DNA of 64,000 bases from Limisphaerales bacterium (lineage in GTDB: Bacteria > Verrucomicrobiota > Verrucomicrobiia > Limisphaerales > UBA9464), in contig CBDIPJ010000015.1 in the NCBI GenBank assembly GCA_965283655.1, forward strand, positions 39,339 through 103,338, written 5' to 3'. How positions within the stretch are numbered: the stretch's first letter is position 1; the number at the start of each line of letters is the position of its first letter. A program made the position numbers and the translations under genes. Of this stretch, positions 1 to 64,000 are shown in pieces. The notes beneath the pieces were generated by a model. That model was not told the DNA's origin. It did no database searches and was given only the letters and a program-made list of their open reading frames with translations.

Positions 1-184
1 GCCCGCCCTTGCGGGCACCTGCGGCGGTGTCGAGGAGGAGTTCGCCCTTCCTTGCCGTCGGCCCGTGGCACAGGACGCACTGGCGCGCCAACAATGGCTT
101 GATGTCCCGGGCATAGTCGGGAGCCGCGCTGACCGCGGTGGTCAGGGCCAGACTGGCGGCCAATGAAGCGAATCGACGGGGCAC
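1..184 (-). CDS. PSCyt (planctomycete cytochrome c) domain protein, N-terminal fragment leaving the window
   Basis: The reverse strand from GTG at 184 reads VPRRFASLAASLALTTAVSA-APDYARDIKPLLARQCVLCHGPTARKGELLLDT. This is a signal peptide followed by a CxxCH motif of the same type as in the 8516-11920 protein. It is absent from the ORF track because it has no stop in the window. Confidence 0.5.
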   Translation of the reverse strand, partial: MPRRFASLAASLALTTAVSAAPDYARDIKPLLARQCVLCHGPTARKGELLLDTAAGARKGG

Positions 185-355
185 GACTGCAAGGGTGCCA
201 CCGGGAGCAATCCCGGCAAACAGGGAAAATGGGTTCCGCGTTGCTGCGCCTTTTGAAGGGGAGGTGCGGAGCACCGGCAGAAGGCAGGCCACGGCGTCGG
301 CCGTGTGAAGGGAGTCTTTCGCCCCGCTGGGGCTGGTTCTTCATCGCGCGCAAGA

Positions 356-375
356 CCCACGACTGACGCCGTGGG
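356..375. repeat. Family C hairpin core, inverted copy (cccacgactgacgccgtggg)
   Basis: Reverse-oriented, 1-mismatch copy of CCCACGGCGTCAGCCGTGGG. The same core occurs at 5446, 6206, 62490 and 63292, with flanking similarity (gatagcccacgg). Confidence 0.8.
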
Positions 376-598
376 CTATCCTCTTTCGGCCCTCTGGACC
401 TGGGGCCGCAGCGAGTCGGGCTCCGCTGACTCCAAACTTGGAAGTTCAACAAGGCGGAGGCCCCGCCGCGTCCGCGGCTGCGATCTACCGATTGGTTGTA
501 ATCCCTGCCGTCGGAAGCTGTGGTACCGGATTGTCGGCCTGGGCTCCTGTCCGGGCGGACGCTGTTTGAAATCCCCTGAATCCCCAATCAGACATCCG

Positions 599-3217
599 AT
601 GAAACGTTCCAAGACATTCCCCCACCGGCGGCGATGGGCGGCGCTCCTGGCGGTGGCGGCCCTGTTCCCCACCCTCGAAACCATGGAGGCGGCGCCGGGC
701 ACGGTGGTTCCGTACATCAAGGTGGATCAATTCGGTTACCTGCCCGAGATGCGCAAGGTGGCCGTGATCGCTGATCCTCAGGCCGGCTTGAATGCCGCCG
801 AGGCCTTCAACCCCGCCACCGGGATCGGCCAGTATCAGGTCCGCCGTTGGGCCGATGATGGCGTCGTCCAGTCCGGAACACTGGTGCCGTGGAAAGCTGG
901 CGTCACCCATGCACAATCGGGCGACCGGGGATGGCACCTGGACTTCAGCGCGTTGGTCACCCCGGGATCGTATTACCTCTACGACACCGTCAACCAGGTG
1001 GGTTCCGGTCGATTCGACATCGGGCCATCGGTCTACGACGCCGTGCTGCGTCAGGCCGTGCGGATGTACTTCTTCCAGCGGGTGAACTTCGCCAAGGCGG
1101 TGCCCTTCGTCGGTGCGAAGTGGACGGACGCCGCCGCCTACGAAGGTCCCAACCAGGATCGCGCCGCGACGAGCCGCTGGGCCAAGGGAGATCCCGCGAC
1201 CGCCCGGAACCTCTCGGGTGGGTGGATGGATGCCGGTGATTCGAACAAGTACACCACCTTCGCCCAAGGGGCAGTGCTTCAGCTCCTCGAAGCCTATCGC
1301 GCGAACCCGCTCGTGTTCGCGGACGACTTTGGCATCCCGGAATCCGGGAACGGCGTTCCGGACCTGCTCGACGAGGTCCAGTGGGAACTGGAGTTCCTGA
1401 AGCGCATGCAGGACGCCACGGCGACGGGCGGATTGCTGCTGAAGGTGGGGTTGGACACCTACGACGGCGAGGTGACGCCGCCGAGCAGCGATCGGCGCCC
1501 GCGCTATTACCTCCCGGAGTGCACGTCCTCGACGCTCGCCGGCAGCGCGATGTTTGCCGCCGCGGGGGTGGTCTACCAAGGGGTGGCGGGTCGCGAAGCC
1601 TTCGGGGCCGATCTCATCCAGCGCGCCGAAGCCGCGTGGAACCGGGCGCGTGTGACGACGTCCGACTTCACGGTGTTCCAGACCCAGTGCGATGACGGAA
1701 ACATCAAGTCCGGGGACGCCGACGTGGACGCTGCGGGACAGGTCGGCAGCGCGGTCATCGCTGCGGTCCATCTCTACGAGGCCACGGGGAAGGTGGAGTA
1801 CCGGACGTTCGTTGAGTCGAACTACACGCGCACCCAGCCCATGAGCATTGCGTGGTGGGGACCTTACTGGCACCCGACGCAGGTTGCCCTGCTGCGGTTC
1901 GCTGCCCTCCCGGGTGTGACGCCCTCGGTGGCGTCCGCGATCCGCACCCAGAAGGCCGGTCAGACCGGGGTGATGTCCGTCTCCGACCTGAGCGCTGGCA
2001 CGGATCTTTACCGGGCGTTCGTGCCCGATGCGCAGTTCCACTGGGGACACAACCAGGTGCGATCGGATATCGGGAACCTGAACCTCGATTTCGTCCGGTT
2101 TGGCATCGTGACGGCGGGAACGGCCGTCTACGAGGAGGTCGCCCAGCAACACCTGCACTGGTTGCACGGATGCAACCCGCTGGGCCTGGTCATGCTCAGC
2201 AACATGGCGGAGTTCGGGGCCGAGTCGTCGGTGCGCGAGATCTACCACACATGGTTCGCCCACGGTTCCATCTGGGACAATGCGGTGACCTCACCCAATG
2301 GCCCGGCTCCCGGTTATCTCGTGGGTGGACCGAACCGTTCCTATAGCGGGAACGTCGCCGGGATCGTGAACCAACCGCCCCAGAAGGCGTATCGCGATTG
2401 GAATACAGGCTGGCCCGAGAACTCATGGGAACTGAGCGAACCCGCGATCTATTCGCAGGCCGCCTACGTGCAGTTGCTGTCGCGCCTGATGCCGCGTGTT
2501 CCAGTGGATCTGCAGCCGCCCACGGTCCCGACGGGGCTGGTGGCTTCGGAGATCACCGGCAGTTCCGCCGTGGTGCGCTGGACCGCTTCCACGGACAACG
2601 TGAGGGTGGTGGCCTACGACGTGTACCTGGGGACGACCCTGAAGGCGGCCGACGTCCGCACCACGAGCACGACGTTGTCCGGATTGAGCTGTGGGACTTC
2701 CTATTCGGTCACGGTGCGGGCGCGCGATGCGGCAGGAAACACTTCCGCCCCGGGAGCCGCGCTGGCGTTGCGGACGACGGACTGCCCGCCGCCCGAGCGT
2801 GTGGTGTACGGGGACGCGCTGGCGTCCGGATGGTCCGACTGGTCGTGGGCCTGCACGCGCACATTCGCCAACACGAGTCCGGTCCGCACGGGAGCTCGTT
2901 CGATCCGGCTGAGCTACGGAGCGTGGGGCGGATTCTCGCTGCGGCATTCCGCCGGCATTCCGGCCACGGCGACGACGGCGGTCCGGTTCTGGGTCTACAG
3001 CGCGGTGGCGGCGCCGCTGAAGGTGACGGTGCAGACTGCGGACAGTGGGCCGGAATCCGGCTTCCACCTCGTGTCAGTGCCGGCGAATGCGTGGACCGAG
3101 GTCACGGTAACGCGCGCCCAGTTGGGGAACCCGGCGGTCATTCGCAGGATCAATCTCCAACTCTACCAGGCGGCCCCATGGACCGCCTTCGTGGACGAGA
3201 TCCGCATCCTTCCTTGA
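599..3217 (+). CDS. Secreted glycoside hydrolase family 9 (endoglucanase-like) with N-terminal Ig-like, Fn3 and C-terminal carbohydrate-binding-like domains
   Basis: ATG at 599 gives the signal peptide MKRSKTFPHRRRWAALLAVAALFP. GH9 motifs are GGWMDAGDSNKYT, HWGHNQVRSD, GYLVGGPN and WELSEPAIYSQAAY. An Fn3-like segment is VVRWTASTDNVRVVAYDVY. The 305 start in the ORF track overlaps the repeat region. Confidence 0.85.
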   Translation: MKRSKTFPHRRRWAALLAVAALFPTLETMEAAPGTVVPYIKVDQFGYLPEMRKVAVIADPQAGLNAAEAFNPATGIGQYQVRRWADDGVVQSGTLVPWKAGVTHAQSGDRGWHLDFSALVTPGSYYLYDTVNQVGSGRFDIGPSVYDAVLRQAVRMYFFQRVNFAKAVPFVGAKWTDAAAYEGPNQDRAATSRWAKGDPATARNLSGGWMDAGDSNKYTTFAQGAVLQLLEAYRANPLVFADDFGIPESGNGVPDLLDEVQWELEFLKRMQDATATGGLLLKVGLDTYDGEVTPPSSDRRPRYYLPECTSSTLAGSAMFAAAGVVYQGVAGREAFGADLIQRAEAAWNRARVTTSDFTVFQTQCDDGNIKSGDADVDAAGQVGSAVIAAVHLYEATGKVEYRTFVESNYTRTQPMSIAWWGPYWHPTQVALLRFAALPGVTPSVASAIRTQKAGQTGVMSVSDLSAGTDLYRAFVPDAQFHWGHNQVRSDIGNLNLDFVRFGIVTAGTAVYEEVAQQHLHWLHGCNPLGLVMLSNMAEFGAESSVREIYHTWFAHGSIWDNAVTSPNGPAPGYLVGGPNRSYSGNVAGIVNQPPQKAYRDWNTGWPENSWELSEPAIYSQAAYVQLLSRLMPRVPVDLQPPTVPTGLVASEITGSSAVVRWTASTDNVRVVAYDVYLGTTLKAADVRTTSTTLSGLSCGTSYSVTVRARDAAGNTSAPGAALALRTTDCPPPERVVYGDALASGWSDWSWACTRTFANTSPVRTGARSIRLSYGAWGGFSLRHSAGIPATATTAVRFWVYSAVAAPLKVTVQTADSGPESGFHLVSVPANAWTEVTVTRAQLGNPAVIRRINLQLYQAAPWTAFVDEIRILP

Positions 3218-3229
3218 ACGCGGCCGGGA

Positions 3230-5206
3230 ATGTGGTGGACAGCACGACCCGCGGCCGGGTCGGATGTCTCCATGATCCCGGGATTCTGGTGGCGTTGGAT
3301 GGCGTGGGCCGGTTGCCTGGCGGCAGCGTGGGGGTTGCACGCCCAGGCACCTGCCCGTGGGGTCGTGTCGGTGCCCGAGGCCGAGCGCGTCGTGTTGGAG
3401 GAGGAGGCCACCCGGTTGTTCGGCGTGATGTTCGAACTGATCAATACGCCCGGTGTGCGGCATGAGTTGCTGCCCGACGTTGCCATCTTCCACAAGGCCG
3501 TCGATTGGGCGCTGCGTTTCGACGAGTTCCAGCACACGAACGAGATCGCCGAGGCGCATCGGATGCTGCAGGTCGGCATGGAACGCGCCGAAGCATTGCG
3601 CGCGGGACGGCCCGACTGGTTGATGCGCACGGGACTGGTCGTGCGCGGCTATCTGTCCCGGGTCGACGGCTCCATCCAACCGTATGGCGTGGTTGTGGGC
3701 GGGGGGTATCGTCCGGGCGGACGGCTCGATGTCTGGCTGCACGGGCGCGATGAGAAGTTGACGGAACTGCGATTCTTGCGGGACCGGATGAAGTCCGTGG
3801 GCGAATTCGCGCCGCAGGATGCGGTGGTTGTCCACCCGTACGGTCGGTTCTGCAATGCGTTCAAGTTCGCGGGAGAGACCGACGTCATGGAGGCGATGGA
3901 GCATGCGACCCGGGCCTATGGCGCAGATCCGGCGCGGCGGGCCATCCGCGGGTTCTCGATGGGAGGGGGAGGAACGTGGCATCTGGCCGCGCATCATCCC
4001 GGGTTGTGGCGTGCGGCCGCACCGGGCGCAGGATTCGCCGAGACGGCCGAGTATACGGGTATCCTGCAGAAGGAACCCGATCTGCCCGTCTGGGAGCAAC
4101 GCCTGTGGCGATGGTACAACGCCACCGAATACGCGGCGAACCTGCGTCAGGTGCCCCTGGTCGCCTACAGCGGCGAGAAGGATCGGCAGATCCAGGCCGC
4201 GCTGGTCATGGAACGTGCCCTGCGGGCGGAGGGACTGACGTTGGATCACGTCATCGGACCGGGCGTGGAACACAAATATGAACCGGGCGCCAAACGCGAG
4301 GTGGCCCGCCGCGTGGATGCCCTGATGTCCAAGCCCTCGCCTGATTTGCCGGCACTGGACCTGACGACGTACACCCTGCGGTTTCCGGCGGGGGAAGGTT
4401 CGGTCTGGGCGCGGTTCGAGGGATTGAAGCAACACTGGGAACGCGCCCGGTTGAGGGCACGGGTTGAGGCGGGGAATGTCGTCGTTGTGGAGACCGAGGG
4501 CGTCACGGCGTTCTCCCTGCGTCGGCCGCCTGGAGTATCAGACGGTTCCTTCACGGTGGTAGCAGACGGTCAGAGGATCCTGATTGCAGCGAAGGATGCG
4601 TCGGCGGATCGATGGCGATTCGGGCAAGGGGAGGGACGCTGGCACATCGAGGACGGACGAGCCAACGCCGCGGGCAAGCGTCCGGGACTTCAAGGCCCCC
4701 TCGATGACGCCTTTCTGGACGCCTTCCTCGTGGTGGTGCCGACGGGGACCACGTCCGGTGCCGTGGATGCCTGGGTGGATCGCCAGTGGCGCCAGTTCAC
4801 GAATGATTGGCGGGGGCAGTTCCGCGGCGAATGCCGTGTGGTGAAGGACGTCGACGTCACGGCCGAGGATCTCCGGGACCACCACGTGGTCGTCTGGGGA
4901 ACACCGAAAAGCAATCGGTTGTTGGCACGGATGGCCCGCAAGCTCCCGTTGGTCTGGGACGGCGAAAGCGTCCGGCACGGCAAACGGGAAGTGGCGCGTG
5001 GAAATGTCGTTCCCGTCCTCATCGCACCCAATCCGCTGAGCCCGGACCGCTACGTGGTGGTGAACAGCGGCCATACCTTCGCGTCCTGGGATGGAACCAA
5101 TGCCCGCCAGACCCCGCGGCTCCCGGATTGGGCGGTGCTGGCCCTGGAGGGCGACGGCGGGTCCCGTGTGCTCGACGCCGGATTCTTCGGGGAAGATTGG
5201 CGGTAG
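3230..5206 (+). CDS. Secreted alpha/beta-hydrolase fold protein (peptidase/esterase-like)
   Basis: 658-aa ORF with an N-terminal hydrophobic signal and a GFSMGGGGTW nucleophile-elbow (GxSxG). The start could be a downstream Met (MIPGFWW). Confidence 0.6.
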   Translation: MWWTARPAAGSDVSMIPGFWWRWMAWAGCLAAAWGLHAQAPARGVVSVPEAERVVLEEEATRLFGVMFELINTPGVRHELLPDVAIFHKAVDWALRFDEFQHTNEIAEAHRMLQVGMERAEALRAGRPDWLMRTGLVVRGYLSRVDGSIQPYGVVVGGGYRPGGRLDVWLHGRDEKLTELRFLRDRMKSVGEFAPQDAVVVHPYGRFCNAFKFAGETDVMEAMEHATRAYGADPARRAIRGFSMGGGGTWHLAAHHPGLWRAAAPGAGFAETAEYTGILQKEPDLPVWEQRLWRWYNATEYAANLRQVPLVAYSGEKDRQIQAALVMERALRAEGLTLDHVIGPGVEHKYEPGAKREVARRVDALMSKPSPDLPALDLTTYTLRFPAGEGSVWARFEGLKQHWERARLRARVEAGNVVVVETEGVTAFSLRRPPGVSDGSFTVVADGQRILIAAKDASADRWRFGQGEGRWHIEDGRANAAGKRPGLQGPLDDAFLDAFLVVVPTGTTSGAVDAWVDRQWRQFTNDWRGQFRGECRVVKDVDVTAEDLRDHHVVVWGTPKSNRLLARMARKLPLVWDGESVRHGKREVARGNVVPVLIAPNPLSPDRYVVVNSGHTFASWDGTNARQTPRLPDWAVLALEGDGGSRVLDAGFFGEDWR

Positions 5207-5220
5207 CGCTGGGCCGGAGA

Positions 5221-5640
5221 GGGAGACAATGGGGTCGTGTCCATAAAATTTACATTTCGGTCATTGGCGGCCGCTGTGCAGGCAAATGTATAATGTATAG
5301 ACGCGACCCCATTGCCTTGCAGATGTGGCCTCCCGCGAAGCCGCGAAGGCCGCGAAGAATGGCCGGACTGAGGCTGTTTCCATCCCCACGTTTCCGCGCG
5401 CAATCCTCGCTGCCGCGACAGGTGCGGAGCACCGACAGACGATAGCCCACGGCGTCAGCCGTGGGTTCACGTCCCAGATCGAAACCAGCCCCGGACGGGG
5501 CGACAGAAGTCGTCGTCCACTGCACAGACTCTTCAACCGTCCCACGCCCTCCCACTGCTGCAGTCGTTCGTGCGCTTGGTGGTTCAGCGAAGGTTCATTT
5601 TGAAGACCACGAATTTCACGAATGGCACGAAAGGAGCGGG
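5221..5640. repeat. Composite intergenic repeat, copy A (foldback D + family C module + cacgaatttcacgaatggcacgaaa module)
   Basis: Collinear with 5924-6412. It contains the foldback 5228-5313 (AATGGGGTCGTGTCCATAAAATTTACATTT / AAATGTATAATGTATAGACGCGACCCCATT) and the family C core at 5446-5465. Confidence 0.85.
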
Positions 5641-5643
5641 ACA

Positions 5644-5723
5644 GGATGACGGGATGACAGGATGACAGGATGACAGGATGACGGGATGACGGGATGACGG
5701 GATGACGGGATGACGGGATGGGG
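5644..5723. repeat. Octanucleotide microsatellite (GGATGACR), about 9 units plus a degenerate one
   Basis: Direct reading gives ggatgacg ggatgaca x3 ggatgacg x5 ggatgggg. The paralogous position in copy B has only 2-3 units. Confidence 0.9.
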
Positions 5724-5923
5724 CGGGGCGGCCACAACCGCGTTGCGGTTGGGTTCGCTTGGGGCGTTGACCCAGGGTAGGCCTCGTTCCTCGGCCAACC
5801 CTCGGCTGGGGGGCGCAACGCCGTTGGCGTTGGGGTGGCTGCGCGGGGGGCATAATCCGTTCGCTGTCCCTACTTGCGCCCGTTTCCGTTTCGTTCGGCA
5901 GCCACCCCTTTGGTTTCGGAGAC

Positions 5924-6436
5924 GGGGAGACAATGGGGTCGCGTCTATAAATTGTACATTTCGTCACAGCGGGCCGGTGTGCGGGCAAATGTATAATATA
6001 TAGACGCGACCCCATTGCCTTGGTTCCCGTCCCCTTTGCGGCTTGGAGGCTTGGCGGCTTATTCGGCCTTTCCCCTTCACGGAAAGTCGGGGTTTGAAAA
6101 GCCGCGAAGGCCGCCAAGAGTTGCCGGACTGAGGCTGGTTCCATCCCACGTTTCCGCGCGCAATCCTCGCTGCCGCGACAGGTGCGGAGCACCGACAGAC
6201 GATAGCCCACGGCGTCAGCCGTGGGTTCACGTCCCAGATCGAAACCAGCCCCGGACGGGGCGAAAGAAACCGTCGTCCACCGCACGCCCTCTTCACCGGT
6301 CCCACGCCCTCCCACTGCTGCAGTCGTTCGTGTCATTCGTGCGCTTGGTGGTTCAGCGAAGCCTCCTTTTCCTGACCACGAATTTCACGAATGGCACGAA
6401 ATGAGGCGGACGGGATGACAGGATGACGGGATGTCG
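5924..6436. repeat. Composite intergenic repeat, copy B, ending in a short GGATGACR run (6413-6436) just upstream of ruvB
   Basis: Same module order as 5221-5640: foldback 5932-6016, family C core 6206-6225, then the cacgaatttcacgaatggcacgaaa module. Confidence 0.85.
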
Positions 6437-6499
6437 TGGGGATTCTCTGCATGTTCCATGCGTGACGTGGGCGTGGGCGGGAGGGCAGGATGCATGGGC

Positions 6500-7519
6500 A
6501 TGGCGGATCGGGCGATTGAAGGGTTGAACCGGCCGGACGTGGCGTTGGAACAGACGCTGCGCCCGGGCTTGTTTGCGGACTTTACTGGGCAGGCCAAGGT
6601 CAAGGAGCGACTGGAGATCGCCGTGACCGCGGCGCGACTGCGCTCGGAGGCGCTGGACCACGTGTTGTTGTGCGGTCCCCCGGGGCTCGGCAAGACGACG
6701 ATCGCGAACATCCTGGCCAAGGCGATGGGCACGACGTTGCGCGCCACCAGCGGTCCGACGATCGAGAAGGCGTCCGATCTGGCCGGCCTGCTGACGAACC
6801 TGGAGGCGGGCGACATCCTCTTCATCGACGAGATCCACCGGTTGCAGAAGACCGTGGAAGAGTATCTGTACTCGGCCATGGAGGATTACCGGATCGACAT
6901 CATCATCGATCAGGGGCCCAACGCGCGTTCGGTCCAGTTGACGATTCCGCGGTTCACGCTGGTCGGTGCGACGACGCGCAGCGGGTTGTTGAGCGCGCCG
7001 TTGCTGACGCGTTTCGGGATCCGCGAGCGACTGGATTACTACACGGCGGAGCAGTTGCAGAGCATCGTCCAGCGCAGTGGCGGCTTGCTGAAGGTGGGCA
7101 TCGATACGGCCGGCGCGCTGGAAATCGCGCGTCGCAGCCGGGGAACGCCGCGCATCGCGAACAACCTGCTGCGCCGGGTGCGGGATTACGCCCAGGTGCG
7201 GGGCGATGGCCGGATCGACGGGCCGTTGGCGGATCGCGCGTTGGCGATGCTGGAGATCGACCAGAACGGGCTCGATGAAATGGACAAGCGGATCCTCGAA
7301 ACCATCGTGGTGAAGTTCGGCGGCGGACCGGTGGGTGTGAACTCGATGGCGGTTGCCGTGGGTGAGGAACCGGACACGATCGAGGAAGTGTACGAGCCCT
7401 ACCTGATCATGGAGGGATACCTGAACCGGACCCCGCAGGGGCGCGTGGCGACCGAATTGGCCTACAAGAAGCTCGGATTGAAGTTCATGAGCACCGGGAC
7501 GCAGTCGCGGCTGATCTGA
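6500..7519 (+). CDS. ruvB: Holliday junction branch migration DNA helicase RuvB
   Basis: [23 protein letters not shown]..., Walker [10 protein letters not shown], Walker [10 protein letters not shown], and the RuvB C-terminal winged-helix region. The start is ATG at 6494 or 6500; the 6431 start lies in the repeat. Confidence 0.95.
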
Positions 7520-7546
7520 GCCCTCGGCGACAGTGGGAGGCGGGAT

Positions 7547-8509
7547 TCAGGGTGCCAACGAGACCCCGTAGACGCGTTCCCCGTTTGTCCGAAGGCAGCG
7601 ATGGGCAACGGATGCACCGCGGGCCTCGACAAGACTGCGGGCGATCCCCACGACGCGGTCCAACGGTGCGAACAGGGCGGACACGGGCCAGTTGGAGCCG
7701 AAGATCAACCGCTCCGGGCCAAACCGATCCCACAGGGCATTGAACACCGGCGCGTAGAACGAGGGATCGTCGGGCGCGGTGCCGTCCTTGCGTCCGGTTC
7801 CTTCGACCAGGCCGGAGAACTTGCAGTGGACATGAGCGTGTCGCGCGCAGCGGTCCATCCCGTCCAGCCATGCCTTCGGCGGGGCCTTTCCGTCGATGGG
7901 AAGATTCGCGCAATGGTCGATGACAATCTGGGTCTGCACACCTTCGGCGGCGATGGACGGGTAGTCCTTCTGGGCGGCGAGGATTTCGACCTGGTCGAGG
8001 CGGTCAGGACCAACGAGGACTTCAATGAGCCCTCCCACGCCCATGACATGGCGGCAGTCTTCGAGGAATCCAGGTTTTGCTGTATCGAGCGGACCATCCC
8101 AGCCCCCCGTGCGGAAGCCGCGGAAGGCGAGGTCGGCGCCGTCGCGCCGGAGGTTTTCGGCGAAGCCCGGAGTTCCCGGCTTGAGGTGACCCACAAGTCC
8201 GCGGAGGAACGGATGCTGGGGGATCAGCCCGAGGACCCAGGCGTTATCGGTTTCGTCGGGACTGGCTTCGACCACCACGGTACCGGCGATGCCCAGCGGT
8301 TCCGCGATGCGCTGGAACTCGGGGGGAAGGACGGGTCGGTAAAGGCGGGGTTCCGACGCGGGTGGCCACTTCACGCCGCCGGGGCGGGTGGGGTCATAGA
8401 AGTGGGTGTGGGTGTCGAGGATGCGGATCGGCGAGGGGCGTGCGTTGGAGCAGCCCCCCAGCAGCGCGGTGGAAGCGAGACCGAGGCAGAAGGAGCGGCG
8501 TGTGGTCAC
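7547..8509 (-). CDS. Tat-signal lipoprotein, amidohydrolase_2-type metal-dependent hydrolase (lactonase/decarboxylase-like TIM barrel)
   Basis: The N-terminus MTTRRSFCLGLASTALLGGCS carries a twin-arginine motif and a lipobox. Family motifs are ILDTHTHFYDP, VIDHCAN, KFSG and GSNWPV. Confidence 0.75.
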   Translation of the reverse strand: MTTRRSFCLGLASTALLGGCSNARPSPIRILDTHTHFYDPTRPGGVKWPPASEPRLYRPVLPPEFQRIAEPLGIAGTVVVEASPDETDNAWVLGLIPQHPFLRGLVGHLKPGTPGFAENLRRDGADLAFRGFRTGGWDGPLDTAKPGFLEDCRHVMGVGGLIEVLVGPDRLDQVEILAAQKDYPSIAAEGVQTQIVIDHCANLPIDGKAPPKAWLDGMDRCARHAHVHCKFSGLVEGTGRKDGTAPDDPSFYAPVFNALWDRFGPERLIFGSNWPVSALFAPLDRVVGIARSLVEARGASVAHRCLRTNGERVYGVSLAP

Positions 8510-8515
8510 GGTGGG

Positions 8516-11500
8516 TCAATCGACGAAGACGAACTCGTTCGATGAGAGGAGCACCTGGGCGTACTTGCCCCAGGGTTCGAGGGGGATCGGATCCTGGGTC
8601 GGACCGCGGAAGTCGCGACCGGCATCCCAGACCCGGATGAGGCTGCCCGCGGGGGCGGATGGTGGCGTACGATGGGTCAGGACCGGCGCCCATTTGAAGG
8701 AGTCGGTGTTCTCCGAATCGATCATGTCGACGATGAAGTCGAGGGTGTCGCCCTGAAGGACGGGCACGGAAGACAGAGCGGTCCGCACCTTGGAGGAATT
8801 CGCGGTCCATTCGGCGACGAGCCCCAGGCGGCTGGAGACGAGCCGGGCGCGGACGCCATCACCCACCTTGCCCGGGTGATCGAGTTCGCCGGACAGTTCG
8901 AGCGTGGCGTCCATCCGGGCGGTCCAGCGGCGGGTGACGGAGAACTCCTGCGAACCGCCCGGGTGCCCTTCGCGGGCGGAGAGCGACGCGTGGCTGCGGG
9001 GACCTTCGGCGGGGAACTTCGCGGCCGCCTGCCAGCGGTTGTCCTTGAACGTCGGGAAGGGGCGGAAGTCGACGATCCGTTGGCTGTTGGTGTCGAATCG
9101 GCCGGTGCCGTACGACCAGGCCGCGGCCATGGGCGGTTCGTGGGGAACCCCGACCTGCGAGCGGACGAAGGCGAGGGCCATGGCCGATTCCTCGCGGCCC
9201 GGGGCCCGTTGGAACACCCGCTGGTAGAGCCATCGCACGCGCTCGGCGTCCGATGGCAGAGCGGTGAACTCGCGTCGTGTGGTGGCGGCGCGGGCCAGTT
9301 CGATGAGGAACGCATTGTTCATCATGAACAGCGCCTGCTGCGGAACCGTGGTCTGGAAGCGTTGCGGCGAGGTGGTGTCCGGATTGGCGAAATCGAAGGA
9401 GCGCAGGATCCCGGGGAGGTTCTGGCGGTCGATGAATCCGTAGAGCGTGCGGCGGGGCGTGGTCTTGTCCTGAAACATGTCGACGGGCAGGCCTCCGAGG
9501 GTTTCGTCGAGGCTGCCGGTGACGTAGAGCAGCGAATCGCGCAGGGCTTCGAAATCGAAGCGTTTCCGGTTCATCCGCCAGTGCCAGGTGTTGGCCGGGT
9601 CGAGGCGGGCGTTGTGGTCGAAGCGGGCCTGGATCTCCCTGGAGTCCCCCGGATCGCTGGCCTGGCGATAGGTGGCCGAGCACAGGATGTCGCGGTGGAG
9701 TTGCTTGAGGGACCATCCGTTCTCCATGAACCGCACGGCGAGGAAGTCGAGCAGGGCCTGATCGGCCGGGGGTTCGGTGCGGACGCCGAAGTCCGCGGTG
9801 GTCTTGACGAGGGGCGCTCCGAAATGACGGCCCCAGACCCGATTGACGAGAACGCGTGCGGTGAGCGGGTTGTCGGGTCGGGTGAGGGCGCGTGCGAGCT
9901 CAAGGCGTCCGCTGCCGTCGGCGAAGGGCTTGCGGTTCGGGCCTTCGAGGATGCCCAGGAACTGGCGGGGGACCTGGGCTCCGCGGTTCCCGGCGTTGCC
10001 GCGCTTGAAGATGACGGGTTCCACGGCGGCGGGCTTGTCGACCAGCGCCATCGCGCGGAGAGGGGCGCCGTTGTGGGTGGCGTCCAGTTCGTCGAGCTTA
10101 CGCTTGAGTGCCCGGCTCTTCTGGGCCACGGGGACGTCGAAGAAGCGGTTGATGTCCCCGGTGGATTCGGTGATCGGCGAGTCCGGAGCGTGCAGGAACG
10201 CCCGCAGGGGTTCCTGGGTGGCGTCCGCCAGGGTGGCCGGCTCCGGTGTGCCGTTCTTGCGGGCCTCTTCGCGCGCGTCCTTCCACGCCTTGTCGGCCGC
10301 GGCCAGGATCCGACCGAACCGCGTGCCGAGGTCCGTGAGGTTGGTGGGCGACTGCTGGCGCAGGCCGGCGAGAAGGGCGGGATTGAACGGGGTGTTGGCC
10401 GGAGGATTTGCGGTCAGCGTCCCGAGGCGATTGGAAATGCCGGTCGCGAAGTCGTTGGTGTCCGTCCGGGCGAGGTCGATCCACAGGGACAGGATCGGGT
10501 GATGGGTGGTCGCCGCCTTTTCGAGTTGGCGTTTCCACGCCCCGACGAGGCCCGGGTCCATGCTGCGCGACCGGGCGACGCCTTCGGTGGCGGAGCCGTC
10601 CGACTTCAGGGTTTCGTGGGCGCAGAGGATGTACTCGCCGGCGCGATCGCGGAGTTTCTGGATCACGGCGGCGGTCTGGTCGGCGCGATAGTCGGCGAGT
10701 TCCTTTTCGCGTCGGGCGCGTTCCTCGGCGTAGAGCGCGGCGGCGTGTGGGTTGGGATTCTCGCCGAGCAGGGGCTTGTCGCCGGGTTCCTGGCTCGAGG
10801 CGAAGACGCCGTAGAGGGAATAGTAATCGGCGGTGGGGATGGGATCCGACTTGTGGTCGTGGCAGCGGGCGCAGGCAACGGTCAGGGCCTGGGTGCCGCG
10901 GAAGACCACGTCGATGCGGTCATCGATGATGTCGGCCTCGTTGTTGAGGAACCGACGACCGAGGGTGAGAAACCCCAGCGCGGCCATGGGCCATGGATCC
11001 TCGGGAGTGGCGAGGCGATCGCCGGCGATCTGCTCCTGGAGGAACCGGTCGTAGGGCAGATCCCGGTTGATCGACCGGACCACCCAGTCCCGGTAGGTGT
11101 GCGAGTAGGCGTAGCGGCGCTCCTCTTCGAACACGTATCCCTTGGAATCCGCGTAACGGGCGATGTCGAGCCACCAGCGACCCCAGCGTTCGCCATAGCG
11201 GGGCGAGGAGAGCAGGCGATCCACGGCTTTTTCGTAGGCGTCGGGGGAACGGTCGGCGAGGAAGCGGGCCATGTCCTCGGCGGTGGGCGGAAGGCCGGTG
11301 AGATCATGGGTGATCCGGCGCAGAAGAACGGCGCGCGGTGCCTCGGGGGCCGGGGCGAGGCCATGCGTTTCCATGCCAGCCAGGACGTAGTCATCCAGTT
11401 CCGTCCGGGTCCAGTCGGGTTTCCGCACCTGGGGTTTCGGTGGGAGTACCGGACGTTTGAAGGCCCAGTGGGTCGCCGGATCCGGCAGCGTCGCGGCGGC

Positions 11501-11920
11501 TTGGTCGGTACGCGGATCGGGTGCGCCGATGCGGATCCACTCCTCGAGGGTTGCGATCTGTTCGGCGGAAAGCGGTGTCCGGCCATCGCCCTTGGGCGGC
11601 ATCGGATCGAGGTCTTTGGCGGTGCCGCGGACGGCGCTCAGGAGGAGGCTTTCGCCGGGTTTTCCTGGAATGACTGCAGGTCCGGTGGCGCCGCCCTTTT
11701 CCCAGCCGGAGCGGACGTCGAGCCGCAAGCCTCCCTTGGTCTTGGATGCGGCCGCGCTGTGGCAGGGATAGCAGTGGTCGACGAGGATCGGGCGAACGCG
11801 CTTCTCGAAGAATTTCACGGGCTCGGCATCAGCCGCCCGTGCGATGGGCAGGGCGAAGGCGGCCAGCAGCAGGGCTGCCGGGAGCGGGAAACGCAGGATT
11901 GGACGAAGCGCGGGATGCAT
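8516..11920 (-). CDS. PSCyt1/DUF1549/DUF1553 (PSD) family protein
   Basis: Signal peptide MHPALRPILRFPLPAALLLAAFALPIARA. Heme-binding-like motif FFEKRVRPILVDHCYPCHS...GGLRLD. The architecture is long DUF1549/DUF1553-like with a CARCHDHKSDP motif. I prefer the Met at 11920 over the track start. Confidence 0.85.
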   Translation of the reverse strand: MHPALRPILRFPLPAALLLAAFALPIARAADAEPVKFFEKRVRPILVDHCYPCHSAAASKTKGGLRLDVRSGWEKGGATGPAVIPGKPGESLLLSAVRGTAKDLDPMPPKGDGRTPLSAEQIATLEEWIRIGAPDPRTDQAAATLPDPATHWAFKRPVLPPKPQVRKPDWTRTELDDYVLAGMETHGLAPAPEAPRAVLLRRITHDLTGLPPTAEDMARFLADRSPDAYEKAVDRLLSSPRYGERWGRWWLDIARYADSKGYVFEEERRYAYSHTYRDWVVRSINRDLPYDRFLQEQIAGDRLATPEDPWPMAALGFLTLGRRFLNNEADIIDDRIDVVFRGTQALTVACARCHDHKSDPIPTADYYSLYGVFASSQEPGDKPLLGENPNPHAAALYAEERARREKELADYRADQTAAVIQKLRDRAGEYILCAHETLKSDGSATEGVARSRSMDPGLVGAWKRQLEKAATTHHPILSLWIDLARTDTNDFATGISNRLGTLTANPPANTPFNPALLAGLRQQSPTNLTDLGTRFGRILAAADKAWKDAREEARKNGTPEPATLADATQEPLRAFLHAPDSPITESTGDINRFFDVPVAQKSRALKRKLDELDATHNGAPLRAMALVDKPAAVEPVIFKRGNAGNRGAQVPRQFLGILEGPNRKPFADGSGRLELARALTRPDNPLTARVLVNRVWGRHFGAPLVKTTADFGVRTEPPADQALLDFLAVRFMENGWSLKQLHRDILCSATYRQASDPGDSREIQARFDHNARLDPANTWHWRMNRKRFDFEALRDSLLYVTGSLDETLGGLPVDMFQDKTTPRRTLYGFIDRQNLPGILRSFDFANPDTTSPQRFQTTVPQQALFMMNNAFLIELARAATTRREFTALPSDAERVRWLYQRVFQRAPGREESAMALAFVRSQVGVPHEPPMAAAWSYGTGRFDTNSQRIVDFRPFPTFKDNRWQAAAKFPAEGPRSHASLSAREGHPGGSQEFSVTRRWTARMDATLELSGELDHPGKVGDGVRARLVSSRLGLVAEWTANSSKVRTALSSVPVLQGDTLDFIVDMIDSENTDSFKWAPVLTHRTPPSAPAGSLIRVWDAGRDFRGPTQDPIPLEPWGKYAQVLLSSNEFVFVD

Positions 11921-12026
11921 CAGTGGCGAGTGTCCCCAGTCTTCCGGGTCCCGGGGACATGTCAAAAACGGAGTTGGCCAACCGGCTATTCAGTCGGTCT
12001 TGGGACTTCGTGCCGCGCCGCGTGGA

Positions 12027-13319
12027 TTACTGGGGCGAACGCGGGGTCTGGGCGGGTTGGACGCGGGTCCGTTCCCCGCGGATTTCCGGCAGCAGGATGG
12101 CGGTCGCGATCAGGATGAGTCCTCCCGCAAACCACCCCATGGTCGCGGGTGTGGAATGCTGGATTACCTGGAAAGCCAGGAACGGGGCCAGCACGCCGCG
12201 CACGCCGGTCAGGAAGGTGTGCACGGACATGTAGTCCGCGACCCGATCGGGCGGGGCGAACTTCGTGACCCACAAGGCCCACGCGACGTCGCCGCCGGCA
12301 TTCGAGATCCCGTAGATGATGGCGCCCACGACCAGGCCCACGGGGGAATCCGTGGTGAAGAAGGCGGCGATCCCGAGGGCGAAGCCGACGTTGAGGGTGC
12401 AACGCAGCACGAAGAAGTTCATCCGGTCGAAGAGGCGGCCCCAGACCGGACTGAGGAGGAGGCGGGCGACGTTGGGGATGATCAGGGTGAGCAGGGCGAT
12501 TTCGGTGGCCGACTTCGCGAGGCCGTACTTGGGGTTCCCGAGGTATTCCACGCGGAGGGGCAGCATCGCGAGGTTCGCGAAGCCCATGAGCATCCAGGCG
12601 ATCAATGCCTGTCGGAAGACGCGGTCGCTGCGCACGTATTTCCATGCGTGCAAGGGATGGGCGCCCGCCGTGGCCGTCAGCGGCGAGGACGGCACCGGGG
12701 ACACGCTCCATGCGGCAGCGCCGAACGCCAGGCCGAAGAACAGGACCAACGCACGCTCGCGTCCGGGCACGGTGTCGACCCAGTGGAGTGCAGGGCGGAG
12801 GACCTCCGGCAGCCAGGAGGCAGCGCGGGGTTCGAGCCACAGTCCGGCGACGCCTGCGAACAGGATGGCCGCGCCGATCCGGATCATCACCGATTGGGAG
12901 TACAGCCGTCCGCGGCGTTCCGCGGGATAGTTGTCCTGATAGATCTGGGTCAGCAGCGGGATGACCGAGTAGAGGGTGGCCATCGCGACCACGCAGGCGA
13001 GGGCATAGAGCAGGCCCCAGGCACGGGGCGCGAGGGCGGCCACCGCCATGGCGATGGACCCGACGGTAAGGATGCGGGCGGCCGCCTGGCTGGGTCGGCC
13101 TCCGCGCTTCTGGACCTGGTTGACCGTCAGCGGCGTCAGCAGCAGGCCAACGCTGCCGCCGGCGGCCACCAGCGCTTTAGAGAGCGGGCCGGCGTCGAAG
13201 TGCCGGGTGGCGATCAGCAGCAGGAAGGTGTTCCCCGCGGTCTCGATGATCCCGGAGCAAAGGGATCGCCACCGTTCCCGGCGAACGGTGATTTCGGCAT
13301 TGGTGATGGGTGTTTCCAC
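12027..13319 (-). CDS. MFS transporter
   Basis: 430 aa with about 12 hydrophobic segments throughout. The start is a GTG whose first codons lie inside repeat-homologous sequence (see findings). Confidence 0.75.
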   Translation of the reverse strand: METPITNAEITVRRERWRSLCSGIIETAGNTFLLLIATRHFDAGPLSKALVAAGGSVGLLLTPLTVNQVQKRGGRPSQAAARILTVGSIAMAVAALAPRAWGLLYALACVVAMATLYSVIPLLTQIYQDNYPAERRGRLYSQSVMIRIGAAILFAGVAGLWLEPRAASWLPEVLRPALHWVDTVPGRERALVLFFGLAFGAAAWSVSPVPSSPLTATAGAHPLHAWKYVRSDRVFRQALIAWMLMGFANLAMLPLRVEYLGNPKYGLAKSATEIALLTLIIPNVARLLLSPVWGRLFDRMNFFVLRCTLNVGFALGIAAFFTTDSPVGLVVGAIIYGISNAGGDVAWALWVTKFAPPDRVADYMSVHTFLTGVRGVLAPFLAFQVIQHSTPATMGWFAGGLILIATAILLPEIRGERTRVQPAQTPRSPQ

Positions 13320-13458
13320 AGCCTCCTGACGTCGTCTGCTACGATTGCGGTGTTTCCACAGCCTCCTGACGTCGTCTGCTACGCTGGGCGGTTCTTCCGC
13401 AGCCTCCGGACGTCGTCTGCTACGTCAACGGGGGGTAGCAGACGAGGTGACGAGGCTG
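13319..13458. repeat. Family A cluster: P-P-P(variant)-Q' (40/41-bp spacing)
   Basis: CAGCCTCCTGACGTCGTCTGCTAC at 13319 and 13359, the variant CAGCCTCCGGACGTCGTCTGCTAC at 13400, and the inverted partner GTAGCAGACGAGGTGACGAGGCTG at 13435-13458. Confidence 0.9.
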
Positions 13459-13486
13459 TTGGGAGGGTGGCGAGTGCCATGTCCGT

Positions 13487-14611
13487 TCAGTGATCGGGTT
13501 GGGTGGCAGGGTTGATGGGGGCGGCGGAACGCGGCGAGAAGGCGCGGAAATCCTCGCCGAGGGCGGCGGCGACGGTGGCGGCGACCTGTGCCTGCAGGAT
13601 CATGGGCGAGTCGGTGCGTTCGCCCAGCGGGGCGATGCCAGGACCCATCATGGCGAGCCACATGTAGGCGGAATCGGCGATCTCGCGGCCATGGTTCTTC
13701 CAGGCGATGGGTGCCGGTCCGCGACCGTGGTCGACGGTGATGATGAAGGTGGTCTTGTCGCGGTACTGGGGCATGGACTGGCAGAGTTCCCAGAGGCCGG
13801 CGAGGAAGCGGTCGAACTCCTGGGTCGCGCGCAGGTAGCGCTCGTAGGCGCCCTCATGGGCCCAGTCGTCCGTTTCGCCAAAGGAGACGTAGAGAGCGCG
13901 GGGCTTCAGTTCCTTGATGGCATGGCGCGCGGCGTAGTTCACGAAGGTGTCGAGCAGCACGCCGCTCCACACGGTGCGACCATGTTCGACCATCTCGGTC
14001 AGGGCCGAAGGAACCTCCATGCGCCGGGTGCCGGGCGGGACGTCGAAACCCGACCAGATCGGGAGGCCCGAGCGCGGCCCGTTGAGGATCCACGGAAGCA
14101 CGTCCCAGTTGATGGCGGCGGCCACCTTGCCGCGATACGCGGGGAGGGTGTTGAGCCACTCGAAGACGTTCGTGTTGACGTTGAGGTTCTTGTCGTTGCT
14201 GTTGATCGCTGGATCGGGGATCCCGGTCAGGAACTCGTTGTAGCCGGGGTAGGAGAAGTTGTGGCCGTTGGAAACCCGCACGAGCGAACCCTTCTCGCGG
14301 TTTCCCCAGACCTGACCGCGCTTGGCGACGGTTCCCCAAAGGAAGGGCATCAGCAGGGCGCGCCGTTCCTCCGGCGTCTCGCGCCAGAGCTTCTTCCGGA
14401 CGGCGTTGGTGTCGGAGATGTTGCCATACACCTTGCTGATCATGGGTTCATCGACGCCCTGGAAGATTTCGTTCCAGCGGAGGCCGTCGGTGGTGATCAG
14501 GATGACGTTCTCCGCCTTGGCGGTGGGAGGTGTCTGGGCCTGGGCCGGACCGTTCAGGCCGAGCCCGGCAAGGACCCCGAGCAGCAGGAAAAGGGCACGC
14601 ATGTGCTTCAT
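13487..14611 (-). CDS. Secreted alkaline-phosphatase-superfamily enzyme (type I phosphodiesterase/nucleotide pyrophosphatase-like)
   Basis: Signal peptide MKHMRALFLLLGVLAGLGLNGPAQA, then VILITTDGLRWNEIF and ITVDHGRG metal-site-like motifs. I prefer the Met at 14611. Confidence 0.65.
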   Translation of the reverse strand: MKHMRALFLLLGVLAGLGLNGPAQAQTPPTAKAENVILITTDGLRWNEIFQGVDEPMISKVYGNISDTNAVRKKLWRETPEERRALLMPFLWGTVAKRGQVWGNREKGSLVRVSNGHNFSYPGYNEFLTGIPDPAINSNDKNLNVNTNVFEWLNTLPAYRGKVAAAINWDVLPWILNGPRSGLPIWSGFDVPPGTRRMEVPSALTEMVEHGRTVWSGVLLDTFVNYAARHAIKELKPRALYVSFGETDDWAHEGAYERYLRATQEFDRFLAGLWELCQSMPQYRDKTTFIITVDHGRGPAPIAWKNHGREIADSAYMWLAMMGPGIAPLGERTDSPMILQAQVAATVAAALGEDFRAFSPRSAAPINPATQPDH

Positions 14612-14782
14612 GTGTCCATGGAAGCGCCGGAGTGCCGGTTTCGCGAGGAAAAGTCTGGTGACAACTGGGGCCGACGTGTCCCGGGGCGCGTCCAAGGTGT
14701 CCTTGAGACCGCGGCCATCGGTTGAGGCACGTGCAGCGCAGCAGGACCCGACACACGATCGTGTGCGGGGCAGCGTTCGGGA

Positions 14783-15163
14783 TCAAACGCTGCGGGTTGC
14801 GGAGGAGGGAAGGTAAGGGCGGCGGAAGGCGTCGTTGAAATCGAATCCGGCAGCGAAGTCCTCGCGGCGGTCCTGCTCGGTCTTCCGGAGTTCGCCTTCC
14901 TCGATGAGGTTGAAGACCAGTTCGCCGATGTCGGCGCAGGAGCGGATGCCCCATTCATCGAGGACGAGGAGGGACATGGGTCCGTACTCCTTGAGGGTAT
15001 ACTGGCGGATGCCCTCGAGGAGTTCGGTGACGGAGACGTGCCCGGGGCGGTTGTGGAGGAGTTGGGTGAAGTCGAGGGCCGCGCGGAGGTAAACGTAAGC
15101 CTCCCGGGGATAGCGGGGATCCCGGGCGACGAGTTTCTCCACGGACGCGTCGAAATCGCTCAT
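14783..15163 (-). CDS. Conserved PVC hypothetical protein (TIGR04138 / Minf_1886-like, from memory)
   Basis: 126-aa ORF with a clean ATG, reading MSDFDASVEKLVARDPRYPREAYVYLRAALDF...HVSVTELLEGIRQYTLKEYGPMS. The family assignment is recalled, not searched. Confidence 0.5.
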   Translation of the reverse strand: MSDFDASVEKLVARDPRYPREAYVYLRAALDFTQLLHNRPGHVSVTELLEGIRQYTLKEYGPMSLLVLDEWGIRSCADIGELVFNLIEEGELRKTEQDRREDFAAGFDFNDAFRRPYLPSSATRSV

Positions 15164-15167
15164 GGCA

Positions 15168-15296
15168 TCAACGGAAGGAGGCTGGGTGGGAGGGTGGTTC
15201 CCGGTGCCGGATCAGGTGACGCCCGAGGGCGCCACCGGTGATCAGGATGAGGAGGATCCAGACGGCGAGTTGTTCCTGGCGCGTAAGGCGCGACAT
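15168..15296 (-). CDS. Possible 42-aa single-pass membrane peptide
   Basis: ATG at 15296 gives MSRLTRQEQLAVWILLILITGGALGRHLIRHREPPSHPASFR with a stop at 15168. It is wedged between the leuS stop (15317) and the next ATG (15163). It is too short for the ORF track. Confidence 0.3.
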   Translation of the reverse strand: MSRLTRQEQLAVWILLILITGGALGRHLIRHREPPSHPASFR

Positions 15297-15316
15297 GCCG
15301 GGAGGGTAACACGCGA

Positions 15317-18058
15317 TCAGCCAACGACAATGTTCACCATCCGCTTGGGCACGACGATGACCTTGCGGACGGTCTTTCCGGCGAGGAAGGGCTGGGCCTT
15401 CTCGGCGGCGAGGGCGAGGGCCTCGAGTTGCGCGTTGGTGGCGTCGTTGGCGACCCGGAGGACGTCGCGCAGCTTGCCGTTCACCTGGACGGGCAGTTCG
15501 TAGGAATCCTCGACGAGGAGGGCCGGATCGAACGTGGGCCAGGGCGTGTAGGTGAGGCTGGGGACGGCCTTGCCGAGGTGGTTGTGCAGGCGTTCCCAGA
15601 GTTCCTCGGCGAGGTGCGGGGAGAACGGCGCGAGGAGTTGGAGGAAGGTGGCCAGCGCGGCGGCGGGCTTGACCTGCCAGTTCAGGGCGTCGTTGGCGAA
15701 GATCATCATCGCCGAGATGGCGGTGTTGAAGCGCATGCCTTCGAGGTCCTCGGTGACCTTCTTGATGCAGGCGTGGAGGGCCTTGAGTTGCGCGGGTTCA
15801 CCGGGGACGTCGGCGATGGCGGTCGAGAGCTTCACCTTGGACAGGTGCTGGTCGCCGATGGACGGATCCACGGCGCAGGCCTGCTCGAACTCGGCCTCGG
15901 ACTTGTCATCGACGAACACGCGCCAGACGCGGCCGAGGAATCGGTACACGCCCTCGACGCCCTGGGTATTCCAGGGCTTGGTCTCGGAGAGCGGTCCCAT
16001 GAACATCTCATAGAGGCGGAAGGCGTCCGCGCCGTACTCCTTGAGGACGTCGTCCGGGTTCACGACGTTGCCGCGGGACTTGGACATCTTCTGGCCGTCG
16101 GAACCGAGGATGAGCCCCTGGTTGACGAGTTTGTAGAACGGCTCGGGGGTGGAGACGTGGCCGAGGTCGAAGAGGATCTTGTGCCAGAACCGGGCGTAGA
16201 GCAGGTGCAGCACGGCGTGCTCGGTACCGCCGACGTAGAGGTCGACGCCGGGCGTGGGCGCGGGTCCGTTGCCTGGGATGGCGGCGGCGGCGCTCATCCA
16301 GTAGGTCTCGGCCTCCTTGCTGGCGAAGGCCTCGCCGTTGCGGGCATCGAGGTAGCGCAGGTAGTACCAGCACGAACCGGCCCACTGGGGCATGGTGTTG
16401 GTCTCGCGCAGGACGTTGCCGGGGAGATTGACCCAGTCGGCGGCGCGGGCGAGGGGCGGTTGGCCGTCCGCGGTGGGCTTGTAGTCCTCGAGGGAGGGCG
16501 GCAGCAGGGGAAGCTCGGACTCCGCGATGGCGGCGTGCTGGCGTGAGCCGTCCGAGGCGGGTTCCCAGAGGATGGGGAACGGTTCGCCCCAGTAGCGTTG
16601 GCGGCTGAAGAGCCAGTCGCGGAGCTTGAAGTTGATGGTCTTCTTGCCGAGGCCGCGGGATTCGAGCCAGGCCGAGATCGTGCGCTTGGCTTCGAGCGTG
16701 GGAAGGCCGTCGAGGGACAGGTCGGGACCGCTGGAGTTGACCGCGGTGCCCTCGTCACAGAAGCCCTGCCAGTCGGTCTTGGCATCGGGCGGTTGGACGA
16801 CCTGGACGATGGGGAGGTCGAACTTTCGGGCGAACTCGAAGTCGCGTTCGTCGTGGGCGGGCACGGCCATGATGGCGCCGGTGCCGTACGTGGAGAGGAC
16901 GTAGTCGGCGATCCAGACGGGGATGCGCTGGCCGTTGACGGGGTTGATGGCGAAGGCACCGGTCCAGACGCCGGTCTTCTCCTTGGCGAGTTCGGTCCGT
17001 TCGAGATCGCTGCGTCCGGCAGCCCAGGTCTGGTACTTCTCAACAGCCTCGCGCTGGGCGTCGGTGGTGATCTGCTTCACCAGGCGGTGCTCGGGCGAGA
17101 GCACCATGTAGGTGGCGCCGAACAGCGTGTCCGGACGGGTGGTGAACACGCGGATGCGTTCGCCGTGGCCGTCGAGGGTGAAATCCACCTCGGCGCCTTC
17201 GCTGCGGCCGATCCAGTTCCGCTGCATCTCCTTCAACGAATCGGACCAGTCGATGGTGTCGAGATCGTTGAGCAGGCGTTCGGCGAAGGCGGTGATGCGG
17301 AGCATCCACTGACGCATGGGCCGGCGGATGACGGCGAAGCCACCGACCTCGGACTTGCCGTCGATGACCTCTTCGTTGGCGAGGACGGTGCCGAGTTCGG
17401 GGCACCAGTTGACGGGGGCTTCCGAGACGTAGGCGAGGCGCTTGGAGTCGCGGTAGGTGCGGCGCTGGGCCTCGGTGGTGCAGTCCGCGGGGTAGGTCAG
17501 CGTGGAGACATGCTCGGCGCGCTGGGTGACCGGGTTGAACCAGCTGTTGTAGATCTGGAGGAAGATCCACTGGGTCCAGCGGAAGTATCCGGTGTCGGTC
17601 GTGTCGACCTCGCGGGACCAGTCATACGAGAAACCGAGGGACCGGATCTGCCGCTTGAAATTGGTGATGTTGGCGTTGGTGGTGACGCGCGGATGCTGGC
17701 CGGTCTTGATGGCGTATTGCTCGGCCGGCAGGCCGAAAGCGTCCCAACCCATCGGGTGGAGGACATGGCGTCCCTGCGAGCGGCGGAACCGGGCGAGGAT
17801 GTCGGTCGCGGTGTAGCCCTCGGGATGCCCGACATGCAGACCGGCCCCGGAGGGATAGGGGAACATGTCGAGGATGTAGAACTTGGGCGGCAGGGCGGCG
17901 GCGGTGGCGGGTTGGCCCGCGAGTCCGTGTCGGAGGCCGAAGGGGTGGGCGGAGGGAACGACCTCGCCGGGATTGAACGCCTTGAAGGTCTGCTCGGCTT
18001 CCCAGCGGTCCTGCCACCGGGGTTCGATCAGATGAAATGGATACTGCCTGCGTGCCAT
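15317..18058 (-). CDS. leuS: Leucine--tRNA ligase
   Basis: 913 aa with the HIGH-type motif [21 protein letters not shown], and a typical LeuS N-terminus ([15 protein letters not shown]). Confidence 0.97.
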
Positions 18059-18150
18059 GTGCCGGGGATCATGGCGGCAAGGGGGGCTGCGTTTGAAGAT
18101 TGAAGTTTGGATGTGGAGCCGTGAGGGGAGTGGCCAGATTGAAGGCCGGT

Positions 18151-18185
18151 CTGGGAACTGGCGACTGGGGACTGGGAACTGCGAA
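18151..18185. repeat. Heptanucleotide tract (CTGGNNA x5)
   Basis: ctgggaa ctggcga ctgggga ctgggaa ctgcgaa, in the leuS/transketolase divergent spacer. Confidence 0.8.
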
Positions 18186-18270
18186 AAAACCGGTTTTCAA
18201 GGGCGCGGGTCGTCCGTAGGTTGCGCCGTCCGTGGCCGATGAAGGCCACGGTGATTCATTCCGACCCGCC

Positions 18271-20349
18271 ATGGCTGCTGACAATTCCGTTGTTGCGAAA
18301 GTTGAACTCCCCGCGTTGAAGCCCCAGGCCGTGAAGTCACGGTTGGCGGGCACGCCAACCCAGGCCCCCAGGTATGCGACGACCGTTCGCAATGCGGCGG
18401 GCGCCGAGGTGGTGTTGGGTTGCCCGAAGGCCACGCGCGGGTTGGTGGCGCTGATGAACGTCCACGCGGTGAACGGTGGCGCGGCGTGTCACTGGGGCGG
18501 TCCGGCAGCGTTCGCGGAAATCAATTCGGCGATCCACGGGCTGATGTTCGGTGCCGCCGGGCGTCCGTGGCATGCGGCGTACAATTACGTCAACGACGCG
18601 GGCCATGCCGAGAACGGCATCTACGCGCTGCGCGCGAACTACGGCTTCGACGGCACGACCTTCGAGTGCCTCAAGGGGTTCCGGTCGATCGCGTCCAAGC
18701 TCACCGGGCACGGTGAATCCCATCTGAACCCCGAGGGCGTGCTGCTCTCGAACGGGCCGTTGGGTTCGGCATTGCCGCAGGCGCAGGGGTTGGCCATCGC
18801 GGATCATCTCGCGGGCAATGACCGCGTGACGATCGCGGTGGTGTCCGACGGCGCGTCGATGGAAGGCGAGGCCAAGGAGTCGTTCGCGGCGATTCCCGGC
18901 CTGGCGTCGAAGGGACATGTGAATCCCTTCGTGATGATCATCTCGGACAACGACACGAAGCTGTCGGGCCGCATCACCAAGGATTCCTTCTCGATGCAGC
19001 CGACGTTCGCGGCGTTGGATGACCTCGGCTGGGACGTGCGGAAGGTCGAGAATGGCCATGATCTGCAGGCGGTGTATCTCGCGTTGGAGAAGGCGGTCGC
19101 CGACACGAAGGCGAATGCCACGAAGCCGGTCTGCCTCTGGGTGAAGACGATCAAGGGCTACGGCGTGAAGTCGACGATGGAGAACGCCGCGGGTGGCCAC
19201 GGGTTCCCGCTGGCCAACGGTGAGAAGATCATCGAGTTCGTGGACGAGATCTTCAGCGGCGCGACGCCCGCCGAATTCAAGACGTGGGCGCAGACGCTCC
19301 GGGCGGACTGGGAGGCGAAGGAAGCGGCCAAGAAGGCGAAGGCCGCGGCTGCCGCTGCGAATCCGGCACCGACGGTTGCCGCGATCAAGAAGGACAAGGT
19401 CCAGGCCGGTCTGGCGGCGGGTGCGATCAAGGCGGCGATGGAAGGGTACCCGGTCTACTCCGTGTCCTCGGACGTGCAGGGCTCGACGGGCATCAGCACC
19501 TTCCAGAAGGCCACGGGCCGGTTCATCGAGGTCGGCATCGCCGAGTCGAACATGATCTCGGTGGCGGCCGGTCTTTCGAAGGTCGGGTTCATCCCCATCG
19601 TGGACACCTTCGGCCAGTTCGGTGTGACGAAGGGCAACCTGCCGCTGACGATGGCGGCGCTGTCGCAGGCACCGGTCATCGCGATGTTCTCGCATGTCGG
19701 GTTCCAGGACGCGGCGGACGGGGCGTCGCACCAGGCGACGACCTACTTCGCGGCCGTCAGTGCGATCCCGCACACGGTGGTGGTTGCGCCCAGTTGCGCG
19801 GAAGAGGCCGAGGCGTTCATGTACGAGGCGGTCCGCCATATTGCGCAGGAACGCGAGGCCGGCCGGGACGGGGAGTCCGTGATCTTCTTCGTGGGCCGCG
19901 AGAATTACCCGGTGCGCTGGGTGGAAGGCTCGAACTACGCGTGGGGCAAGGCGCAGGTCATCCAGGAAGGCACGGACGTCGTGCTGGTGGGATCGGGCGT
20001 GCTGTTCAACAAGGCGCTGGAAGCGGCGAAGCTGCTGGCGGCGCAGGGACGTTCGGCGACGGTGATCAACAACCCGTTCGTGAACCTGGTGGACGTCGAA
20101 ACCATCGGGGCCGCGGTGAAGAAGTGCGGCGGCCGGTTGGTCACGATCGAGGATCACCAGTTGATCTGCGGCATGGGCGCGCAGGTTTCGCATGCCCTGT
20201 CCACGGCTGGGATCGCGCATCGTGCGGTGTCGCTGGGCATCCACGGCGAGTTTGGCCAGTCGGCGTACATGGCGGAGGAACTCTACGTGCGCCACGGCCT
20301 CACCGGCCCCAAGATGGCCGAGGCGGCGCTGAAGCTCATCAACGGCTGA
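18271..20349 (+). CDS. Transketolase-family thiamine-diphosphate enzyme
   Basis: TPP-binding region GHGESHLNPEGVLLSNGPLGSALPQAQGLAIA...VVSDGASMEGEA...IISDNDTKLSG, a pyrimidine-binding domain (FIEVGIAESNMISVAAGL) and a C-terminal domain. ATG at 18271. Confidence 0.8.
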   Translation: MAADNSVVAKVELPALKPQAVKSRLAGTPTQAPRYATTVRNAAGAEVVLGCPKATRGLVALMNVHAVNGGAACHWGGPAAFAEINSAIHGLMFGAAGRPWHAAYNYVNDAGHAENGIYALRANYGFDGTTFECLKGFRSIASKLTGHGESHLNPEGVLLSNGPLGSALPQAQGLAIADHLAGNDRVTIAVVSDGASMEGEAKESFAAIPGLASKGHVNPFVMIISDNDTKLSGRITKDSFSMQPTFAALDDLGWDVRKVENGHDLQAVYLALEKAVADTKANATKPVCLWVKTIKGYGVKSTMENAAGGHGFPLANGEKIIEFVDEIFSGATPAEFKTWAQTLRADWEAKEAAKKAKAAAAAANPAPTVAAIKKDKVQAGLAAGAIKAAMEGYPVYSVSSDVQGSTGISTFQKATGRFIEVGIAESNMISVAAGLSKVGFIPIVDTFGQFGVTKGNLPLTMAALSQAPVIAMFSHVGFQDAADGASHQATTYFAAVSAIPHTVVVAPSCAEEAEAFMYEAVRHIAQEREAGRDGESVIFFVGRENYPVRWVEGSNYAWGKAQVIQEGTDVVLVGSGVLFNKALEAAKLLAAQGRSATVINNPFVNLVDVETIGAAVKKCGGRLVTIEDHQLICGMGAQVSHALSTAGIAHRAVSLGIHGEFGQSAYMAEELYVRHGLTGPKMAEAALKLING

Positions 20350-20392
20350 GGTGACGTGCGGTCTCCGGACCGCTGGTTTGGTCGGTTGTTTT

Positions 20393-20440
20393 CCGTCGGC
20401 GGATCCGGAACTGTCCGGGTTCGCCGACGGCGGTTTTTAT
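20393..20440 (+). terminator. Candidate intrinsic terminator after the transketolase-family gene
   Basis: Stem CCGTCGGCGGATCCGGA / TCCGGGTTCGCCGACGG followed by CGGTTTTTAT, about 45 nt after the stop at 20349. Confidence 0.55.
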
Positions 20441-20446
20441 ATCACT

Positions 20447-20728
20447 ATGATTCTCTGGGTTTACATCGCGATGCTGATCGCGGGCGGGATGGTGGGCTTC
20501 ATCAAGGCGGGCTCGAAGGTCTCGATCATCGCGTCGACGGTGCTGGCGGTGCCGCTGGTGGCGGTGAACCTCGGGTATCTCCCATTGCAGGTGGCTTGGG
20601 TGGTGATCGGCATGGTGGCCGCGATCTTCGCCGTGCGGTTCGCCAAGACCCGGAAACCGATGCCGGCCATTCCGATGATCGTGGCGTCGGCGGTGGTGCT
20701 CACCTTGCTGATCGTGCGCGGGCGCTAG
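20447..20728 (+). CDS. TMEM14/UPF0136-family small membrane protein
   Basis: 93 aa with MLIAGGMVGFIKAGSKVSIIAS (GGxxGxxKxGSxxS signature) and RFAKTRKPMPA. No obvious RBS. Confidence 0.55.
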   Translation: MILWVYIAMLIAGGMVGFIKAGSKVSIIASTVLAVPLVAVNLGYLPLQVAWVVIGMVAAIFAVRFAKTRKPMPAIPMIVASAVVLTLLIVRGR

Positions 20729-20733
20729 TTCGC

Positions 20734-23646
20734 ATGGATCCGCGCCAACTGCCGGTCTGGGCGCTGCACCAGCCCATCCTTGAGTCGCTGCGCCAGCACG
20801 GTCGGCTGGTGTTGGTGGCGGCCACGGGATCCGGGAAGACCACGCAGGTGCCGCAGATGCTGCTGGACGCCGGCCTGGCGGGCGGGAAACGGATCGTCGT
20901 GCTGCAGCCCCGGCGCGTGGCGGCACGGACGGTGGCGTCGCGGGTGGCGTGGGAACGCGGCGGAAAGCTCGGGGGCGAGGTCGGGTATCAGGTCCGTTTC
21001 GAGGATCACATCGCGCGGGATACCAAGCTGTGCTTCGTGACGGAAGGCATCCTGCTGCGTTGGCTCCAGGACGACCGGACGCTGTCGGATATCGGGATCG
21101 TGGTGTTCGACGAGTTCCACGAGCGCAATCTCCTCAGTGATGTGGCGCTGGCCTTGGTGAAGGAGTTGCGCCGGACGTCGCGGCCGGATCTGGGAATCGT
21201 GGTGATGTCGGCGACGTTGGATGCGGAACCGGTGGCGAGGTATCTGGGGCCGGGGGAGTTGCCAGTTGCCAGTGGCCAGATGCCAGAGGGGAGTCGCCAG
21301 TTGCCAGATTCCGGGACTGGAAACCGGGGACTGGAGACTGGGGGTTCTTCGGCCAGCCTCCTGACGTCGTCTGCTACCTTGGAGAGCGTAGCTGACGAGG
21401 TCACGAGGCAGTGGTGCCGGGCTTCAAACTTGAATCTTCAAACTTCCAACTCACTCCCCAGCCTCCTGACGTCGTCTGCTACCTTGGAGAGCGTAGCTGA
21501 CGAGGTCACGAGGCAGTGGTGCCGGGCTTCAAACTTGAATCTTCAAACTTCCAACTCACTCCCCAGCCTCCTGACGTCGTCTGCTACGGTGCCGGTGCTG
21601 GTTTCGGAGGGGCGGACGTTTCCGGTGGAGGTCCGGTGGGCGGACTACAACGACGGGCGACCGGAGTGGGAGCAGGCGGTGGCGGCGGTGGAGAAGATCG
21701 TGTCGAACGGGTGGGAGGGGGACATCCTGGTGTTCATGCCGGGGATGGGTGAGATCCAGACGACGCTTCGGGAGTTGGGAGCGGCGCGTTTGGGTGAGAA
21801 GGTGAACCTGATGGCGTTGCACGGCGACCTGCCTCCGGAGGAGCAGGACCGTGCCTTCCAGCCGAGTGAACGTCGAAAGATTGTCGTCAGCACGAACGTC
21901 GCGGAGACGAGCGTCACGATCGATGGGGTGCGTCATGTGGTGGACGCGGGGTTGGCGCGGGTAGCGCGGTACGACTCGGAGCGTGGAATCCAGACGTTGC
22001 TGGTGGAACAGATCAGCCGGGCTTCGGCGGACCAGCGGGCAGGGCGCGCGGGCCGGACGGCGCCGGGAACGTGCTGGCGGTTGTGGACGGAGAGCGGACA
22101 CCTGAACCGACCAGCGCGGAACACGCCGGAGATCCAGCGGGCCGACCTCGCGGAAGTGGTCCTCTTGCTGCATTCGCTGGGTGTTCGTCGGGCGGTTGAA
22201 TTTGACTGGTTGGATCGTCCAGACCGGGAGGCCGTGGAACGTGCGGAGCGATTGCTGGTGACCCTGGGCGCGTTGGAGGCGGGGGATTCGGCGCACGGTG
22301 AACTGACCGAGATCGGCCGGAGGATGCTGCGGCTTCCGATGCATCCACGGTTTGGTCGGATGCTGGTGGAGGCCGGGCGTCGTGGATGTGTTCCGTCGGC
22401 GGCCCTGTGTGCGTCGCTGGTGAGCGGTCGGGATCTGATGGTGCGGATCGGTCGGGACGAAGGGCACCTGAAGGATCGGCGGGAAGTGTTCGAAGGGGAT
22501 GGAGGTAGTGATTTCCACACGCTGCTCCGGGCGCATCAGTTCGCGCGGAACAACGGATTCTCCGTCGACGCGTGTCGGCGCCATGCCATCCACGGGCAGA
22601 CGGCGCGGCAGGTGGAGGATACCTACCGGCAGATCCTGCAGTTGGCGCGTCGCGAGGGATTGTTGGCGGGAGGCGAGGACGGTGCCGGGGAGACGAAACC
22701 CGAGGCACTGGAGCGTTGTCTGGTGGCGGGATTCGTGGACCAGCTTTGCCTGCGGAAGAACCTGGGGACGCTCGATTGCGAGCTGACGGAAGGTCGCGCC
22801 GGGACGCTGGTGCGCGAGAGCGTCGTTCAGGATGCGTCGTTGTTTGTGGCGGCTTCGGTGCGGGAGGTCAGTGGCCGGGGCGGGAAGCTCACGTTGTTGT
22901 CGCAATGCACGGCGGTGAAACTGGAGTGGCTGCGCGAGATGTTCCCGCAGCATTTCAGTTCACGCCTGGAGCACCTGTACGATCGCACCCACAAGCGGGT
23001 GGCGGCGGTGGATGTGATCCGGTTCCTCGATCTGGTGGTGGATCAACAGCACCGGCGGGAGGTGGATCCGGTGGCGTCGGGCCGGTGCCTCGCGGATGCG
23101 GCAGCGCGCGGGTGGCTGGAGTTGCCGAACATCGATCATGCGGTGCAGCAGTGGATCGGTCGGGTGGAATGCCTGCGGGCAGCGGTGCCCGAACTGGAGT
23201 TGCCGTCGATGGCCATGGAAGGCCGGCAACACGCGTTGGAGGCGGGGTTTCGCGGAATGACGCTGGGGCGCGAGGCGCAGGCGGCGAACCTGCTGCCGGC
23301 GTTCCGGGCGGTGCTTTCGAAGGATCTGCAGTCCTTTGTCGATGAGTTGGCACCCTTGCAGGTAGCGGGCGTGGAAGGAAAGCCGTGGAAGCTGGCGTAC
23401 GCGGTCGACAAGGACGACGCATCGGCGCCGCCGGTGCCCGAGGTCCAGGTCAAGCTGCTGGACCTGCTGCCGCTGAAGGAACATCCGCGCGTGGCGGAAG
23501 GACGGGTGCCGATCCGGATCTGGATCCAGGACCCGACGGGGAAGCGGTTGGCCTCGACGCGGGATTGGCCGGCGTGGCGTGCGGGAGAGTATCCGAAGAT
23601 CCGGTCGACGCTGAAGACGAAGCACCCGGGGTTCCTGTGGCCGTGA
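20734..23646 (+). CDS. hrpB: ATP-dependent DEAH-box RNA helicase HrpB-like, carrying an in-frame repeat insertion
   Basis: Motif I ATGSGKTTQVP, II DEFHERN, III SATL, then after the insert VPVLVSEGRTFPVEVRW, TNVAETSVTIDGV and QRAGRAGR, plus an HrpB_C-like end (KHPGFLWP). ATG at 20734; the 20356 start in the track overlaps the TMEM14 gene. Confidence 0.9.
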   Translation: MDPRQLPVWALHQPILESLRQHGRLVLVAATGSGKTTQVPQMLLDAGLAGGKRIVVLQPRRVAARTVASRVAWERGGKLGGEVGYQVRFEDHIARDTKLCFVTEGILLRWLQDDRTLSDIGIVVFDEFHERNLLSDVALALVKELRRTSRPDLGIVVMSATLDAEPVARYLGPGELPVASGQMPEGSRQLPDSGTGNRGLETGGSSASLLTSSATLESVADEVTRQWCRASNLNLQTSNSLPSLLTSSATLESVADEVTRQWCRASNLNLQTSNSLPSLLTSSATVPVLVSEGRTFPVEVRWADYNDGRPEWEQAVAAVEKIVSNGWEGDILVFMPGMGEIQTTLRELGAARLGEKVNLMALHGDLPPEEQDRAFQPSERRKIVVSTNVAETSVTIDGVRHVVDAGLARVARYDSERGIQTLLVEQISRASADQRAGRAGRTAPGTCWRLWTESGHLNRPARNTPEIQRADLAEVVLLLHSLGVRRAVEFDWLDRPDREAVERAERLLVTLGALEAGDSAHGELTEIGRRMLRLPMHPRFGRMLVEAGRRGCVPSAALCASLVSGRDLMVRIGRDEGHLKDRREVFEGDGGSDFHTLLRAHQFARNNGFSVDACRRHAIHGQTARQVEDTYRQILQLARREGLLAGGEDGAGETKPEALERCLVAGFVDQLCLRKNLGTLDCELTEGRAGTLVRESVVQDASLFVAASVREVSGRGGKLTLLSQCTAVKLEWLREMFPQHFSSRLEHLYDRTHKRVAAVDVIRFLDLVVDQQHRREVDPVASGRCLADAAARGWLELPNIDHAVQQWIGRVECLRAAVPELELPSMAMEGRQHALEAGFRGMTLGREAQAANLLPAFRAVLSKDLQSFVDELAPLQVAGVEGKPWKLAYAVDKDDASAPPVPEVQVKLLDLLPLKEHPRVAEGRVPIRIWIQDPTGKRLASTRDWPAWRAGEYPKIRSTLKTKHPGFLWP
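21250..21588. repeat. Repeat block inside hrpB: 13 heptads, then 2 perfect 105-bp units (P-loop-Q'-CTTCAAA tract) and a terminal P
   Basis: Heptads span 21257-21347 (AGTTGCC..., GGGACTG...). P motifs start at 21354, 21459 and 21564, and Q' motifs at 21388 and 21493. The two 105-bp units are identical by eye. Confidence 0.9.
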
Positions 23647-23789
23647 GCGGAGTGGCGATGTCCTCATCGCCGTGGGGAGGGGCTTTGGGACAGGGCGACG
23701 AGGACGTCGCCGCCCCGTTCGGTAGCGGAGTGGCGATGTCCTCATCGCCATGGGGAGGGGCTTGGGGAGAGGGCGACGTGGACGTCGCC
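23647..23789. repeat. Family B double-hairpin element, 2 tandem units (78-bp period)
   Basis: GGCGATGTCCTCATCGCC ... GGCGACG(A/T)GGACGTCGCCGCCCCGTTC occurs twice, between the convergent stops of hrpB (23646) and the ABC permease (23807). Confidence 0.9.
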
Positions 23790-23806
23790 GCCCCGTTCCA
23801 AATTGT

Positions 23807-24643
23807 TTACGACTTGATGTCGCGGACACTGAAGACGGCGACGCCGCCGGCGAAGAAGGTGGCGTTCATCCCGAGGAGGAGGAAGAGGGACTCGCCGATG
23901 CGTCCCCACTGGATGGGTTCGCCGTAGAGCTGTTGCCAGAGGTTGAGGTGGTAGGTGAGGAACCACGGCTTCAGGTCATTGAACCAGGGAATGTTCATCA
24001 TGATGAAGCTGAGGAACACGAGGGAGAGGGCGAGGATGGTGGCGGCGGCGGGCTTCACGTTGAAGCATCCGAAGAAGAACGAGAGGCCCATGACGGAGAT
24101 GGCGGCCATCGACATGAAGACATGCGCGCCGGCGAAGCGGATGAGGCCGTCGCGGGGGGCGAAGACCGCGAAGGATTCGCCCGGGAAGAAGTAGAACAGT
24201 CCGCCCCAGTCGAAGCAGGTGAGGCCGAGGAGGAGTCCGCTCACGCCGAGCATGAGGCAGAGCAGCATGGAGAAGATCGAGCCGGCGGCCCACTTGAGGG
24301 CGAGCAGGCGGACCCGCGAGATCGGACGCGCGAGGATCAGGCGCAGGGTGCCGTCCTCGGCTTCCTTGGCGACGAGGTCGCCGCCGACGAGGGCTCCGAA
24401 CAGGGGCAGCAGGATGATGGCGAGCCAGAAGTTGGTGAAGGTGGCGGCGGTGAGCGGCGACAGGAACTGGGTCATGTCGTAGCCGTTGTTCTCGAGGAGG
24501 CGGCCCATGTCGGCGGAGGCGCGCGAGAATCGGAAGACGAGGAGGATCACTGCCTGCGCGAGCAGGAACATGGTGAACCCGATATAGGTCCGCTTCTTGC
24601 CGAAGAGCTTCCAGAGTTCGTTGCGGAGTTGGAGGAGGAGCAT
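23807..24643 (-). CDS. ABC-2 type transporter permease
   Basis: MLLLQLRNELWKLFGKKRTYIGF... with 6 hydrophobic segments, immediately downstream of the ABC ATPase. I prefer the Met at 24643. Confidence 0.75.
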   Translation of the reverse strand: MLLLQLRNELWKLFGKKRTYIGFTMFLLAQAVILLVFRFSRASADMGRLLENNGYDMTQFLSPLTAATFTNFWLAIILLPLFGALVGGDLVAKEAEDGTLRLILARPISRVRLLALKWAAGSIFSMLLCLMLGVSGLLLGLTCFDWGGLFYFFPGESFAVFAPRDGLIRFAGAHVFMSMAAISVMGLSFFFGCFNVKPAAATILALSLVFLSFIMMNIPWFNDLKPWFLTYHLNLWQQLYGEPIQWGRIGESLFLLLGMNATFFAGGVAVFSVRDIKS

Positions 24644-24671
24644 GGCGTGGGAGGTCGAGGGCAGGAAAGCT

Positions 24672-25622
24672 TCAGGACGCACGGGTGGACGCGGCGATGG
24701 GCGGCGGGGCGGACTCCGTGCCCTGGCCAAGGCGGGCGGACTTCACGACGGAGAGATAGAAATCCTCCAGGGTCTGCGGTTCGCGCTGGGCTCCCTCGAC
24801 GTTGTGCCCGGCTTCGACCAGGCGTCGGACGATCCCGCTGACGTTGCGTCCAGGGGCGAGGAGGACGTGGCCGGAGGGATCGGAACCGGTGATCCATCCC
24901 TCCGCGAGGAGCAGTGCGGCGGCTTCGGTGAAGCGGTCGACGTCGAGGATGAGTTTCGGGGCGGAGGCGCGTGTCTCGGCGAGGGTGCCGTCAAAGACCT
25001 TCCGGCCGCCGTGGATGACGGCGATGCGGGAGCACAGTTGCTCGACCTCGGAGAGCAGGTGGGAGGACAGGAGGATGGTCAGGCCCAGGTTGCGATGGAG
25101 TCGCCGGATGGTCTCGCGCATCTCGTGGATGCCCTCGGGGTCGAGACCGTTGGTGGGTTCGTCGAGGATGAGGAGTTCGGGTCCGGGGAGCAGGGCCTGC
25201 GCGAGGGCGAGACGGGCGCGCATGCCGTGGGAATAGGTGCGGACCTTGGAATCCTCGCGTCCGCCGAGCCCGACCCATTCGGCGACCTCGCGGATGCGCT
25301 GGGCGGAAGTGGGGGCGGTGTAGGTGGCGAGGATCTCGAGGTTCCGGCGGCCGCTGAGGTAATCGTAGAAGATGGGCGTCTCAAAGATGGCTCCGACCTT
25401 GCGGAGGGCGTCGTGACGGTTGCGGGTGACGTCGTGGCCGCAGACGAGGACGGAGCCCGAGGTGGGCCAGACCTGGCCGAGGAGCATGCCGATGGTGGTG
25501 CTCTTCCCGGCCCCGTTGTGGCCCAGCAGGCCGAAGATCTCGCCCTTGGGAACGGTCAGGTCGAGGGATTCGACGGCGGGGCGGTTGCCGAAGATCTTGG
25601 TGAGCTTTTCGAGGGTGATCAT
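24672..25622 (-). CDS. ABC transporter ATP-binding protein
   Basis: Walker A GHNGAGKST, signature YSHGMRARLALA, Walker B LLILDEPTNGLD and the H-loop. Confidence 0.92.
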   Translation of the reverse strand: MITLEKLTKIFGNRPAVESLDLTVPKGEIFGLLGHNGAGKSTTIGMLLGQVWPTSGSVLVCGHDVTRNRHDALRKVGAIFETPIFYDYLSGRRNLEILATYTAPTSAQRIREVAEWVGLGGREDSKVRTYSHGMRARLALAQALLPGPELLILDEPTNGLDPEGIHEMRETIRRLHRNLGLTILLSSHLLSEVEQLCSRIAVIHGGRKVFDGTLAETRASAPKLILDVDRFTEAAALLLAEGWITGSDPSGHVLLAPGRNVSGIVRRLVEAGHNVEGAQREPQTLEDFYLSVVKSARLGQGTESAPPPIAASTRAS

Positions 25623-25656
25623 CGCGTGGGTTGCGGAAGCAGGGCGGGAAGGATTG

Positions 25657-26208
25657 TCACGGCGCGCCTGGGGAAGGCTCGGCTTCGAGGGTGAAGAAGG
25701 TCTTCACGGCGCCATCGGCGTAGAGGTGGTTCTTGCCGCGGTTGGCGCCGCGGGCGGCGTGGAAGCTCTCCTTGTCGCTGAACAGGGCAACACCGTCGGA
25801 CTTGAGCGAGAGCCCCATGAGCTTCGGGTGGTCGGCCGACTGTCCGTTCAGGAGGAAGTTCCAGAAGTAGCTGGACCCGGTCCGTTCGAAGACGCGTTGG
25901 CGGTCCGAGGGACAACGGAGGACGTCGCGGTTGCCAAGGTGCGGGGCGAGCACGTCCTCGACGGCGTTGGTGACGACCTGGTTGGTGTCGGTGGAGCGGT
26001 TGGCCATCGTGGGAAACCGGTTCTGGTGGTCGTCGAGGTAGAGTCGGAGGGCGATCCCGACCTGACGGAGGTTGGAGAGGCAGGCGGTGGCGCGCGCGGA
26101 TTCGGTAGCCTTGCCAAGCGTTGGGAGGAGAAGGCCTGCCAGGATCGCGATGATGGCGATGACCACGAGCAGTTCGATCAGCGTGAAGGCGTGGGGGGCT
26201 CGGTTCAT
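25657..26208 (-). CDS. Prepilin-type N-terminal cleavage/methylation domain protein (DUF1559-like)
   Basis: [29 protein letters not shown] followed by [16 protein letters not shown] at 26208. Confidence 0.85.
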
Positions 26209-26209
26209 C

Positions 26210-26863
26210 TTACTTCGGTGGACCGGGGCGGCGGCGGTTCCGGAAGGAGCCACCGGTTTCCATGTTGCGCTGGAGTTCCTCGACGAGTGGTTGGAGTTGG
26301 GCACGCGTGTCGGCGGAGCCTTCGTCCATGAAGGTCTTGAGGCCCTTGGAGACGATGCGGTCGCGGGCCTCGGGGCTTAGTCCGGCGAAGGGATCCTCGC
26401 CGGGATCAGGCGCTGTGTTGCCGCCTTCGCCGGCATCGGCGGCCTGCAGCCGGGCCTCGCGCAGGCGTCGGAGGGAATCCTCGATGGACCGGCGGCGCTG
26501 GGCTTCGGGCATCTGCTCGAAGGCGGAGAGCATCTGGGTGACGCCGGAGGGCAGGGTGAGTTCGAGAAGTTCGGCCTTCTCGGATTCGGTCATCTGCGTG
26601 AGCCAGTCGCGCCATTCGCCAGCGAGGCGGGCTTCGCGGCGATCCTCGGGCTTCAAGGCGTTGAGGAGTTCGGCGAGGCGTCGGATGGCCTTGCGTCGTT
26701 CCTCGGGACTGAGCTTGGAAAGGTCCGTGGACTGGAGGAGGGCACGGATCTTTGCGGGACTGGGCTTGAGGTGTCGCACCAAGGCGAAACCTCCGTACGC
26801 GATGGCCCATGCGGCGACGAGACCGGCGAGCGAATACCAGAGTGGACGTGAGCGGGGCGACAC
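26210..26863 (-). CDS. Hypothetical membrane-anchored, charged helical protein
   Basis: N-terminal TM segment ([21 protein letters not shown]), then a Glu/Arg-rich helical sequence. The stop is 1 nt from the next gene's start. No family recognised. Confidence 0.45.
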
Positions 26864-26966
26864 TCTGAGGACGCTAGGTGGACGCGAAGGAATCGGAACG
26901 AAAATTTTCGGGAAAGAAGGTGGTGGGCTGGCGGCGGTGAACGTTCCGCGGTATCACCGCGCCAGC

Positions 26967-27542
26967 ATGTTGTTGTTTCGGGAACGCATTCCGTCGGGGT
27001 GGGTGGAGAAGGTCCGGTCGAACATCGGAGCCGTGCTGGTCGATCATGCCCATCTGGAGCGGAAGGCGGCGACGACGGCGATCACGCTGGAGAAGTACCG
27101 GCAATTGTACGGCGAGGTGCACACGCTGAACGCCATCGCGATCGAGGAGTTGCAGCACTTCGAGTTGGTGTTGCAGTTGTTGAAGCGTCGTGGGGTGGAG
27201 TTTGGGCAACCGGTGCGCAGCCCGTGGATCTCCGGAATGATGGGCGCGGTGCGCCATGGGAACAATCGGGAGCAGGTGATCGATCACCTGCTGTGCTGTG
27301 CGTTGATCGAGGGTCGGAGCTGCGAGAAGTTTCAGGTGTTGTCGCGGGAGTTGGTGGCCGAGGAACCCGAACTGGCGACGTTCTACGGCAGTCTGGTGGA
27401 ATCGGAGGGGAACCATTACGCGACGTATCTCCTCATGGCGCGGCACATCGACGAGGCGGAGACGGACCGTCGGCTGGATTGGTTTCTGGATCTCGACGCG
27501 CAGTTGATCCGGGAGCCGCACGCGCTGCCCATCCTGCATTGA
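26967..27542 (+). CDS. miaE: tRNA-(ms2io6A)-hydroxylase MiaE
   Basis: 191 aa from ATG 26967. Diiron ExxH pairs LVDHAHLERKAA...AIEELQHFE...ALIEGRSCEKF...ESEGNHY are typical of MiaE. The N-terminal 235 aa of the track ORF are antisense to 26210-26863. Confidence 0.8.
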   Translation: MLLFRERIPSGWVEKVRSNIGAVLVDHAHLERKAATTAITLEKYRQLYGEVHTLNAIAIEELQHFELVLQLLKRRGVEFGQPVRSPWISGMMGAVRHGNNREQVIDHLLCCALIEGRSCEKFQVLSRELVAEEPELATFYGSLVESEGNHYATYLLMARHIDEAETDRRLDWFLDLDAQLIREPHALPILH

Positions 27543-27562
27543 GCGGGATTTTCCTTCTACCT

Positions 27563-27768
27563 CAGCCTCCTGACGTCGACTGCTACGTTGAAGGGGGTAG
27601 TTGACGACGTGAGGAGACAAGAGGCTGGGGGCGGGCGCATCGTGACACTGCCCCCTTTTGGAAGTGATTCGGGGCGGCGATGTCCTCATCGCCATTGGGA
27701 ATGGCTTTGGAACGGCGACGAGGACGTCGCCACCCCGTTCCTTACGGGGGCAGTGTCAAGATGCGCCC
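27563..27768. repeat. Composite: family A hairpin (27563-27628), then a family B unit (27671-27741) nested in a 23-bp inverted repeat (27633-27655 / 27746-27768)
   Basis: P CAGCCTCCTGACGTCGACTGCTAC with partner GTAGTTGACGACGTGAGGAGACAAGAGGCTGG. The inverted repeat is GGGCGCATCGTGACACTGCCCCC / GGGGGCAGTGTCAAGATGCGCCC. Confidence 0.85.
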
Positions 27769-27831
27769 GCTGGGGGCGGATCCCTCAGTTTCAAGTTTTC
27801 AAGGGCCACACGGGTGGGTACAGGCTTGGGT

Positions 27832-28848
27832 ATGGAGCCTGTACGCGCAGAGGAGTTGCCGCCGGTGGATGCCCACGTGCACATCGTGGGGACAGGTGCC
27901 GGTGGGACGGGATGCTGGTTGGACATGACGAGTGGGTTCCGTCGGTTGCAGGCGCGGTTGCTGCTCGGGGCGATCGGGATGGAGGCATCGTCACTGAAGG
28001 GTGATTTCGACCGGTTGTATGTGGAACACCTGCTGGCGAAGTTGCGGGAGTCGTCGATGCGCGCGGCGGTGATCCTGGCACAGGAGGAGGTCCATGACGG
28101 GCATGGTAAACGGGTGCCCGGGGCAGGCCTGTTCCACGTGCCGAACGGGTATGTGCTGGACCTGGCGCGGAAGCATCGTGAGTTCATCCCAGCGGTTTCG
28201 ATCCATCCGGGACGGCCTGATGCAATGGACGAGTTGGAGCGTTGCCTCGAGGGCGGCGCGGCCATGATGAAGATCCTGCCGAATGTTCAGAACATCGATT
28301 GCTCGAATCGGAAGTTCGCGAAGTTCTGGGAGCGGATGGCCTCGGCGGGATTGCCGCTCCTTTCGCACACGGGGGGCGAGAAGACCTTGCCGGTGGTGGA
28401 TCCGGAGTTGGCGCATCCGCGGCATCTGGAGTTGCCGTTGCAGATGGGGGTCAAGGTCATCGCGGCGCATTGCGCGACCAAGAGCGCATTGTTCGATGCG
28501 AACTGGTTTCCAGACTTTGTCGCAATGACGGAGCGGCATCCGAACCTTTACGGGGACAACAGCGCGTTCAACGTGCTGAACAACCGGATCCGTGGCGACA
28601 CCGTGCCGCGGACGCTGGCGGAGCCGCTGGCATCGCGGATCGTGCATGGCAGCGATTGGCCGGTGCCCGTGAATGGGTGGTGGGCACGAATGAAGGGGTA
28701 CATCGATGCGGAGACGCATCGGCGGTGGCAGAAGCATCCGAACCTCCTTGAGCGGGACTATCAGTTGAAGCGGGCGAAGGGTTATGCGCCGGCGACCTTC
28801 ACGAGGATCTGGAGTCTGATCCGAAGACCGGGGCGGTCAGGGACCTGA
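27832..28848 (+). CDS. Amidohydrolase-family metal-dependent hydrolase
   Basis: VDAHVHIVG, SIHPGRPD, LSHTGGE and HGSDWPVP motifs. ATG at 27832. Confidence 0.7.
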   Translation: MEPVRAEELPPVDAHVHIVGTGAGGTGCWLDMTSGFRRLQARLLLGAIGMEASSLKGDFDRLYVEHLLAKLRESSMRAAVILAQEEVHDGHGKRVPGAGLFHVPNGYVLDLARKHREFIPAVSIHPGRPDAMDELERCLEGGAAMMKILPNVQNIDCSNRKFAKFWERMASAGLPLLSHTGGEKTLPVVDPELAHPRHLELPLQMGVKVIAAHCATKSALFDANWFPDFVAMTERHPNLYGDNSAFNVLNNRIRGDTVPRTLAEPLASRIVHGSDWPVPVNGWWARMKGYIDAETHRRWQKHPNLLERDYQLKRAKGYAPATFTRIWSLIRRPGRSGT

Positions 28849-28904
28849 GGGTGACTGCTGCGCGGAAGCTGTGTTGGAAAACCCATTTTCACACCGGCTC
28901 CGTT

Positions 28905-28973
28905 CGGAACGGGGTGGCGACGTCCTCGTCGCCGTTCCTGAATCTTGTCTGGGCGATGAAGACATCGCCACCC
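28905..28973. repeat. Family B element, inverted orientation
   Basis: GGAACGGGGTGGCGACGTCCTCGTCGCC ... GGCGATGAAGACATCGCCACCCC. Confidence 0.85.
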
Positions 28974-29058
28974 CGACGACGGAGTTCAGGTGCATCCGCC
29001 TCAGGATGGGCGACTCAAAAGGCGGGACGCCTTTCACGGAACGGGGCATCGTTTGGTC

Positions 29059-29883
29059 ATGGATTCGGCGTTGGTCGGGAAGGTGGTGGTGGTCACGGGA
29101 GCTTCCGGAGGCATCGGGATGGCGATGGCGCGGCGGTTCGCGGGGGAGGGGGCGCGCGTGGTGGCGCACTACCGGACCGGACGGGACCGTGCGGAGGGGT
29201 TGGTGAAGGCCTTGGGCAAGGATGCGATGGCGGTTCGGGCGGATCTCACGCGGGAGGCGGACGTTCGTCGGATGTTCGCTACGGTGATGCGCCGGCATGG
29301 CCAGATCGACACGCTGGTCGTCAATGCGGGTTCCTGGGCGAGCGACTCGTTGCCGGTGGACGAGATTCCGCTTCGACGCTGGCGGCAGACGGTGGACGCG
29401 GTGTTGACGTCGGCTTTCCTGAGCCTGCGGGAGTTCAGCCGGGTGATGCGTCGCCAGCGCCGAGGGAATGCGGTGTTGGTGGCTTCGACGGCGGGTGTGT
29501 TTGGCGAGGCGGGCCACCTGGATTACGCGTCGGCGAAGGCGGCGATGGCGTACGGCATGGTGCGGACGTTGAAGAATGAGTTCGCGCGGTTGGCGCCGCA
29601 CACGGCGGACTATTGTGGCGGGCGCATCAACGCGATCTGTCCGGGGTGGACGGTGGTTCCGAGGAACGCGGCGAAGTTGAAGGACGCGTCGACGGTTCGG
29701 AAGGTCACGGCGACCATGGCGCTGCCGCAGATCGGGCGTCCGGACGATATGGCGAACGCGGCGGTGTTCCTGGCCTCGGACGTACTGGCGCGGCACATCA
29801 CGGGGCAAACCCTGGTGGTGGCCGGGGGCATGGAGGGCCGCCTGTTGTGGCAGCCCGACGAGATTGATCCGTCGACGGCGTGA
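29059..29883 (+). CDS. SDR-family oxidoreductase
   Basis: VVVVTGASGGIGMAMA (TGxxxGxG), NAG, and Y...K in YASAKAA. Confidence 0.9.
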   Translation: MDSALVGKVVVVTGASGGIGMAMARRFAGEGARVVAHYRTGRDRAEGLVKALGKDAMAVRADLTREADVRRMFATVMRRHGQIDTLVVNAGSWASDSLPVDEIPLRRWRQTVDAVLTSAFLSLREFSRVMRRQRRGNAVLVASTAGVFGEAGHLDYASAKAAMAYGMVRTLKNEFARLAPHTADYCGGRINAICPGWTVVPRNAAKLKDASTVRKVTATMALPQIGRPDDMANAAVFLASDVLARHITGQTLVVAGGMEGRLLWQPDEIDPSTA

Positions 29884-30127
29884 CTTCGTGGGAGGTCAGA
29901 CGGCGGAGCTGGAGGAGGCGATCCGGGGTGCGGTGGGGGGAGTTTTTCGGGTGATGCGTGTAAGGTACCCATCATTGGTGTTGGTGTGGATGCCGTGTTT
30001 TGCGAACGTTGGTTAATAACACATTTCGGATGTGGAAGGAGTTCTCGGTTGCCCCTTGGTTTGGACCTTGGAGTCATGGTGCTCGTGCCTTTCTCGTCTC
30101 AGGGAGTGTGACTTTCGATATGTCAGG

Positions 30128-32890
30128 ATGACATTCCGTGAACATGAACATCAGCCGGCTCCGGGCTGGCCGCAGGTCATTGGCTTCCTGTTGTCGCGGA
30201 TGACAGGCAAAGGATTCTGGCTGTCTTGCGGGTGGTTACTGATCAGCATTCTGGCTGTTGTCGCCCCGAGCGGATTGAGCGCTCAGCAGTTTGCCGTGCT
30301 GACCAATATCGCAGCCATCAAGCAGCTGACTCCCGAACGCGCCGCGCAAGGCCTGCCTGCCCGTATTTCCGGGGTTGTGACCGGAGGGAATCCATCGGCG
30401 GAGGACCTGTTCGTGGAAGGTGAGGATGGATCCATCTATCTCACTCCCAGCGATCAGATCTCTGGGATCGCCATTGGAGATCGAGTCGTTGTCGAGGGTG
30501 TGACGGATGCGGGGGGATTTGCCCCGCAACTGATTCCGGAACGGGTGGAACGTCTGGGTCGAGGTCCCATTCCGGCCACGATCCAGGTTCGGGATGAGGA
30601 CCTGATCGATGGCCGTCTGGAAGGACGCCGGATCGAGATGGAGGCCCTCGTGATTGCGGCCATGCGTAGGAGCGCTACAACCAATGATTACGTCCAGTTG
30701 GTCCTTGCGGAGACCAACTGGGATGTCACGGCGGACGTATGGGGCGATCCGGAGTTCGATAAGTTGACGGGGCTCCTTGGATCGCGAGTCCGGATCTCAG
30801 GCATCTTCCTGGCGGGGTACAATGCCGAGCGACAGTTGATCATGCGCCGATTGCTGGTGACGGCGGTGGATTCCGTGACGGTGACCCGCAAAGGGGCGGC
30901 CAGGATCCTGGACTATACCCGGACCCCCATTCGCCAGTTGTTGCAGTACGGAGATCATCGCTCCGGTGATGGTTGGGTCCGTCTTGACGGAATCGTGACC
31001 GCGGAGTTGTCGCCGGGTTCTGTGATGTTGCAGGACGAATCGGGTGGAGTCCGGGTGTACTATCGTGGGCCGACCGGGAGTCGACCGGGAGACCGTGTTC
31101 GCCTGTTGGGGGTTCCAAAGTCTGAATCCCGTCGGCGCTGGCTCCCAACGGGTCTTGTGGCCGATGATCCAGCCGAGGGTGTGGTGCTTTTTCGGGCGGA
31201 CGCGGGAGAGATTGCGGGGCGGGGTGAGTTGCCTGAGGCGGTCGATATCGCTGTGACCCAGTTGGGTGAGCGGGAGTACAATCAGCGCCGGGTGCGATTC
31301 TCAGCCCAGGTGCTGGCGGTTGGGTACTCGATGGTGGTCGGGCAGTTTCAAGTCACACTGAATGCAGGCGGGTATTTGTTGGAAGCCCGTGGACCGGCGA
31401 TTTCGGCGGCGGGACTTCCGCGGGCTGGGAGCACGGTATCGGTGACCGGGTTTCTGGATCAGTATGGAGACCCGGATGTGAGCCATCAGGGATTTCACCT
31501 CTACATGACCGGCGCGGACGACGTGAAGTTGGTCGAGGCGCCGCCGGTGGACCTGACGCGGCCGTTGGCCTTTGGCATCGCGGGCTTGGGCGGCTTGGGG
31601 TTGGTGGCCTTGGGATGGGCCTTCGCCCTGCGGCGGAGTGTGCGGGCCCGCACGAAGGAATTGGAGGCTGCGAACGCAGCGAAGAGCCAGTTCCTCGCCA
31701 ACATGAGTCACGAGATCCGGACACCGATGAACGGGGTGATCGGGATGACCAGCCTGCTGCTGGACACGCCCCTCAGTACAAAGCAGAGGCAGTATGCGGA
31801 GATGATCGCGAGCAGCGGTGAGTCCCTGATGGCCGTCATCAACGACATCCTGGACATCTCCAAGATCGAGGCTGGCCGGATCGAGTTCGTCCAGGCGCCC
31901 TTTTGCCTCCAGACCGTATTGGAGGAGGTCCTTTCGCCGATGCGGCCCAAGGCGCATCAGAATGGGGTCGAGGTGTCCGCCACGATTGCCCCCGGCATCC
32001 CGTCGCAGTGGGTCGGAGACTCGTTCCGGATTCGGCAGGTCCTGTTCAATCTGGTGGGCAACGCCGTGAAGTTCACCGAACAGGGTTCGGTGAAGCTCCG
32101 GGTGGGCTTGGTGGCGGCGTCGGATGCCAGTGGCGATGGGAATGGCGTGGCCGCGGGGAATGTGGTGCGGCTGCGGTTTGAGGTTCACGACACGGGAATC
32201 GGGATTTCCCGCGAGGCGATCGATCGGTTGTTTGTGAATTATGCACAAGCGGACCGATCCACGACGCGGCGTTATGGCGGGACGGGTCTGGGGTTGGCGA
32301 TCGCCAAGGAGTTGACCCAGCGGATGGGCGGACAGATCGGGGTGGCGAGCGTGGTGGGAAAGGGGTCCGAGTTCTGGTTTGAACTGCCTCTGGAGGTTGG
32401 GGAGGAGAAGGACATCCGGAATGTCGCTGTTGCCGAAGTCCCGGAACCGTCCAGCCCCGCGCCGGGAGCTTCAGCGTTGCCGGGTGGCCTTCTGATCCCC
32501 CGGGTTCTCGTCGCGGACGACAACCGCGTGAACCAACTGATGATCGTGTCGATGCTGCGTAAGTTTGGATGGGAGTCCGACGTGGTCAGCACCGGTGTGG
32601 CGGCGGTGGCGGCGGCCAAGGCCCGTAATTACGACCTGATCCTGATGGATGTGGAAATGCCCGAGATGGATGGTGTGGAAGCGACACGGCAGATTCGTGA
32701 ATCGGCCGCCGGATCGATTCATTCGCGGGTTTGCATCATTGCCCTGACAGCGCACGCCATGGCGGGAGATCGGGAGCAATTCATGGCGGCGGGCATGGAT
32801 GAGTGTATCACCAAGCCGGCGACCTTGGCGCAGTTGGCTTCGAAGCTGAAACGCTTCCATCCGAGCGTGAACAGTCGACGTGGCGGGTGA
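30128..32890 (+). CDS. Hybrid sensor histidine kinase / response regulator with a large periplasmic sensor region
   Basis: H-box [18 protein letters not shown]; HATPase boxes [17 protein letters not shown] and [10 protein letters not shown]; C-terminal receiver [10 protein letters not shown]...[13 protein letters not shown]. Confidence 0.9.
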
Positions 32891-32909
32891 GGGAACAGGA
32901 CCGGGAGAT

Positions 32910-33425
32910 TCAAAAAGGGGAACGGAAGGATTCGACCACCTTGCCGATGATCTGCTCGCGGGGGACGACGGCGTGGACCAGGACGGTGGTGGGCAGGGAG
33001 CGATTGTCGCCGAGGAGGGCGAAGCTGCCTTCGATGAGTCGGCCATTACGGATCTCCAGGTTGCCCGGGGAGACGTTGTAGGTGTCTTCGGCGAGCGGAC
33101 GTCCGTCGACGTGCACGCGTCCGTTGCGGGCATCGATGGTTTCTCCAGGAAGTCCGACGACGCGCTTGATGATGAACTCGTCGCGGAACCGGGCGACGAC
33201 GACGTCGCCACGCGCTGGCGGGGAAGTGTCGAAAGCCCGGGTGTGGACCAGCAAGACGGTGCCTTGGGTGAGTGTTGGTTCCATGCTGCGGCCCTTGACC
33301 AGCACGAGACGGAAATGGGTCCGGGCCAGCGCGAGGAGGAGAAGCAGTCCGACGATGGACCAGCCCAGCAAAACCCGCCGACGGCGTGGCGCGGGTCCTT
33401 GGGGAGCGGCGCCGGAAGCGTTCAC
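32910..33425 (-). CDS. lepB: Signal peptidase I
   Basis: VKGRSMEPTL (Ser box), GDVVVA, IKRVVGLPGE (Lys box) and LLGDNRS. The GTG start overlaps the upstream stop (GTGA). Confidence 0.85.
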   Translation of the reverse strand: MNASGAAPQGPAPRRRRVLLGWSIVGLLLLLALARTHFRLVLVKGRSMEPTLTQGTVLLVHTRAFDTSPPARGDVVVARFRDEFIIKRVVGLPGETIDARNGRVHVDGRPLAEDTYNVSPGNLEIRNGRLIEGSFALLGDNRSLPTTVLVHAVVPREQIIGKVVESFRSPF

Positions 33426-34045
33426 AGGGTTTCCGGCTGGGGTTTGTGACGGAGCAGTTCGCTGAGTTGGGAGCGGCCCTGAAGCGGTCCTGGGGTCCGC
33501 GAGAGGTGGACGAGCGTTCCGATCAGTTCGCTTTGGCGCCCGGTGAGTTCAGCCATGCGGAGCGCTTCGCCAGCGAGTTCGCAGACGAGGGGTTCGAGGG
33601 GTTGGCGGTTGGCGTAATCCTGGTAGACCTCGAGCCAGCGGGCGTGCAGGTGGGCGCGCTTCAAGCCCTGGAGCAGACCGCGCACGGCGAAGGGTTCCGC
33701 ACCGGTGCCTTGGAATCCCGCGGCGGCGTCCTCGAGCATGGCCACGGATTCGGGAACTTCCTGGATTGATTCCGTGGAGTTCAGAACGGGCAGGATGGAG
33801 TCCTTGGGTTCGTTGAGCATCCGCCGCTGGGCGTGGGAAATGTAGCGGAGGCAAAGGGCGTCCAGATTGCTGCGGGCCTGACCAACCTCCGAGAAGGAAT
33901 CCGATGAGTTCAGCAGGATGGAATCCACCACGGCATCCTTGGAGAGGGTGCTGGGGGCGTCTTCGACGAGTCGACCTGCCGAGTATCCGACGAGGCCCGC
34001 GCAGAGCGCTGTGGCGGCGAAGAACGAGAGGATCGATGCGTGCAT
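33422..34045 (-). CDS. Hypothetical exported or membrane-anchored protein
   Basis: 207-aa ORF with the N-terminus MHASILSFFAATALCAGLVGYSAG, translationally coupled to lepB. No family recognised. Confidence 0.45.
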   Translation of the reverse strand: MHASILSFFAATALCAGLVGYSAGRLVEDAPSTLSKDAVVDSILLNSSDSFSEVGQARSNLDALCLRYISHAQRRMLNEPKDSILPVLNSTESIQEVPESVAMLEDAAAGFQGTGAEPFAVRGLLQGLKRAHLHARWLEVYQDYANRQPLEPLVCELAGEALRMAELTGRQSELIGTLVHLSRTPGPLQGRSQLSELLRHKPQPETL

Positions 34046-34298
34046 GTGAGACCTTGAGCTTTGTTGTCTCCGGGAGTGGCCGTCCCGGAGGCTGCGGCTT
34101 CTTACCCGGCAGATGGGCGGAAGGTTTCAGGGGGAGTTTGAAGATTTCAGTTTTGAGTTGGGGGAGTATCCAGTTGCCAGATGCCAGAAGCCTCGGGGAA
34201 CTGGAGGCTTTCCCGCCGGGTGGGGGCATCCGGCCTTCAGAACGGGATCCCACTTGCGGGATGATGGATTCCGGAATTGGGAACCGCGGGTTCTTCCA

Positions 34299-35102
34299 CA
34301 GCCTCCTGACGTCGACTGCTACGATCTGGGTGGGTAGTTGCCGACGTGAGGAGGCAGGCTTGAACCCTTGGACCAGGGACTTCTTCCACAGCCTCGTTAC
34401 CTCGTCTGCTACGCTTGGGGGGCTTGAATCTTGAAACTTCAAACTTGGGACTCCTTCCACAGCCTCCTGACGTCGACTGCTACGATCTGGGTGGGTAGTT
34501 GCCGACGTGAGGAGGCAGGCTTGAACCCTTGGACCAGGGACTTCTTCCACAGCCTCGTTACCTCGTCTGCTACGCTTGGGGGGCTTGAATCTTGAAACTT
34601 CAAACTTGGGACTCCTTCCACAGCCTCCTGATGTCGACTGCTACGATCTGGGTGGGTAGTTGCCGACGTGAGCAGGCAGGCTTGAACCCTTGGACCAGAG
34701 ACTTCTTCCACAGCCTCGTTACCTCGTCTGCTACGCTTGGGGGCTTGAATCTTGAAACTTCAAACTTGGGACTCCTTCCACAGCCTCCTGACGTCGACTG
34801 CTACGATCTGGGTGGGTAGTTGCCGACGTGAGCAGGCAGGCTTGAACCCTTGGACCAGGGACTTCTTCCACAGCCTCGTTACCTCGTCTGCTACGCTTGG
34901 GGGGCTTGAATCTTGAAACTTCAAACTTGGGACTCCTTCCACAGCCTCCTGACGTCGACTGCTACGATCTGGGTGGGTAGTTGCCGACGTGAGCAGGCAG
35001 GCTTGAACCCTTGGACCAGGGACTTCTTCCACAGCCTCGTTACCTCGTCTGCTACGCTTGGGGGCTTGAATCTTGAAACTTCAAACTTGGGACTCCTTCC
35101 AC
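34299..35102. repeat. Tandem array, 5 units of 160-161 bp (family A motifs P, R', Q-direct plus a CTTGAAT/CTTGAAA/CTTCAAA heptad tract)
   Basis: P motifs start at 34299, 34460, 34621, 34781 and 34942. The units differ by a few SNPs or indels. The array fills the divergent spacer between 34045 and 35145. Confidence 0.95.
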
Positions 35103-35144
35103 ACGGGGCTGGCCAGTGCGGGTGGTTCCGTCGGAGGCTGGGGC

Positions 35145-36116
35145 ATGGGTGCGTTGCTGGTGCTGAGTGATGTTCATCGGGCGGGTCCGATCGAGCAGAC
35201 CCGGCGTGGATTCGATGCGCAGGCGGTGGGTAATCCTTTCCTGCGCGGGTTCCAGCGGGTCTACCGGCGCTACGTCTGGATGGATGATCCCATGGCGCAC
35301 AACCATCTGTTGGAAGCCATCGTGCGCCGGGTGCCGGATCCGGAGTGGGTGGTGGCGAACGGGGACTTCACCCTCGACACGGCATTCGTCGGGGTGAGCG
35401 AGGAAGGTGCTTACGAAAGCGCGTCGGAGGCCCTCGCGATCCTGCGTCGGGCCTATGGGGGACGTTTGCGATGCACGCTTGGGGATCACGATATCGGGAA
35501 GAAGAGCTTCATCGGGGATGCTGGCGGCGTGCGTCGGCGGAGTCTCGAACGGTGTGAGTCAGACCTTGGGATCCCGCGGTTATGGCATGAGGATTTTCCG
35601 GGATGGCGATGGATCGGGGTGACGTCGACCCTGGCATCGTGGCCGGTGTTTCGGGTGGAGACACCGCAGGAAGAGCACGCGTGGTGGGCGGAGGCCCACG
35701 CAGCGCATCTTGCGGCGATTGACCGGTTGTTCGCTGAGGCGAACGCGATGGGGTTGCGCACGGTGCTGTTCTGCCACGATCCAACGGCATTGCCTTTCCT
35801 GCGTCGGTTGCCGGGGGTGTCGGCGGCGTTGCCAGTCATCGGGTCGACCGTGATCGGGCACCTGCACACCCGATTGGTGCTGCGGGTGGGGCGGTTGCTG
35901 GCCGGGGTTCCGCAGGTGGGTTGGGCGGGACACAGCATCCGGCGATACACGGCGGCGTTGAATCAGGCCCGGAGTTGGCGGGAATTCCGGGTGCAACTGT
36001 GTCCGTCGCCGACGGGCGTCCAATTGCTCAAGGACGGTGGGTATCTGAAAACGGAATGGCCGCCGACCGGATACGAGGTCCGATGGGCGGCCCATGATCT
36101 GCCCTGGACCGGGTGA
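35145..36116 (+). CDS. Metallophosphoesterase (calcineurin-like)
   Basis: LVLSDVH, NGDFTLD, GDHDIG, CHDP and GHLH motifs. GGAGG lies 8 nt upstream of ATG 35145. The 35073 start in the track lies in the repeat. Confidence 0.75.
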   Translation: MGALLVLSDVHRAGPIEQTRRGFDAQAVGNPFLRGFQRVYRRYVWMDDPMAHNHLLEAIVRRVPDPEWVVANGDFTLDTAFVGVSEEGAYESASEALAILRRAYGGRLRCTLGDHDIGKKSFIGDAGGVRRRSLERCESDLGIPRLWHEDFPGWRWIGVTSTLASWPVFRVETPQEEHAWWAEAHAAHLAAIDRLFAEANAMGLRTVLFCHDPTALPFLRRLPGVSAALPVIGSTVIGHLHTRLVLRVGRLLAGVPQVGWAGHSIRRYTAALNQARSWREFRVQLCPSPTGVQLLKDGGYLKTEWPPTGYEVRWAAHDLPWTG

Positions 36117-36140
36117 GGGTCGCGGGCGTCGGGGGGCGGA

Positions 36141-38234
36141 TTACTGGGAGGCCCAGTCGAGGGCGGCCTGGATCTCGGCGGGGGTGAAGATCGTGTTCAT
36201 GACGCGCGGGGCGCGGTTCGGATCCTTTGGATAGACGAGGACGAGCGGAACGCCGCGGCGGTTGTAGCGGCGGAGTTCGGAAGCGATCTCCGGATTGGAG
36301 TCGGTGAAGTCGCCTTCGAAGACAGCGAAGTTGCCCTTGGTGAGGCGCTCGATGGTGGGAGCGATCTCGATGGAGCGGACGAGGTTGAACTTGCAGTTCG
36401 CGCAGTTGTCCGCGGTGAAGTCGACGAGCACGGGGTGACCGGCGGCGCGGGCTTCGGCGACAGCGGCCTTGGACCAGGGTTGCCAGGCGATCTTGGGCTG
36501 GCGTTGGGAGGCGGGGGTGCGCCAGTCGAGGGCGATTTCCATGAAGCCGATGTACCCGCCGGCCAGGAGGACAACGGCAGTCAGGATGCCGGCAAGGGGG
36601 CGACCCGCGCGCTGGGCGAATTCGCCCCACGACCAGGCGGCGGCGGCAACGATCACGAGGAAGAGTCCGAACCAGAGGACGCCGGCGTGGCCCATGCGAC
36701 CGGCGGTGAACCAGAAGATCCAGATGGCGGTGCCGAGGATGGGGAAGCCCATGGCGACCTTGAAGCGGACCATCCAGTCGCCGGGGCGCGGCAGGAGCTT
36801 GAGCCAGGCGGGTTGCCAGCACAGGAGGACGAAGGGCAGGGCGAGGCCGAGACCGACGGTGAGGAAGATGAGGACGAGGACCAGCGGGGGTTGGGTGAAG
36901 GCAAAGGCCACGGCGGTGGCGAGGAACGGAGCGGTGCAGGGCGTGGCGAGCACCGCGGCGAGGACGCCGTTGAAGAAGGCGGCCGCAGGACCTTCGCGGC
37001 GGATCATCTCGGTGGCCGAGTTGAGGGCCTGTCCTTCGACGGAGACTTCAAACACGCCGAAGAGGTTGAGGGCGACCAGCACCATCAGGACGCACAGCAG
37101 GACGCGGAAGGTGGGGCTCTGGAAGGCGGTGTTCCAATTCGCGTCCTGGCCGGCGGCCTGCAGTCCGAGGAGCACCAGTGCGAGAACGAAGAAGCAGGTG
37201 AGCACGCCCAGGCCGTAGACGATGCCGAGCTTGCGGACATGCCGCGGGTTGCTTCCGGATTGCCGGACGAAGCTCAGGACCTTGAGCGCGATGACCGGGA
37301 GCACGCAGGGCATGATGTTCAGGATGAGCCCGCCGAGTAGGGCGGCTCCGAGCATCGGGACCAGCGAGGCCCACGAGAAAGGCACCGGTTCGCCCATTGC
37401 GGGCGGCATGATGGAGAGGTTCACCTCGACACCCTTGCTCTCCGGTGTGTTGGGGAGGGCGACCAGGATGCCGGTGATATTCGTCGGCCAGCCCGAATCG
37501 GTTTCGCTGACGACCTTGCGCAGGCGGAGTTTTCCGGCAGGTGCCCCATCCGGACGTTCGGTGCGCGCGCCCACATCCACGCCCTTGGGTTGGAACGGAT
37601 AGAAGTCGGCCTTCTTTGCGTCGGTCATCCAATCGATCAGGATGGCGCGTTGTTTCCCGGGTTCGGTGGATTCCCAGCGGGCAATGGCGCGTACCTTGGG
37701 ATCCAGGACGGGGATGGCGGCAACGGTTTCGGCGATGCGCTGGGCGGAGGCGGACAGGGTGGATTGCGAACCGATGCGGAGCGAGGCCTGGATATCGGCC
37801 TTTCCGGGGACGCATTCTTCCTGGCACTCGAGCCAGCCGACCTCGCCAGCGAGGTTGATCGTGCCGGGCGTGGCGTTGGTGGCGACGCGGAGCGGCACGA
37901 TGAGAAGGACGGTGCCCTCGTAGATGTGGGTGATCCCGGAGGGTTCCTCCAATTGGTGTGGCACCGGCCAGCGGACGGGGTCCGCGGTGATGCCCGGTGG
38001 GAGGTTCCACTCGATCCGGGTGGCGATGCCGGGTCCGCCCACTTCGCTGGGGTTGACCCAGTAGGTGTGCCAACCCTTGGCCATCTCGAGTTCGATGGCG
38101 GCGTTGAGCGTGTCGCCGGGGCGGACCTCCTCGCGGTCGAGGAGGAGTCGGACCTTCGTCTGGGCCTGGGCCCAGACGGATCCCATCGACAGGGCGAGGA
38201 ACAGCAGGCCGATCAGGAATCGTTGGAAGCGCAT
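36141..38234 (-). CDS. Protein-disulfide reductase DsbD family (N-terminal DsbD-alpha-like, CcdA-type TM core, C-terminal thioredoxin domain)
   Basis: Signal peptide MRFQRFLIGLLFLALSMGSVWA, GWHTYW, the TM core NIMPCVLPV, and C-terminal VLVDFTADNCANCK (CxxC). I prefer the Met at 38234. Confidence 0.85.
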   Translation of the reverse strand: MRFQRFLIGLLFLALSMGSVWAQAQTKVRLLLDREEVRPGDTLNAAIELEMAKGWHTYWVNPSEVGGPGIATRIEWNLPPGITADPVRWPVPHQLEEPSGITHIYEGTVLLIVPLRVATNATPGTINLAGEVGWLECQEECVPGKADIQASLRIGSQSTLSASAQRIAETVAAIPVLDPKVRAIARWESTEPGKQRAILIDWMTDAKKADFYPFQPKGVDVGARTERPDGAPAGKLRLRKVVSETDSGWPTNITGILVALPNTPESKGVEVNLSIMPPAMGEPVPFSWASLVPMLGAALLGGLILNIMPCVLPVIALKVLSFVRQSGSNPRHVRKLGIVYGLGVLTCFFVLALVLLGLQAAGQDANWNTAFQSPTFRVLLCVLMVLVALNLFGVFEVSVEGQALNSATEMIRREGPAAAFFNGVLAAVLATPCTAPFLATAVAFAFTQPPLVLVLIFLTVGLGLALPFVLLCWQPAWLKLLPRPGDWMVRFKVAMGFPILGTAIWIFWFTAGRMGHAGVLWFGLFLVIVAAAAWSWGEFAQRAGRPLAGILTAVVLLAGGYIGFMEIALDWRTPASQRQPKIAWQPWSKAAVAEARAAGHPVLVDFTADNCANCKFNLVRSIEIAPTIERLTKGNFAVFEGDFTDSNPEIASELRRYNRRGVPLVLVYPKDPNRAPRVMNTIFTPAEIQAALDWASQ

Positions 38235-38543
38235 CGTACGATGAAGAGATAAGCAGGAATGCCGCCGGATGCCAGTTGGGAGAGGAGAACGTTCGAGAAT
38301 GACGGGGAACGACCGGGTTCGGATGAGGAACGGACCATCCAGGATCCGATACCGGACCGCGAACGGGACGGGGCTGGCCGCATGGGCCTCCAAGCCGTAT
38401 GGATGCCGTAAAGATCTGACGCGGAGGGGGAAGGCGGGTGATGAGGGTGGTGGTTGGGTTGATTTACCTAATTCTGGTTTTTGCGTGGCGCGCCGCGAGT
38501 CAGCGAGTGTGGGAAATTGGCTGATCCAGGTAGGTAAGGCCAT

Positions 38544-39578
38544 GTGTTCAAAAACAATAGATTCATGTCCAATTCTGACTTCGGGGGCTTTCCGGCTGCC
38601 CACAATGGGTTCGTCTCCGAGCAATGGTTCTCGGCGATTCCTTCTGCAGCGCACGCCGTGGAAGTTGCGGCTCGGTGGCGCAGTTTCTGGAAGGCGAACG
38701 CGCTGGAGGCTGTGTCCGCGGCGCAGGAGGGATTGCGCAAGGATCTGTCCTGCCTGACCCAGAGCCTCGAGGGCGTGGACCTGAGCCGTCGGTTGGATCC
38801 GCGCCTGGTGGCGCGCGTGGCGACGCTGATGGGTGCGATGTCACGTGGCGAGGGGTATGCGGTTTATGACGGGGTGCAGGCGTGGATCTCGGATCCGGTG
38901 GATCAATGGTACGCAGATCAGTGTGTGGTTGAATCGGTGTCCAGCCGTGCCTGGGAGGCGTCCATCGTGAAGGAGATCCGTTCGACGAAGATTTCCGGTC
39001 AACCCGCCATCCAGTGTCTTCCGTTGCTCACCAGCGACCTGAGGCTGATCACTGCGCACATCGAGCGGGCCTTGTCGTACATTCGCGAGGTCGACCCTGG
39101 GATGCATGGTGAGATCATGACGCACGTTGCCTGCATCCGGATGCTGGAAGGCAGCGGCATGGAGGGAATGAGCACGCCGCGGGCGTTCGGGGCGATCTGG
39201 CTGCGGATGCCCGAGCCTGGTGACGAGTTGGGTTGGTTTCTGGAGCATCTGGTCCATGAATGTTCCCACATCCATCTCAATGCGTTGATGGCAATGGATC
39301 CGCTGCTCCTCAATCCGGAGGAGATCAACCAGGCGCCGATCCGTCCGGATCCCCGGCCGATGTTCCAGATCCTGCATGGAACGTTCGTCTTGTTCCGGAA
39401 CTGCCAGGTCCACGGCCGCCTGTCGCTTCTGGCACCGGAGTTGGGGCTGGAGCCGGCGCTGGCCCGTTTTCGGGAGCAGTTCGCCAAGGGCATGGAGGTC
39501 CTGCGGAAGCATGCGCGGCCCACTCCGCTGGGCGAGCGGTTGATCAAGTCGATGATGTCGGGAGAGACCCACGGTTGA
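38544..39578 (+). CDS. HExxH-motif domain protein (TIGR04267-like / aKG-HExxH-type peptide hydroxylase-like, from memory)
   Basis: LEHLVHECSHIHLNAL ... IRPDPRPMFQILHGTFV matches my recollection of the HEXXH-motif domain family. The alternative start is 38565. Confidence 0.55.
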   Translation: MFKNNRFMSNSDFGGFPAAHNGFVSEQWFSAIPSAAHAVEVAARWRSFWKANALEAVSAAQEGLRKDLSCLTQSLEGVDLSRRLDPRLVARVATLMGAMSRGEGYAVYDGVQAWISDPVDQWYADQCVVESVSSRAWEASIVKEIRSTKISGQPAIQCLPLLTSDLRLITAHIERALSYIREVDPGMHGEIMTHVACIRMLEGSGMEGMSTPRAFGAIWLRMPEPGDELGWFLEHLVHECSHIHLNALMAMDPLLLNPEEINQAPIRPDPRPMFQILHGTFVLFRNCQVHGRLSLLAPELGLEPALARFREQFAKGMEVLRKHARPTPLGERLIKSMMSGETHG

Positions 39579-39614
39579 GTTTGGTTCGGGATTGCCTAGG
39601 TTTTCGGGACTGCC

Positions 39615-41270
39615 ATGGCTGAATCACGCAAACGTCCGGAGGAACTGCGGAGTCATCGTTGGTTCGGACCGGACGATCTCCGGTCCTTCGGGCATCGGTC
39701 CCGGACGAAGCAGATGGGGTTTGATGCGGAGGATTTCGCCGGGAAGCCGGTGATCGGGATCCTGAACACGTGGAGCGACCTGAACACGTGTCACACGCAC
39801 TTCCGGGAGCGGGCGGAGCAGGTGAAACGGGGCGTGTACCAGGCGGGTGGATTTCCGGTGGAGGTGCCGGTGATGTCGCTGGGCGAGCAGTTCATGAAGC
39901 CCACGTCGATGATGTACCGCAACCTGACCGCCATGGAGGTGGAGGAGACGCTGCGGTGTCACCCGATTGATGGGGCGGTGTTGATGGGCGGGTGTGACAA
40001 GACGGTACCGGCATTGTTGATGGGGGCCTTCACGGTGGACGTGCCCTGCGTGTTCTTGCCGGCGGGTCCGATGCTGAAGGGACGGTGGCGATCGGAAACG
40101 CTGGGGAGCGGCAGCGACGTGTGGAAGTACTGGGCCGAACGGTGCGCGGGCAAGCTGGGGTGCGACGCCTGGTGCGAGATCGAGGACGGGATCGCGCGCT
40201 CGCCGGGCACGTGCATGACCATGGGCACGGCCTCGACGATGGCGGCGGTGGTAGAGGCCCTGGGCCTGATACCGTCGGGTGGGGCGACGTTGCCGGCGGT
40301 GCATTCGGCGCACGCGCGGATGGCGGCCCAGTTGGGTCGCCGGATCGTGGAGATGGTGTGGACCGACCTGAAGCCGTCCCGGTTGCTGAGCCGTGAATCG
40401 TTCCTGAACGCGTTGACTGCGTTGATGGCCATCAGCGGTTCCACGAATGCCATCGTTCACCTGATCGCCATGGCGGGGCGGGCGGGGGTTCGGATCACGA
40501 TGGAGGACTTCGACGCGGTGGCGCGTCGGACGCCGGTGCTGGCGAACCTCCGACCGGCTGGAAAGTTCCTGATGGAGGACTTCCATGATGCGGGTGGGAT
40601 GCCGGGGTTGCTGTCGCGATTGAAGGACCTGTTGCACACGGAGTGTCGGACGATCTCGGGTCGGACCCTGGGCGAGGACATTGCGCGGGCGGAAGTGTTC
40701 AGCGACGAGGTGATCGCGACGCGGGAGAAGCCGGTGGCCGCGGAGGGTGGGATGGCGGTCCTGACGGGAAACCTGGCGCCGGATGGATGCGTGATCAAAC
40801 ACACGGCGATGGAGTCGCGGTTCCTGAAGCATCGGGGGCGGGCGCTGGTGTTCCGTGACTATCCGGACCTGAAGGCGCGCATCGACCTGGAGGACCTGCC
40901 GGTGACCGCGGACACGGTCATCGTGCTCCAGAATGCGGGGCCGGTGGGAGCCCCGGGGATGCCAGAGTGGGGCATGCTGCCGATTCCGAAGAAGCTCCTG
41001 AAGGCCGGGGTGCGGGACATGGTCCGGATCTCGGATGCACGGATGAGCGGGACGAGTTACGGCGCCTGTGTGCTGCATGTGGCGCCCGAATCGGCCGTGG
41101 GTGGCCCGCTGGCGTTGGTCCGGGACGGCGACGAGATCGAACTCGATGTTCCTGCGCGCCGGATCCACTGGCATGTCACGGAGGCTGAGGCGGCCCGGCG
41201 ACGGGCGGAATGGATGCCCCGCCGCCGCGGTTTGCGCGCGGGTACGGACGATTGTTCTCCGGCGAGGTGA
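39615..41270 (+). CDS. IlvD/Edd-family (sugar-acid) dehydratase with an apparent frameshift at the 3' end
   Basis: The N-terminus LRSHRWFGPDDLRSFGHRSRTKQMGF and GILNTWSDLNTCHTHF, GGCDKTVPA and SGTSYG are typical of the family. The conserved C-terminal FARGYGRLFSGEVTQANEGCDFRFL is encoded in another frame at 41231-41344. Confidence 0.85.
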   Translation: MAESRKRPEELRSHRWFGPDDLRSFGHRSRTKQMGFDAEDFAGKPVIGILNTWSDLNTCHTHFRERAEQVKRGVYQAGGFPVEVPVMSLGEQFMKPTSMMYRNLTAMEVEETLRCHPIDGAVLMGGCDKTVPALLMGAFTVDVPCVFLPAGPMLKGRWRSETLGSGSDVWKYWAERCAGKLGCDAWCEIEDGIARSPGTCMTMGTASTMAAVVEALGLIPSGGATLPAVHSAHARMAAQLGRRIVEMVWTDLKPSRLLSRESFLNALTALMAISGSTNAIVHLIAMAGRAGVRITMEDFDAVARRTPVLANLRPAGKFLMEDFHDAGGMPGLLSRLKDLLHTECRTISGRTLGEDIARAEVFSDEVIATREKPVAAEGGMAVLTGNLAPDGCVIKHTAMESRFLKHRGRALVFRDYPDLKARIDLEDLPVTADTVIVLQNAGPVGAPGMPEWGMLPIPKKLLKAGVRDMVRISDARMSGTSYGACVLHVAPESAVGGPLALVRDGDEIELDVPARRIHWHVTEAEAARRRAEWMPRRRGLRAGTDDCSPAR

Positions 41271-41396
41271 CGCAGGCGAACGAGGGTTGTGACTTCCGCT
41301 TCCTGCACCATGGGCCAGCCACTGCGGAGCCCGAGATTTTCTGAGGGGCTGAAAGGCGGACGCGTTCCGACACCGCTCCCGCCTGGGAAAGGCTTC

Positions 41397-41582
41397 GGGG
41401 CGGCGATGTCTTCATCGGAGAAAGGCTTTCGGCGACGAGGACGTCGCCACCCCGATTGGGCGCATCTTCAAAGGTCGGGGCGGCGATGTCTCATCGAGAA
41501 GGGCTTTGGAACGGCGACGAGGACGTCGCCATCCCGTTCCATGTGGGGACAGTGTCAGGACGTCGCCACCCCGATCCGTTCC
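41397..41582. repeat. Family B elements, about 2.5 partly degenerate units
   Basis: GGGGCGGCGATGTCTTCATCGG...GGCGACGAGGACGTCGCCACCCCG, a second unit at 41477-41540, then GGGGACAGTGTCAGGACGTCGCCACCCCG. Confidence 0.85.
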
Positions 41583-41635
41583 TGAAAAGCGGAGGTGACG
41601 GTGCAGGGTGGTTTCTGGATGAATGGGGCACCACC

Positions 41636-42571
41636 ATGGATATCCGACCGATCACCTTCGAACGTCTGGCTTCCTCCGTCATTGCGGTTCCGCCCTTGGC
41701 GCGGGACGGGCACGAGCGCGTGTCGCGGGACGAGAATGTCCGGTTGATCCGGCACATTGAGTCCGGTGGCGTGGACGTGTTGTTGTATGGAGGGAATGCC
41801 AACTTCTATCACCTTCGGCCGAGCGAGTACGCGTCGGTGCTCGGGATGTTGGCGGAGGCGGCTGCGCCGGGGACGCTGGTGGTGCCCTCGGCGGGACCGG
41901 CGTACGGGGTGATGATGGACCAGGCCGAGGTGGCGCGGGATTTTGCCTTTCCGACGGTGATGGTGCTGCCGCACCAGGGATTGAACACCTACGCGGGCGT
42001 CGAGACGGGGCTGCGGCGGTTTGCGGAGCGGTTGGGCCGGCCGATCGTGGTCTATGTGAAGCAGGAGGGGTACGTGACGCCGGCGGAAGTGGCCCGGTTG
42101 GTCCGTGACGGGTGCGTTTCCTGGATCAAGTACGCGATCGTCCGCCCCCAACCCGCGGAAGACGCCTTCCTGAAGGAGTTGTTGCAGCAGGTTCCGGCGT
42201 CGCTGGTGGTCAGCGGCATCGGGGAGCAACCGGCGGTGGTGCACCTCCGGGACTGGAGGTTGAACGGGTTCACGAGTGGTTGCGTGTGCGTGGCTCCGGC
42301 GCTCTCGATGGGATTCCTGCGGGCAGCCACGGCGGGCAATTGGGCGGAGGCGGAACGGATCCGGGGCCTGTTCAAGCCTCTGGAGGATCTCCGGAATGCC
42401 ATCAACCCGGTGCGCGTGCTGCATGAGGCGGTCCGGTTGGCGGGCCTTGCGGACACGGGGCCGGTGTTGCCGCTGCTGAGTGGGTTGACGGCGGATCAGG
42501 CGGCCCAGGTGGAAGCGGCGGCGACAGCCCTGCTGTTGAAGGATCGGGAGTGGAGGGCGGCGAAGGGTTGA
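41636..42571 (+). CDS. Dihydrodipicolinate synthase/N-acetylneuraminate lyase family enzyme (DapA-like)
   Basis: 311 aa from ATG 41636 with a DHDPS-family-like N-terminus (VPPLARDGHERVSRDENVRLIRHIESGGVDVLLYGGNANFYHL). Adjacent to the IlvD/Edd dehydratase. Confidence 0.7.
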   Translation: MDIRPITFERLASSVIAVPPLARDGHERVSRDENVRLIRHIESGGVDVLLYGGNANFYHLRPSEYASVLGMLAEAAAPGTLVVPSAGPAYGVMMDQAEVARDFAFPTVMVLPHQGLNTYAGVETGLRRFAERLGRPIVVYVKQEGYVTPAEVARLVRDGCVSWIKYAIVRPQPAEDAFLKELLQQVPASLVVSGIGEQPAVVHLRDWRLNGFTSGCVCVAPALSMGFLRAATAGNWAEAERIRGLFKPLEDLRNAINPVRVLHEAVRLAGLADTGPVLPLLSGLTADQAAQVEAAATALLLKDREWRAAKG

Positions 42572-42631
42572 ACCACCCGGTTCGGCGCGTTGTGGTGCCT
42601 GCGGTGGATGCCCCTTCACCACGGACTCAAA

Positions 42632-45600
42632 TCAGGTCGCACCCGGCGGCGTGGGCGCGGAGGAACCAGTCCTGCCCCGGATCCAGTCGCCGAGGTCATC
42701 AAGCAGGATGTAGACGACCGGCGTGACGATCAGGGTCAGGAGTAGGCAGAGGGTCTGACCGCCAATGACCACGATGGCGACGGCACGACGTTCTTCGGAG
42801 CCCGGGCCGGTGCCGATGGCGAGGGGCAACATGCCCGCGACGAGCGCGAGGGTGGTCATGAGGATGGGGCGGAGTCGGTCCCGGTTGGCCTGGATGACCG
42901 CGTCCGGTCGGGGCAGTCCCCGTTCCCGCAGGGTGTTCATGTAGTCGATCTGCAGGATGGCGTTCTTCTTCACGACGCCGAACAGGACCAGCAGGCCGAG
43001 GGCGGAGTACAGGTTGAGCGTGTTGTCGGTGGCCCAGAGCGAAAGCAGGGCGAAGGGAAGGGAGAGCGGGAGCGACAGCAGGATGGTGAACGGGTGGATG
43101 AGGCTCTCGTACTGGGCGGCGAGGATCATGTACATGAACACGACCGACAGCGCGAAAGCCCACAGGAACTCGCTGAAGGTGCTTTCGAGTTCCCGGCCGC
43201 GTCCGGTCACCTTGTAGGTGTATTCGGCGGGCAGGTTCATTTCGTCGACAGCCTTGCGGAGGGCCGCGAGGCGATCGGCCTGGGCATAGCCCTTTCCTGG
43301 CGCGATTCCCGCACGCAAGGCCACCACGCGTTGGCGGTCGAGGCGATCGATCCGGGATGCAGTCACGCCGGGGATGATCTGGACGACATTGTCGAGGCGG
43401 ACGAGTGCGCCGGAGCGGGAGGGGACATACAACCGTCCGAGATCCTCGCCACGGCTGCGGTCGGCGGATTCGAGGCGGAGTTGGACGTCGTAGTCGTCGT
43501 TGACCTGGGTGTCGCGGAAGCGCGAGACGCGGGTGTCGCCGCCGACAAGGATGCGGAGGGCGGCGGCGATGTCGGTGGTTTCGACGTCGAGGGCAGCGGC
43601 GCGGGCGCGGTCGATCTCGACGCGGAGCTCGGGCTTGTCGAGGCGCAAGGAGGTGTCGGCATCCACCAGGCCGAGTTCAGTGGATCGAGCGCGGAGTTTC
43701 TCGGCGTAGCCGAGGAGGGTTTCGAGGTCTGGACCGAGGAATGAGAAGTCGATCTCGAAGCCCGGTCCTCCGGCGGAGATGGATCCCTGGCTGCCGCGCA
43801 GGGAGAGGCGGACATCCTGGAGGATGGCGAGGCGTTTGCGGATCATCTGCATGACGTCGCGCTGGGAGGCGTTGCCCTCGAAAGCCTGCCATGGCTTGAG
43901 GCTGAACAGGCGGGAAACGGAGAACACCCGCTCGGCGTGGGGCCGGAGCAGGACGTACAGGCGTCCCTGGTTCAGTCCGCTCGACATGCCGCCGCCGCCG
44001 CCCACGCCCCCGATGACGGTCTGGACCCAGGGGATCTGGCGGATCTCGGATTCGGCGATGCGCATGACCTCGTCCATGGCCGGAAGACTGGTTCCCTCCC
44101 GAGCCGTGATGGAGACCTCGAATTCACCGTCATCCGTTCCGCCGGGGGTGAATTCCTGCCGGACGACGGAATAGATCGGCACGGACGAAAGGATGATGAG
44201 CAGTGCGCCGGAAGCGACCCACCACCGATGGCGTGTCGAGAGGGTGAGCAGCCGCACGTATCCGCGTTCCAGCCACCCGTAGAAGCCATCGCGGGAACCG
44301 TGTCCGGGAATGGCGGCGCCTCCACCGCGGGCGAAGAGTCGCGCGCTCATCATCGGGGTGAGGGTGAAACTGACAAGGAGGCTGACGAGGACGGCCACCG
44401 CGGAGGTCAGTCCGAATTGGAAGAGGAAGCGTCCGGCCAACGACGACATGAAGGAGACCGGGACGAAGATGACGACCAGGCTGAAGGTGGTGGCCAGGAC
44501 CGCGAGGCCGATCTCGGCGGTGGCACCGCGGGCGGCTTCGGCGGCGGAGACCTTCTTTTCCTCGACCCAGCGGAAGATGTTTTCGAGGACGACGATGGCG
44601 TCGTCGATGACGATGCCGACCATGAGCACGAGGGCGAGCATGGTCACGCTGTTGAGGGTGAAATTGAGGGCCCACATCATGCCGAAGGTGGCGATGACGG
44701 ATGCGGGAATGGCGACGGCGGCGATGAGGGTGGCGCGCCAGCTCCGCATGAAGGCGAGCACGACGAGGCTCGCGAGGACGGATCCGAGCACGAGGTGGAG
44801 CTTGATCTCACCCAGCGCCTCCCGGATGTAGCGGGACTGGTCGCGGATGACCTCGATCTTCACGTCCGGCGGCAGCTGTGCCTGCAGCTCGGGAATGCGC
44901 CGCTTGATGGCATCAATCACGGCGACCGTATTCGCTCCGGACTGACGGCGAACCTCCAGTTGGACGCACGGCTCCCCATTCAGGCGCGCGGTGGTGCGCT
45001 GTTCCCGCGTGCCATCCTCGGCCCTGCCGACGTCGCGTATCCGGATCGGACGGCCGTCGCGGGTGGCGATGACCAGGTCGTCGAAAGCCCGCGGGTCCAT
45101 GATCCGGCCCACGGTGCGCAAGGTGCGCTCCTGAAGGGAACCGGTGACGTTGCCGCCGGGGATGGTGGCATTCTGCCGGGCGATGGCATTCCGGACTTCG
45201 GTGACGGGAAGCTTGTAGGCCGCGAGGCGATCGGCATCGACCCAGATGTTGACGGTGCGGGGGAGGCCGCCGAAGACCTCGACTTCGCCCACGCCTTCGG
45301 CCCGCTCGAGGGCGACCTTCACGACACGTTCGCCGAGTTCGGTGAGCTCACGGACCGAGCGGTTGCCGGACATGGCAAGCGACATGATCGGGGACGAATC
45401 CACATCGAACTTGGAGACCTGCGGTGGGTCGGCATCGGCGGGAAGTTCGCCGAGGGTGGCGGCCACGCGGTTGCGGACATCCTCGGCAGCGGTGTTGGCG
45501 TTCCGGTTGAGTTCGAAGGTGAGGATGATGAAGGAACGGCCGAGGCTGGAGATGGAGCGCAGCTCCTTGATGCCCTCGATGGTGTTGAGGTTCTGCTCCA

Positions 45601-45802
45601 GCGGTTGGCTGATGAGGGATTCCACCTCGACGGGCGACGCGCCCGGCAGGGACGTGTTCACGTAGATCGTCGGGAGATCCACGGAGGGCGAACGGTCAAC
45701 GTTGAGGCGGACGTAGCCCGCTGCCCCGGCCACGACCAAGGCCAGGATGAGCATCAACGCGAAGATCGGTCGGCGGATGCAGACTTCGGCGAGGGTTTGC
45801 AT
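42632..45802 (-). CDS. Efflux RND transporter permease (AcrB/HAE1-like)
   Basis: 1056 aa with a typical start (CIRRPIFALMLILALVVAG), 12 TM segments and two large periplasmic loops. Confidence 0.95.
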   Translation of the reverse strand: MQTLAEVCIRRPIFALMLILALVVAGAAGYVRLNVDRSPSVDLPTIYVNTSLPGASPVEVESLISQPLEQNLNTIEGIKELRSISSLGRSFIILTFELNRNANTAAEDVRNRVAATLGELPADADPPQVSKFDVDSSPIMSLAMSGNRSVRELTELGERVVKVALERAEGVGEVEVFGGLPRTVNIWVDADRLAAYKLPVTEVRNAIARQNATIPGGNVTGSLQERTLRTVGRIMDPRAFDDLVIATRDGRPIRIRDVGRAEDGTREQRTTARLNGEPCVQLEVRRQSGANTVAVIDAIKRRIPELQAQLPPDVKIEVIRDQSRYIREALGEIKLHLVLGSVLASLVVLAFMRSWRATLIAAVAIPASVIATFGMMWALNFTLNSVTMLALVLMVGIVIDDAIVVLENIFRWVEEKKVSAAEAARGATAEIGLAVLATTFSLVVIFVPVSFMSSLAGRFLFQFGLTSAVAVLVSLLVSFTLTPMMSARLFARGGGAAIPGHGSRDGFYGWLERGYVRLLTLSTRHRWWVASGALLIILSSVPIYSVVRQEFTPGGTDDGEFEVSITAREGTSLPAMDEVMRIAESEIRQIPWVQTVIGGVGGGGGMSSGLNQGRLYVLLRPHAERVFSVSRLFSLKPWQAFEGNASQRDVMQMIRKRLAILQDVRLSLRGSQGSISAGGPGFEIDFSFLGPDLETLLGYAEKLRARSTELGLVDADTSLRLDKPELRVEIDRARAAALDVETTDIAAALRILVGGDTRVSRFRDTQVNDDYDVQLRLESADRSRGEDLGRLYVPSRSGALVRLDNVVQIIPGVTASRIDRLDRQRVVALRAGIAPGKGYAQADRLAALRKAVDEMNLPAEYTYKVTGRGRELESTFSEFLWAFALSVVFMYMILAAQYESLIHPFTILLSLPLSLPFALLSLWATDNTLNLYSALGLLVLFGVVKKNAILQIDYMNTLRERGLPRPDAVIQANRDRLRPILMTTLALVAGMLPLAIGTGPGSEERRAVAIVVIGGQTLCLLLTLIVTPVVYILLDDLGDWIRGRTGSSAPTPPGAT

Positions 45803-45808
45803 CGGGCG

Positions 45809-47011
45809 TCAGCGGGACGAGGGCGCGTTGGTGGTCGACTGGAGGACGACGGCGCGTCCCTGAACCAGCCCGGCAGGCGCGCGGATCACCGATTCGCCTC
45901 CCTTCAATCCGGTGGTGATCTCGATCCATCCGGCGCCGCGGTCCCCGGTGGTGACGCGCCGTTCCACGGCCTTGCCGCCCTCAAACAGGAAGACCTTCTC
46001 CACACCGGCGAAGGTCTGGAGCGCGTCGGCCGGCACGGTCACGGCGGTTTGTGCGGGATCGACGACGATCTCGCTGCGAACGAATGCCCCGGGTCGCAAC
46101 GCACCATTGGCGGGGACGTCGGCTTCCACGACCAGCATGCGGCTGGCTTCGAGCAGCGTGGGGCTCAGGCGCCGGAGGGTCCCGTGATAGACGTTGGTGT
46201 CGCCGGTCAGGCGGAGGCGGACGGGTTGGCCTGCGGCGACCCGGGGAGCGTCGCGTTCGGGAATTTCCAGTCGCAGACGGAGTGGGTCGGCCTGGACGAG
46301 GGTGAAGATCGGAGCGCCGAGTTCAATGTGTTGGCCCAGGTTGGCCAAACGTTCCGAGACAACGCCGTCGAAGGGAGCCGTGATGCGGGTGTCGGCGAGC
46401 TGTTTGCGGGCGAGTTCGTATTCGGCCCGGCGCTGTCGCAGGACCGCGGCGCGGGTCCGGGCTTCCTCCAGGGCGTCGGCGTGGCGGCTCTGGGCGACGG
46501 TGAAGGCTGCGTTCGCGGATTCGAGATCGGAGGCGGAGGCGATTCCCTGGCGGTTGAGTTGGCTGATGCGTTCGCGGTCGCCGGCAGCCTGTGCGAGCAC
46601 GGCCTGGGCCTCCTTCACGAGGCTGGTGTCGTCGAGGGAGACCAGGTCGTCGTCGCCGTCGAGGGGCAAGCCGAGGCGGGCGCGGGCCTGGCCCAGGAGT
46701 GCGCGTGATTGCTGGACGCGGAGTTCGAAGTCGCGGGGTTCCAGTTCGGCGAGGAGTTGACCGGCGAGGACGCGGGATCCGAGGTCGGCGGGGAGGCTTT
46801 GGATGCGGCCGGCGACGCGTGCGCTGACCGGGGTTTGTTCCTTGGCGAGGAGGGATCCGGAAATGGTGAGGAAACGTTCGACCGGCCGTTGGGTGGCTTG
46901 GGCGAGCGTGACGGGGATGGGTGGAGGCGTGGGCTGGGAGACTGGTTCGCGACGGGAGCAGGCGCCCGCGAGAGCGAGGAGAGCGGCGGCGAATATACGT
47001 ACGCGTACCAT
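45809..47011 (-). CDS. Efflux RND transporter periplasmic adaptor subunit
   Basis: Lipoprotein-like MVRVRIFAAALLALAGACS, a coiled-coil hairpin region and a beta-barrel domain, directly upstream of the RND permease. I prefer the Met at 47011. Confidence 0.88.
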   Translation of the reverse strand: MVRVRIFAAALLALAGACSRREPVSQPTPPPIPVTLAQATQRPVERFLTISGSLLAKEQTPVSARVAGRIQSLPADLGSRVLAGQLLAELEPRDFELRVQQSRALLGQARARLGLPLDGDDDLVSLDDTSLVKEAQAVLAQAAGDRERISQLNRQGIASASDLESANAAFTVAQSRHADALEEARTRAAVLRQRRAEYELARKQLADTRITAPFDGVVSERLANLGQHIELGAPIFTLVQADPLRLRLEIPERDAPRVAAGQPVRLRLTGDTNVYHGTLRRLSPTLLEASRMLVVEADVPANGALRPGAFVRSEIVVDPAQTAVTVPADALQTFAGVEKVFLFEGGKAVERRVTTGDRGAGWIEITTGLKGGESVIRAPAGLVQGRAVVLQSTTNAPSSR

Positions 47012-47106
47012 CGGGAGCTGAAAGCTTCGCACGGGCCCTACGGTCTGGGGAAAAGAAAAATCAGGGCCAGATCGCCATCGGCGCGCCCATTGGAACCGCA
47101 CCGACT

Positions 47107-47208
47107 GGAACGGGGTGGCGACGTCCTCGTCGCCGGGCCAACACCCAGGCCATGGCGATGAGGACATCGCCGCCCCGTTTCATGCGGGGGCAGGGTCAAG
47201 CTGCACCC
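47107..47208. repeat. Family B element (inverted) plus a GGGGCAGGGTCAAGCTGCACCC module overlapping the gltX stop
   Basis: GGAACGGGGTGGCGACGTCCTCGTCGCC ... GGCGATGAGGACATCGCCGCCCCGTTTC. Confidence 0.85.
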
Positions 47209-48557
47209 ATCGCCCGGCGGAACCGGGCCAGCGTGCGCTCCCGTCCCAGCACCTCCATCAGGTGATACAGGCTCGGTCCCACCAGGCGGCCGGTGCAGGC
47301 CACCCGTGCCGGTTGGGTCAGTGCGCCCGCCTTCACACCTGATGCGGCAGCGACCGCCTTGAGGCCGGCCTCAAGGGCAGCCGTGGTGAAGCCATCGGCA
47401 GGCAGGGCTTCGTACGCGGCCAGGAGTTTTCCCAACTGCTCGCGCTGGGGAGTTCCGAGGGCTTTCGCAGCCGCCTCGGGTTCGTACGTGATGGAGTCGT
47501 CCGCGGCGAAGTAGAAGTCCACGAACGGGGCCAGGTCCTTGAACAGGCGACCCTTGTCGCGGGCGGTTTCAAGGGCGGCGGCCACGTAGGCCGGCGGGAA
47601 CGCGTTCGTGTTGATCCCGGCCTTGGCGAGATGTTCGACCCCGAGGCGGACGAAGGCGTCGGGAGCCATGCGCCGGGTATGCTCGAAATGCAGGGCTTCG
47701 AGCTTCTTGTCATCGAAGCGGGCGGCACTGCGGTTGACGCGGTCCAGATCGAAACGCTGGATGAGATCGGCAACGGTCAGGAGTTCCTGTCCGTCGCTGG
47801 GTGACCACCCGAGGAGGGAGAGGTAGTTGACGACGGCGTCGGGGTTGAATCCGTCGTCGATGTAATTGGTGACGATGGCGCCCCGGTCGCGCTTGCTCAT
47901 CTTGGTGCCATCCGGATTCAGGATGAGGGGCATGTGGGCGTAGCGCGGTGCGGCGACGCCGAAGGCATTGAACAGGGCGATGTGCTTGGCGGTGTTGGAC
48001 AGGTGGTCCTCGCCGCGGATGACGTGGGAGATGCCCATCTCGAGGTCGTCGATGACGTTGACGAGGTGGAACACGGGTTGGCCATCGCTGCGGACGATGA
48101 CCCAGTCGGGATCTTCCTGCTCGCGGTCGGTGAGTTCGCGGCGCACGTCGCCGACGATCATGTCGGGGATCACCACGGCTTCGCGGGTCATGCGGAAGAA
48201 GACGGCGCCGTCGCGATCGTAGGCCATGCCGCGATCGCGGAGTTCGGCGATGCGACGGTGGTAGAGATCGTTGCGCTGGGATTGGAAGTAGGGGCCGCGG
48301 TCGCCGATGGAAGGTCCCTTGGGATCCGGGGTGGCCGGACCCTCGTCCCAGTCGAGACCGAGCCAGCGCATGCCCTGGAGGATGACGTTGATGGCGGCCT
48401 GGGAGTTGCGGGCGGTGTCGGTGTCTTCGATGCGCAGGATGAAGGCGCCCCCGTGGTGGCGGGCGAAGAGCCAGTTGAAGAGCGCCGTGCGGGCGCCTCC
48501 GATGTGGAGGTAACCCGTCGGTGAAGGCGCGAATCGGACACGAACCGGAGTCGACAT
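47196..48557 (-). CDS. gltX: Glutamate--tRNA ligase
   Basis: VRVRFAPSPTGYLHIGGARTALFNWLFARHHGG (HIGH region), ILRIEDTD and KMSKR. Confidence 0.95.
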   Translation of the reverse strand: MSTPVRVRFAPSPTGYLHIGGARTALFNWLFARHHGGAFILRIEDTDTARNSQAAINVILQGMRWLGLDWDEGPATPDPKGPSIGDRGPYFQSQRNDLYHRRIAELRDRGMAYDRDGAVFFRMTREAVVIPDMIVGDVRRELTDREQEDPDWVIVRSDGQPVFHLVNVIDDLEMGISHVIRGEDHLSNTAKHIALFNAFGVAAPRYAHMPLILNPDGTKMSKRDRGAIVTNYIDDGFNPDAVVNYLSLLGWSPSDGQELLTVADLIQRFDLDRVNRSAARFDDKKLEALHFEHTRRMAPDAFVRLGVEHLAKAGINTNAFPPAYVAAALETARDKGRLFKDLAPFVDFYFAADDSITYEPEAAAKALGTPQREQLGKLLAAYEALPADGFTTAALEAGLKAVAAASGVKAGALTQPARVACTGRLVGPSLYHLMEVLGRERTLARFRRAMGAA

Positions 48558-48617
48558 GAGGCGCGGAGGTTAGGAGCGGGGCCGGGGGTGAAGCCCGAAA
48601 ACCGGGGGCCCGCTTCC

Positions 48618-50324
48618 TTACTTCCGGTCCACGGACAACTCGATGATCCGACCCGAAGGCGCGAAGGAATCGGTGCTGTTGGTGGCGCGGGAATACTCCG
48701 CGATGAGCACCTTCCCGGGGCCCGCCAGGTGCAGGTCGATCGGGCGTCCCAGGGCTGCGAGGACCGTGTGGATGTGTGCTTCGTATCGGCCCTGTGGGTT
48801 CTTTTGCAGCGTTGCGCGGAGGACGTCGAAACCGGAGTTCGCCTTGGGAGTCTGGATGAAGTTTCCGAAGCGCGTCATGAGGAGCGTGCCGCGGTATCCC
48901 TCGGGGAAGCTGTCGTCGAGGAAGACGATGCCGCCCGGGCCCGAGTGGGGGTCGAAGGTGTACATGGGGCTTCCCGAGAACCCGCCGTCGGGTCCCAGGT
49001 TGGCGACAGGTAGGGTGAACTCGACCCCGGCCGGAGGTTCGGGTGAGGTTGGGTAGGCTTTCCGGGTCCAGTCAGCGAAGCGGTATGGGAAGCCGTAATG
49101 GCGTCCGCGTTCGATGTGGTTGAGTTCCTCCGGGGCGTCGGCATCGGGGCCGTTCTCGGTGGCGAACATTTCGCCGCGGTTGTTCCAGCAGAAGCCATAG
49201 GCGTTGCGGATGCCGTGGGCGTAGACCTCCATGGTGGGCGGTTCAACGGCGGGGTTGATCCGCCAGATGCAGCCCGTGATGGGGGTCTCGCCGCCGCCGT
49301 ACCATTCGCCTCCGGTGCTGGTGAGCCCGCCGTCCGTGCGCCCGCCATTGCCGGCGTAGAGGAAACCGTCGGGACCAAAGGCGATGTGTTCGACGGCGTG
49401 GATGTAGGCAGGGCTGCCGGGATAGTTGGTCTGGAACCAGGGCTTCAGCGCGGCGGGGTCGCCGTTGAGCACGCTGGTGCTGCGGTAGAGGGTGACGATG
49501 TTCTGCGGCGGGAGGTTGGACCGGTTCTGCTGGTTTGACGCGACGTAGAGTCGGTTCTGGGCGTCGAGGGTCATGCCGAGGACGAACAGCGGGCCGCCGA
49601 TGTCACCGGGCCGGCGTTCGAGGTAGCTGTTGGCGGAGAAAAGCACGCGCAGGCTGCTGGTGGCGGGGTCGAATCGCCAGACGTCGCCACCTTCCGTCAG
49701 GATGTAGAGGGGGCCGCCCTTGCCATTGCTGATCATGCGGACCGGCTTGAACGGAAGCCGGACCAGTTCACGTACGCGGAACCCTTCCGGGGCTGCGGGA
49801 AGAGGCGGGTATTGGTTGGCGAGTTGGAGTTTCTCGAAGGTCGGGTAGGCGGTCTTGGCGCGCTGGGTCCGGACCTGTTCGGCGGTGACGACGGTTCCAG
49901 GATTTCCCCAACTCCCGAGGACGTACGTCAGGACAGCGGCCACATCGGCGTCATTCAGGATCGCGGGAGGCATGACGCTGGCGTAACGCCGACCGTTGAC
50001 GGTGATCTCGCCTGCCAGTCCCTCGCAGAGGACACGGATGCTGCGGTCGATGTCGTTGGTCAGGTAATCGGACTTGGCCAGGGGCGGGAACACCCCGGGG
50101 ATTCCCTGACCGTTCATCTGATGGCAGGCGAAGCAGTTCTTCAGGTAGATCTCCCGGCCGCGGCGAGCGTCGTCGTTGGGGGTGGACTCGGCCGCGTTCA
50201 GGCCTGTGGCCAGGGCGAATGCGCCCAACAGGAGGGTGAACCAACGGCACGCGGCGAGGGAGTTGGGCCGGTGGTGGCGAGCAAGGCCCGCCGTGGTGGT
50301 CGTGAAGAACGCCAGTAAGTTCAT
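48618..50324 (-). CDS. Cytochrome c-fused PQQ-dependent sugar (glucose/sorbosone-type) dehydrogenase
   Basis: N-terminal class I heme motif CFACHQ...SVMP, followed by a beta-propeller region with GIRNAYGF and HYGFPY-type motifs. Confidence 0.75.
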   Translation of the reverse strand: MNLLAFFTTTTAGLARHHRPNSLAACRWFTLLLGAFALATGLNAAESTPNDDARRGREIYLKNCFACHQMNGQGIPGVFPPLAKSDYLTNDIDRSIRVLCEGLAGEITVNGRRYASVMPPAILNDADVAAVLTYVLGSWGNPGTVVTAEQVRTQRAKTAYPTFEKLQLANQYPPLPAAPEGFRVRELVRLPFKPVRMISNGKGGPLYILTEGGDVWRFDPATSSLRVLFSANSYLERRPGDIGGPLFVLGMTLDAQNRLYVASNQQNRSNLPPQNIVTLYRSTSVLNGDPAALKPWFQTNYPGSPAYIHAVEHIAFGPDGFLYAGNGGRTDGGLTSTGGEWYGGGETPITGCIWRINPAVEPPTMEVYAHGIRNAYGFCWNNRGEMFATENGPDADAPEELNHIERGRHYGFPYRFADWTRKAYPTSPEPPAGVEFTLPVANLGPDGGFSGSPMYTFDPHSGPGGIVFLDDSFPEGYRGTLLMTRFGNFIQTPKANSGFDVLRATLQKNPQGRYEAHIHTVLAALGRPIDLHLAGPGKVLIAEYSRATNSTDSFAPSGRIIELSVDRK

Positions 50325-50430
50325 GGAGAGCCGTCCCCGTTCCCACAGGGGAGGGGACGTTCGCGAAAGAGTTCCATGGATTGTCCGGGCGCCAACGAAA
50401 ATCTTGAATCGATGGGTGGTGCCTCGACCC

Positions 50431-50650
50431 CAGCCTCCTGACGTCGACTGCTACGATGGGGGTGGCTGACGAGGTCACGAGGCAGTGGTTGGACCCAGCC
50501 TCCTGACGTCGACTGCTACGATGGGGGTGGCTGACGAGGTCACGAGGCAGTGGTTGGACCCAGCCTCCTGACGTCGACTGCTACGATGGGGGGTGGCTGA
50601 GGAGGTCACGAGGCAGTGGTTGGACCCAGCCTCCTGACGTCGACTGCTAC
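50431..50650. repeat. Tandem array of family A hairpins, 3 units of 65-66 bp plus a terminal P
   Basis: P (CAGCCTCCTGACGTCGACTGCTAC) starts at 50431, 50496, 50561 and 50627. The partners are GTGGCTGACGAGGTCACGAGGCAG. Confidence 0.95.
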
Positions 50651-50940
50651 GATGGGGGGCTTGGGTGTTGAAAATGGGGCCGACGATGGAGGAGTTGGTG
50701 TTCTGGATTGGTCGGGGTGAGCAAAAGAAGCCGGCAAAATCGCATGACAACCCGCGTTGCGGGGTGGTGAGCGGTGGATTCAGGAAGGGCTGCAGTGGTG
50801 GTCTGTGGAGGGTGAGGTGAACGGATTGTTGGGAAAACTGCGCCTTGGCAACCCGTGGGCATTGAAACCCCGGGATGAATCACGGAGAGGCCGTCCTGTG
50901 GCACGCAGGTTGCATTCATCAAATTCATTCAGGCCTTTCA

Positions 50941-52794
50941 ATGATGGAACCTTCTGCAAGTGCGCCCACATCGCCCGTCCTCGATCTGTTGCGGCAATTG
51001 TACGAGTCGTTGTTGAGCGTGGATGACGGCGCGGTGGCGACTTACATCCCCGAGTTGGCAAAGGCGGATCCGAACGGGTTCGGCATCTGCCTGGTGACGG
51101 CCAATGGCACGATCTACGAGGTGGGTGATTCGCAGTTGCCGTTCACGATCCAGTCGATTTCGAAGCCCTTCGTGTACGGGTTGGCGCTGGAGGACAACGG
51201 GCGGGCGCCGGTGCTGGAAAAGGTGGGGGTGGAGCCGACGGGTGACGCGTTCAACTCCATCAGCCTGGAACCGGAAACCGGGCGGCCGCGGAACCCAATG
51301 ATCAACGCAGGCGCGATTGCGGCGGCGGGATTGATTGGGGGAAAGAGTCAGGCGGGGCGCTTGAAACGGGTCATTGAAATGTTGTCCACCTACGCCGGGC
51401 GACCGCTGGAACTCGACGAGGCGGTGTACCGCTCGGAAAGCGAGACGGGCCACCGGAACCGGGCGATCGGGCACATGCTGCGGAACTACAATGTGCTGGA
51501 AGGGGACCCGATGGAGGCGGTGGACCTGTACTTCAAGCAATGCTCGGTGTCCGTGACGTGTCGGGACCTGGGGATCATGGCGGCGACGTTGGCGAATCGC
51601 GGAGTGAATCCCGTGACCGGGAAGGTGGCGTTGCGCGGGGAGTACGTGGAGAACGTACTGAGCGTGATGGCCTCCTGCGGCATGTACAACTCGGCGGGTG
51701 ACTGGATCTACCGGGTGGGAATACCGGCGAAGAGCGGGGTGGCGGGCGGGGTGATCGCGGTGCTGCCCGGGCAGATCGGGATCGGAGTTTATTCGCCGCG
51801 GTTGGATGCGCGGGGGAACAGCGTGCGCGGTATCCTTGCGTGCGATGAGTTGTCCCGGCACTGGGACCTTCACCTTTTCAACCGGCCGGCGGCCGGGAAG
51901 TCAACGATCCGGAGGCAGTTCACCGGCGCCGAGTTGAATTCGAGCCGGGTCCGGACAGCAGAGGAAATATCCGCGCTGCGGACCGCGGGATCGACGATCC
52001 GGGTCTACCAGTTGCAGGGGCACCTGACGTTTTCGACGACCGAGGTGGTGGTCGAGGACATCATCCAACGGTTTGGCGAGATCCAGCAGTTGGTGGTGGA
52101 TCTGCGCCGGGTGCTGACCTTGAACGAGGGGGCGTGCCGGTTGTTCTGGAATCTGGTGTGCAAGTTGGGCGAGGGCGGCAAGCGCACGCTGTTCACCCAT
52201 TCGGACCGGCATTCGCTGCTGCGTCGGTATTTCAAGGCAAAGCTGGGGCGCCGTTGTGATGACCTGTTCCGGAATTACGAGGACAACGATCTCGCGTTGG
52301 AAGCCTGCGAGAACCGGTTGCTGGCGGAACTCCTGCCGGGGCGGCGGATCGACCATCGGGTGGCTGTTGCCGAGTTTGAACTGTGCGCGGGTCTGGCACC
52401 GGACGAGATCGAGGCGTTGGCGTCGTGCCTCGTGCGGCGGGATTTCCGGCCGGGTGACACGATCATTTCCGTGGGGGAACGCGCGGAGGAACTCTTTTTC
52501 CTGGCCCGGGGCACCGTGAGCGTGGTCTTGCCCGTGGCCGGCGGCGGGACGCGCCGGTTGGCGACGTTCTCACCGGGGATGACGTTCGGGGAGATGGCGG
52601 TGATCGACCGGGCGCCGCGGTCGGCGACGATTCTGGCCGACACGGATGTCGAGTGCGAGATGCTGAGCCTGGAGCGGTTCGAGGGGTTGCAGCGGTCGGC
52701 TCCACGGATCTGCATCCAGTTGCTGACCAACCTGGGACGAAGCATGAGCCAGAAGCTGCGCAAGGCGAACCGCGAGTTGGCAGTGCTGGAGTGA
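50941..52794 (+). CDS. glsA: Glutaminase A fused to STAS-like and cyclic-nucleotide-binding domains
   Basis: Glutaminase motifs FTIQSISKPFVYGLAL, NPMINAGAI and PAKSGVAGG. The C-terminal cNMP-binding domain reads FRPGDTIISVGERAEELFFLARG...FGEMAVIDRAPRSATI. Confidence 0.85.
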   Translation: MMEPSASAPTSPVLDLLRQLYESLLSVDDGAVATYIPELAKADPNGFGICLVTANGTIYEVGDSQLPFTIQSISKPFVYGLALEDNGRAPVLEKVGVEPTGDAFNSISLEPETGRPRNPMINAGAIAAAGLIGGKSQAGRLKRVIEMLSTYAGRPLELDEAVYRSESETGHRNRAIGHMLRNYNVLEGDPMEAVDLYFKQCSVSVTCRDLGIMAATLANRGVNPVTGKVALRGEYVENVLSVMASCGMYNSAGDWIYRVGIPAKSGVAGGVIAVLPGQIGIGVYSPRLDARGNSVRGILACDELSRHWDLHLFNRPAAGKSTIRRQFTGAELNSSRVRTAEEISALRTAGSTIRVYQLQGHLTFSTTEVVVEDIIQRFGEIQQLVVDLRRVLTLNEGACRLFWNLVCKLGEGGKRTLFTHSDRHSLLRRYFKAKLGRRCDDLFRNYEDNDLALEACENRLLAELLPGRRIDHRVAVAEFELCAGLAPDEIEALASCLVRRDFRPGDTIISVGERAEELFFLARGTVSVVLPVAGGGTRRLATFSPGMTFGEMAVIDRAPRSATILADTDVECEMLSLERFEGLQRSAPRICIQLLTNLGRSMSQKLRKANRELAVLE

Positions 52795-52826
52795 CGCGGG
52801 GCGCCCGGTTGTGCAGGATCCCGGGA

Positions 52827-53528
52827 ATGTTGACGGGCACACGGGTTCAGGCGCAGGAGACGGGGGCTAAGCCACTGCTGGTGGTCTTGCACGGGTTGGG
52901 TGATTCGTCGGAAGGCTGGGAATGGCTTCCGGGCGAGCTTCAGTTGCCGTGGTTGAACTACCATCTGCTCAACGCACCCGATGAGTACTTCAGCGGACGC
53001 AGTTGGTTCGGGATCCGTTTTCCGATGGACGGTCGCGTGGATGGGACGCTGCCACCGGTGGATGGGGCAGCGATTGACCGGTCCCGGAAGCTGCTCTGGG
53101 ATTTGCTGGAATCGGAGTTGGCGGGTGGACGGGCGCCGGGAGACATCGCGGTGTTGGGGTTCTCCCAGGGCTGCCTGATGACGCTGGAGTCGGGATTGCG
53201 ATTCCGGCTGCCGCTGGCGGGTCTGGTGGCGATCAGCGGGTGGGTGCACGACCCGGCGCGCTTGGCAGTCGAGGCCCCGGCGCATGCCCGGCAGGTGCCG
53301 GTGCTGATGACGCATGGGACTCTGGATCCGTTGCTGGGGATCGAGCATGTGCGTCCGCAGGCGGCCGCATTGAAGACAGCGCGCTTTGATCTGGCGTGGC
53401 AGGAGTTCGACAAGGAGCACACGGTGGCGGGCCGGGCCGAGGTGCAGTTCATCGCACGCTTCCTCGAACAGGCGTTCGGGCGTCCGGTGGCGCGTCGTCG
53501 GGGGAGCGCTGGGACGGCCGTGGAGTAG
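52827..53528 (+). CDS. Phospholipase/carboxylesterase-family alpha/beta hydrolase
   Basis: LLVVLHGLGDS, the nucleophile elbow GFSQGC, and the distal THGTLDP and H. Confidence 0.8.
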   Translation: MLTGTRVQAQETGAKPLLVVLHGLGDSSEGWEWLPGELQLPWLNYHLLNAPDEYFSGRSWFGIRFPMDGRVDGTLPPVDGAAIDRSRKLLWDLLESELAGGRAPGDIAVLGFSQGCLMTLESGLRFRLPLAGLVAISGWVHDPARLAVEAPAHARQVPVLMTHGTLDPLLGIEHVRPQAAALKTARFDLAWQEFDKEHTVAGRAEVQFIARFLEQAFGRPVARRRGSAGTAVE

Positions 53529-53600
53529 GGCCAAAACCACTTTTGACAGGGAGCGGCGCGACCGCTTGATTCGGCGGGCCCACTTGAGAATGCACCGTTC

Positions 53601-55775
53601 ATGAACCGACAACAGTCCCGCGCCCTGCGCGGATGGTGGCTCCCGATCCTGCTGGGGGCCTTGTTTTGCTTTTCCGCCACCGCTCAGTCCGTCTCCGGCG
53701 TCGGTCGCATCAATCCGCCGGCATCCGGCGTGAATCTCAAGCGGGTCCGTCCGGGAGACTGGGTTGCCATTGATGGCAGCGGGTTGACGGCGGTGCGGCA
53801 GGTCCGCTTTGGGCTGGCGACGGCGACCTTTACCGGGAACGCAAACCGCTTGGTGGCGGTCGTGCCACCCGGCGCCACCATCGGGCCGCTTTCCTTGTCG
53901 GATTCCTTCGGGGACTTCTTCTCCACGAGCTTCAACTTCCAGGTTTCGCCACGGATCTCCGCCTTCCAGCGGAGTTTCCCGGGGCCGACGTCACCGGCGG
54001 ACGCCATCCGGGGTGTTCCGGGCAACACGGTACGGATCGATGGGGAGAATTTTGTGGATCCGTCCGATCCGGGTTTCACGTCGGTTGTTTACTTCCCGTC
54101 GAGCGCGGGTGGGTACGTGATGGCAACGTCGGAGTTGGTGGCCACGGCGACCATGCAGGTGAAGGTGCCGGCAACGGCCGTATCGGGTCCGTTGGTGGTG
54201 GTCAATCCGGCAGGAGACGCGACGACTGCGGGGGCGTTCTATCTCCAGCCGATCGTGCAATCGATGCAGCCGGCGCGGGCGAAGATCGGCGACACGGTGA
54301 CCTTGCGGGGGACGAGCCTGCTGGGAGCGACGATGGTTTCGTTCGGGGGCATTCCGGTGGTGCCGAGCGAGGTGACGCCCACGAACGTGACGGCGGTGGT
54401 GCCGACGCTGACGCAGTCGGTGACGCTTTCGGTGACGACGCCGGGCGGGACGTTCCTGATGCCGACCGCGTTGATCCTATTGCCGCGGATCACCGGGTTC
54501 ACGCCGGCGGGCGGTGCCGCCGGGAGTGTGGTCACGTTGAATGGCGACGGGTTGAGTGGAACGACGGGGGTGTGGTTTGGAAACGTGGCGGCGACGCGGT
54601 TGACGAATGTCTCGCCGACGCGTGTGACAGCGGTGGTGCCCTCCGGAGCGCCCGTTGCGCCCATCACGCTCACCACGGGGAACGGGACCAACACGACCGC
54701 CACGCCGTTCTTCGCGGTGCCCTCGGTGACAGAAATCGCTCCTGCGCAGGCGAAGCCAGGCGCGACCATCACGATCACCGGTTTGAACTACAGCAACGTT
54801 TCCCGGGTCCGGTTTGCGGGGGGAGTGGAGGCTTTGTTCACCGTTGAATCGCCCACCACGATCTCGGCCACGGTGCCCTTGGGTGCGGTGAGTGGCCCGA
54901 TCCTGATCACCAACCCTGGCGGCGACTCCAGTGGTGGCCGGACGTTCACGGTCCAGTCGGTTTCACCGGTGGTGCTGGGGACGGTTCCGTCCTCGGGTGC
55001 GCCCGGGACCTCGGTTCGCATCGTGGGGGACAATCTTTCCGGAACAACGGGTGTCCGGTTCAATGGGGTTTCCGTGCCGAACTTCACGGTGTTGGGTGAG
55101 ACCAACATCGTTACGGTGGTGCCCGTTGGCGCGACCAGCGGCCGGGTGCTGGTGCTGACCGCGAACGGAAGCGTGCAATCTCCGGCGAACTTCCTGGTGG
55201 GGGTGGACGCTGACCTGCGGGTGGTCGGTCAGGTTCAGCCGGTGGTTCCGTTCGCTGGCGGCGAAGCGGAAGTTTCCTTTGTGGTGCAGAACCTGGGGCC
55301 GTTGAATGCGGCGAACGTCGGCCTCACGGTTTCGCTTCCGGGAACAACAGTCCTGGAAACCACGACCAGCCAGGGCGTTTTCGACCTTTTTGGAACGACC
55401 GTGAGCTTCACGTTTGGATCGGTCCCGGTGAACGCGTCGGTGTTGGTATCCGCAAGGGTTCGGCTTGGGGGCGGATCGCAGATCGAGGTGGTCGGGTTGG
55501 CCGAATCGGAGACGCTGGATCCCGATGTCCTGAACAATGAGGCGAAGCTCACGGTGCGGCCGGTGAGGCCGGAACTCGACGTGACCCTGCTCGCCGGCGG
55601 GAACGTGGAGTTGCGATGGCCACTGGTTGGCGCCAACTGGAAGTTGGAGCAGTCCGAGGGCGCGGCCGGTCCGTGGAGCAATGTGACCGCAACCCCCGAA
55701 GGAACGCCGACAGGCCAGCGATTGGTCCTTCCTCCCCTGGGTGGCTCCCGCGTGTTCCGGTTGCGGGTGCCCTGA
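53601..55775 (+). CDS. Secreted IPT/TIG-repeat protein with a DUF11-like C-terminal region
   Basis: Signal peptide, then about 7 repeats of the pattern P..A..G..VT(L/I).G..L.G...V.F.G. A DUF11-like segment follows (LRVVGQVQP...VSFVVQNLGP). Confidence 0.75.
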   Translation: MNRQQSRALRGWWLPILLGALFCFSATAQSVSGVGRINPPASGVNLKRVRPGDWVAIDGSGLTAVRQVRFGLATATFTGNANRLVAVVPPGATIGPLSLSDSFGDFFSTSFNFQVSPRISAFQRSFPGPTSPADAIRGVPGNTVRIDGENFVDPSDPGFTSVVYFPSSAGGYVMATSELVATATMQVKVPATAVSGPLVVVNPAGDATTAGAFYLQPIVQSMQPARAKIGDTVTLRGTSLLGATMVSFGGIPVVPSEVTPTNVTAVVPTLTQSVTLSVTTPGGTFLMPTALILLPRITGFTPAGGAAGSVVTLNGDGLSGTTGVWFGNVAATRLTNVSPTRVTAVVPSGAPVAPITLTTGNGTNTTATPFFAVPSVTEIAPAQAKPGATITITGLNYSNVSRVRFAGGVEALFTVESPTTISATVPLGAVSGPILITNPGGDSSGGRTFTVQSVSPVVLGTVPSSGAPGTSVRIVGDNLSGTTGVRFNGVSVPNFTVLGETNIVTVVPVGATSGRVLVLTANGSVQSPANFLVGVDADLRVVGQVQPVVPFAGGEAEVSFVVQNLGPLNAANVGLTVSLPGTTVLETTTSQGVFDLFGTTVSFTFGSVPVNASVLVSARVRLGGGSQIEVVGLAESETLDPDVLNNEAKLTVRPVRPELDVTLLAGGNVELRWPLVGANWKLEQSEGAAGPWSNVTATPEGTPTGQRLVLPPLGGSRVFRLRVP

Positions 55776-55798
55776 AAATGGCTTCCCGCCCAACGGGG

Positions 55799-55999
55799 CT
55801 ACCCGCGTTCCTCGTACCAGGCCATCTGGATGTTCTCGAGGACCTTCTCGTTGGAGGATTCGGGCTTGTCCTCGAAGTCCTCCAGTTCGCAGACCATCTT
55901 GTGGAGCTTGGGAAAGCTCAGCCGCAGGGGATCCTGGTCCGGGAACTTGTCCATCAGCGCCCAGGCGATCTCCTCGGAATCCTTCCATGTCAGTTTCAT
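55799..55999 (-). CDS. iscX: Fe-S cluster assembly protein IscX (YfhJ family)
   Basis: 66 aa reading MKLTWKDSEEIAWALMDKFPDQDPLRLSFPKLHKMVCELEDFEDKPESSNEKVLENIQMAWYEE. It is closely parallel to E. coli IscX as I recall it. Confidence 0.8.
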   Translation of the reverse strand: MKLTWKDSEEIAWALMDKFPDQDPLRLSFPKLHKMVCELEDFEDKPESSNEKVLENIQMAWYEERG

Positions 56000-56393
56000 G
56001 GGCGGACGATGGCTGCGGGGTGGGCAGGACGTCAAATCGGGGAAGTTGGAAGTTGGAAGAATGGAGGCCGGGTGAGCCTTCAAGGGTGAGGTTGAAGGCC
56101 GGGTGCCTTTCCGTGCTGGAGTTCGCGAGGCGCCGCGTGGGGGCACGCGGCCTGCAATCGAACCAGTCATTTCATTCTAGAAACGGCAGTTCATTGAACC
56201 GCAGATTTCGCCGATTCCGCAGATGGAGGGGCAGAAATGCCAGGACCCAAGGCCCGTGTAGATGTCACCTTTCGGGTGAAGGGCACGCCCGATCCCAGCT
56301 GCTGACTATCTGCGTCATCTGTGACATCTGCGGTTCCAACTGCCGCTTTCAGGTTCATTCTGGTGGGGAGCTTGTTACGGTTGCCGCACTTCC

Positions 56394-59300
56394 ATGAGCG
56401 TTTTCCGGCATTGGATCCTGCTGCTTCTGTTGTGGGCGGTGTCGTGCCCTGCGGCTGTGCTGCTGCCCGACGGGGCCGTGTGGCAGTGGCAATTGACGGA
56501 GTCGGATCCAGTCCCGCTGCTGCCGGGGAGTTGGCGGGAACCTGAATACGAAGGAACAACGGCGGGTTGGTCGTCCGGGGTCGTACCCCTGCAACGTCCG
56601 GCTGGAACCAACGGGACGCCCGTGCCTCAGGGCGTGGGTGGATTGCTGGCCCGGACGACGTTCGTGGTGCCGGCTCCGGATCAGTACTCGACGTACCGGA
56701 TCAAGGCCTCGGTCGCCGGGGGGGCGGTGGTCTGGCTGAACGGCGAGGAAGTGCTGCGGATGGGAGTGGCCGACGGGGTCGAATCACCGGACCAGAAGCC
56801 GCAACCGGGGACTTCGCTTGTCCGGTCGGCGAGTCGCGGATATCGACGATCTGACCTGACCTCGCTCCGTACAGGCACGAACGTGATCGCCGTGATGGTG
56901 CTCGCAGAGGGGGCCGCGACCCCGTTGCGCTGGGCGGCCTCGTTCGAGGGTGATCCGGACCTTGCAGGCCCGGTTGCGGAGCGGGTGCTTCCCGAGCCGG
57001 GGAGCACGGTGGGGGCATTGACCGAGATCGAGGTGTTGTTCGACGAACCGGTGCGGGGTGTGGATGCGGGGGATCTTCTGGTCAACGGGGTCGCGGCGGT
57101 GGACGTCGTGCCGTTGGGGCCGGACCAATACGCCTTCACCTTGCCGTCAGTTGGGGAGGGATCGGTCCGGGTGGAGTGGAAATCAGGAAACGGGATCACC
57201 GACCGGGCCGTCCCAGGAAACGTTTTCGCCGGGGGAACGTGGACCTATACGGTGACGAACGGCGTCGCGCCTGATGCGGTGATGATCTCGGAATTCATGG
57301 CGGACAACGATCGGACGTTGCGGGACGAGAATGGCGACGACGTGGACTGGATCGAGTTGCACAACCCGACGTTGCAGGACGTGCCGTTGCAGGGCTGGGG
57401 CTTGAGTGACGACCGCAACCAGCCGTGGAAGTGGCGGTTTCCCGAAGTCGTGATTCCGGGGCGAGGTTTCCTGCTGGTGTATGCCTCCGAGAAGAACCGG
57501 ACGAACGTTTGGGGCCGGCTGCACACGAACTTCAGGCTGGATGCGGGCGGGGAGTTCCTGGGGCTGTCGGATGCCAACGGGCAGTGGGTCTCGCAGTTCG
57601 CACCGAAGTATCCGGCGCAATCAACGGATGTCTCGTACGGGCGGGCGAACGGGGCGCCGTCGGTCGTTGGTTACTTCGAGAAACCGACGCCGGGTGCGGC
57701 GAACAGTACCTCGGGAGGGACGTTTGCTCCGGGTGTGGTGATGAGTCGGCCATCAGGCACGTACACCGGTTCGATCACGGTGGCCCTGTCGCTGGCGGCA
57801 CCCGACACGAATGCGGTGATCCGGTTCACGACGAACAATGTGCTGCCTGGGCCGACTTCAGCGGTGTACGCGGGTCCATTGACCTTCACCACGGCGGTTC
57901 ATGTACGGGCTCGCGCCTTCTCACCCGGACGGTTGCCGGGGCCACCGCAGAGTGCGACCTATACGCCACTGGCAATACAGGTGGCGCAGTTTCGGTCGGA
58001 CCTGCCCGTGCTGATGCTGCACAACTATTCGCGCGGTCGGCCGAGCACGACGGGTGTCTTCGGTACGGTGCAGCTCTTCGAGCCGACGAATGGGGTCACT
58101 GCGCTGACGAATTTGCCGACGCTTTCCGCAAGGGCTTTCCTGGCGTCGCGGGGATCGAGTACGGAGGGGTTGCCGAAGGTGAGCCTCAAGTTGGAGTTCC
58201 GGGATGAGTTCGACCTGGATCGGGCGGTGGGCTGGCTGGGGATGCCGGAGGATCCGGACTGGGTCCTGTACGCGCCGAACAGCTTTGACCCGATCATGAC
58301 GCACAATCCGTTCATGCACGGGCTGGCAAACGACCTGGGGTATTATTCTTCGCGGTGCCGGTTCGTGGAGGTCTACCTGGTGCAGAGTGGGCTGGGTGCC
58401 GTGACGAGCACGTCGTATGCGGGCGTGTACGTGCTGGAGGAAAAGGTGAAGCGGGACAAGAACCGCGTCGACGTGGACAAGCTGGAACCGGAGCACACGC
58501 TGCCTCCGGAGGTCACCGGGGGGTATCTGTTCAAGGTCGACCGTGCGGATCCGGGCGACACCGGTTTTTCAGCCAATGGAACGCAGATGATGTACGTGGA
58601 GCCCAAGGAACCCGAGATCGAGCGGGCCGACCGTCTGGCGCAGCGACAGTATGTCACCCAGTTCTTCACTCAGTTCGCCTCCGCCTTGAACGGGGCGAAC
58701 TACCGAAATCCAACGCTGGGCTATGCCCGGTTTCTGGATGTCGATCCCAGCATTGATTTCCACATCCTCAATACGATGGCCTTCAATGTGGACGCGTTGG
58801 TGCTCAGTACCTACCTCTACAAGCCGCGCAATGGGAAGCTGACCTTTGGTCCGTTGTGGGACTTTGATCGGGCACTCGGATCAACCGACGGTCGTGACAG
58901 CAACCCACGGACCTGGGGTGCCAACTTCTTCACTGCCTATTGGTGGCCCAGGTTGTTTACGGATCCGGACTTCACGCAGCGTTGGATCGACCGCTATCAG
59001 GAATTGCGGCTGGGATTGCTGTCGACGACCAATCTGTTCCTCCGACTGGATGGACTGACGGCCCAGTTGCGTCAGGCCCAGCCGCGTGAACGTGCGAAAT
59101 GGGGCACGACGTATCGCGGTGGCAGTTACACAACCGAGATCCTCTACAACAAGACGTGGCTGTCGAACCGGGTGGACTATATGGACACACGATTCGTGCC
59201 GCGCATCCGGCCATTGGCTCCGGAACTGGACTCGGCCGCAGGGCAGGTCCGGCTGCGATTTCTCCTGCCCACCAACGCGAACCTGATGGCCTTCTACACG

Positions 59301-60347
59301 ACGAACGGCACGGATCCGCGGCTGTCCGGGGGCGGGATCTCGCCCTCGGCCCAACAGTACAGTGCCGCCACTCCGTTGAGCTTCGACCGCAATGTCCGGG
59401 TGATCGCGCGTCTCTATTCCACCACGGCGCGGTCCGGGACACCGAACAGCCGTTGGGGCGGTCCGGCGACCTCGGTGCTGGTGGTCCAACGGCCGCCACT
59501 GCGGTTCACGGAGGTTCAGTACCATCCGCTGGACGACAATGCCGCCGAGTATCTGGAGATCTTCAATCCGTCGGATACCGCCGTGTCCCTCCAAGGCTGG
59601 CAGTTGGCGGGGGGTGTCCAGTTTGTGTTTGGCGGGACCAACGCGTTGAAGGTGCTGGAGCCGCGTCGGCGCTGCGTGGTGGTTTCCGATGTGGCGGCTT
59701 TTGGGACGGTGCCGGCCGGGGTGCTGGTGGCGGGACAGTTTACGGGACGTCTCGCGAACTCGGGTGACCGGGTGGATCTGATCGGGCCGGTTGGCGAAGT
59801 CGTGGATGCGATCCAATACGATGACGCAGCGGAACCGCTCGCCGACGGTGGAGGATGGACGCTGGTGCCGCGGAACGAATCCGAACTGGGGGCAACGGTG
59901 TGGAAGCTCAGCGCCGGCATCGGTGGTTCACCCGGCACCCCGGACCTGGCGTCCGATGCGGGGCCAGGAGGCGACACGGATTCGGATGGATTGCCGGATG
60001 TGTGGGAACGGTTCCATGGATTGATCGTGGGGGAGGCTGCGACGGACATGGGCTGGAACGACCGGGACGGCGATGGCGTCAGCAACCGTGGAGAGTTCCT
60101 CGCCGGAACGGATCCAAAGTCGGCGGCTTCGGTCTTGCGCATGACCGCCACACCGGGTGTCGGCGATGCACTGAGGCTTTCGTGGAACCGGGTTCCGGGA
60201 CGGGCGGTTCGGTTGCTGGTGCGCGACGCCATTGGCGGCGTTGATCGGATCCTGGTGGACGTGCCCGCGCGTGGGACGGCCGGGATGGAGGAATGGACGG
60301 ACGTGTTTGGGGACGGGGATCGGTTCTATCGGTTGTCGGCGCCATGA
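56394..60347 (+). CDS. Large secreted CotH kinase-family protein with two lamin-tail (LTD) domains and a C-terminal Asp-rich calcium-binding-like repeat
   Basis: LTD-like ISEFMADN...VDWIELHNP and FTEVQYHP...YLEIFNP. CotH-like core YAGVYVLEEKVKRDKNRVD, GGYLFKVDR and YVEPKEPE. DTDSDGLPDVWE lies near the end. Confidence 0.75.
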   Translation: MSVFRHWILLLLLWAVSCPAAVLLPDGAVWQWQLTESDPVPLLPGSWREPEYEGTTAGWSSGVVPLQRPAGTNGTPVPQGVGGLLARTTFVVPAPDQYSTYRIKASVAGGAVVWLNGEEVLRMGVADGVESPDQKPQPGTSLVRSASRGYRRSDLTSLRTGTNVIAVMVLAEGAATPLRWAASFEGDPDLAGPVAERVLPEPGSTVGALTEIEVLFDEPVRGVDAGDLLVNGVAAVDVVPLGPDQYAFTLPSVGEGSVRVEWKSGNGITDRAVPGNVFAGGTWTYTVTNGVAPDAVMISEFMADNDRTLRDENGDDVDWIELHNPTLQDVPLQGWGLSDDRNQPWKWRFPEVVIPGRGFLLVYASEKNRTNVWGRLHTNFRLDAGGEFLGLSDANGQWVSQFAPKYPAQSTDVSYGRANGAPSVVGYFEKPTPGAANSTSGGTFAPGVVMSRPSGTYTGSITVALSLAAPDTNAVIRFTTNNVLPGPTSAVYAGPLTFTTAVHVRARAFSPGRLPGPPQSATYTPLAIQVAQFRSDLPVLMLHNYSRGRPSTTGVFGTVQLFEPTNGVTALTNLPTLSARAFLASRGSSTEGLPKVSLKLEFRDEFDLDRAVGWLGMPEDPDWVLYAPNSFDPIMTHNPFMHGLANDLGYYSSRCRFVEVYLVQSGLGAVTSTSYAGVYVLEEKVKRDKNRVDVDKLEPEHTLPPEVTGGYLFKVDRADPGDTGFSANGTQMMYVEPKEPEIERADRLAQRQYVTQFFTQFASALNGANYRNPTLGYARFLDVDPSIDFHILNTMAFNVDALVLSTYLYKPRNGKLTFGPLWDFDRALGSTDGRDSNPRTWGANFFTAYWWPRLFTDPDFTQRWIDRYQELRLGLLSTTNLFLRLDGLTAQLRQAQPRERAKWGTTYRGGSYTTEILYNKTWLSNRVDYMDTRFVPRIRPLAPELDSAAGQVRLRFLLPTNANLMAFYTTNGTDPRLSGGGISPSAQQYSAATPLSFDRNVRVIARLYSTTARSGTPNSRWGGPATSVLVVQRPPLRFTEVQYHPLDDNAAEYLEIFNPSDTAVSLQGWQLAGGVQFVFGGTNALKVLEPRRRCVVVSDVAAFGTVPAGVLVAGQFTGRLANSGDRVDLIGPVGEVVDAIQYDDAAEPLADGGGWTLVPRNESELGATVWKLSAGIGGSPGTPDLASDAGPGGDTDSDGLPDVWERFHGLIVGEAATDMGWNDRDGDGVSNRGEFLAGTDPKSAASVLRMTATPGVGDALRLSWNRVPGRAVRLLVRDAIGGVDRILVDVPARGTAGMEEWTDVFGDGDRFYRLSAP

Positions 60348-60410
60348 GACTGGGATCCGGGGGTGAAATTCCGGTTCTCGGCGCAGGAATTCTGGGGATG
60401 ATCGCCCGCC

Positions 60411-60818
60411 ATGGAATCAAATCCTGGCAATGCCCCGATGACGGCGCCGCAATCGAACGAAACATCCATGTGGAACATGCTGTGCCATCTGATCGCCCTC
60501 TCCGGATACATCACCGGGTTGGGCTTCTTTCTGGGGCCGTTGATCGTGTGGTGGGTGATGAAGGACAAGCACCCGTCGGTGGAACAGCACGGCAAGGAGT
60601 CGCTGAACTTCCAGCTCACGGTGTTCCTGGCGGGCATGGGGGTGTTTGTCGCCTCGGTGGTGGTTGGGTTCCTGACGTGTGGCATTGGCTTCTATGTCGG
60701 CGCCGCTGCCATGGCGATCCTGGGAGTGGCGCATCTGGTGCTCGTGATCATCGCTTCCATGCAGGCTTGGTCTGGCGGTTCGTACCGGTATCCGTTCACA
60801 CTGCGCCTGATTTCATGA
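60411..60818 (+). CDS. DUF4870-family small membrane protein
   Basis: MWNMLCHLIALSGYITGLGFFLGPLIVWWVMKDKHPSVEQHGKESLNFQLTVFL is typical of this family as I recall it. Confidence 0.65.
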   Translation: MESNPGNAPMTAPQSNETSMWNMLCHLIALSGYITGLGFFLGPLIVWWVMKDKHPSVEQHGKESLNFQLTVFLAGMGVFVASVVVGFLTCGIGFYVGAAAMAILGVAHLVLVIIASMQAWSGGSYRYPFTLRLIS

Positions 60819-62059
60819 GCGAGCGGAACATGTGGATGCGGGCAGTCCGGGTCGGATGGACTTCGGTGCTGGTATGGGTGGCCTCGGCGGCAATGGCGCA
60901 ATCGCCATTGCCTCCTGCAGTGGCCATGCCGATCGAAACGGCGGAGCGGGTCGGCAGTGAATGGGAGGGGCACCTGCGGAAGGGCGAGGTGACCGCGATC
61001 ACCGGTCGCTTCGACATCGAGGCGATGACCAAGAAGGCGTTGGCGGGCCTTCCCGGGGATGCGGCCGCGAAGCAGGAGTTTGCCACCCAATACGCCGCCG
61101 GGGCATCCGCCAGTCTTCAATTTGTCCTGAAGGGTTTTTCGGGTGCGCGGTTCCTCGGCGTGGTGCGCACCAATGCCGTGGGCGGGTTGGTGTTCCGGAT
61201 GATCCTGCCCGACGGGAGCGTGAACTATCATCGTTACGTTCTGGAGCCCCGCGCGGGCGGTTCGGTCGCGGTCACCGACCTGTACGTGATGACCAATGGC
61301 GAGTGGGCAAGCTCGACCGTGCGCTGGTTGTACCTCCTGAGCGAAGGGAAGCGCGGACCGGCTCTGGCGTCCCAGTTGACCGGCAGCGCGGCGGAATTGG
61401 TTCGGAACGCCGCGACGGTCGAGCGGTTGGTTGGGTTGATGCAGCAGAAGAAGTTCGCGGAGTACGCCGAACTGTACCGCACACTGCCGGAGCCCCTCCG
61501 TCAGGACCGTTCGATCCTTCATGGGCAGTTGGTGGCCGCTCAGGCGGTCGAGCCCTTGCAGTTCGGGTTGGCCTCGGAGGCGTGGGCGCGCCTGTTTCCC
61601 GGGGATCCCGGTCTGGACATGATCACTTTTGAGCGGTTGGCGGCGCGCGGGGAGCATGCGAAATCCGCGGCGGCCCTCGGGCGGATCGAGGCGTTCGTGG
61701 GCGGCGACGTGCACCTCCGGGCCTTGCGCGGGGCGCAGTTGGCGCGGGCGGGCGAGGTCGAAACCGGGCGGCAATTGGCGCTCGAAGCCGTGCGCATCGA
61801 ACCAACCCTGGCGACGGGCCACGACGTCCTCCTGGGAATCGCGTTGCAGGCCAAGGATCACGCGACGGTGGCCCGGTTGCTCACGGATGTGGCCGACAAC
61901 CTGCCGGTGGACCCACGCGAGGTGGTGCGGAACCAGGCGCAATACGCCGTGTTCCGGGAATCACCCGAGGGACGGAAGTGGATGACGAACAAGCCGGACG
62001 TCCGCGTCCTGCGACGTCCGGTGCCCACGAATGCGCCGCCGGGGACGTCCGGGTTCTGA
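60815..62059 (+). CDS. Hypothetical secreted helical-repeat (TPR-like) protein
   Basis: ATG at 60815 overlaps the upstream stop (ATGA). Signal-like MWMRAVRVGWTSVLVWVASAAMA. The C-terminal half is helical-repeat-like. No family recognised. Confidence 0.45.
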   Translation: MSERNMWMRAVRVGWTSVLVWVASAAMAQSPLPPAVAMPIETAERVGSEWEGHLRKGEVTAITGRFDIEAMTKKALAGLPGDAAAKQEFATQYAAGASASLQFVLKGFSGARFLGVVRTNAVGGLVFRMILPDGSVNYHRYVLEPRAGGSVAVTDLYVMTNGEWASSTVRWLYLLSEGKRGPALASQLTGSAAELVRNAATVERLVGLMQQKKFAEYAELYRTLPEPLRQDRSILHGQLVAAQAVEPLQFGLASEAWARLFPGDPGLDMITFERLAARGEHAKSAAALGRIEAFVGGDVHLRALRGAQLARAGEVETGRQLALEAVRIEPTLATGHDVLLGIALQAKDHATVARLLTDVADNLPVDPREVVRNQAQYAVFRESPEGRKWMTNKPDVRVLRRPVPTNAPPGTSGF

Positions 62060-62103
62060 TCTCCAGAGCCGCCGAGGAGGCGGGAATTGCCGAGAGGAAC
62101 AAA

Positions 62104-62566
62104 CCAACCGCATCGCGGTTGTGGCCAACACCGAGTCTCGAAGGAGAAGGTCATCTCCCGACAAGCACGCCGGGGAGGACAGCGAACAGCGATGCGTTTC
62201 GCTCGGCGAGCTTCGTGCCTCCGCGTGAGAAAAGTCTGGGTTCCACAATCCTCACACCAAGACGGGAGGATGCGCAGGAACCCCGGAGTTGTTTCACGCA
62301 GAGGCGCCGAGAACGCCGAGGGGGAGTCGGTTGTTGCAGTTGGTTTGCCCTGTGCGCTTCCAACGCCGAGCCAAACTCGAAACGCTCCGCTCCACCACAG
62401 CGTCTGGGGTCCGGATTCGAAGAGGAAAAGCGCATGATGTGAGTCCCTACGCCGAGGTCCCACAGGTGCGGAGCACCGACAGATGATAGCCCACGGCGTC
62501 AGCCGTGGGTCCCAGATCCAAAAGCCTCATTAGCCCCAGCGGGGCGACAGACGCGGAAGGCTCCAA
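62104..62566. repeat. 463-bp composite direct repeat, copy 1 (ends with the family C module)
   Basis: Collinear with 62906-63368 (802-bp offset). It contains tttcacgcagaggcgccgagaacgccgaggggg and the family C core at 62490-62509. Confidence 0.9.
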
Positions 62567-62905
62567 TGCATTGAGAACTCACGCGAGGAGCCGACCCTCT
62601 ACGGAAAGGTTGTTTTGCAGCAATGAACTGGAGGTCTGCAGCTCGTCTTCAGTCCTCGATGCAGTCGCCGGGTGAGGGCACCCGGCCTACAACTCAGTAG
62701 CTCCTGAGTTCATAGGTAGCCGCGAAGCTGCCGAGGAGACACGATGTTGTTTCACGCCGAGACGCCGAGATCGCCGAGGGGGAGTCGGTTGCTGGAGTTG
62801 GCTTGCCCTGTGCCCTTCCAACGCCAACGGCGTGGAGACCCCCAGCCCAGCAACGGTGTTGGCCGAGGAACGAAGACAACCCTGGGTTTGATCCCAACGC
62901 GCCAA

Positions 62906-63368
62906 CCAACCGCATCGCGGTTTTGGCCCCCACCGATCCTCGAAGGAGCAGGCAATCTCCCGACAAGCACGCCGGGGAAGACATGGAACAGTGATGCGTT
63001 TCGCTCAGCGGGCTCCGTGCCTCGGCGTGAGAAAAGTCTGGGTTCCACAATCCTCACACCAAGACGCGATGATGCGCATGAACCCCGGAGTTGTTTCACG
63101 CAGAGGCGCCGAGAACGCCGAGGGGGAGTCGGTTGTTGCAGTTGGTTTGCCCTGTGCCCTTCCAACGCCGAGCCAAACTCGAAACGCTCCGCTCCGCCAC
63201 AGCGTCTGGGGCCCGGATTCGAAGAGGAAAAGCGCATGACGTGAGTCCCTACGCCGAGGTCCCACAGGTGCGGAGCACCGACAGATGATAGCCCACGGCG
63301 TCAGCCGTGGGTCCCAGATCCAAAAGCCTCATTAGCCCCAGCGGGGCGACAGACGCGGAAGGCTCCAA
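62906..63368. repeat. 463-bp composite direct repeat, copy 2
   Basis: See copy 1. A partial third copy of one sub-module lies at about 62745-62830. The family C core is at 63292-63311. Confidence 0.9.
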
Positions 63369-63432
63369 GGAGAAAGCAATGGGGTCAGTCCCGTACTATT
63401 GACAATTGGCAGTTGAGACCCAGCCTTGCCGG

Positions 63433-64000
63433 ATGGCACGACCGCTTCGCATCCATGTTGTCGATGGTTGGTATCACGTGATGAGCCGTGGGAATGGCGG
63501 GGAGAACCTCTTCCGGCGGGACGACGATCGCCGGGCGTTCCTCGGGTTGGTGTCCGAACTGCCCGAGCGGTTCGGCGCCGAGGTGCATGCGTTCGTGTTG
63601 ATGGACAATCACTACAATCTGCTGTTGCGTTGTCGGCGGACAGACGTCAGCGAGACCCTTCGGTGGCTGCAGACCAGCTATTCCGTTCGGTTCAACTGGG
63701 CGCATCGAAGGAGGGGCCACGTCTTTCAGGGGCGATTCAAGTCGGCGCTGATCCAGGATGAGGGGCGGTTGGAGGAAGTCGGGCGGTACCTTCACCTGAA
63801 TCCGGTGCGGATCAAGGGACTGGGGTTGTCCAAGGAAGATCAACGACGGGCGCGTGTCATGGGGTGTCCGGATCCCGGAGCGGAGTTGGTCGCTCGACGG
63901 GTGACGGCGCTGAGGGAGTACGGTTGGAGTTCCTGGCGGGTGTACGCGGGTCTGGAGCCAGCACCGGGTTGGCTGAATCTGGAACGGTTGCTCGGCGAGA
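63433..64000 (+). CDS. IS200/Y1-type (REP-associated tyrosine transposase-like) protein, partial at the window edge
   Basis: My own translation gives MARPLRIHVVDGWYHVMSRGNGGENLFRRDDDRRAFLGLV...HAFVLMDNHYNLLL...RRGHVFQGRFKSALIQD...GRYLHLNPVR. It is not in the ORF track because it has no stop in the window. Confidence 0.8.
   Translation, partial: MARPLRIHVVDGWYHVMSRGNGGENLFRRDDDRRAFLGLVSELPERFGAEVHAFVLMDNHYNLLLRCRRTDVSETLRWLQTSYSVRFNWAHRRRGHVFQGRFKSALIQDEGRLEEVGRYLHLNPVRIKGLGLSKEDQRRARVMGCPDPGAELVARRVTALREYGWSSWRVYAGLEPAPGWLNLERLLGE

Follow-up and report, generated by a model that had tools for sequence, protein, structure and literature searches.

In-frame repeat DNA of a dispersed palindromic family in the HrpB helicase gene of a Limisphaerales bacterium

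The hrpB gene of this Limisphaerales bacterium contains a stop-free segment of 339 nt (113 codons, 21250-21588), lying between ...ARYLG and VPVLV, that is built solely of modules which also make up intergenic arrays elsewhere in the window (the whole 64,000-nt stretch of DNA analysed here). We consider it probable that repeat DNA, either selfish or prone to slippage, settled in an insertion-tolerant surface linker of the helicase and has since been passed on as a loop that is translated and probably disordered.

Results

An intact hrpB gene with a composite repeat insert

Judged by its domain content, the product of the gene is HrpB, a DEAH/RHA ATP-dependent helicase: Pfam recognizes DEAD, Helicase_C, HA2_N, HA2_C and HrpB_C, and the PDB matches include the HrpB structures 6EUD and 6HEG (E ~1e-83). 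The TIGR01970 HrpB model scores 542.1 bits, just below its cut-off of 546.15, because the insert breaks the match into three stretches. The original prediction of an uninterrupted helicase frame with motifs on either side of the insert was borne out, with 970 aa open, GSGKTT, DEFHE and SATL located 5' of the insert and VPVLVSEGRTFPVEVRW 3' of it. Its description of the insert (intergenic modules only, 13 heptamers, two identical 105-bp units and a third P) was likewise reproduced. The gene and its repeat modules are arranged as follows.

20734-23646, + strand: hrpB coding sequence, 970 codons, open without interruption
21253-21343, + strand: heptamer block, 13 units in register, read directly
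21344-21352, + strand: flank GTTCTTCGG preceding the first P, of the TTCTTCC type that also precedes P in intergenic arrays (13385-13399, 34288-34298)
21353-21457, + strand: first 105-bp unit, consisting of P (21354-21377), a 10-nt loop, Q' (21388-21411), a CTTCAAA tract (21422-21451) and ACTCACTCC
21458-21562, + strand: second 105-bp unit, with P (21459-21482), Q' (21493-21516) and a CTTCAAA tract (21527-21556)
21563-21587, + strand: third, terminal P, with the native VPVLV codons following immediately

Judging from insert-free orthologs (YLGP-E-VPIL), the first 2-4 codons of 21250-21588 (P, G, E) are probably native, so that the true insert would measure ~327-333 nt and start near 21256-21262, a small correction to the left edge of the interval. 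The heptamer block comprises an AGTTGCC-type tract (21257-21307) followed by a GACTGGR-type tract (21313-21343), which is approximately the reverse complement of the former, so that both can form a hairpin, and the predicted fold indeed pairs them. Tandem Repeats Finder scores the block as 7.3 and 3.9 copies with 70-75% matches, i.e. as imperfect repeats, and the 105-bp units, which are 100% identical to each other, as 105 nt x 2.2.

The P motif (CAGCCTCCTGACGTCGTCTGCTAC) forms the left arm of a hairpin and Q' the right; 27 of the 33 distinct hairpins have CTAC at the end of P and GTAG at the beginning of Q'. A single P arm is not palindromic, and P and Q' together form a 24-bp stem with fixed C-C and G-G mismatches. 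In the predicted translation, the junction peptides of the insert read ...ARYLGPGELPVASGQ... and ...SLLTSSATVPVLVSEGR.

The repeat family is dispersed across Verrucomicrobiota

Searching the 64-kb window with up to 3 mismatches yielded 22 matches to P, against 0 expected. The intergenic arrays also contain Q', the CTTCAAA tract and heptamers of both types, and the same heptamers as in hrpB are also present at 18148-18185 and 34165-34192. The intergenic arrays of the family have periods of 40/41, 65/66 and 161 bp and are distributed as follows.

13309-13460, + strand: P in three copies spaced 40/41 bp apart, followed by one Q'; the genes on either side encode an MFS transporter and a phosphodiesterase-like protein
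27563-27620, + strand: single P/Q' hairpin downstream of miaE
34293-35103, + strand: five 161-bp repeats of P, Q', a second P-type motif and CTTGAAA tracts, with AGTTGCC heptamers (34165-34192) ahead of them
50429-50658, + strand: 3.5 repeats of 65/66 bp, with a Q' variant identical to that of hrpB

The site orthologous to the first of these arrays carries a single P and Q' in locus L014, and both the 27563-27620 stretch and the 34293-35103 array are absent from the relative L003. As the arrays of the family other than that in hrpB are missing in a relative at 90% nucleotide identity, the family is expanding in the source lineage. Altogether, its modules occupy at least 5 loci in the window and at least 64 loci in other Verrucomicrobiota, and the 24-nt P core is identical in metagenome-assembled genomes (MAGs) labelled Opitutaceae, Verrucomicrobiales and Limisphaerales.

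Only one of the 88 P copies examined, that of hrpB, is clearly genic, being the only one to pass convincingly a screen with GC3 filters on both sides. Unfiltered screens for P in genes were confounded by the long spurious ORFs of GC-rich DNA, and two further candidates, L029 and L031, were rejected as they look like wrong-frame ORFs. No match to P was found in a viral contig collection. The P/Q' hairpin returned nothing from Rfam at gathering thresholds, and 21200-21650, searched with E up to 10, gave only chance miRNA-like matches. Nothing relevant was found in the literature on the motif sequence or on heptanucleotide repeats in Verrucomicrobia, and the family is apparently undescribed.

No RAYT or other mobilising enzyme was found close to any array, whether of the window or of the 64 loci retrieved (2-8 kb each). 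Between repeats of opposite orientation, only two unconvincing candidates for a RAYT-like ORF were detected, both in L019. Of the ten genes that border the four intergenic arrays, seven carry housekeeping-type Pfam domains and three have no match, with no transposase domain detected in any of them.

The HrpB linker varies in length among relatives

By alignment with its orthologs, the insert is lineage-specific. In the sister clade (P0008-P0023) the linker here comprises 3 aa (YLGx-E/D-VPIL), Escherichia coli HrpA aligns across it (q171 to q286) with 2 aa between, and the sister clade and more distant HrpB and HrpA proteins together have 2-8 aa there. Both the short linker expected elsewhere and the non-ancestral origin expected of the insert are thereby upheld. 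Across 124 verrucomicrobial HrpBs (the source protein and 123 homologs), linker length ranges from 3 to 115 aa, the source protein being the longest. Some insert is found throughout the clade P0001-P0007, and the linkers of close relatives measure 26, 40, 42, 54, 72 and 114 aa, every one open and in frame, in a series drawn from full-length database proteins, among which frameshifted alleles would not show up. Some of these inserts lack any P/Q', and heptamer tracts homologous to those of hrpB but of other lengths occur in L001, L002 and L076.

A parallel is provided by an independent metagenome contig, L075, which comes from a different sample and population and has 92.5% nucleotide identity. 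Its hrpB has the same 105-nt period and, at the position of the window's terminal P, repeats P three times with a period of 27 nt; only the frame of hrpB is open across its insert. Whereas the two 105-bp units of the window are 100% identical to each other, they are only ~94-96% identical to those of L075; repeat units are thus more alike within a genome than orthologous units are across genomes. Scans of metagenome contigs with gapped patterns (P-to-VPVLV and YLG-to-heptamer junctions) gave no match; L001 and L002 are themselves from JGI samples. The P0035/L072 contig, considered as a possible case of breakage at the repeat, begins 260 nt downstream and is uninformative.

In more diverged relatives, the single P of L007 and of L073 fits the consensus at 24/24 and 23/24 positions, even though the synonymous divergence of these loci from the window hrpB is ~0.8-1.0, which hints at gene conversion or constraint at the DNA or RNA level. 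Their sister lineages L004 and L005 carry decayed P copies, and this pairing of near-perfect and decayed copies is a counter-point to strict neutrality. At the same HrpB site, L074 has an independent palindromic hexamer insert.

The reading frame is preserved under purifying selection

The insert is open in only one of six frames, and 2.2% of its mononucleotide shuffles are open in the hrpB frame. Inside hrpB, the family has periods of 105, 27 and 21 nt, compared to 40, 65 and 161 nt outside. Flanking hrpB codons show dN/dS of 0.05-0.06 in all pairs, and 55 synonymous versus 6 nonsynonymous changes map to the window's own branch. The gene is intact and under strong purifying selection, and frame preservation is real and recurrent, in line with the earlier argument that selection keeps hrpB translatable. 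That argument was based on the contrast between the 105-bp unit of the gene and the 161-, 65/66- and 40/41-bp units outside it; the 27-nt period of L075 and a dN/dS of ~0.05 now add to it. The insert itself has GC3 of 0.67 (flanks, 0.81-0.86) and GC1 of 0.52 (flanks, 0.72-0.73) and thus lacks the codon-position GC signature of its host gene.

Predicted structure of the insert

AlphaFold2 assigns pLDDT <35 to HrpB residues 177-282, between helix H165-171 and strand E288-291. The insert is hence predicted to be disordered and to lie at the RecA1/RecA2 linker, as had been anticipated for a segment of ~110 aa. Its peptide is of low complexity (S, L, T, A, G), and no Pfam domain spans it. At the RNA level, the P/Q' hairpin folds with -35.8 kcal/mol (z = -4.5). 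An intrinsic terminator was considered and rejected, since the hairpins have no U tail or terminator-like site, and the earlier suggestion of an internal attenuator has no support despite their stability. An intein or intron was likewise discarded, the motif being absent and Rfam giving no match.

Discussion

Origin and maintenance of the insert

The preferred explanation would involve three steps. The ancestor of the insert-bearing clade would have gained repeat DNA at the HrpB linker, between the last RecA1 helix and the first RecA2 strand. The heptamer tracts and P/Q' units would then have grown and shrunk through slippage during replication or through unequal recombination among directly repeated P copies, which would also be why the arrays finish with a partial unit. 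Finally, purifying selection on HrpB would purge frame-shifting or stop-bearing variants; with only one of six frames open, such purging could have produced the 105-, 27- and 21-nt periods of the gene as opposed to those outside. No specific function of the insert would be required. What the data show directly is the anatomy of the insert, its lineage specificity, the allelic series, the restriction to one frame, purifying selection and predicted disorder. How the DNA was inserted and amplified, and that it is neutral, is what we infer; no mobilising enzyme was found in the window and the 64 loci.

It is also conceivable, though in our judgement rather unlikely, that the insert has been co-opted, with a disordered 110-aa loop tuning HrpB through inter-domain flexibility or partner binding, or with two -36 kcal/mol mRNA hairpins regulating translation or mRNA stability. 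Retention of the insert in two lineages ~7.5% apart at the nucleotide level, the near-perfect P of L007 and L073 in spite of high synonymous divergence, and the significant stability of the hairpins would fit such a role. However, the insert differs freely in length (26-114 aa) and in sequence from one close relative to the next, some of which have no P/Q', the sister clade HrpB works with its 3-aa linker, and the hairpins lack terminator-like features. The low-complexity, low-pLDDT peptide also speaks against co-option, as does the P/Q'-unit part of the translation (82 aa), with which no other protein in a collection of 5.8 billion sequences shares three exact 5-residue words.

Less plausible still, the composite of heptamer tracts and P/Q' could be an undescribed structured or mobile family, spread across several Verrucomicrobiota orders, whose 24-nt core is kept identical in all of them by a conserved partner (protein or transposase), the HrpB linker being a recurrent target or reflecting a functional pairing, for example if the HrpB helicase acted on P/Q' hairpins or the insert autoregulated hrpB. 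A conserved partner or recurrent target would explain the near-perfect P of L007 and L073 together with the hexamer insert of L074.

Phase variation, in which 7-nt slippage of the heptamer tract would turn the hrpB frame off and on, appears very improbable. Such a contingency switch would be in keeping with a 13-unit tract within the ORF that is polymorphic in length among close relatives, but the imperfection of the heptamers (70-75% matches) disfavours slippage, purifying selection on hrpB is steady, and all recovered alleles are in frame, albeit with ascertainment biased against out-of-frame ones.

We give equally little credence to mis-joined repeat reads or to a recent pseudogene open by chance. 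Two identical 105-bp units of a dispersed family are prone to mis-assembly, yet in L075, drawn from a separate sample and population, the same units occupy the same junction in the same frame; a dead gene is at odds with a frame open across 2.9 kb and with the 55 synonymous versus 6 nonsynonymous changes on the window branch, and chance openness with the small fraction of open shuffles. Finally, an ancestral HrpB domain lost in other lineages, to which the presence of some insert throughout P0001-P0007 might point, is effectively refuted by the 2-8 aa at this site in the sister clade and distant HrpB/HrpA proteins, by the identity of the insert sequence to intergenic repeats, by its GC3, similar to that of non-coding DNA, and by the lack of a Pfam domain there.

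Taken as translated repeat DNA, the insert offers a natural experiment in which non-coding repeat DNA becomes protein sequence, and allows one repeat family to be compared within a gene (periods divisible by three, one frame) and outside. A RecA1/RecA2 linker that takes 3-115 residues could be of use when DEAH helicases are to be engineered or tagged. The analysis also brings to light an apparently undescribed repeat family with a 24-nt core common to several verrucomicrobial MAG groups.

Comparison with known systems

By analogy, the closest known cases are the Rickettsia palindromic elements (RPEs) and intragenic GTAG REPs, and the general phenomenon has been known since the RPEs. In 2000, Ogata et al. 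reportedly described RPEs that sit in frame within protein-coding genes. As with RPEs, the family described here is palindromic and dispersed in the same genome, including its intergenic DNA, and has entered a housekeeping gene in frame and without disruption, where the fold tolerates it; the host ORF is open and orthologs are insert-free. An RPE, however, is a single element of ~100-150 bp with its own conserved peptide and resides in dozens of genes per genome, whereas P is clearly genic in a single examined copy and the hrpB insert is composite, combining heptamer tracts with tandemly amplified units. The hosts differ too, a large free-living verrucomicrobial genome here as against the reduced, intracellular Rickettsia. 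In-frame palindromic repeat inserts have already been described for RPEs (PMC10969869).

GTAG REPs inside genes are most numerous in Opitutus terrae, including two sites in HrpA (PMC3733652), and a preference of intragenic copies for nucleic-acid enzymes has been noted (Di Nocera et al. 2013, PMC3733652). The two cases share the phylum, the helicase superfamily, the CTAC/GTAG tag at the arm ends, and dimers or clusters that encode additional residues (PMC3733652). The sequences are different, as GTAG-17 to GTAG-20 encode VGPALAAG and GTGVPPV, and no SLLTS- or ADEVT-like peptide is present in that paper's table (PMC3733652). Inserts in O. terrae are mostly 7-30 aa, with clusters of up to 82 aa, compared to ~110 aa in HrpB (PMC3733652). 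In addition, a single P arm is not a palindrome here, P and Q' jointly making one stem, and no RAYT was found in the window and the 64 loci.

The resemblance to Borg elements, for which Schoelmerich et al. are said to have reported in-frame tandem repeats in 2023, had been pointed out in the original prediction and is loose. Both involve perfect tandem units that are divisible by three in ORFs and have other periods outside, and the encoded segment is predicted to be disordered in both. Each Borg repeat, however, originates in place and is confined to its own locus, whereas the units of hrpB copy a palindromic family dispersed genome-wide and phylum-wide, and were not locally born; the host here is a bacterial chromosome and the gene a core gene. 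The cyanobacterial STRR sequences are tandem heptanucleotide repeats dispersed in intergenic DNA, some of them similar in sequence to those found here (ACTGGGG-type). They belong to another phylum, and the heptamers described here differ from them in flanking a palindrome within a composite unit.

The hrpB insert

The hrpB product scores 542 bits against the HrpB model TIGR01970, contains the Pfam domains DEAD, Helicase_C, HA2_N, HA2_C and HrpB_C, and matches solved HrpA and HrpB structures; helicase motifs GSGKTT, DEFHE and SATL lie upstream of the interval 21250-21588, and VPVLVSEGRTFPVEVRW downstream. The interval spans 339 nt without a stop in the hrpB frame, and its original description as heptamers, two 105-bp units and a third P, all modules that also occur outside genes, was reproduced, except that the first two to four codons are probably native, judging from insert-free orthologs. 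Each 105-bp unit consists of P (CAGCCTCCTGACGTCGTCTGCTAC), the left arm of an imperfect ~24-bp palindrome, a 10-nt loop, the right arm Q' (GTAGCTGACGAGGTCACGAGGCAG), a CTTCAAA-type tract and ACTCACTCC.

hrpB and the parts of the interval (window coordinates)
ATG at 20734, stop at 23644-23646, + strand: hrpB, 970 aa
21253-21343, + strand: 13 heptamers, in register
Between the heptamers and the first 105-bp unit, + strand: short TTCTTC-type flank
21353-21457, + strand: 105-bp unit 1, 100% identical to unit 2
21458-21562, + strand: 105-bp unit 2, 100% identical to unit 1
21563-21587, + strand: third P

The hrpB frame is the sole tolerable frame for the insert, with no stops against 2-7 in each of the other five; intergenic arrays of the family carry stops in most frames, and the 811-nt array has 6-11 in every frame. 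The composition of the insert (GC3 0.67 and GC1 0.52; flanks, 0.81-0.86 and 0.72-0.73, respectively) resembles that of non-coding DNA. The gene is alive and under ongoing purifying selection: dN/dS in the flanks is 0.050-0.062 in every comparison, and the window's own hrpB branch carries 55 synonymous versus 6 nonsynonymous single-base changes. The flank values and the single open frame are in line with the proposal that selection keeps HrpB translatable.

In an AlphaFold2 model (mean pLDDT 75.9, 55-sequence alignment), imperfect in that residues 397-469 are poorly predicted too, residues 177-282, between helix 165-171 and strand 288-291, have pLDDT <35; the insert is predicted to form a disordered loop where RecA1 meets RecA2, as originally proposed. 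Residues 397-469 (about 21922-22140) form a highly conserved RecA2 segment with motifs V and VI, yet have pLDDT <50, which probably stems from the shallow alignment or the long insert rather than from biology.

Every module of the insert has extragenic counterparts within the window. P has 22 matches at ≤3 mismatches (0 expected), the hrpB Q' recurs in the 65-bp intergenic array (50429-50658), the AGTTGCC and GACTGG heptamers are also present at 18148-18185 and 34165-34192, and the CTTCAAA/CTTGAAA tract in the 161-bp array (34293-35103). Outside genes, the array periods are 40, 65 and 161 bp. GC skew is strongly positive window-wide (+0.08 to +0.21 per 8 kb, +0.16 overall) and P lies on the + strand at all five P-family loci; with so few loci, this uniformity is a weak hint that the element may be biased towards one replication strand.

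The linker site across HrpB relatives

Residues 3-171 and 286-648 of the window HrpB are covered by the alignment to E. coli HrpA, which has just 2 residues of its own in between. A neighbour-joining tree of HrpB proteins, built on 826 gap-free columns, groups the insert-bearing proteins in a single clade, comprising the window protein with homologs P0001 and P0002, plus P0003-P0007, and the sister clade (P0008-P0023, 83-87% identical) has a 3-aa linker, YLGx-E/D-VPIL. The insert is thus clade-restricted rather than ancestral, and the alignments indicate an insertion, not a domain. Together with the shared modules and the non-coding composition, they support the core of the original prediction, an in-frame insertion of the intergenic family.

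Among 124 verrucomicrobial HrpBs the linker measures 3-115 aa, the window's being the longest. Among close relatives this site is extremely variable: lengths differ even within the same 90% clusters. All these alleles are open.

Linker lengths of selected HrpB proteins
P0002: 26 aa
P0134: 40 aa
P0001: 42 aa
P0133: 54 aa
P0127: 72 aa
Window HrpB: 114 aa

The shorter linkers of close relatives contain heptamer tracts translated as 7-aa repeats (QLPVASG / QLPEGSS) and finish in the canonical pre-P flank AACTCCGCC, without P. A homologous insert of 32-37 aa occurs in a deeper sub-clade, where it contains one P, read in the same frame (peptide GDASLLTSAAT). This P matches the family consensus at 24/24 positions in locus L007 and 23/24 in L073, and is decayed in the sister lineages L004 and L005. 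Synonymous divergence of L007 and L073 from the window gene is ~0.8-1.0, and near-perfect P despite such divergence suggests that other copies converted it, that P was re-inserted, or that its DNA or RNA is under constraint. In a more distant hrpB (P0056, ~65% identical; L074 10505-10663), the same site holds a different palindromic insert of TCTTAA/TCGTAA hexamers, translated as LNRNPNLNLN...KIKSKIK; these hexamers also form an intergenic tract (L074 2505-2548). Repeat DNA has thus entered this site more than once.

Contig L075, from a separate JGI sample, begins within the array of an hrpB 92.5% identical to that of the window. Its P copies at positions 50 and 155 reproduce the 105-nt period, and the array ends (155-233) in three P-only copies of 27-nt (9-codon) period, translated PSLLTSSAT x3, a unit type absent from the window. 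These copies adjoin VPVLVSEGR and are open in the hrpB frame only (...SLLTSSATPSLLTSSATPGLLTSSATVPVLV). The L075 array shows that the window assembly did not create the P/Q' block. In a nucleotide tree, the window, L075 and the pair (L001, L076) form a near-trichotomy at 7-7.5% divergence, implying that the block is long-persistent or was lost in L001/L076. The window units are mutually identical and differ from those of L075 at ~5% of positions; such within-genome identity indicates concerted evolution or repeated re-amplification.

The P/Q' repeat family

Scanning one genome per GTDB species for exact matches to CAGCCTCCTGACGTCGNCTGCTAC gave at least 64 loci; metagenome-assembled genome (MAG) labels among those listed were Opitutaceae, Opitutae, Verrucomicrobiales, Verrucomicrobiae and Limisphaerales. 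The usual order is heptamers, AACTCCyTCCC, P, a 3-12-nt loop, Q' and heptamers. Most of the 24 stem positions are paired across the 33 distinct hairpins compared; mismatches are C-C at position 8 (22/33) and G-G at position 13 (23/33), and positions 2, 17 and 19 are usually unpaired too. RNA fold energies are -30 to -42 kcal/mol (z = -2.4 to -6.0). Rfam gave no match to the hairpin, a literature search for the motif sequence no description, and none of the viral contigs scanned carries P. The family extends over several verrucomicrobial orders and seems to be undescribed. Among 88 P copies examined, those in hrpB alone lie convincingly within a coding region. A relative at 90% nucleotide identity (L003) lacks the 161-bp array, the hairpin at 27563 and the hrpB P/Q' units, and the ortholog of the 40-bp array has one P in L014 versus three in the window; these comparisons point to recent expansion in the window's lineage.

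Many P copies (L014, L019, L027, L028, L039, L044, L051, L059, L071) come from the JBIKWS01 MAG, labelled Cyanophyceae. L014 is syntenic with window 13280-13520, and this MAG, wrongly labelled or binned, probably belongs to a close relative of the window's verrucomicrobial organism.

Other repeated elements in the window

A second palindromic family, GGCGACGAGGACGTCGCCRCCCC, unrelated to P/Q', has 9 copies where none is expected. Two 78-bp units stand in tandem from the hrpB stop codon (23646-23798), a stretch missing in relatives L001 and L003, and the family recurs at 27671, 27714, 28911, 41431, 41513, 47112 and 47154. The syntenic region of L003 also lacks ~3 kb (29921-32897). Five Acido-Lenti-1 RNA copies (Rfam; 39.5-53.6 bits, gathering score 37) include two pairs spaced ~760-800 nt. 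The 5.4-6.4 kb pair lies amid 8-mer arrays (GACGGGAT, x10 at 5640-5720 and x3 at 6409-6433), and the pairs look like duplicated segments of another repeated element.

Other features of the window
356-401, + strand: Acido-Lenti-1 RNA (Rfam)
5420-5465, - strand: Acido-Lenti-1 RNA (Rfam)
6180-6225, - strand: Acido-Lenti-1 RNA (Rfam)
62464-62509, - strand: Acido-Lenti-1 RNA (Rfam)
63266-63311, - strand: Acido-Lenti-1 RNA (Rfam)
30032-32890: hybrid histidine kinase / response regulator gene (HisKA, HATPase_c, Response_reg), within 29921-32897

Origin of the insert

Repeat DNA occupies a linker tolerant of 3-115 residues in a gene under purifying selection, and only frame-preserving, stop-free configurations were seen. 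We consider it likely that the repeat DNA entered by the family's own putative mobility, or through ectopic recombination with, or repair templated by, other copies, and that arrays grew and shrank via slippage or unequal exchange between direct P copies, which the partial unit at the end of every array fits. Selection on HrpB would filter the outcomes to 105-, 27- and 21-nt periods, and the encoded S/L/T/A/G-rich segment would most likely be a passive disordered loop; the near-perfect P in L007 and L073 is the main point that a passive loop leaves unexplained.

Co-option of the insert, for tuning through the disordered loop or for regulation by mRNA hairpins, seems unlikely: the P/Q' hairpins are stable, but they lack a U tail and the search for terminator-like sites was negative, which also leaves the internal attenuator originally suggested unsupported, and free variation among close relatives speaks against a fixed role. 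Phase variation via the heptamers is very improbable, the tract being imperfect and no out-of-frame allele occurring among those seen. Mis-assembly or a pseudogene is hardly credible given the L075 array at the same junction and the 55:6 ratio of synonymous to nonsynonymous changes; the exact copy number is less certain. An ancestral domain is effectively refuted by repeat identity to extragenic P, the 3-aa sister-clade linker, the insert-clade tree and GC3.

Comparison with known systems

In-frame palindromic repeat inserts were reportedly described by Ogata et al. in 2000 as the RPEs of Rickettsia. Such inserts are established for Rickettsia RPEs (PMC10969869) and likewise for GTAG/CGTC REPs by Di Nocera et al., who found them at two sites of O. 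terrae HrpA and in RNA helicases and repair genes, REP clusters encoding up to 82 aa (PMC3733652). The O. terrae families have different peptides, none of those listed resembling SLLTS or ADEVT (PMC3733652), which sets the present family apart from them. It may or may not be a REP family: the CTAC/GTAG tags are present, yet one arm by itself is not palindromic, and neither a RAYT nor any other transposase turned up beside P copies in the window and 64 fetched loci. The suggested likeness to Borg elements holds for divisible-by-3 tandem repeats and predicted disorder, but not for the defining point: Borg repeats are local, whereas the hrpB units are copies of a dispersed family. In-frame palindromic inserts are already known; the interest here lies in the contrast between copies inside and outside a gene within one family, in the range of alleles found at the linker between two helicase domains, and in a P/Q' family extending across several verrucomicrobial orders.
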